A program made the position numbers and the translations under genes. DNA of 12,502 nucleotides. Origin: Pirellulaceae bacterium. GTDB lineage: Bacteria; Planctomycetota; Planctomycetia; Pirellulales; Pirellulaceae. A model generated the notes under the pieces. It had not been told where the DNA came from. It ran no database searches and saw only the letters and a program-made list of their open reading frames with translations. Of the stretch, positions 1 to 12,502 are shown piece after piece. The DNA is taken from positions 1 to 12,502 of the forward strand of contig JBFJVZ010000213.1 in assembly GCA_041623895.1 (NCBI GenBank). The letters are read 5' to 3'. The stretch's first letter is position 1. Each line of letters opens with the position of its first letter.

Positions 1-583
1 CCGGGACGTGTTGCTCCAGGCTGCCAGGGCGGGTCGTGATACGGGCCCCGGGTTTAATCTTCAACTGCGAAAAGCACTCAAGGATTGGCCGGTCATCGTG
101 GCTCGCTGGCGTCTGATGTGTCATGACTTGAATTACGGATTTGATTGGTCGCGCGAACGAGTCGACTTGTCGATGAAGGACCAGCTTTGGGGTGGCAACA
201 AGAAATCTTTCAAGCAAAAGATCCGAGCCGATCGCGGTTGGCAGAGCCTTGGCGTGCGGCTCGCGCCCGGAACAAGACTGACGATCAAAGCAACGGGACA
301 GACAATTCTTGCCAGTGAGCCGAAACCGTGGATCAGCGAGTCACAAGGGATTACTTTTCGCTATCACCGTGGCCGGCCCCTGGGACAATTACTGGCGGTG
401 CTGGTCCCCAATGTTTCGCCGGACGTGGAAATGTTGCCTGATCTGAAAGTGTTGGCAATCACGGACACGGCATTGCAAATCAAACAACATTGCTGGTTAT
501 TGTTTCGCGTCAACGATTACGTCGCTGAATTGGCCGATAATCAGGGGGCTTACGACATCGAAGTCAGCAAGAGCGATCGTTGA
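1..583 (+). CDS. 3' portion of an uncharacterised protein; the N-terminus lies outside the window (frame is open to position 2, stop TGA ends at 583)
   Basis: Frame 2 is open from the first base to a TGA at 581-583 (ORF track 8..583 begins at an internal GTG). The translation (…WGGNKKSFKQKIRADRGWQSLGVRLAPGTRLTIKATGQTIL…LLFRVNDYVAELADNQGAYDIEVS) looks like a beta-strand-rich globular domain. I recognise no family. It converges on the 3' end of the minus-strand transporter gene. Confidence 0.5.
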   Translation, partial: RDVLLQAARAGRDTGPGFNLQLRKALKDWPVIVARWRLMCHDLNYGFDWSRERVDLSMKDQLWGGNKKSFKQKIRADRGWQSLGVRLAPGTRLTIKATGQTILASEPKPWISESQGITFRYHRGRPLGQLLAVLVPNVSPDVEMLPDLKVLAITDTALQIKQHCWLLFRVNDYVAELADNQGAYDIEVSKSDR

Positions 584-589
584 CTTCCG

Positions 590-619
590 CTACGAACGAG
601 CATGCCTTCATCTTCGTAG
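590..619. terminator. Weak hairpin between convergent genes (7-bp stem ctacgaa/ttcgtag, 16-nt loop containing palindrome gcatgc); candidate bidirectional terminator
   Basis: Seen directly: 590-596 ctacgaa is the reverse complement of 613-619 ttcgtag. It lies in the 65-bp gap between the stop at 583 (+) and the stop at 649 (-). No U-tract follows on either strand, so this is not a canonical intrinsic terminator. Confidence 0.2.
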
Positions 620-648
620 GCTAGCACGGGGGAGAGTGTCCGGCTTGA

Positions 649-2853
649 TTAAGATTCCAACCGCATGCCGCCTGCGCTTTGCACCAGGGCCACTCGCTCT
701 AATCGGCCGACTAAGCTTTCGGTGCGATAAAAAAACTCATCTTCGTTGCCGGGCTCCGGCGGCTGCATGCCCAGAAATACAAATGCCGCGTGGCGGCTGG
801 TCGTTTGAATTGCTGCTGCCGGATCGCTGGAGACAACAACCTTGGTCGTGCCGGTGATTCGAGCTTCTTTCAAAAGCCGATCGAGATGTGAACGGACTTC
901 GTCGATACCAGCTTCTTTTTCAACTACCCGCAACAAACGTAACCGGCGGCCTCGCCAATCGGGATGAGCCAACATCAAGTGCGCCAGCAGCACCATCAAT
1001 TCACCATTGGCACGTCCTCGCCACCAAACGTCGACCGTTCCCGGAGGTGCGGCCCAGTCGTCTTCGGGTTCGTCGGTGCGTCGCAAAACGACCACACTGC
1101 GTCCCAGTTGAGCCAGGTTACGCAGCAGTCCAGCGAAGACTCGCATCCGCTCCACCGTCATCGGAAAACCCAACAGTATTGTGTTCGGTCGCAGTCGACC
1201 CAGACCCTGACATTGAACCAGCGCCTCGATGCCGACCGTATAATCAGCGGCCACCACCAAGGCGGGAAAAGCACTCAGCGAGCGTTCCTTGATCATGGCA
1301 TGCAAAATCTTTTCCTGTGCCTGGCGACGTTCCCCGTGATCGTCCAGATCTCCCGAGATGACTTGTCCCAAAGTCAACACACCGGTCTCCGACGTTAACC
1401 AGCTACCGAAGACGACAAGATGCGGACGTGAGAATCCGGTCCCGCTGAGGGCCAGCACAAAGGGCCGCCAATTCTTGGGATGATAAAGCTGATCCTCCAG
1501 CTTCAGCAGGTTCTGGCGGGTCCGCTCGAACAACAATCCGCTGCCCAAGTCACCCCAGCTAGCGGTCAAGTCAGCACGGCTGAGATACCAATGAAGCACG
1601 CCCACGATGCTGGTCGCCACCAAAGCCCATCGCCAATCGATCAACAGCATGACGAGCCCGCATCCGATCGCGCCGGCCAACGATGTCGACCAATGACAGT
1701 AACGAAATTGTGGACGATAACTGGGGTTGTTGGTGATCGCTTCGTAAAACGTAGCCAGGTTCAAAAGGCCGTAAGTCACCAAGAATGCCATCGTGATCAG
1801 CGGCGCGATCGAGTTCAGATCGGCTAACAAGATGCCGGCTTCCGCGATCAAAAACGTGACGATGATCGCGCGGCGGGGCTCATTTTCGGGCCCGGAGCCG
1901 GCGCCGAGTTTGTCGAGTGGACGAAACAGCCGATCGCGGGCCAGCGATTGAAGAATCCGCGGTGCACCCATCATGCTGCCCAGCGCCGATGAGAGCGTCG
2001 CGGCAAATACTCCGGCTGCGATCAGTGCCGGCAGCAGCGCGATGTCGGCAATGATCAAGTTGTCGCTGATCAACAATTCACGGTCTCGCGAACCAGCCAG
2101 GAAAATCGCTTGCGTGACGTACACCAGTCCCGTCACAACAACGGCGGAAAGCGTGCCCAATGGAATTGAACTGGCCGGATCCTTCAAATCTCCCGACATG
2201 TTCGCGCCGGCCATGATCCCCGTCACCGCAGGAAAAAACAACGCGAACATCGTCCAGAATGTTTCGCCGTCGTATCCCGGTCCAATGTTGGCAGTGAGTT
2301 GTGCAACGTCAAAGTCCTGCCAGGCACCGATATAAAAACTAAATAGCGATGCGACGACCGTCGCCAGAATCACATACTGGACTTTGATTGTCCAACCGGC
2401 GCCGATTCCGACACAAAGACAAACCGCAAGATTGGTAATCGAGGCCACCAGGATCGGAGACGTGCCGGTGGGCAGATACGCCAACATAGCTTCGCTGAAT
2501 CCAATCACATACATCGCCACCGACAGCGCTTGAGCGGCGAAGAACAGGATACCTATCGCGCCGCCGAACTCCGGTCCCAAACTGCGGCTGATCAGAAAGT
2601 ACGCGCCGCCGCCTTCCACCCGCGTGTTGGTGGCAATCGCCGACAATGACAATGACGTCAGCACCGTGATCAATTTGCTGGCCAGCACGATCAGCAACGC
2701 GTACCACACGCCGGCTTGGCCGACCACGTAGCCGAACCGCAGGAACATGATCACGCCCAGGATGGTCAGCGTGCACGGTGTGAACACGCCCCCGAACGTG
2801 CCGAATTGATTGCCTTTGTCGATCCGTTCGATCTGGCTCATGGATTCTGTCAT
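649..2853 (-). CDS. Cation-chloride cotransporter (SLC12/CCC family, APC superfamily) homolog: ~12-TM permease core plus a ~270-aa cytoplasmic C-terminal domain
   Basis: Hallmark CCC/SLC12 signature 'NTRVEGGGAYFLISRSLGPEFGGAIGILFFAAQALSVAMYVIGF' near the N-terminus. Many hydrophobic segments follow, then a soluble C-terminal region (…LGQVISGDLDDHGERRQAQEKILHAMIKERSLSAFPALVVAADYTVGIEALVQ…) typical of the CCC regulatory C-domain. Stop TAA is at 649-651. The ORF track starts at a TTG (2892); I prefer the in-frame ATG at 2851-2853 (MTESMSQIERIDKG…), which leaves a 74-bp intergenic region containing a hairpin. Confidence 0.8.
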   Translation of the reverse strand: MTESMSQIERIDKGNQFGTFGGVFTPCTLTILGVIMFLRFGYVVGQAGVWYALLIVLASKLITVLTSLSLSAIATNTRVEGGGAYFLISRSLGPEFGGAIGILFFAAQALSVAMYVIGFSEAMLAYLPTGTSPILVASITNLAVCLCVGIGAGWTIKVQYVILATVVASLFSFYIGAWQDFDVAQLTANIGPGYDGETFWTMFALFFPAVTGIMAGANMSGDLKDPASSIPLGTLSAVVVTGLVYVTQAIFLAGSRDRELLISDNLIIADIALLPALIAAGVFAATLSSALGSMMGAPRILQSLARDRLFRPLDKLGAGSGPENEPRRAIIVTFLIAEAGILLADLNSIAPLITMAFLVTYGLLNLATFYEAITNNPSYRPQFRYCHWSTSLAGAIGCGLVMLLIDWRWALVATSIVGVLHWYLSRADLTASWGDLGSGLLFERTRQNLLKLEDQLYHPKNWRPFVLALSGTGFSRPHLVVFGSWLTSETGVLTLGQVISGDLDDHGERRQAQEKILHAMIKERSLSAFPALVVAADYTVGIEALVQCQGLGRLRPNTILLGFPMTVERMRVFAGLLRNLAQLGRSVVVLRRTDEPEDDWAAPPGTVDVWWRGRANGELMVLLAHLMLAHPDWRGRRLRLLRVVEKEAGIDEVRSHLDRLLKEARITGTTKVVVSSDPAAAIQTTSRHAAFVFLGMQPPEPGNEDEFFYRTESLVGRLERVALVQSAGGMRLES

Positions 2854-2868
2854 CCTGACGTGCTTAAC

Positions 2869-2923
2869 GTAGGCCAGGAACTGTCCCGGCAAAGCTGCGA
2901 TGCCAGGAAAGATCCTGGCCTAC
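2869..2923 (-). promoter_or_regulatory. Perfect 10-bp inverted repeat (gtaggccagg … cctggcctac) with a 35-nt loop in the TatD–transporter intergenic region; candidate RNA stem-loop (attenuator, processing or stability element) in the 5' leader of the cotransporter gene
   Basis: Seen directly: 2869-2878 gtaggccagg is the reverse complement of 2914-2923 cctggcctac. The loop contains a third partial copy (tgccaggaaa, 2901-2910). On the minus-strand transcript the stem sits 5 nt after the TatD stop (2928) and 15 nt before the ATG at 2853. There is no U-tract, so it is not a classical intrinsic terminator. Confidence 0.35.
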
Positions 2924-2927
2924 ATTC

Positions 2928-3767
2928 CTAGCCGCCGCTGGCTGGCTGGTAGCCGGCATCGCGAGGTGTGAATTGAAAGTTGCGGCTGTTAGCAAAGAAC
3001 GCCAGCGGATTTTCGTATACCACTTTGCGAATCAACGCTTCGCTATGCCCGCGGCGACGCATCTCGAAGATCAAATCGGGTACGGCCGTCGGCTTGCTCG
3101 GCCCCCAGTCGCCCGCCGAATTCGGCATCAAGCGATCAGCACCATACGTCTCAATCATGTCCACGGCTCGCTCGGGCGTGCACTTGGTGACTGGGTAAAG
3201 CGTCATGCCCGCCCAAAATCCACGATCAAGCACTTCGGCAATCGTATGCTCTTCAACATGATCGACCAGCACACGTGAACGATCGACTCGCGCGTCGTCG
3301 CACAACATATCCAGGATCATTCGCGTCCCCTGATACTTGTCCTCCAAGTGCGGCGTATGAATCAAAATCGGCTGCTCATGGTTGACGGCAAGATCAACGT
3401 GCTCCAGGAAAATGGTCGCCTCATTCTTGGTATTTTTATTCAAACCGATTTCGCCGATGCCCAGCACGTTTGGGCAATCCAGGAATTCTGGAATCATCGC
3501 GATCACTTCGCGCGAGAGCGAAACGTTTTCCGCTTCTTTGGCGTTGATGCACAGCCAGGTGTAATGCTGGATACCGAAATTGGCGGCACGCTTCGGTTCC
3601 ACCTCGGTCAATTGTCGAAAATAGTCTCGAAACCCGTCAACGCTGCCGCGATCAAAACCGGCCCAAAAGGCAGGCTCGCTCATCGCCACGCAGCCCATCC
3701 GAGCCAACGTGGCGTAGTCGTCCGTAATCCGAGACACCATGTGAATGTGCGGGTCGATGTAATCCAT
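2928..3767 (-). CDS. TatD-family metal-dependent hydrolase (TIM-barrel amidohydrolase superfamily; putative Mg/Zn-dependent DNase/hydrolase)
   Basis: 279 aa. N-terminal 'MDYIDPHIHM' matches the TatD 'hDxHxHh' metal-binding motif. 'PILIHTPH' (His-rich strand) and 'IGEIGLN' match the conserved TatD 'IGEIGLD' strand. ATG is at 3765-3767 and the TAG stop at 2928-2930. Confidence 0.7.
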   Translation of the reverse strand: MDYIDPHIHMVSRITDDYATLARMGCVAMSEPAFWAGFDRGSVDGFRDYFRQLTEVEPKRAANFGIQHYTWLCINAKEAENVSLSREVIAMIPEFLDCPNVLGIGEIGLNKNTKNEATIFLEHVDLAVNHEQPILIHTPHLEDKYQGTRMILDMLCDDARVDRSRVLVDHVEEHTIAEVLDRGFWAGMTLYPVTKCTPERAVDMIETYGADRLMPNSAGDWGPSKPTAVPDLIFEMRRRGHSEALIRKVVYENPLAFFANSRNFQFTPRDAGYQPASGG

Positions 3768-3824
3768 AACTTCTGAGTGAGTGTTTGAACGGGAGGATCG
3801 AAACAGGACTTACCAAGGGCAGTT

Positions 3825-4091
3825 TCAAATCTGCATTTCTTGTCGCCAAGTCGACTCGTACTGGCGGGAAAACAACAATTGCAATCTTTCCGCGCGATCA
3901 GGCCCTTCGCTCAATAGCAAGCGGATCGCCTCGTCCAGCTTCTTGCGACGATCAATCGAACCGTCCGAAAGTGGCGAGCCTTCGTCAGCAGAGCGGTCGA
4001 TACGATCCAGGGTGGCGGCGATTTCCAACAGCTTAGCGCGAACCTCCAAAAACGTTTCATCTAGGATCGCGTCTGCAGGGCGACTGGTCAT
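3825..4091 (-). CDS. Small hypothetical protein (88 aa, charged/helical: MTSRPADAILDETFLEVRAKLLEIAATLDRIDRSADEG…)
   Basis: ATG at 4089-4091. The ORF track extends it to 4268, but that N-terminal extension (MLVTLSSHSPNGISPRIELAEFGDSVGP…) is low-complexity and overlaps the repeat-rich region downstream of the giant gene. A TATAAT hexamer sits 37 nt upstream of the 4091 start. It ends 57 bp upstream of the TatD start and I recognise no family. Confidence 0.4.
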   Translation of the reverse strand: MTSRPADAILDETFLEVRAKLLEIAATLDRIDRSADEGSPLSDGSIDRRKKLDEAIRLLLSEGPDRAERLQLLFSRQYESTWRQEMQI

Positions 4092-4127
4092 AACAGAACT
4101 CGCGGATAGGTGCCGAAAACAAGCTCC

Positions 4128-4133
4128 ATTATA
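4128..4133 (-). promoter_or_regulatory. Candidate -10 element (perfect TATAAT on minus strand) 37 nt upstream of the small ORF start at 4091
   Basis: Plus strand 4128-4133 'attata' gives minus-strand TATAAT. No convincing -35 sits at 17±1 spacing (nearest is TTGCCA, too close). Promoter consensus for this lineage is uncertain. Confidence 0.2.
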
Positions 4134-4230
4134 GGCCAGCTTTGGCAAACTAGCCATGATGCCATGATTGGGCCGGAAGGAAGCGGGCCCGACACTGTCG
4201 CCGAACTCTGCGAGTTCGATCCTCGGTGAA

Positions 4231-4290
4231 ATCCCATTCGGAGAATGGGACGACAGTGTCACCAACATCCCATGCGGAGAATTGGACGAC
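4231..4290. repeat. Imperfect direct repeat, 2 copies of ~24 bp (atcccatTcggagaatGggacgac / atcccatGcggagaatTggacgac), 36 bp centre-to-centre, immediately 3' of the giant gene stop; copy 1 contains the palindrome cattc-gga-gaatg
   Basis: Seen directly: 4233-4254 and 4269-4290 match at 20/22 positions, and the match extends 2 nt further left (atccc). The region also holds a nested inverted repeat, cgacactgtcg (4190-4200) / cgacagtgtc (4251-4260), and a hairpin, cgaact-ctgcg-agttcg (4202-4218). Confidence 0.45.
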
Positions 4291-4295
4291 TTTGG

Positions 4296-7200
4296 CTAAC
4301 CTGGCTGGTCATCGGAGGCGCTGTCAAACGTTTTTTCGATCTGCTGGTAATTCGCCAGCATCGAATCCAACTGGGCACGCAGGCGATCGAGGTCGCGACC
4401 GTTGTCGATCGCTTCGGCCAATAGCGGCCGCAACCATTCTTGCATGAGGTGAAACTGACCTTTAACAAGGTCGGCCAGGACCCGCGGCACCTTGTGCTGC
4501 ACGAATACTTTTTGGTCGGGCGGTTCGGCGCTGGCTTGCTGCTCGGCGATTCTTTCCAGTTGCCGGCCGGTAGCTTGAAGTTTCTCAGCCAACTCCGATC
4601 CCGTGACGGTCAAACTATGACGCAGCGAATCGATCCGCGCGTCCATCCGCTCCTCCGCACCTTCGTCACCGACCGCGATGGCCCGCGAGATGACTTGCCG
4701 GATCGACTCTAAGCCGTCTCGCATGGACGCTAACTGGCGCATCAATTGGGCTGCCTGGTCTTCGTTGTCCATGCCCGCCATGCGGACGCTTTCGACGAAG
4801 GCGTACTTGATCGCGTCCCAACGCTGTTGTTCTTCCGCCGTCAGAATGCCCATCAATTCTTTGAACTTTAGCACATTGGCTTCGTTGTCAGTCGTCAACG
4901 TTTGCGCATCTTGTTCGTAATTGCTGATGATCAACGACTGCAATTCGGCCTCGTTCATGACACTGGCAACACGCTCGGCAATGCGGTTCATGTTGCGGTA
5001 GCTACCCTGTAACTTGAAGGGCGGTTCGGTGCGGTACGTGTCGGCTTGTGCGGCGCTACGGATATAAGTCCGATTGACTCGCAGGACCACATCGCGAACC
5101 CGAATTAGCTTGCGAGTCACTTCGTACATGTCGCGGACCTGATCCATGGAAAAATTGCTTTGCAGCTCCAGCCCCTCCATCGTGTCGCGTTCGGCGGCCC
5201 GGATCACGGCGCGAGCATCCTCCGGCGGCGCGGTCGACAGCGGAGCCAGCGTGGGGTTGCTGGTCAAGCAGTTTTCCAAATAACTCATCTCGAAAGCATC
5301 GGCGGCGTCACCGATGATTTCACCCAAGTTGTAGACGTCCGCACGATTGGACAGCATGTCAGGAATTTGAAATCGTTCACCGCTTTCAGTGTAGGGATTG
5401 CCCGCCATCACGACCGCGACCCGGCGTCCGCGCAAGTCATACGTTCGCGTCTTGCCGTTGCGGACGCCTTCGATCTTTCGCGTTGCATCACACAGCGAGA
5501 TGAATTTCTGTAGCAATTCCGGATGAGTGTGCTGGATGTCGTCCAAATACAACATCATGTTGTCGCCCATTTCCAGGGCAAGATTCAAACGCTCGATTTC
5601 TTCCCGTGCTGCCGCATTGGGCGCTTCGGCCGGATCCAGCGACGTGACACCATGTCCAATCGCAGGGCCGTTGATCTTCATGAAGACAACGCCCAAGCGA
5701 TTGGCGATGTATTCCATCAGCGTGGTCTTCCCGTAGCCGGGCGGCGAAATCAGCAGCAACAGTCCCATACGATCAGTACGCTTGTCTTCACCGGCCGCGC
5801 CCATCTGCTTGGCCAAGTTATCGCCGACCAGCGGCAGGTACACTTCATCGATCAGGCGGTTGCGAACAAAACTGGTCAATACGCGCGGTTTGAATTCATC
5901 CAACCGCATTTCTTCGCGCGACTGGTCAACAATCCGGTTTTTCGTTTCATGTAATTCCCGGAAACGGGGCACGACGTCTTCACGGTAGCGGCGGACGCGC
6001 CTCAGTAATTCGTGGTAGTGGATGACGTATTTGCCTTTGTTGATCCGGGGATGGCTGCCCGCCAAACCTTCCAACGTGCCGGCCACGGAGGCGTCCGCGA
6101 TACGCATGGCGGATGTGCCGCCCGCCTGGATGATCCAGGCCAGTTCATCCGCATAATATTCAGCTGGATCAGCTTCGTCGTGCCTGCCATGAGTTTGCAA
6201 AAACGCGTTTGCCCAGTTACGAGCCAGTATGAACGCTTTGACCGGATCGGCATCGGCCGTTTTGATCGCTTGCGTCAGCAATTTGTCGCGGTCTGCTTCG
6301 GGGATCGCCGCTAAAAATTCATCAAACAGCCTGGCCGCTTTGCCGCTGCAAACCGGTTTGCGGGGTGTGGCGATCAACTGGTCAAACAAGTAGCCGGCGA
6401 TTCGCTCGGCAGACACATCGCGGCCGAAAACTGGCTGCCAAAGATTACGATCGACCTCAGCCAACTCGGCCAGCCGACTGCGAAATTCGACGGCAGGCTG
6501 AGCTTTGGGATACGCTTTTGCAAGTTTTGCGAAGCCACCGATCCAATCGGTCATTGCTTTCCGATCCTTTGCCGCCAGCAATCGGCCATACCACAGCTGG
6601 GAAGCGGCTCGCAGCGAAGGCGGATGTCGCAATAAGTCAATCATCCCGTCAATCTCCAGCAAAGACTTCAGGATTGCCGCTGTGTCTTGATCGTGAACGC
6701 CCTTGGCATAACCTTCATCAAATCGTCCGGCGATCTGGGTTTGCACCCAAGCTGCGTCAAGCTTGGCGGGGTCCGTCGGTAGTTCAGGATGCTCGAACAA
6801 ATCGATGGCCAGGAATTCGGCGCGATAAACGTCTTGGTTCTCGCTGACCAGTTCTTGATTCCAGAGATCCTTAGCGGCGCAGAGGGCTTCGTCGCTCAAT
6901 GGCTGAAAATACTGCGTTCCCGTCAGGTGCAAACACATGGCGCCATCGCGAACGACGGTTGTCAGATCTAAGGGCTGCGTATTGACGGCAAATCGCTTGT
7001 CACCCAAGCGAATCACATCGCCACCGTCTTCATACAGATCTTGCCGATCTTTCAGCTGTCGGGTTGCGTCTTCCCGAATCGTTTTGAGTCGACTTTGCAG
7101 GTCACCCACGCGAACGGCATCATCCAGCTCGCCGAGCTGCGTGATGATGTCGCGAATCTTTTCGACCATCAGATCGCCGGCAAAGTACGCGGCGATTTCG

Positions 7201-9539
7201 TCAGTCGATTCCATCGCGCGAATCCGGGTGTCGATTCCTTTCAGAATGCGGCTGGCTGCCGCGGACAAAGATTCCGCCCGCCGATTTCGCTTTTCAATCA
7301 ACGCAACTTTGCGTGATTCGAATGCTGCATAAACTTCCTCGCGACGAGTAGCCAATTGGACGACAAACTCGTCGAATTCAGCAAAGCGTCCTTCCAACTC
7401 TTCTATTTGGACCATCACTTTGGTCAAGTACTCGTCGCACTTATCGGGCGAGTCACAGACATCCAGATATCCTGAAGTGGTTTGTTGCAGCAGTTTCAGT
7501 TGAGATGCGAATTCGGCGCGACCTTCAACGCTGACCAGTTCGCTGACCCGGGCCTTCAACGCGCTTCGAACTCGGTTGAGCGAAGCAAACACGTCGCCGA
7601 TCGAGTCGATGATCTCCGTCCGTTTGGTGGCATCATCGATCCGCAGATTGCTAACGGTTTCGGTCAACAGCTCCAGCTGAGACGCTGCCTGATCAATTTC
7701 TTCACCCAGTTTCTTTGCTTCGGCGACGGTGGCGACTTCGCCGACTTTGGCTGCGGCGGTTTCCACGCGCTGCTCGTAGGGCACAAGCGATCCTGGAGTC
7801 AGCAAAAAATCGACGCAGCGGCGGCTAATTCTTTCGGCCCGCTCGGCCGTCGATTTTTCAAGCTCTTCGATGATCGACTCGTCGACATAGCGCAGCTCTT
7901 TCAGTCCCAGCGCGTGTCCCCGCTGCTCGCGCAATTGAGCCAAGGCGGAAACGAAGTCATCAATCGACTCGAAACGGCTTCGCTCAATGTGCTTGATCAA
8001 CTCGCCGATCGCTTTTTGCACCTCGGCCGTCCGCTGGGATGTATCACCTCGAACGCGGACGACTTTCTCGTATTCCTCGACAGCCGCCTTGGCCGCCTCG
8101 CGAATCTTCTGCAGCGGCTCGGCCAGATTTTCGGTTTCTTGCTTGTCGATCCAGAAGTGGCTGTCCAGTACATCCGACGATTTCTTTACCAAGTCGACGT
8201 ACAAGCCGTCGTAGCTGTCTTCCTTGTCGATCAGCTGCAACAGTTCGCTGCATTCGGCCATCCCGCGGACGATTTCTTTGTTGCCGATTTTGAAGAGCAG
8301 TGAATCGGTTTTCTTATCAGCGACGTAGTTGGCGCCGGTAAACGGTGTTTGCCAGATTTGGATCGCGTGGTGTTTTTGCGGCTCCTGTCCGCCGCCAAAG
8401 CAAACCATTTCGCCGCCTTCGAACAGCGTCTGGCCGTGGCAAACCAGCGGCGTGTCGACGGTATGTTTGATGACGTTGTAGCGGAGTTGCAGGTAAGTCC
8501 CATGTTCGGGCGAATAGAACAGATACAGGTAGTCTTCGCCGTTGGATGAGGCGACGGTGCGTTGATATCGCATGTCGGTCAGCCCGTGGTCGAATTGCTT
8601 GAATTCGCCTGTTTGCAAATAGTAGCCGCCCGGAAAAATCAAGCCCTGGTCGCTCGGCAACATCACGCAACACTGTTCGATGTCGTCCAGACGCATCGCT
8701 TGCTGGATCTTGCCGTTGTAGACCAGGTAACGCGTTTGTTGTTCCTGATACGGCCGCATCTTTAGCAGTATCAGGTTGCCGACGATCGTGTAATGGATCT
8801 CGGCGTCATCCAGCGTTTGGTCACGATGCTCGACCGGCTCGGCGTAGATTCCTTCGCCGCTATCGGTGTTGTTTTCCACCTTAATTGTCAAGTCACCGCC
8901 AACGGTCTCGACAAAGATACGGTCCGCGATAGAGATATGTGGATGGGCGCCATAATGGTGCTGGTCACGGTTGGTTCGCAGCCAGCGGAATTCGTGTTGA
9001 TCCGGGTCACGGACTTCGTGTTCGCTACGATTATCCAGGTACTCGATCGAATCGGGCGTCATGCGCCACTTGAATGTCTTGATATCGCGGGTTGTTTTTC
9101 CAACCTGAAAGACCATGTGCAAGATTGGCCCGGCGCGAAAGAAGCGGGCAAAAGTCGTGCCTTTATAGAAACGATACAACTCGTGAAAATCGTTCCTGAA
9201 CCGATCGTCACCAATCAATTCGAGCGAATCGCTGTGGAATTGATGGTCGGCAAACCGGTAGACCGAAAAGACATCAGCGAGTCCGATCTCCGTTTTCAGG
9301 CCAAACTGAACGTTGTAGCCAAACAGAAACTTGTCACCGATCGAAACCAGATCACGCGGCACGCAATTGTGCTCGGTGGTCACGCGCTCGGTTGTCAGCA
9401 ACGTGGTTTCGATGTTGCCGAAGACCTCGCCGCGAGCTTCGTTCAGTCTGGCCAACCGCGTGCGCAAATCTCCCGCTGCGTCCCGCAATCGATTGCGAAG
9501 AACCTCATAGGTGCCGGCAGCGAGTTGGGTGTCGGTCAT
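4296..9539 (-). CDS. Giant (1747 aa) multidomain protein with one MoxR/AAA_5-type AAA+ ATPase module; flotillin-associated; function unknown
   Basis: Single uninterrupted ORF from ATG 9537-9539 to TAG 4296-4298. Architecture by eye: residues ~1-480 are beta-rich with many W/Y/F/H (…FSVYRFADHQFHSDSLELIGDDRF…YLYLFYSPEHGTYLQLRYNV…). Residues ~480-1130 form a charged helical/coiled-coil region. Residues ~1140-1330 are the AAA+ module: Walker A 'LLLISPPGYGKTTLMEY', Walker B 'MMLYLDDIQHTHPELLQKFISLCDA' (MoxR-like hhhhD[DE]IN/Q…LLxxhxE), and sensor-1 region 'RRVAVVMAGNPYTESGERFQIPDMLSNRADVYNL' resembling MoxR 'ATQNPxExEGTxxLPEAQLDRF'. A ~420-aa helical domain follows at the C-terminus. Confidence 0.85.
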   Translation of the reverse strand: MTDTQLAAGTYEVLRNRLRDAAGDLRTRLARLNEARGEVFGNIETTLLTTERVTTEHNCVPRDLVSIGDKFLFGYNVQFGLKTEIGLADVFSVYRFADHQFHSDSLELIGDDRFRNDFHELYRFYKGTTFARFFRAGPILHMVFQVGKTTRDIKTFKWRMTPDSIEYLDNRSEHEVRDPDQHEFRWLRTNRDQHHYGAHPHISIADRIFVETVGGDLTIKVENNTDSGEGIYAEPVEHRDQTLDDAEIHYTIVGNLILLKMRPYQEQQTRYLVYNGKIQQAMRLDDIEQCCVMLPSDQGLIFPGGYYLQTGEFKQFDHGLTDMRYQRTVASSNGEDYLYLFYSPEHGTYLQLRYNVIKHTVDTPLVCHGQTLFEGGEMVCFGGGQEPQKHHAIQIWQTPFTGANYVADKKTDSLLFKIGNKEIVRGMAECSELLQLIDKEDSYDGLYVDLVKKSSDVLDSHFWIDKQETENLAEPLQKIREAAKAAVEEYEKVVRVRGDTSQRTAEVQKAIGELIKHIERSRFESIDDFVSALAQLREQRGHALGLKELRYVDESIIEELEKSTAERAERISRRCVDFLLTPGSLVPYEQRVETAAAKVGEVATVAEAKKLGEEIDQAASQLELLTETVSNLRIDDATKRTEIIDSIGDVFASLNRVRSALKARVSELVSVEGRAEFASQLKLLQQTTSGYLDVCDSPDKCDEYLTKVMVQIEELEGRFAEFDEFVVQLATRREEVYAAFESRKVALIEKRNRRAESLSAAASRILKGIDTRIRAMESTDEIAAYFAGDLMVEKIRDIITQLGELDDAVRVGDLQSRLKTIREDATRQLKDRQDLYEDGGDVIRLGDKRFAVNTQPLDLTTVVRDGAMCLHLTGTQYFQPLSDEALCAAKDLWNQELVSENQDVYRAEFLAIDLFEHPELPTDPAKLDAAWVQTQIAGRFDEGYAKGVHDQDTAAILKSLLEIDGMIDLLRHPPSLRAASQLWYGRLLAAKDRKAMTDWIGGFAKLAKAYPKAQPAVEFRSRLAELAEVDRNLWQPVFGRDVSAERIAGYLFDQLIATPRKPVCSGKAARLFDEFLAAIPEADRDKLLTQAIKTADADPVKAFILARNWANAFLQTHGRHDEADPAEYYADELAWIIQAGGTSAMRIADASVAGTLEGLAGSHPRINKGKYVIHYHELLRRVRRYREDVVPRFRELHETKNRIVDQSREEMRLDEFKPRVLTSFVRNRLIDEVYLPLVGDNLAKQMGAAGEDKRTDRMGLLLLISPPGYGKTTLMEYIANRLGVVFMKINGPAIGHGVTSLDPAEAPNAAAREEIERLNLALEMGDNMMLYLDDIQHTHPELLQKFISLCDATRKIEGVRNGKTRTYDLRGRRVAVVMAGNPYTESGERFQIPDMLSNRADVYNLGEIIGDAADAFEMSYLENCLTSNPTLAPLSTAPPEDARAVIRAAERDTMEGLELQSNFSMDQVRDMYEVTRKLIRVRDVVLRVNRTYIRSAAQADTYRTEPPFKLQGSYRNMNRIAERVASVMNEAELQSLIISNYEQDAQTLTTDNEANVLKFKELMGILTAEEQQRWDAIKYAFVESVRMAGMDNEDQAAQLMRQLASMRDGLESIRQVISRAIAVGDEGAEERMDARIDSLRHSLTVTGSELAEKLQATGRQLERIAEQQASAEPPDQKVFVQHKVPRVLADLVKGQFHLMQEWLRPLLAEAIDNGRDLDRLRAQLDSMLANYQQIEKTFDSASDDQPG
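5330..5770 (-). other. MoxR/AAA_5-like ATPase module inside the giant ORF (Walker A encoded ~5721-5741, Walker B ~5535-5557, NP…E…G…R sensor/arginine region ~5340-5411)
   Basis: Reverse complement of 5721-5760 encodes MGLLLLISPPGYGKTT, and of 5535-5557 encodes LYLDDIQ. Motif spacing (Walker A to Walker B ~60 aa; Walker B to NP motif ~45 aa) is typical of AAA_5/MoxR ATPases, not classical-clade AAA. Confidence 0.7.
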
Positions 9540-9668
9540 GAAATGCGACTAGTGTTTTGGGAGGGCGAGGCTCCTGTCGAGCCGACGGGCCTGACGATCA
9601 CGGCTCAGCGAACGCTCGGCCCTGCTGGTGGCCATTTTCGCAGCCCTCGACTCGGGACTGACCAGTGC

Positions 9669-11798
9669 TTACGCCTTTTTTCCGTTGCTGCCTGCGGCTG
9701 TGGCGGTCAGCAATCGTCCTGCCTTTTGATCAGCGATGTTGGCGGTTCCGGCCATGCCCAACAAGCTGGTCAACTGCGACTTGACGTCTTCGGTGTCAGC
9801 CAATCCCATCATTTTGGCGATCAACGCCGCGATGGAAAGATCTTTGACGCCGTCGGTATCCAAGTTGAATTGACTGATCATGCTGGTCAGTTGGTCCTTA
9901 AAATACTCCGCATTGCCGTCAAAGAATGTGTCCTTGATGTCGGTCGCGACACGGCTGTTGTAGACGAATCGGTCGATCGCCTTGCCGCCTTTGACAGCGG
10001 AAGTGATCTGCTCGAAGAATTCGCCGTCGCCACCGACAATATCGATGCGAGCTGACTTGAGTGCGTCGCCGATCACACCCGCCTGACTTTCGGCAATGCC
10101 GCGCTGCGCGTCGATAGCTGCGATCTCGACGTCCTTTTCTTTGTTCAGCTGCAGCTTGAATTCTTCGTGTTCCTTGCCGACGCTGTCCAAGACCTTCATG
10201 GCTTCGGCTTTCTCGGTAATTCCGGTCGCTTCGCTGCGGTACTTTTCCAAGTCGACGTTGGCTTCGGCCAGTCCCTGCTTTTCGATCGCGGCTGCTTTTG
10301 CTTCGATGCCCTTGGCTTCGGCAACGGCTTTCTTCTCCAAGACGACTGCCTCGGCGGTGCCCTCTTTTTCCAAGCTGACAGCTTTGGCTTCCTGCACGGT
10401 CGCATCGGCCAAACCGGGAGCCGCCTTGGTGGCAGCGGTGGCTTCGGCCAGCATTTTCTGGGCAGCGGTGTCTTTTTCCGCAGCATCTTTTTTGGCTTCG
10501 GCTTCGATACGAATCTTTTCCGCCAACAGCTCGCTGGCTTCTTTTTCAGCCTGAGCAAGTTTGGTTTGGCGAATCAGTTCTTCTTCGGCCTTCATCTGAG
10601 CGGCGGTGATTTGCACCTTCTTTAGTCGCTCGGCCAGGGCGAATTCTTCGGTGTCCTTGATCCGTTCCTGTTCTTCGACAACCGCTCGTTCGACGGCAAC
10701 ACGCTCGCGAATCACTTCCTGGATATTCCGTTTTTCGACTTCAATCGCCTTTTCCTTTTCGACTTCAGCCACGCCGACGACGCGTAATCGTTCGGTCGCT
10801 TCCAAATCGCGATCACGATTCACTCGTTCCAGTTCGACCGCATCGGTCTTTTCTTTATTGCGCTGAGCGACCAGAACTTGGCGCAGTTTGTTTTCTTCGG
10901 CAACACCGAGTTCTTCTTCGGTGGCGATCCGCGCCCGCTCGGCTTGCAGCCGTTGTTCTTCCTCGACCTTTTTAGCCGACGCTTGTTCGCGGGCAGTAAT
11001 CTCAGCGATTTCACGTCTCTGCTTTTCAACCGCTTCCACGCGCTGGCGTTCCAATTCCAGGATCGTTTCTTCTGCCTCGACGTCTTGCTTCTTGAGCGTC
11101 TTTTCTTTGTCGCGAGTGAACTGGTTTTCCTTGACTTTTTCCTGGGAGGTCAGCTCGGTAATCTTCTTGATACCTTCGGCATCAAGAATGTTGCTGGGAC
11201 TGAGCATTTCCAGCGGAGTTTGTTCCAGGTAGTCGATCGCAGCATCATCCAGGCAGTATCCATTCAGGTCAGTGCCGATCACTTTCAATATTTGGTCTTT
11301 GAACTTATCACGTTGGTCATAAAGTTCGACGAAATCAAAATTCTTGCCAACGGTCTTAAGTGCTTCACTGAATTTGGCGTCAAACAGTTCTCGCAATGTC
11401 TCCAGTTCGCTACAGCGTTTGGCACCAATCGACTGCGCGACTTCTTTCATTTGCTCTTGGGTGCTGTCGACGCGAATGAAGAAAGCGACTTTGATATCGG
11501 CACGAATGTTGTCGCGGCAAATCAATCCCTCGCTGCCTTGACGACTGATTTCAAAGCTTTTCAGCGTCAAGTCCATGTATTCATAGCGATGAATCAACGG
11601 AATGATTAGCCGACCGCCGGCGGAGGTCACATCCAAACCGCCCATGCCGGTTTTTACGATCGCTTTGTCAGGACCGACAACGATGTATTGTTTCTTGGCG
11701 ATGATTGCGACCAAGATCAGAACCACGAGGATCAGAATTACTATGATCCCCACGATCTGAGAGTTTTCGAGTGCTAGCAGTAAAAATGCGAGGCTCAC
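9669..11798 (-). CDS. Flotillin-family protein (SPFH/band-7 domain; YqiK/FloT-like) with an N-terminal transmembrane anchor and an unusually long Ala/Glu/Lys-rich coiled-coil 'flotillin' tail (709 aa)
   Basis: GTG start at 11796-11798 overlaps the upstream gene's TGA (GTGA). The N-terminal hydrophobic helix is 'IVGIIVILILVVLILVAIIA'. The SPFH-like core is 'YIVVGPDKAIVKTGMGG…RLIIPLIHRYEYMDLTLKSFEISRQGSEGLICRDNIRADIKVAFFIRV…'. A ~400-aa EA-rich heptad-like region follows (…AEAKKDAAEKDTAAQKMLAEATAATKAA…VAEAKGIEAKAAAIEKQGLAEA…) with a conserved-looking C-terminal flotillin end. TAA stop is at 9669-9671. Confidence 0.85.
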   Translation of the reverse strand: MSLAFLLLALENSQIVGIIVILILVVLILVAIIAKKQYIVVGPDKAIVKTGMGGLDVTSAGGRLIIPLIHRYEYMDLTLKSFEISRQGSEGLICRDNIRADIKVAFFIRVDSTQEQMKEVAQSIGAKRCSELETLRELFDAKFSEALKTVGKNFDFVELYDQRDKFKDQILKVIGTDLNGYCLDDAAIDYLEQTPLEMLSPSNILDAEGIKKITELTSQEKVKENQFTRDKEKTLKKQDVEAEETILELERQRVEAVEKQRREIAEITAREQASAKKVEEEQRLQAERARIATEEELGVAEENKLRQVLVAQRNKEKTDAVELERVNRDRDLEATERLRVVGVAEVEKEKAIEVEKRNIQEVIRERVAVERAVVEEQERIKDTEEFALAERLKKVQITAAQMKAEEELIRQTKLAQAEKEASELLAEKIRIEAEAKKDAAEKDTAAQKMLAEATAATKAAPGLADATVQEAKAVSLEKEGTAEAVVLEKKAVAEAKGIEAKAAAIEKQGLAEANVDLEKYRSEATGITEKAEAMKVLDSVGKEHEEFKLQLNKEKDVEIAAIDAQRGIAESQAGVIGDALKSARIDIVGGDGEFFEQITSAVKGGKAIDRFVYNSRVATDIKDTFFDGNAEYFKDQLTSMISQFNLDTDGVKDLSIAALIAKMMGLADTEDVKSQLTSLLGMAGTANIADQKAGRLLTATAAGSNGKKA
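10190..10560 (-). repeat. Cryptic degenerate repeats (recurring tggcttcggc / ttggcttcg motifs every ~50-60 bp) underlying the Glu/Ala/Lys-rich coiled-coil of the flotillin gene
   Basis: The motif (t)ggcttcggc recurs at ~10201, 10261, 10313, 10441 and 10493, with the variant ggcttcctg at ~10384. All alternative frames here give Ala/Ser-rich ORFs, which explains several spurious ORFs in the track (10096..10554, 10167..10625, 10196..10558). Confidence 0.3.
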
Positions 11799-12502
11799 AG
11801 TCGTGTCTCCGCTTCAAGATTGGTGACGGTGTAAATTCGTTTTTCGCTATCGAACCCGACAATCCGCACTTCCGTTCCCTTCGGAATTGTCGATCCATTG
11901 GTGCGCACATTTAGCAGTAGGGGGGACGCGTCCGTACGAAACTTAGCTTGCCCGAACGTGGGGGTTGCCTCAATCGAGGAAATTTCGCAAGTGCAACCCA
12001 TCAAATGATCCTTGTTGTACTTCGTCGGCTCAACAAAAAATCGAAGCATCGGTTGCGTAAAACCCTTGGTGACTGCAGTGGCAATCACAAAATTGCGAAT
12101 CGTCAGCAATGTGCTGGACATCCACGTCGGCGGAGAATAGTTATTCACGTCGAATGTGAACCACAGCCATGCCGAAACGGCCCAAAACGCGATCGTGAAA
12201 ATCCCTCCCCAGATGACGATCGGCAATCGCCCAAAGTTGGTCCAGCGGACAGCCATCCCACCGAGCCCACCGAACAAGTCGCTGGAAACTTCGGGCAAAT
12301 CTCCATCCGGCGCATCGACGCCCACATCCGGAACATCGACACCCACGTCGGGCACATCAATATCAATGTCCACATCCAGATCGACGTCCGGCGCGCCGAA
12401 GTCCAAATCGACTAAGCCAATCGCAGCCAGCAGCGTGTAGCCGATCATCAAACACGCAAGGATCGACGCCGGCCATAGGGGACCAACAAAGATTTCCTCG
12501 AA
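11795..12502 (-). CDS. NfeD-like / YqiJ-like membrane protein (partial; 5' end beyond the right edge of the window) with TM helices, an acidic (D-V/I-D) repeat linker and a C-terminal OB-fold-like beta domain
   Basis: The reading frame is open to the window edge (…FEEIFVGPLWPASILACLMMIGYTLLAAIGLV… is hydrophobic and TM-like), so the track's start at 12451 is internal. A second TM 'LPIVIWGGIFTIAFWAVSAWLWF' follows. The C-terminal 'GQAKFRTDASPLLLNVRTNGSTIPKGTEVRIVGFDSEKRIYTVTNLE' resembles the NfeD C-terminal beta-barrel (OB-fold) found in stomatin/flotillin operon partners such as E. coli yqiJ (upstream of yqiK). A 4-nt GTGA overlap joins it to the flotillin gene. Confidence 0.7.
   Translation of the reverse strand, partial: FEEIFVGPLWPASILACLMIGYTLLAAIGLVDLDFGAPDVDLDVDIDIDVPDVGVDVPDVGVDAPDGDLPEVSSDLFGGLGGMAVRWTNFGRLPIVIWGGIFTIAFWAVSAWLWFTFDVNNYSPPTWMSSTLLTIRNFVIATAVTKGFTQPMLRFFVEPTKYNKDHLMGCTCEISSIEATPTFGQAKFRTDASPLLLNVRTNGSTIPKGTEVRIVGFDSEKRIYTVTNLEAETRL
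12313..12400 (-). repeat. In-frame 21-bp tandem repeat (~2.5-4 units: catcgacgcccacatccggaa / catcgacacccacgtcgggca / catcaatatcaatgtccacat…) encoding the acidic PDVGVDV/PDVGVDA/PD… linker of the NfeD-like protein
   Basis: Seen directly in DNA and in the translation 'DLDVDIDIDVPDVGVDVPDVGVDAPDGDLPE'. The units diverge progressively, consistent with a slippage-prone, length-variable low-complexity linker. Confidence 0.5.

Follow-up and report, generated by a model that had tools for sequence, protein, structure and literature searches.

A conserved operon of a YqiJ-like protein, a flotillin and a giant DUF3686 AAA+ ATPase in a Pirellulaceae bacterium

The three-gene operon and its published counterpart

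The DNA analyzed here, a 12,502-nt stretch of contig JBFJVZ010000213.1 from a Pirellulaceae bacterium (hereafter the window), carries three co-oriented, tightly spaced genes on its minus strand, which code for a YqiJ/NfeD-like membrane protein, a YqiK-type flotillin and a 1747-aa AAA+ ATPase of the DUF3686 family. The three genes are a real operon and a functionally linked unit, and the window is an abbreviated, PspA-less form of an already described module, as judged partly from its Planctomycete relatives. We lean, by a narrow balance, towards the view that the abbreviated module uses ATP to remodel flotillin or PspA assemblies when the membrane is under stress.

The original prediction held that a giant AAA+ partner for flotillin and NfeD had not been described, but both the operon and its abbreviated form are present in the work of Ravi et al. 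(2024, mSystems, PMC11237479; bioRxiv 2020). Their operon combines CesT/Tir-PspA, a YqiJ/YuaF protein, a band-7/flotillin protein and a "beta-propeller + coiled-coil + AAA+ ATPase" protein, with ANH61663.1 of Dokdonia donghaensis as the prototype context, and the gene arrangement was placed in the PspA membrane-stress network. The same study reported that abbreviated operons, in which CesT/Tir-PspA is missing, are widespread and that their products may cooperate with a PspA whose gene lies elsewhere, and it proposed chaperone-like, ATP-dependent membrane dynamics. The window agrees with their operon in gene order and in the architecture of all three proteins: a flotillin, a small multi-TM protein of the YqiJ/YuaF type, and a protein with propeller-like, presumed coiled-coil and AAA+ parts. 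The full form has an adjacent CesT/Tir-PspA dyad, whereas the window ends inside the YqiJ-like gene and none is visible in it. We infer that the ATPase of Ravi et al. belongs to the DUF3686 family, based on architecture and context rather than on sequence comparison with the Dokdonia protein. Their paper does not assign the AAA+ protein to a clade, analyze its motifs or report experiments. Our searches of the literature found no paper mentioning DUF3686 or PF12458, none describing the ATPase among reports on flotillin/NfeD operons with AAA+ proteins, SPFH with MoxR or YqiJ-YqiK with an ATPase, and no experimental work on the module in terms of physical interaction, expression or phenotype. The kind of system was already known; the window contributes an uncluttered case of its minimal form and lets the ATPase be described more precisely.

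In the open-reading-frame list, the three frames lie at 11795-12451, 9669-11798 and 4296-9539, all on the minus strand. Direct reading of the sequence bears out the expected GTGA overlap between the first two genes, a 4-nt start/stop overlap at 11795-11798 (...CGA CTG TGA / GTG AGC CTC...). The flotillin and ATPase genes are separated by a short gap, as had been predicted, but its exact length is 129 nt (9540-9668, minus strand) and not 130. Scanning the minus strand of this spacer revealed neither a terminator-like nor a sigma-70-like site, in agreement with the earlier claim that no terminator intervenes. The spacer has no Rfam match, and its sequence differs between genera with no conserved element. 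Among 72 loci, the equivalent spacer has a median length of 146 nt (range -4 to 1043), and in 15 of them it exceeds 400 nt, so that independent promoters are possible.

Conservation of the gene trio across phyla

In every one of the 68 related loci that extend far enough upstream, the ATPase gene directly follows the flotillin gene on the same strand, and the YqiJ-like gene accompanies them in 60 of 66. Because it recurs in all 68 loci, the arrangement is far beyond chance. The predicted same-strand cluster of NfeD-like, flotillin and giant AAA+ genes is therefore confirmed by the ORF coordinates together with this synteny, which also answers the question of whether homologs of the giant protein accompany flotillin and NfeD-like genes in other phyla. 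The trio was found in Planctomycetota, Verrucomicrobiota, Bacteroidota, Hydrogenedentota, Desulfobacterota, Pseudomonadota, Actinomycetota and Deinococcota, and over this span of at least eight phyla the three genes have been passed on, and also transferred, as a set. It also occurs in Proteus, on the Pseudomonas plasmid pQBR103, on a Streptomyces plasmid and on a Deinococcus plasmid. The patchy distribution of the trio and its location on megaplasmids in six genera indicate horizontal transfer. Within the Pirellulaceae, the trio is kept in nearly all genera at 64-88% identity, and the DUF3686 family as a whole comprises about 740 clusters at 50% identity.

An all-versus-all BLAST of the neighboring genes at 12 diverse loci revealed no conserved genes besides the trio. 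The neighbors that were scanned are ordinary and vary by locus, including an M50 peptidase, MgtE, a kinase, an ADH, a TatD-like protein and an SLC12 protein. In Verrucomicrobiota, a small ORF separates the flotillin gene from the ATPase gene; it was considered and set aside as a GxxExxY-type insert outside the system. The Pontibacter copy is flanked by mobile elements, namely an integrase, group II intron reverse transcriptases and IS110.

CesT/Tir-PspA lies directly upstream of the trio in two Bacteroidota loci (L081 and L083; Pontibacter and Hymenobacter), and at another locus (L075) PspA is upstream with no CesT match. On pQBR103, the order is PspA-rhomboid-DUF2491-DUF350-DUF1190-GspS-like, followed by the trio. 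Neither a PspA nor a CesT match was found in the 5-8 kb upstream of the trio in Planctomycete relatives, and an adjacent PspA is absent from the Planctomycete, Verrucomicrobiota, Hydrogenedentota, Desulfobacterota and Proteus loci scanned. The link to PspA is thus indirect for this window.

The membrane protein and the flotillin

The YqiJ/YuaF-type (NfeD-like) gene occupies 11795-12502 on the minus strand. The stop side of the listed ORF stands, but the TTG at 12451 is not the real start: the frame runs open as far as base 12502, and the N-terminal residues gained in this way (FEEIFVGPLWPASILACLM...) correspond in alignments to the first TM helix in homologs, so that the gene is 5'-truncated by the window edge. 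The protein combines hydrophobic helices with a D-rich, acidic linker and ends in a beta domain. Its family profile matches E. coli YqiJ with an hhalign probability of 97% (E=8e-11), the alignment reaching through the C-terminal beta domain, and 11 of 15 homologs match Pfam YqiJ_N. The earlier NfeD-like label holds in the sense of this YqiJ homology; for the C-terminal OB-fold domain of the Pfam NfeD family (PF01957), the score of 16.6 bits lies below the cut-off of 29.1 and weak matches are seen in only 3 of 15 homologs. Searching the PDB by sequence with the family profile gave no match.

The flotillin gene (9669-11798, minus strand) starts with the GTG in the overlap and codes for a 709-aa SPFH protein of the YqiK type, identified by a Pfam Band_7 match (E=1e-9) and by BLASTP to E. 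coli YqiK (30% identity over 436 aa, E=7e-46). It has one hydrophobic segment, at residues 1-43, which forms its N-terminal anchor. This is followed by the Band_7 domain, by a long E/A/K-rich segment at residues ~201-540, presumed from its composition to be a coiled coil (61% E/K/R/Q/A in residues 201-540), and by a C-terminal domain. No PDB sequence match was obtained for the flotillin.

Two-gene flotillin operons are known for YqiJ-YqiK in E. coli and YuaF(NfeD2)-FloT in B. subtilis; the small membrane protein and the flotillin of the window are homologs of YqiJ and YqiK, encoded in the same order and tightly coupled. In E. coli, however, the yqiJ-yqiK operon is followed by sibD/ibsD and no ATPase gene, whereas the ATPase gene is present here, and the flotillin of the window is about 150 aa longer than that of the two-gene operons.

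Architecture of the ATPase and what it implies

The ATPase has no TM segment and is soluble; the membrane anchor in this pair of proteins is that of the flotillin. Its conservation was assessed from 88 diverse family members and an alignment of 68 sequences. The N-terminal part (residues 1-475; 8115-9539, minus strand) has a long helix at residues 3-40, an all-beta DUF3686 domain at 46-397 and exit helices, and the Pfam DUF3686 match covers residues 24-462 (E=3e-189). In the AF2 prediction, the all-beta domain has about 27 strands and is beta-propeller-like, with weak propeller matches in the fold search. Residues 476-860 (6960-8114, minus strand) are charged and low in proline and glycine (60% E/K/R/Q/D/A/L, 6% P+G), which is why a coiled coil is presumed, and they hold the DUF7902 domain (residues 585-666, E=5e-28). 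The conserved, presumably helical middle region (residues 861-1200; 5940-6959, minus strand) has no Pfam match but contains the conserved motifs VYRAE(Y/F)LA and EGYxKGVHDxD. Downstream of the AAA+ module, residues 1531-1747 (4296-4949 with the stop codon, minus strand) are conserved and helical up to about residue 1600 and then continue as a variable charged tail. This tail is mostly missing from the shorter homologs of Bacteroidota, Verrucomicrobiota and Proteobacteria, and distant homologs align with the query only up to about residue 1620.

The single AAA+ module (residues 1201-1530; 4950-5939, minus strand) has a Walker A motif, SPPGYGKTT, at 1265-1273 (K1271), a Walker B motif, LDDIQH (D1333-D1334), sensor-1 N1381, arginine finger R1399 and a pre-sensor-1 beta-hairpin at 1355-1368. 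The Walker A, Walker B, sensor-1 and arginine-finger residues are all invariant across the family alignment. Since the nucleotide-binding and arginine-finger residues are invariant, the ATPase is probably active and oligomerizing. The Walker B motif is an invariant D-D instead of D-E, which may point to slow, switch-like hydrolysis rather than to a processive motor. Switch-type AAA+ proteins such as DnaA offer a comparison for such a Walker B.

Pfam reports one weak P-loop match in the module, at residues ~1251-1385, to AAA (27.7 bits), AAA_5 (22.9 bits against a cut-off of 22) and RuvB_N (24.6 bits, below its cut-off of 27), with no match to the AAA_3 profile. A search of NCBIfam gave nothing meaningful, and single-sequence and profile searches of the PDB matched the P-loop alone, the profile match spanning 38 residues. 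The predicted AAA+ fold with its pre-sensor-1 hairpin is nearest to the MoxR ATPases NorQ and CbbQ (Foldseek), with a modest structural lead over ClpA/B, Cdc6 and RuvB. A classical-AAA (Vps4/p97) assignment, suggested by sequence matches, was rejected on the predicted fold; the fold without pre-sensor-1 hairpin and the MIT domain that mark the Vps4/classical AAA type were not found. One AAA+ module of MoxR-like fold between big non-catalytic domains agrees with the original prediction.

This similarity raises the possibility of a canonical MoxR maturation chaperone, which would insert cofactors or mature an enzyme as NorQ/NorD, CbbQ/CbbO and RavA/ViaA do, with the flotillin as a mere platform. 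Such a role would fit NorQ and CbbQ as the top structural matches, together with the AAA_5 score barely over its cut-off. But the MoxR systems have a VWA/MIDAS partner, whereas no VWA-domain partner gene is found in the window or in the related loci inspected, and no conserved client enzyme gene is adjacent. In addition, MoxR ATPases, although they give the best structural matches to the AAA+ module, which also has the hairpin, differ from the present protein in length (roughly 250-500 aa against 1747 aa, which is about five times as long), in the Walker B D-D, in sequence (13-18% identity) and in the unrelated flanking domains; their margin in structural similarity is, as stated above, modest. 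We regard a maturation chaperone as unlikely.

The presumed coiled coil is very long and the terminal propeller is suited to binding a second partner, so one may also picture an ATP-regulated structural tether that ties flotillin patches to another structure, with the nucleotide state as the switch. The invariant D-D Walker B is consistent with such a switch, but the sensor-1 and arginine-finger residues are likewise invariant, arguing that hydrolysis matters, and the second partner has no support. A tether of this kind appears improbable to us.

Proposed function

Bacterial flotillins and PspA/ESCRT-III are thought to organize and repair membranes. An ATPase of about 1700 aa that is the constant companion of a flotillin, and sometimes of PspA, is the obvious candidate energy source for building and dismantling their large polymers. 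In the remodelling mechanism that we favor, the flotillin, with help from its YqiJ-like partner, would oligomerize into large assemblies at the inner membrane, on its cytoplasmic side, and an ATPase ring would dock on them via its propeller and coiled-coil arm. The ring would then spend ATP on building up, taking apart or turning over these flotillin assemblies or the clients within them. The most likely client would be PspA polymers, with PspA presumably encoded elsewhere in this organism, and the system as a whole would act in the response to membrane stress or in membrane repair. A remodelling machine had been one reading in the original prediction; the proposal in the literature (PMC11237479), the MoxR-like fold and the synteny agree with it, while the function itself is inferred.

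Two known systems offer points of comparison. HflK/C-FtsH, in which an SPFH cage encloses an AAA+ protease, resembles the present system in pairing an SPFH-family scaffold with an AAA+ machine at the inner membrane. However, FtsH belongs to the classical AAA clade and is a protease anchored in the membrane, whereas the present ATPase is a soluble protein that lacks a protease domain and shares an operon with the flotillin. The likeness to Vps4/ESCRT-III of archaea and eukaryotes is conceptual: an AAA+ protein is genetically linked to an ESCRT-III-superfamily protein, which is PspA in the extended operons. Taken further, the DUF3686 ATPase could be a bacterial counterpart of Vps4, non-homologous and MoxR-derived, docked on flotillin assemblies through its propeller/coiled-coil arm and taking apart or recycling PspA (ESCRT-III) and/or SPFH polymers in membrane repair. 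We put this forward as a speculative extension with a low likelihood; if true, it would address a gap named in a 2025 review (PMC7619361), according to which bacteria have no known Vps4-like regulator of PspA polymerisation.

The original prediction had offered a membrane-associated conflict or stress module as its alternative. In an anti-phage or conflict system, the flotillin and YqiJ-like protein would serve at the membrane, either to sense or as the effector, and the ATPase would be an SMC- or STAND-like sensor that triggers abortive infection. The patchy distribution, the megaplasmids in six genera and the mobile elements adjoining the Pontibacter copy would suit such a system, as would a weak PADLOC match of the ATPase coiled-coil region to LmuB (E=0.003). 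But this match reaches just 13.7 bits and lies within low-complexity coiled coil (PADLOC-DB v2), the flotillin and YqiJ-like proteins have no PADLOC matches, the Pfam scan revealed no nuclease, protease, TIR, pore-forming or other effector domain, and no phage-encoded homologs were found. Moreover, the few neighbors scanned include no defence-type genes, and retention in nearly all Pirellulaceae genera also speaks against defence, which we consider very unlikely.

A DNA repair ATPase with incidental flotillin adjacency, as implied by the Pfam description of DUF3686 ('ATPase involved in DNA repair'), the NCBI name 'DNA repair ATPase', the weak RuvB_N matches and RuvB among the Foldseek matches, is scarcely credible, because the RuvB matches are confined to about 45 residues of the P-loop and stay under the family cut-offs, the protein has no DNA-binding or nuclease domain, its gene is invariably linked to membrane-protein genes, and our literature search found no published evidence behind the name. 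This database misnomer probably hides the DUF3686 family from membrane biologists. The family is present in several tractable hosts, including Proteus mirabilis, P. fluorescens SBW25 with pQBR103, and Streptomyces.

Conservation of the flotillin-ATPase pair

The association between the flotillin and DUF3686 ATPase genes is real and robust. A scan limited to a single genome for each species yielded 155 relatives, from which 80 loci were kept. A flotillin gene lies directly upstream of the ATPase gene, on the same strand, in 68/68 loci with enough upstream DNA (67 by profile search and the 68th by tblastn), in line with the synteny that the original prediction calls for. A YqiJ-like gene accompanies the pair in 60 of 66 loci. 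It was not detected in the other six (L026, L029, L030, L042, L067 and L070), which constitute one Rhodopirellula/Neorhodopirellula-like subclade that has apparently lost it; in L026, the single subclade locus inspected, a MgtE-type Mg2+ transporter gene is found directly upstream of flotillin. Because the YqiJ-like gene is missing from these six loci, the invariant core is the flotillin-ATPase pair rather than the trio, and the small membrane partner seems dispensable.

The scanned loci belong to Planctomycetota, Verrucomicrobiota, Bacteroidota, Hydrogenedentota and Desulfobacterota; a search of plasmids extends the range to Pseudomonadota (pQBR103, Proteus, Vibrio, Photobacterium and Halomonas), Actinomycetota and Deinococcota. 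The order small TM protein, flotillin, ATPase was found in all four records inspected (pQBR103, Streptomyces, Deinococcus and Proteus), with no further conserved neighbour genes beside the trio in the related loci compared. The flotillin-ATPase spacer (median 146 nt, range -4 to 1043 nt) shows no sequence conservation between genera. Within one close group (L007, L009 and L011-L014, several labelled Rubripirellula) a 146-nt spacer is well conserved, which may reflect mere close kinship.

Gene organization and the YqiJ-YqiK-type pair

The trio genes are co-inherited as an operon-like unit, and all are on the minus strand in the window. The small membrane protein ORF (listed at 11795-12451, with its frame open to 12502) and the 709-aa flotillin gene (9669-11798) share a 4-base GTGA overlap that can be read directly from the sequence (...CGA CTG TGA / GTG AGC CTC...), and the gap to the 1747-aa ATPase gene (4296-9539), put at about 130 bp in the original prediction, is indeed short, measuring 129 nt (9540-9668). 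The expected absence of a terminator between the genes also holds, since the coding strand of this gap has no terminator-like match; nor was a sigma-70-like match found there, or any Rfam match in the gap. Beyond 12451 the membrane-protein frame (12452-12502, minus strand) encodes FEEIFVGPLWPASILACLM..., which aligns with the first transmembrane helix of its homologues. Because of these extra residues and the frame open to 12502, the gene is, judging from its sequence, 5'-truncated by the window edge, the TTG at 12451 being a boundary artefact and not a start.

The 709-aa protein is a YqiK-type flotillin: it has a Pfam Band_7 match (E=1e-9), shares 30% identity with E. coli YqiK along 436 residues (E=7e-46), and carries a single N-terminal hydrophobic anchor and a 340-residue stretch rich in E/A/K. 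The small membrane protein scored 16.6 bits against Pfam NfeD (cut-off 29.1). A profile built from 15 orthologues aligned with E. coli YqiJ (probability 97%, E=8e-11) over the membrane portion as well as the C-terminal beta domain, and Pfam YqiJ_N matches 11 of the 15. The predicted NfeD-like/flotillin pair is thus a pair of the YqiJ-YqiK type.

Domains and catalytic motifs of the ATPase

The ATPase is predicted to be soluble, with intact catalytic motifs and a MoxR-like fold. A search of the 1747-aa protein found no hydrophobic segments. It contains DUF3686 (residues 24-462, E=3e-189), DUF7902 (residues 585-666, E=5e-28), a presumed coiled coil (residues 476-860) assigned from composition and published architecture, and one weak Pfam AAA-type P-loop match at about residues 1251-1385. 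Clustered at 50% identity, the DUF3686 family falls into 739 groups (E<=1e-3), or 263 at E<=1e-30, and its full-length members span 1500-2040 aa, mostly 1600-1930. A model of residues 1180-1601 (pLDDT 83.8) shows the usual AAA+ core, into which a beta-hairpin is inserted ahead of the sensor-1 strand; Foldseek ranked NorQ first (E=2e-8), with RuvB close behind. MoxR-like is therefore the best description of the modelled fold, by a modest margin and beyond what sequence alone could establish, in keeping with the single MoxR-like module originally proposed. The module cannot be called a canonical MoxR protein: a VWA partner gene is absent from the window and from the related loci inspected, which makes a canonical MoxR-style maturation chaperone an improbable reading.

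Walker A (SPPGYGKTT, K1271), Walker B (LDDIQH, D1333-D1334), sensor-1 (N1381) and the arginine finger (R1399) are kept in at least 95% of 88 diverse family members, and a 68-sequence alignment shows no variation at the catalytic residues. This conservation argues for a functional and oligomerising, possibly slow, ATPase. The D-D in place of D-E in Walker B prompts the idea of an ATP-switched structural tether, which we consider about equally improbable.

Link to PspA and proposed role

The genetic link to PspA is recurrent. In Pontibacter and Hymenobacter a CesT/Tir-like gene and a PspA/IM30 gene directly precede the trio on the same strand, and PspA lies upstream of the trio in a Bacteroidota MAG (L075), where no CesT match was found. 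On pQBR103 of P. fluorescens SBW25 (L085, 1-12187), PspA/IM30, rhomboid, DUF2491, DUF350, DUF1190 and glutathionylspermidine-synthase-like genes are followed by the trio on the same strand. These upstream genes resemble the E. coli yjfIJKLMC-type PspA/polyamine operon; two operon classes kept separate by Ravi et al. appear to be fused here. No PspA was found within the available DNA of the Planctomycete, Verrucomicrobiota, Hydrogenedentota, Desulfobacterota or Proteus loci.

The original claim that no such system had been described is wrong, because Ravi et al. (2024, mSystems, PMC11237479; bioRxiv 2020) reported an operon of CesT/Tir-PspA and three further genes, coding for a band-7/flotillin protein, a protein that combines a beta-propeller, a coiled coil and an AAA+ ATPase, and a 3TM protein with YqiJ and YuaF as prototypes, together with an abbreviated, PspA-less form of which the window is an instance. 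The locus thus offers no new concept, this kind of module having already been described by comparative genomics. New relative to the published work are the predicted MoxR-like fold with its pre-sensor-1 hairpin, the invariant Walker B D-D, the flotillin-ATPase pair as core, the occurrence of the module on megaplasmids and in tractable hosts, and its apparent fusion to a yjf-type PspA/polyamine operon on pQBR103. The literature searched contained no experimental study of the ATPase; according to a 2025 review (PMC7619361), bacteria appear to lack a Vps4-like regulator of PspA polymerisation.

ATP-driven remodelling of flotillin assemblies or their clients at the membrane is, in our assessment, somewhat favoured. 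Flotillin and its YqiJ-like partner would oligomerise into assemblies at the cytoplasmic side of the membrane, onto which the ATPase ring may dock via its propeller and coiled-coil arm, spending ATP to build, dismantle or recycle them or their clients in membrane stress; PspA polymers would be the most plausible clients. An anti-phage system, suggested by the plasmid-borne, horizontally mobile nature of the module, is quite unlikely given the absence of PADLOC support, of an effector domain and of ATPase homologues in phage genomes. The database label 'DNA repair ATPase' has its basis only in P-loop similarity to RuvB and is very probably wrong. The locus draws attention to an ATPase family that is large, widespread and misannotated, and that could power bacterial flotillin or PspA dynamics.

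Additional features of the window and related loci

Three Verrucomicrobiota loci (L076 7535-7909, L078 7521-7907 and L079 7395-7769) carry an ORF of ~125 aa between the flotillin and ATPase genes, of GxxExxY type by sequence motif and presumably PD-(D/E)XK-like, which resembles a selfish insert more than a part of the system. In two Pirellulaceae (L003 3370-4581 and L016 3568-4836), a gene for an M50 site-2 protease with CBS domains immediately precedes the YqiJ-like gene in the same orientation and may be a lineage-specific operon extension. L021 (CAXQOB010000009.1), binned as the archaeon 'Nitrosopumilus sp.', has a flotillin 85% and an ATPase 72% identical to those of the window, and is probably a binning contaminant.

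In the window, a 147-aa ORF (3825-4268, minus strand; region 2928-4268) begins 27 nt past the ATPase stop codon. No family match was found for it, and similarity to relatives covers only ~90 of its residues. In eight related loci it always adjoins the same TatD-like hydrolase gene, and the pair sits 2.2-4.1 kb further from the ATPase gene; a segment present there in the relatives is therefore missing from the window genome. Unrelated to the flotillin-ATPase finding is a gene (649-2892, minus strand) for a 747-aa SLC12-type cation-chloride cotransporter homologue with AA_permease and SLC12 C-terminal domains, which matches the TIGR00930 K-Cl cotransporter at E=4e-171, under the family cut-off.

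Follow-up and report, generated by a model that had tools for sequence, protein, structure and literature searches.

Bacterial flotillins, SPFH/NfeD pairs and PspA/ESCRT-III proteins have been studied intensively for their part in membrane organisation and repair. In FtsH-HflK/C and Vps4-ESCRT-III, AAA+ machines are paired with SPFH cages or ESCRT-III polymers. We know of no dedicated energy source for the remodelling of SPFH/NfeD or PspA scaffolds in bacteria. Among the AAA+ proteins, MoxR relatives work as hexameric rings, and NorQ/NorD and CbbQ/CbbO are MoxR-type ATPase/vWA pairs in metal-cofactor insertion.

The closest described system is an operon reported in silico in a 2024 comparative-genomics study of PSP systems (PMC11237479). 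Its components include a 3TM protein of the YqiJ/YuaF type and sometimes CesT/Tir-PspA and a PLD hydrolase. In one sentence, with no structure-level analysis, that study independently offers the same functional suggestion as the one reached below. A 2025 review states that a Vps4-like ATPase appears to be absent in bacteria (PMC7619361). We analysed a 12,502-nt stretch of DNA (the window) from a Pirellulaceae bacterium, contig JBFJVZ010000213.1, which carries a gene for a giant ATPase. The protein belongs to the same family as that of PMC11237479, as seen from the contexts in Bacterioplanes and on pQBR103, and it lies in the same operon, from which nothing essential differs; the form in the window is the 'abbreviated operon' of that study, without an adjacent PspA gene. 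Searches of the literature for DUF3686/PF12458, DUF7902/PF25472, IPR020958 and 'DNA repair ATPase' together with SPFH found no paper under those names, nor did we find an experimental study of a DUF3686 ATPase. A paper on SPFH evolution and another on SPFH proteins of P. aeruginosa make no mention of the ATPase. Beyond PMC11237479, the present analysis adds placement of the AAA+ module among MoxR-like folds, the spectrin-like rod, the invariance of the motifs including a D-D Walker B, linkage statistics, and the occurrence of PspA downstream of the ATPase in Phycisphaerae.

The DUF3686 family and its gene neighbourhood

The cassette in the window consists of three genes.

11795..12451, minus strand: NfeD/YqiJ-like membrane protein, 218 aa, first gene of the cassette
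9669..11798, minus strand: flotillin-like SPFH protein, 709 aa, directly upstream of the ATPase gene (PF01145 Band_7, E=1e-9)
4296..9539, minus strand: giant ATPase, 1747 aa (ORF list and translation)

The single giant ORF described in the initial annotation was confirmed as uninterrupted. Its N-terminal part matches PF12458 (DUF3686) at residues 24-462 with E=3e-189 and 629.6 bits (cutoff 25), and the profile is covered end to end (positions 1-448 of 448). PF25472 (DUF7902) matches at residues 585-666 (E=5e-28), and AAA, AAA_5 and RuvB_N give weak Pfam matches at 1251-1385. The order of PF12458, PF25472 and a C-terminal AAA module with SPPGYGKT, DDIQH, GNPYT and QGSYR is collinear with a family of proteins of 1600-1900 aa. 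A word-indexed search found more than 5600 related proteins at E<1e-10, most often under the NCBI name 'DNA repair ATPase', and an exhaustive search found 739 clusters at 50% identity that match the DUF3686 N-domain, complete members being 1600-1930 aa long. The initial annotation had called the architecture unusual; with such numbers, it is instead the standard layout of the family. Full-length collinear homologues share 66-88% identity in Pirellulaceae, where Stieleria, Rubripirellula, Rhodopirellula and Novipirellula hold the nearest relatives, and 30-64% in other phyla.

When one genome per species was scanned, relatives were confirmed in at least 588 species genomes. They occur in Planctomycetota, Bacteroidota, Verrucomicrobiota, Desulfobacterota, Kiritimatiellota, Clostridia, Acidobacteriota, Myxococcota, Gammaproteobacteria, Actinomycetota and Deinococcota, and some of the hosts are tractable, among them Pseudomonas fluorescens SBW25 (pQBR103), Proteus mirabilis, Vibrio campbellii, Flavobacterium, Hymenobacter, Streptomyces and Deinococcus. 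The protein in the window is an ordinary planctomycete member of this large, catalogued family. An apparent fusion of NfeD1b_N to DUF3686 in P0134 was rejected as a probable gene-calling artefact, the linker resembling out-of-frame junk.

The best functional clue, which is missing from the initial annotation, is the linkage to an SPFH/NfeD gene pair. We counted neighbours at 63 related loci with at least 3 kb of upstream sequence, from Planctomycetota, Bacteroidota, Verrucomicrobiota, Desulfobacterota, Kiritimatiellota and Clostridia. In 60/63 of them the next gene upstream, in the same orientation, encodes an SPFH homologue, with E values of about 1e-180 to 1e-255 even between phyla, and in 54/63 an NfeD-like gene precedes the SPFH gene; at the three loci lacking SPFH the neighbours are unrelated. 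The triad is also present in Deinococcus and Gammaproteobacteria. Linkage of the ATPase to the SPFH/NfeD pair is thus near-obligate. In the window, the stop codon of the NfeD-like gene overlaps the start of the SPFH gene (GTGA), and the 129-nt gap between the SPFH and ATPase genes contains no minus-strand terminator-like site. Rfam gave no match in the window. The downstream genes for a 147-aa protein and a TatD-like protein are not conserved as neighbours. In some lineages the SPFH and ATPase genes are separated by small ORFs. A fourth core component was looked for among these and rejected, since they are mutually unrelated and form no conserved family.

Both partners are membrane proteins. 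The SPFH protein has an N-terminal TM anchor (within aa 1-43), an SPFH/Band-7 domain, an E/A/K-rich coiled coil and a C-terminal region; its profile had no match in the PDB at E<=0.1. The NfeD-like protein has an acidic, D/V/P-rich N-terminus, a hydrophobic segment at 76-97 and a C-terminal NfeD-like region whose match to PF01957 NfeD is weak (E=0.0095, under the Pfam cutoff), and it fits the 'YqiJ/YuaF-type' component of PMC11237479. The ATPase has no TM segment: its maximum KD19 hydropathy is 0.96 and there is no hydrophobic segment, and it is therefore expected to be soluble.

Several features of the cassette would fit an anti-phage or inter-bacterial conflict system, in which the large NTPase would be a sensor/effector and its propeller the sensor domain: the size and propeller-plus-NTPase layout of the protein, the variable small ORFs just mentioned, and the presence of the cassette on some megaplasmids, e.g. 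pQBR103. However, no cassette protein has a significant match in PADLOC-DB 2.0, where the sole match is of the coiled region of the ATPase to LmuB (E 0.003, 13.7 bits) and the neighbours have none. Neither a set of 50,697 phage genomes nor IMG/VR contains a member of the family, 10 of its 13 matches in a plasmid collection are non-mobilizable, the upstream flanks of the cassette are stably syntenic across Pirellulaceae genera, and Pfam finds no nuclease, protease or other effector domain. We consider this role improbable.

PspA_IM30 genes, confirmed with Pfam, adjoin the cassette in 22/83 loci at varying positions. They precede the NfeD-like gene in Bacteroidota, Kiritimatiellota and Gammaproteobacteria, and directly follow the ATPase gene at two Phycisphaerae loci. 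In Bacterioplanes the order is DUF2170(YjfI)-PspA-NfeD-like-SPFH-DUF3686 ATPase, and pQBR103, a Pseudomonas fluorescens megaplasmid, holds the same set, the triad there being appended to an operon of YjfI, PspA, rhomboid, DUF2491, DUF350, DUF1190 and glutathionylspermidine-synthase-like genes. This operon is of the yjfI-pspA...yjfC type. No PspA adjoins the triad in Pirellulaceae, which holds for the window up to its ends. The ATPase might be specifically an ATP-driven factor for disassembly or recycling of PspA/ESCRT-III-type polymers, a Vps4 analogue for which SPFH/NfeD is merely the platform that recruits PspA. PspA is a recurrent neighbour, found in at least four phyla with two gene orders, the SPFH protein YdjI of B. 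subtilis is reported to localise PspA at the membrane, and a Vps4-like ATPase is said to appear absent in bacteria (PMC7619361). We hold this narrower reading to be rather unlikely.

Domain anatomy outside the AAA+ module

The protein was modelled with AlphaFold2 in two parts on 49-sequence alignments, residues 1-860 at a pLDDT of 84.8 and residues 830-1747 at 79.6. A crude heptad-periodicity scan did not discriminate, and the model was used in its place. The following parts were delimited.

8304..9539, minus strand (aa 1-412): N-terminal helix and beta-rich, aromatic-rich, divergent beta-propeller-like domain (PF12458/DUF3686)
7035..8300, minus strand (aa 414-835): helical rod of spectrin-like three-helix bundles, containing DUF7902 (aa 585-666)
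5910..7016, minus strand (aa 842-1210): middle region (AlphaFold2 model; no family or fold match obtained)
5250..5858, minus strand (aa 1228-1430): single AAA+ alpha/beta core (AlphaFold2 model and motifs)
4770..5249, minus strand (aa 1431-1590): conserved lid/helical domain (invariant columns and AlphaFold2 model)
4299..4757, minus strand (aa 1595-1747): variable, low-confidence helical tail (AlphaFold2 model)

The N-terminal 480 residues are rich in W/Y/F/H as first noted (15.2% compared with 9.8% in the whole protein) and are beta-rich in the model. A helix at aa 10-40 is followed by a domain of about 28 strands at aa 46-397, which is propeller-like in Foldseek; blade-versus-blade comparison with hhalign detected no internal repeats. 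The rod is modelled as at least 10 helices of 14-58 residues each. The middle region comprises a beta unit (842-880), a globular helical domain with pLDDT above 90 (906-1139), a second beta unit (1146-1174) and a long helix (1175-1210). The coiled coil of about 650 aa proposed in the initial annotation is thus not one element in the models but a rod, small beta units and a globular helical domain. The C-terminal third is helical, as had been described, and ends in a tail with pLDDT 44-63, a mean conservation of 0.16 and 47% gaps across the family. The tail was considered as a fused PspA-like segment and this was rejected (hhalign probability 0.3%).

Conservation was counted over an alignment of 61 full-length members with 30-64% identity. 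The mean frequency of the top residue is 0.75 in the AAA core, the highest of all parts, 0.52 in the propeller, 0.40-0.48 in the rod, 0.34 in the middle region, which is the lowest among the folded parts, and 0.16 in the tail.

These values bear on the proposal that the protein is mainly structural, a spectrin-like sub-membrane tether or skeleton for flotillin microdomains in which the AAA module would be a nucleotide switch, not a motor. The spectrin-repeat-like bundles, which span about 420 aa, would suit such a skeleton, and the invariant D-D Walker B described below could slow hydrolysis. Whole-length Foldseek searches also match clathrin, nucleoporins, IFT-A and Elp1, which are scaffold proteins with a propeller and helical repeats, but these matches are weak, with TM only ~0.1. 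Conservation is far higher in the AAA core and lid than elsewhere in the protein, all catalytic-type residues are invariant, and the rod is much less conserved, from which catalysis is argued to be central. We judge a mainly structural role unlikely.

The AAA+ module

The motifs quoted in the initial annotation are all present (GYGKTT at 1268-1273, LYLDD at 1330-1334, AGNP at 1379-1382 and SNRAD at 1397-1401), as is the single AAA module; neither Pfam nor the AlphaFold2 model shows a second one. Its position, given at about 1140-1330, was about 100 residues too early, the core lying at 1228-1430. Walker A is S-P-P-G-Y-G-K-T-T at 1265-1273 and Walker B is L-Y-L-D-D at 1330-1334. Sensor-1 is N1381 in G-N-P-Y-T, and R1399 is a candidate arginine finger. 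In the lid, a block with R1503, P1506-x-F1508 and Q-G-S-Y-R at 1511-1515 is a candidate sensor-2, the QGSYR sequence being placed at the N-terminus of a helix in the model. In all 61 members of the alignment, the residues S1265-P-P-G-Y-G-K-T1272, D1333, D1334, Q1336, H1337, G1380-N-P-Y-T1384, R1399, R1503, P1506, F1508 and Q1511-G-S-Y-R1515 are invariant. The degeneration of Walker motifs in orthologues that had been raised as a possibility is therefore not seen, and conservation of the candidate sensor-2 and arginine finger, which had also been proposed for checking, is complete. Walker B is invariably D-D, not D-E. Judged from these residues, the protein looks like an active ATPase.

The closest solved folds to the module are NorQ and CbbQ, followed by midasin and dynein. 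The NorQ alignment covers 226 of its 254 residues and therefore includes the lid, so that a MoxR-like AAA+ fold with its lid is present. In the model a beta-hairpin at 1355-1368 lies between the post-Walker B helix and the sensor-1 strand, which is the pre-sensor-1 position; at the helix-2 position (1291-1308) short helices sit within a loop, and no clear hairpin is seen. PF07728 AAA_5 scores 22.9 bits against the full protein (cutoff 22) and 27 bits against the AAA+lid segment, is matched by 14/14 family members (best E 6.6e-9, profile positions 2-126 of 139), and is the sole Pfam model aligned across nearly the whole AAA core. In contrast, PF07726 AAA_3, the profile of MoxR proper, does not match the protein at E<=1 and is matched by just 6/14 members, with a best E of 0.016. 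Searches of PDB sequences with the protein, a family profile and an AAA+lid profile returned about 35-70 P-loop residues of p97, Rix7, NVL and RuvB; such matches are uninformative, and placement of the module in a clade by sequence is ambiguous. Because AAA_5 is matched throughout, AAA_3 is essentially unmatched and the modelled fold is MoxR-like, we assign the module as MoxR/AAA_5-like in its predicted structure and not as a member of the MoxR family proper (AAA_3/COG0714). The description of the module as MoxR-like thus stands for the structural type and not for the MoxR-proper profile.

Compared with NorQ, CbbQ and RavA, the giant ATPase is six times larger, carries its propeller, rod and middle domain on the N-terminal side of the AAA module, has a D-D Walker B and essentially no AAA_3 match, and lacks a clear helix-2 beta-hairpin insert in the model. 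Its likeness to NorQ and CbbQ is what would favour a canonical MoxR-type chaperone, for example one for metal-cofactor insertion, with a vWA/MIDAS partner encoded elsewhere. Against this, no vWA gene occurs within about 10 kb in four annotated contexts, no ORF in the window has a vWA Pfam match, AAA_3 fails to match most members, and the conserved partner is SPFH/NfeD instead. The protein itself has no D-x-S-x-S motif over its entire 1747 aa, in agreement with the initial annotation. A canonical chaperone role is very improbable.

Midasin (Rea1/Mdn1) and dynein contain six concatenated AAA modules, with a MIDAS domain in midasin and a microtubule-binding stalk in dynein, while the giant ATPase has one module per chain, and unlike midasin it has no MIDAS domain. 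It also differs from both in being bacterial, in having its adaptor domain at the N-terminus and in its linkage to membrane scaffold genes. It had been likened to a single-headed mechanoenzyme of this style; since MoxR relatives act as hexameric rings, 'single-headed' is by analogy unlikely.

The names given by Pfam ('ATPase involved in DNA repair' for PF12458/DUF3686) and NCBI ('DNA repair ATPase') would make the protein a DNA repair enzyme. The feature that agrees with them is a weak RuvB_N P-loop match of about 45 residues around Walker A. Scored on the whole protein it stays under the 27-bit cutoff at 24.6 bits; scored on the AAA+lid segment alone it reaches 27.2 bits. A score above the family cutoffs joined to a DNA-related context was not found, and a function in DNA repair is hardly credible. 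We regard the name as a historical and misleading label that finds no support in this analysis.

Proposed role in membrane-scaffold remodelling

Since the ATPase adjoins a flotillin-like gene pair almost always, it most likely remodels membrane scaffolds and does not repair DNA, as far as gene context and sequence can tell. More specifically, we propose with a probability of roughly 55% that it serves the SPFH/NfeD(-PspA) membrane module as a dedicated remodelling ATPase. The SPFH/NfeD linkage, the operon signals, the PspA linkage, the invariant motifs, the fold affinities, the topology of the three proteins and the suggestion in PMC11237479 all point to this role. The pairing resembles FtsH-HflK/C and Vps4-ESCRT-III, in that an AAA+ protein goes together with SPFH or PspA/ESCRT-III-family genes, here by operon linkage.

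In this reading the giant ATPase is a soluble, cytoplasmic AAA+ protein of the MoxR/AAA_5 structural type. It completes, as a dedicated third member, a conserved membrane module encoded by three genes, the others being those of the NfeD/YqiJ-like membrane protein and the TM-anchored, flotillin-like SPFH protein. The analysis shows the domain anatomy, the conservation of the motifs, the affinities of the folds and the linkage of the genes; from these we infer the oligomeric state, the binding partners and the direction of the reaction as follows. By analogy with NorQ, CbbQ and RavA, its AAA+ modules may form a ring, from which each subunit would extend a spectrin-like rod tipped by the beta-propeller-like domain. 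On the cytoplasmic side, the propellers could bind the SPFH/NfeD assembly, PspA (ESCRT-III-type) polymers recruited to it, or both, and ATP hydrolysis would power assembly, remodelling or disassembly of these scaffolds in envelope stress or membrane maintenance.

A bolder version of the remodelling role, which we put forward as doubtful, is that the protein is the ATP-dependent remodeller long sought for bacterial membrane scaffolds, a MoxR-type ring with six spectrin-like arms ending in propellers. If so, it would grip flotillin-type SPFH cages, PspA (ESCRT-III) polymers or both, and assemble them or strip them off the membrane. It would then fill the role that Vps4 has in archaea and eukaryotes and that is described as absent in bacteria (PMC7619361).

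The locus in the window is a typical planctomycete member of the family and holds no new biology beyond that. For the family as a whole, the 'DNA repair ATPase' annotation misdirects users of thousands of genome records. Because DUF3686 proteins are widespread, locked to SPFH/NfeD and repeatedly joined to PspA, they are an obvious candidate for the energy source of scaffold remodelling, and comparative sequence analysis makes the family a strong candidate for an energy-dependent remodeller of bacterial flotillin and PspA scaffolds.

Catalytic motifs and C-terminal tail of the giant ATPase

The following features of the 1747-aa DUF3686 protein were examined:

5538-5555, minus strand: Walker B (aa 1329-1334)
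4299-4757, minus strand: C-terminal helical tail (aa 1595-1747)

AAA+ ATPases usually carry D-E at Walker B. In contrast, D-D (D1333, D1334) is invariant in the giant ATPase family, being found in 61/61 of the aligned full-length members. Walker A likewise begins with S-P-P-G rather than G-P-P-G. These features might point to slow or regulated hydrolysis.

The C-terminal helical tail, which was modeled with low confidence, varies by lineage. Planctomycetota and Desulfobacterota have it, whereas most Bacteroidota and Verrucomicrobiota lack it. We also considered the tail as a PspA-like segment; it is not PspA-like, and this assignment was rejected.

Limits and integrity of the cassette

Within the SPFH gene, a stretch at ~10000-11500 shows strongly negative AT skew (to -0.37), with GC falling to 0.49. 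Since this stretch overlaps the E/A/K-rich coiled-coil coding part of the gene (minus strand), the skew and GC dip are compositional, and a foreign insert at this position was rejected.

Three genes lie past the 3′ end of the ATPase gene:

3825-4268, minus strand: 147-aa ORF
2928-3767, minus strand: TatD-like hydrolase
649-2892, minus strand: 747-aa protein, AA_permease (E=5e-60) and Solute carrier family 12 (SLC12) C-terminal domain (E=5e-20)

The 147-aa ORF had no Pfam match. The two closest related loci (L004 and L005) carry homologues of both this ORF and the hydrolase, but these sit farther beyond the 3′ end of the ATPase gene, by ~3.3-4.1 kb, and both genes are therefore placed outside the cassette. 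The domain architecture of the planctomycete 747-aa protein resembles that of cation-chloride cotransporters.

In some Bacteroidota, Verrucomicrobiota and Desulfobacterota loci (L024, L031, L035, L037 and L072, among others) an insert of 0.5-2.4 kb separates the SPFH and ATPase genes; the small ORFs within these inserts are mutually unrelated. One metagenomic protein, P0134 (1345 aa), is an apparent fusion with an NfeD1b_N (ClpP-like protease) domain upstream of DUF3686. Its linker is R/P/G-rich and junk-like, so the fusion is probably a read-through gene call. Even so, it indicates that in that genome a long-form NfeD gene directly precedes the DUF3686 gene.

PspA genes beside the cassette

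PspA-containing loci in other genomes included:

L021, 6790-7479: PspA_IM30 gene, Phycisphaerae, immediately 3′ of the giant ATPase gene
L081, 4766-5449: PspA_IM30 gene, Phycisphaerae, same position
L085, NC_009444.1 84437-97641: pQBR103, Pseudomonas fluorescens SBW25 megaplasmid

In Bacteroidota, Kiritimatiellota and Gammaproteobacteria, in contrast to Phycisphaerae, PspA precedes the NfeD-like gene. Thus the gene order in which PspA joined the cassette differs between phyla. On pQBR103 the NfeD-like/SPFH/giant-ATPase triad is joined to a complete yjfI-pspA-rhomboid-DUF2491-DUF350-DUF1190-glutathionylspermidine-synthase-like operon, and this plasmid in P. fluorescens SBW25 is an experimentally tractable system.
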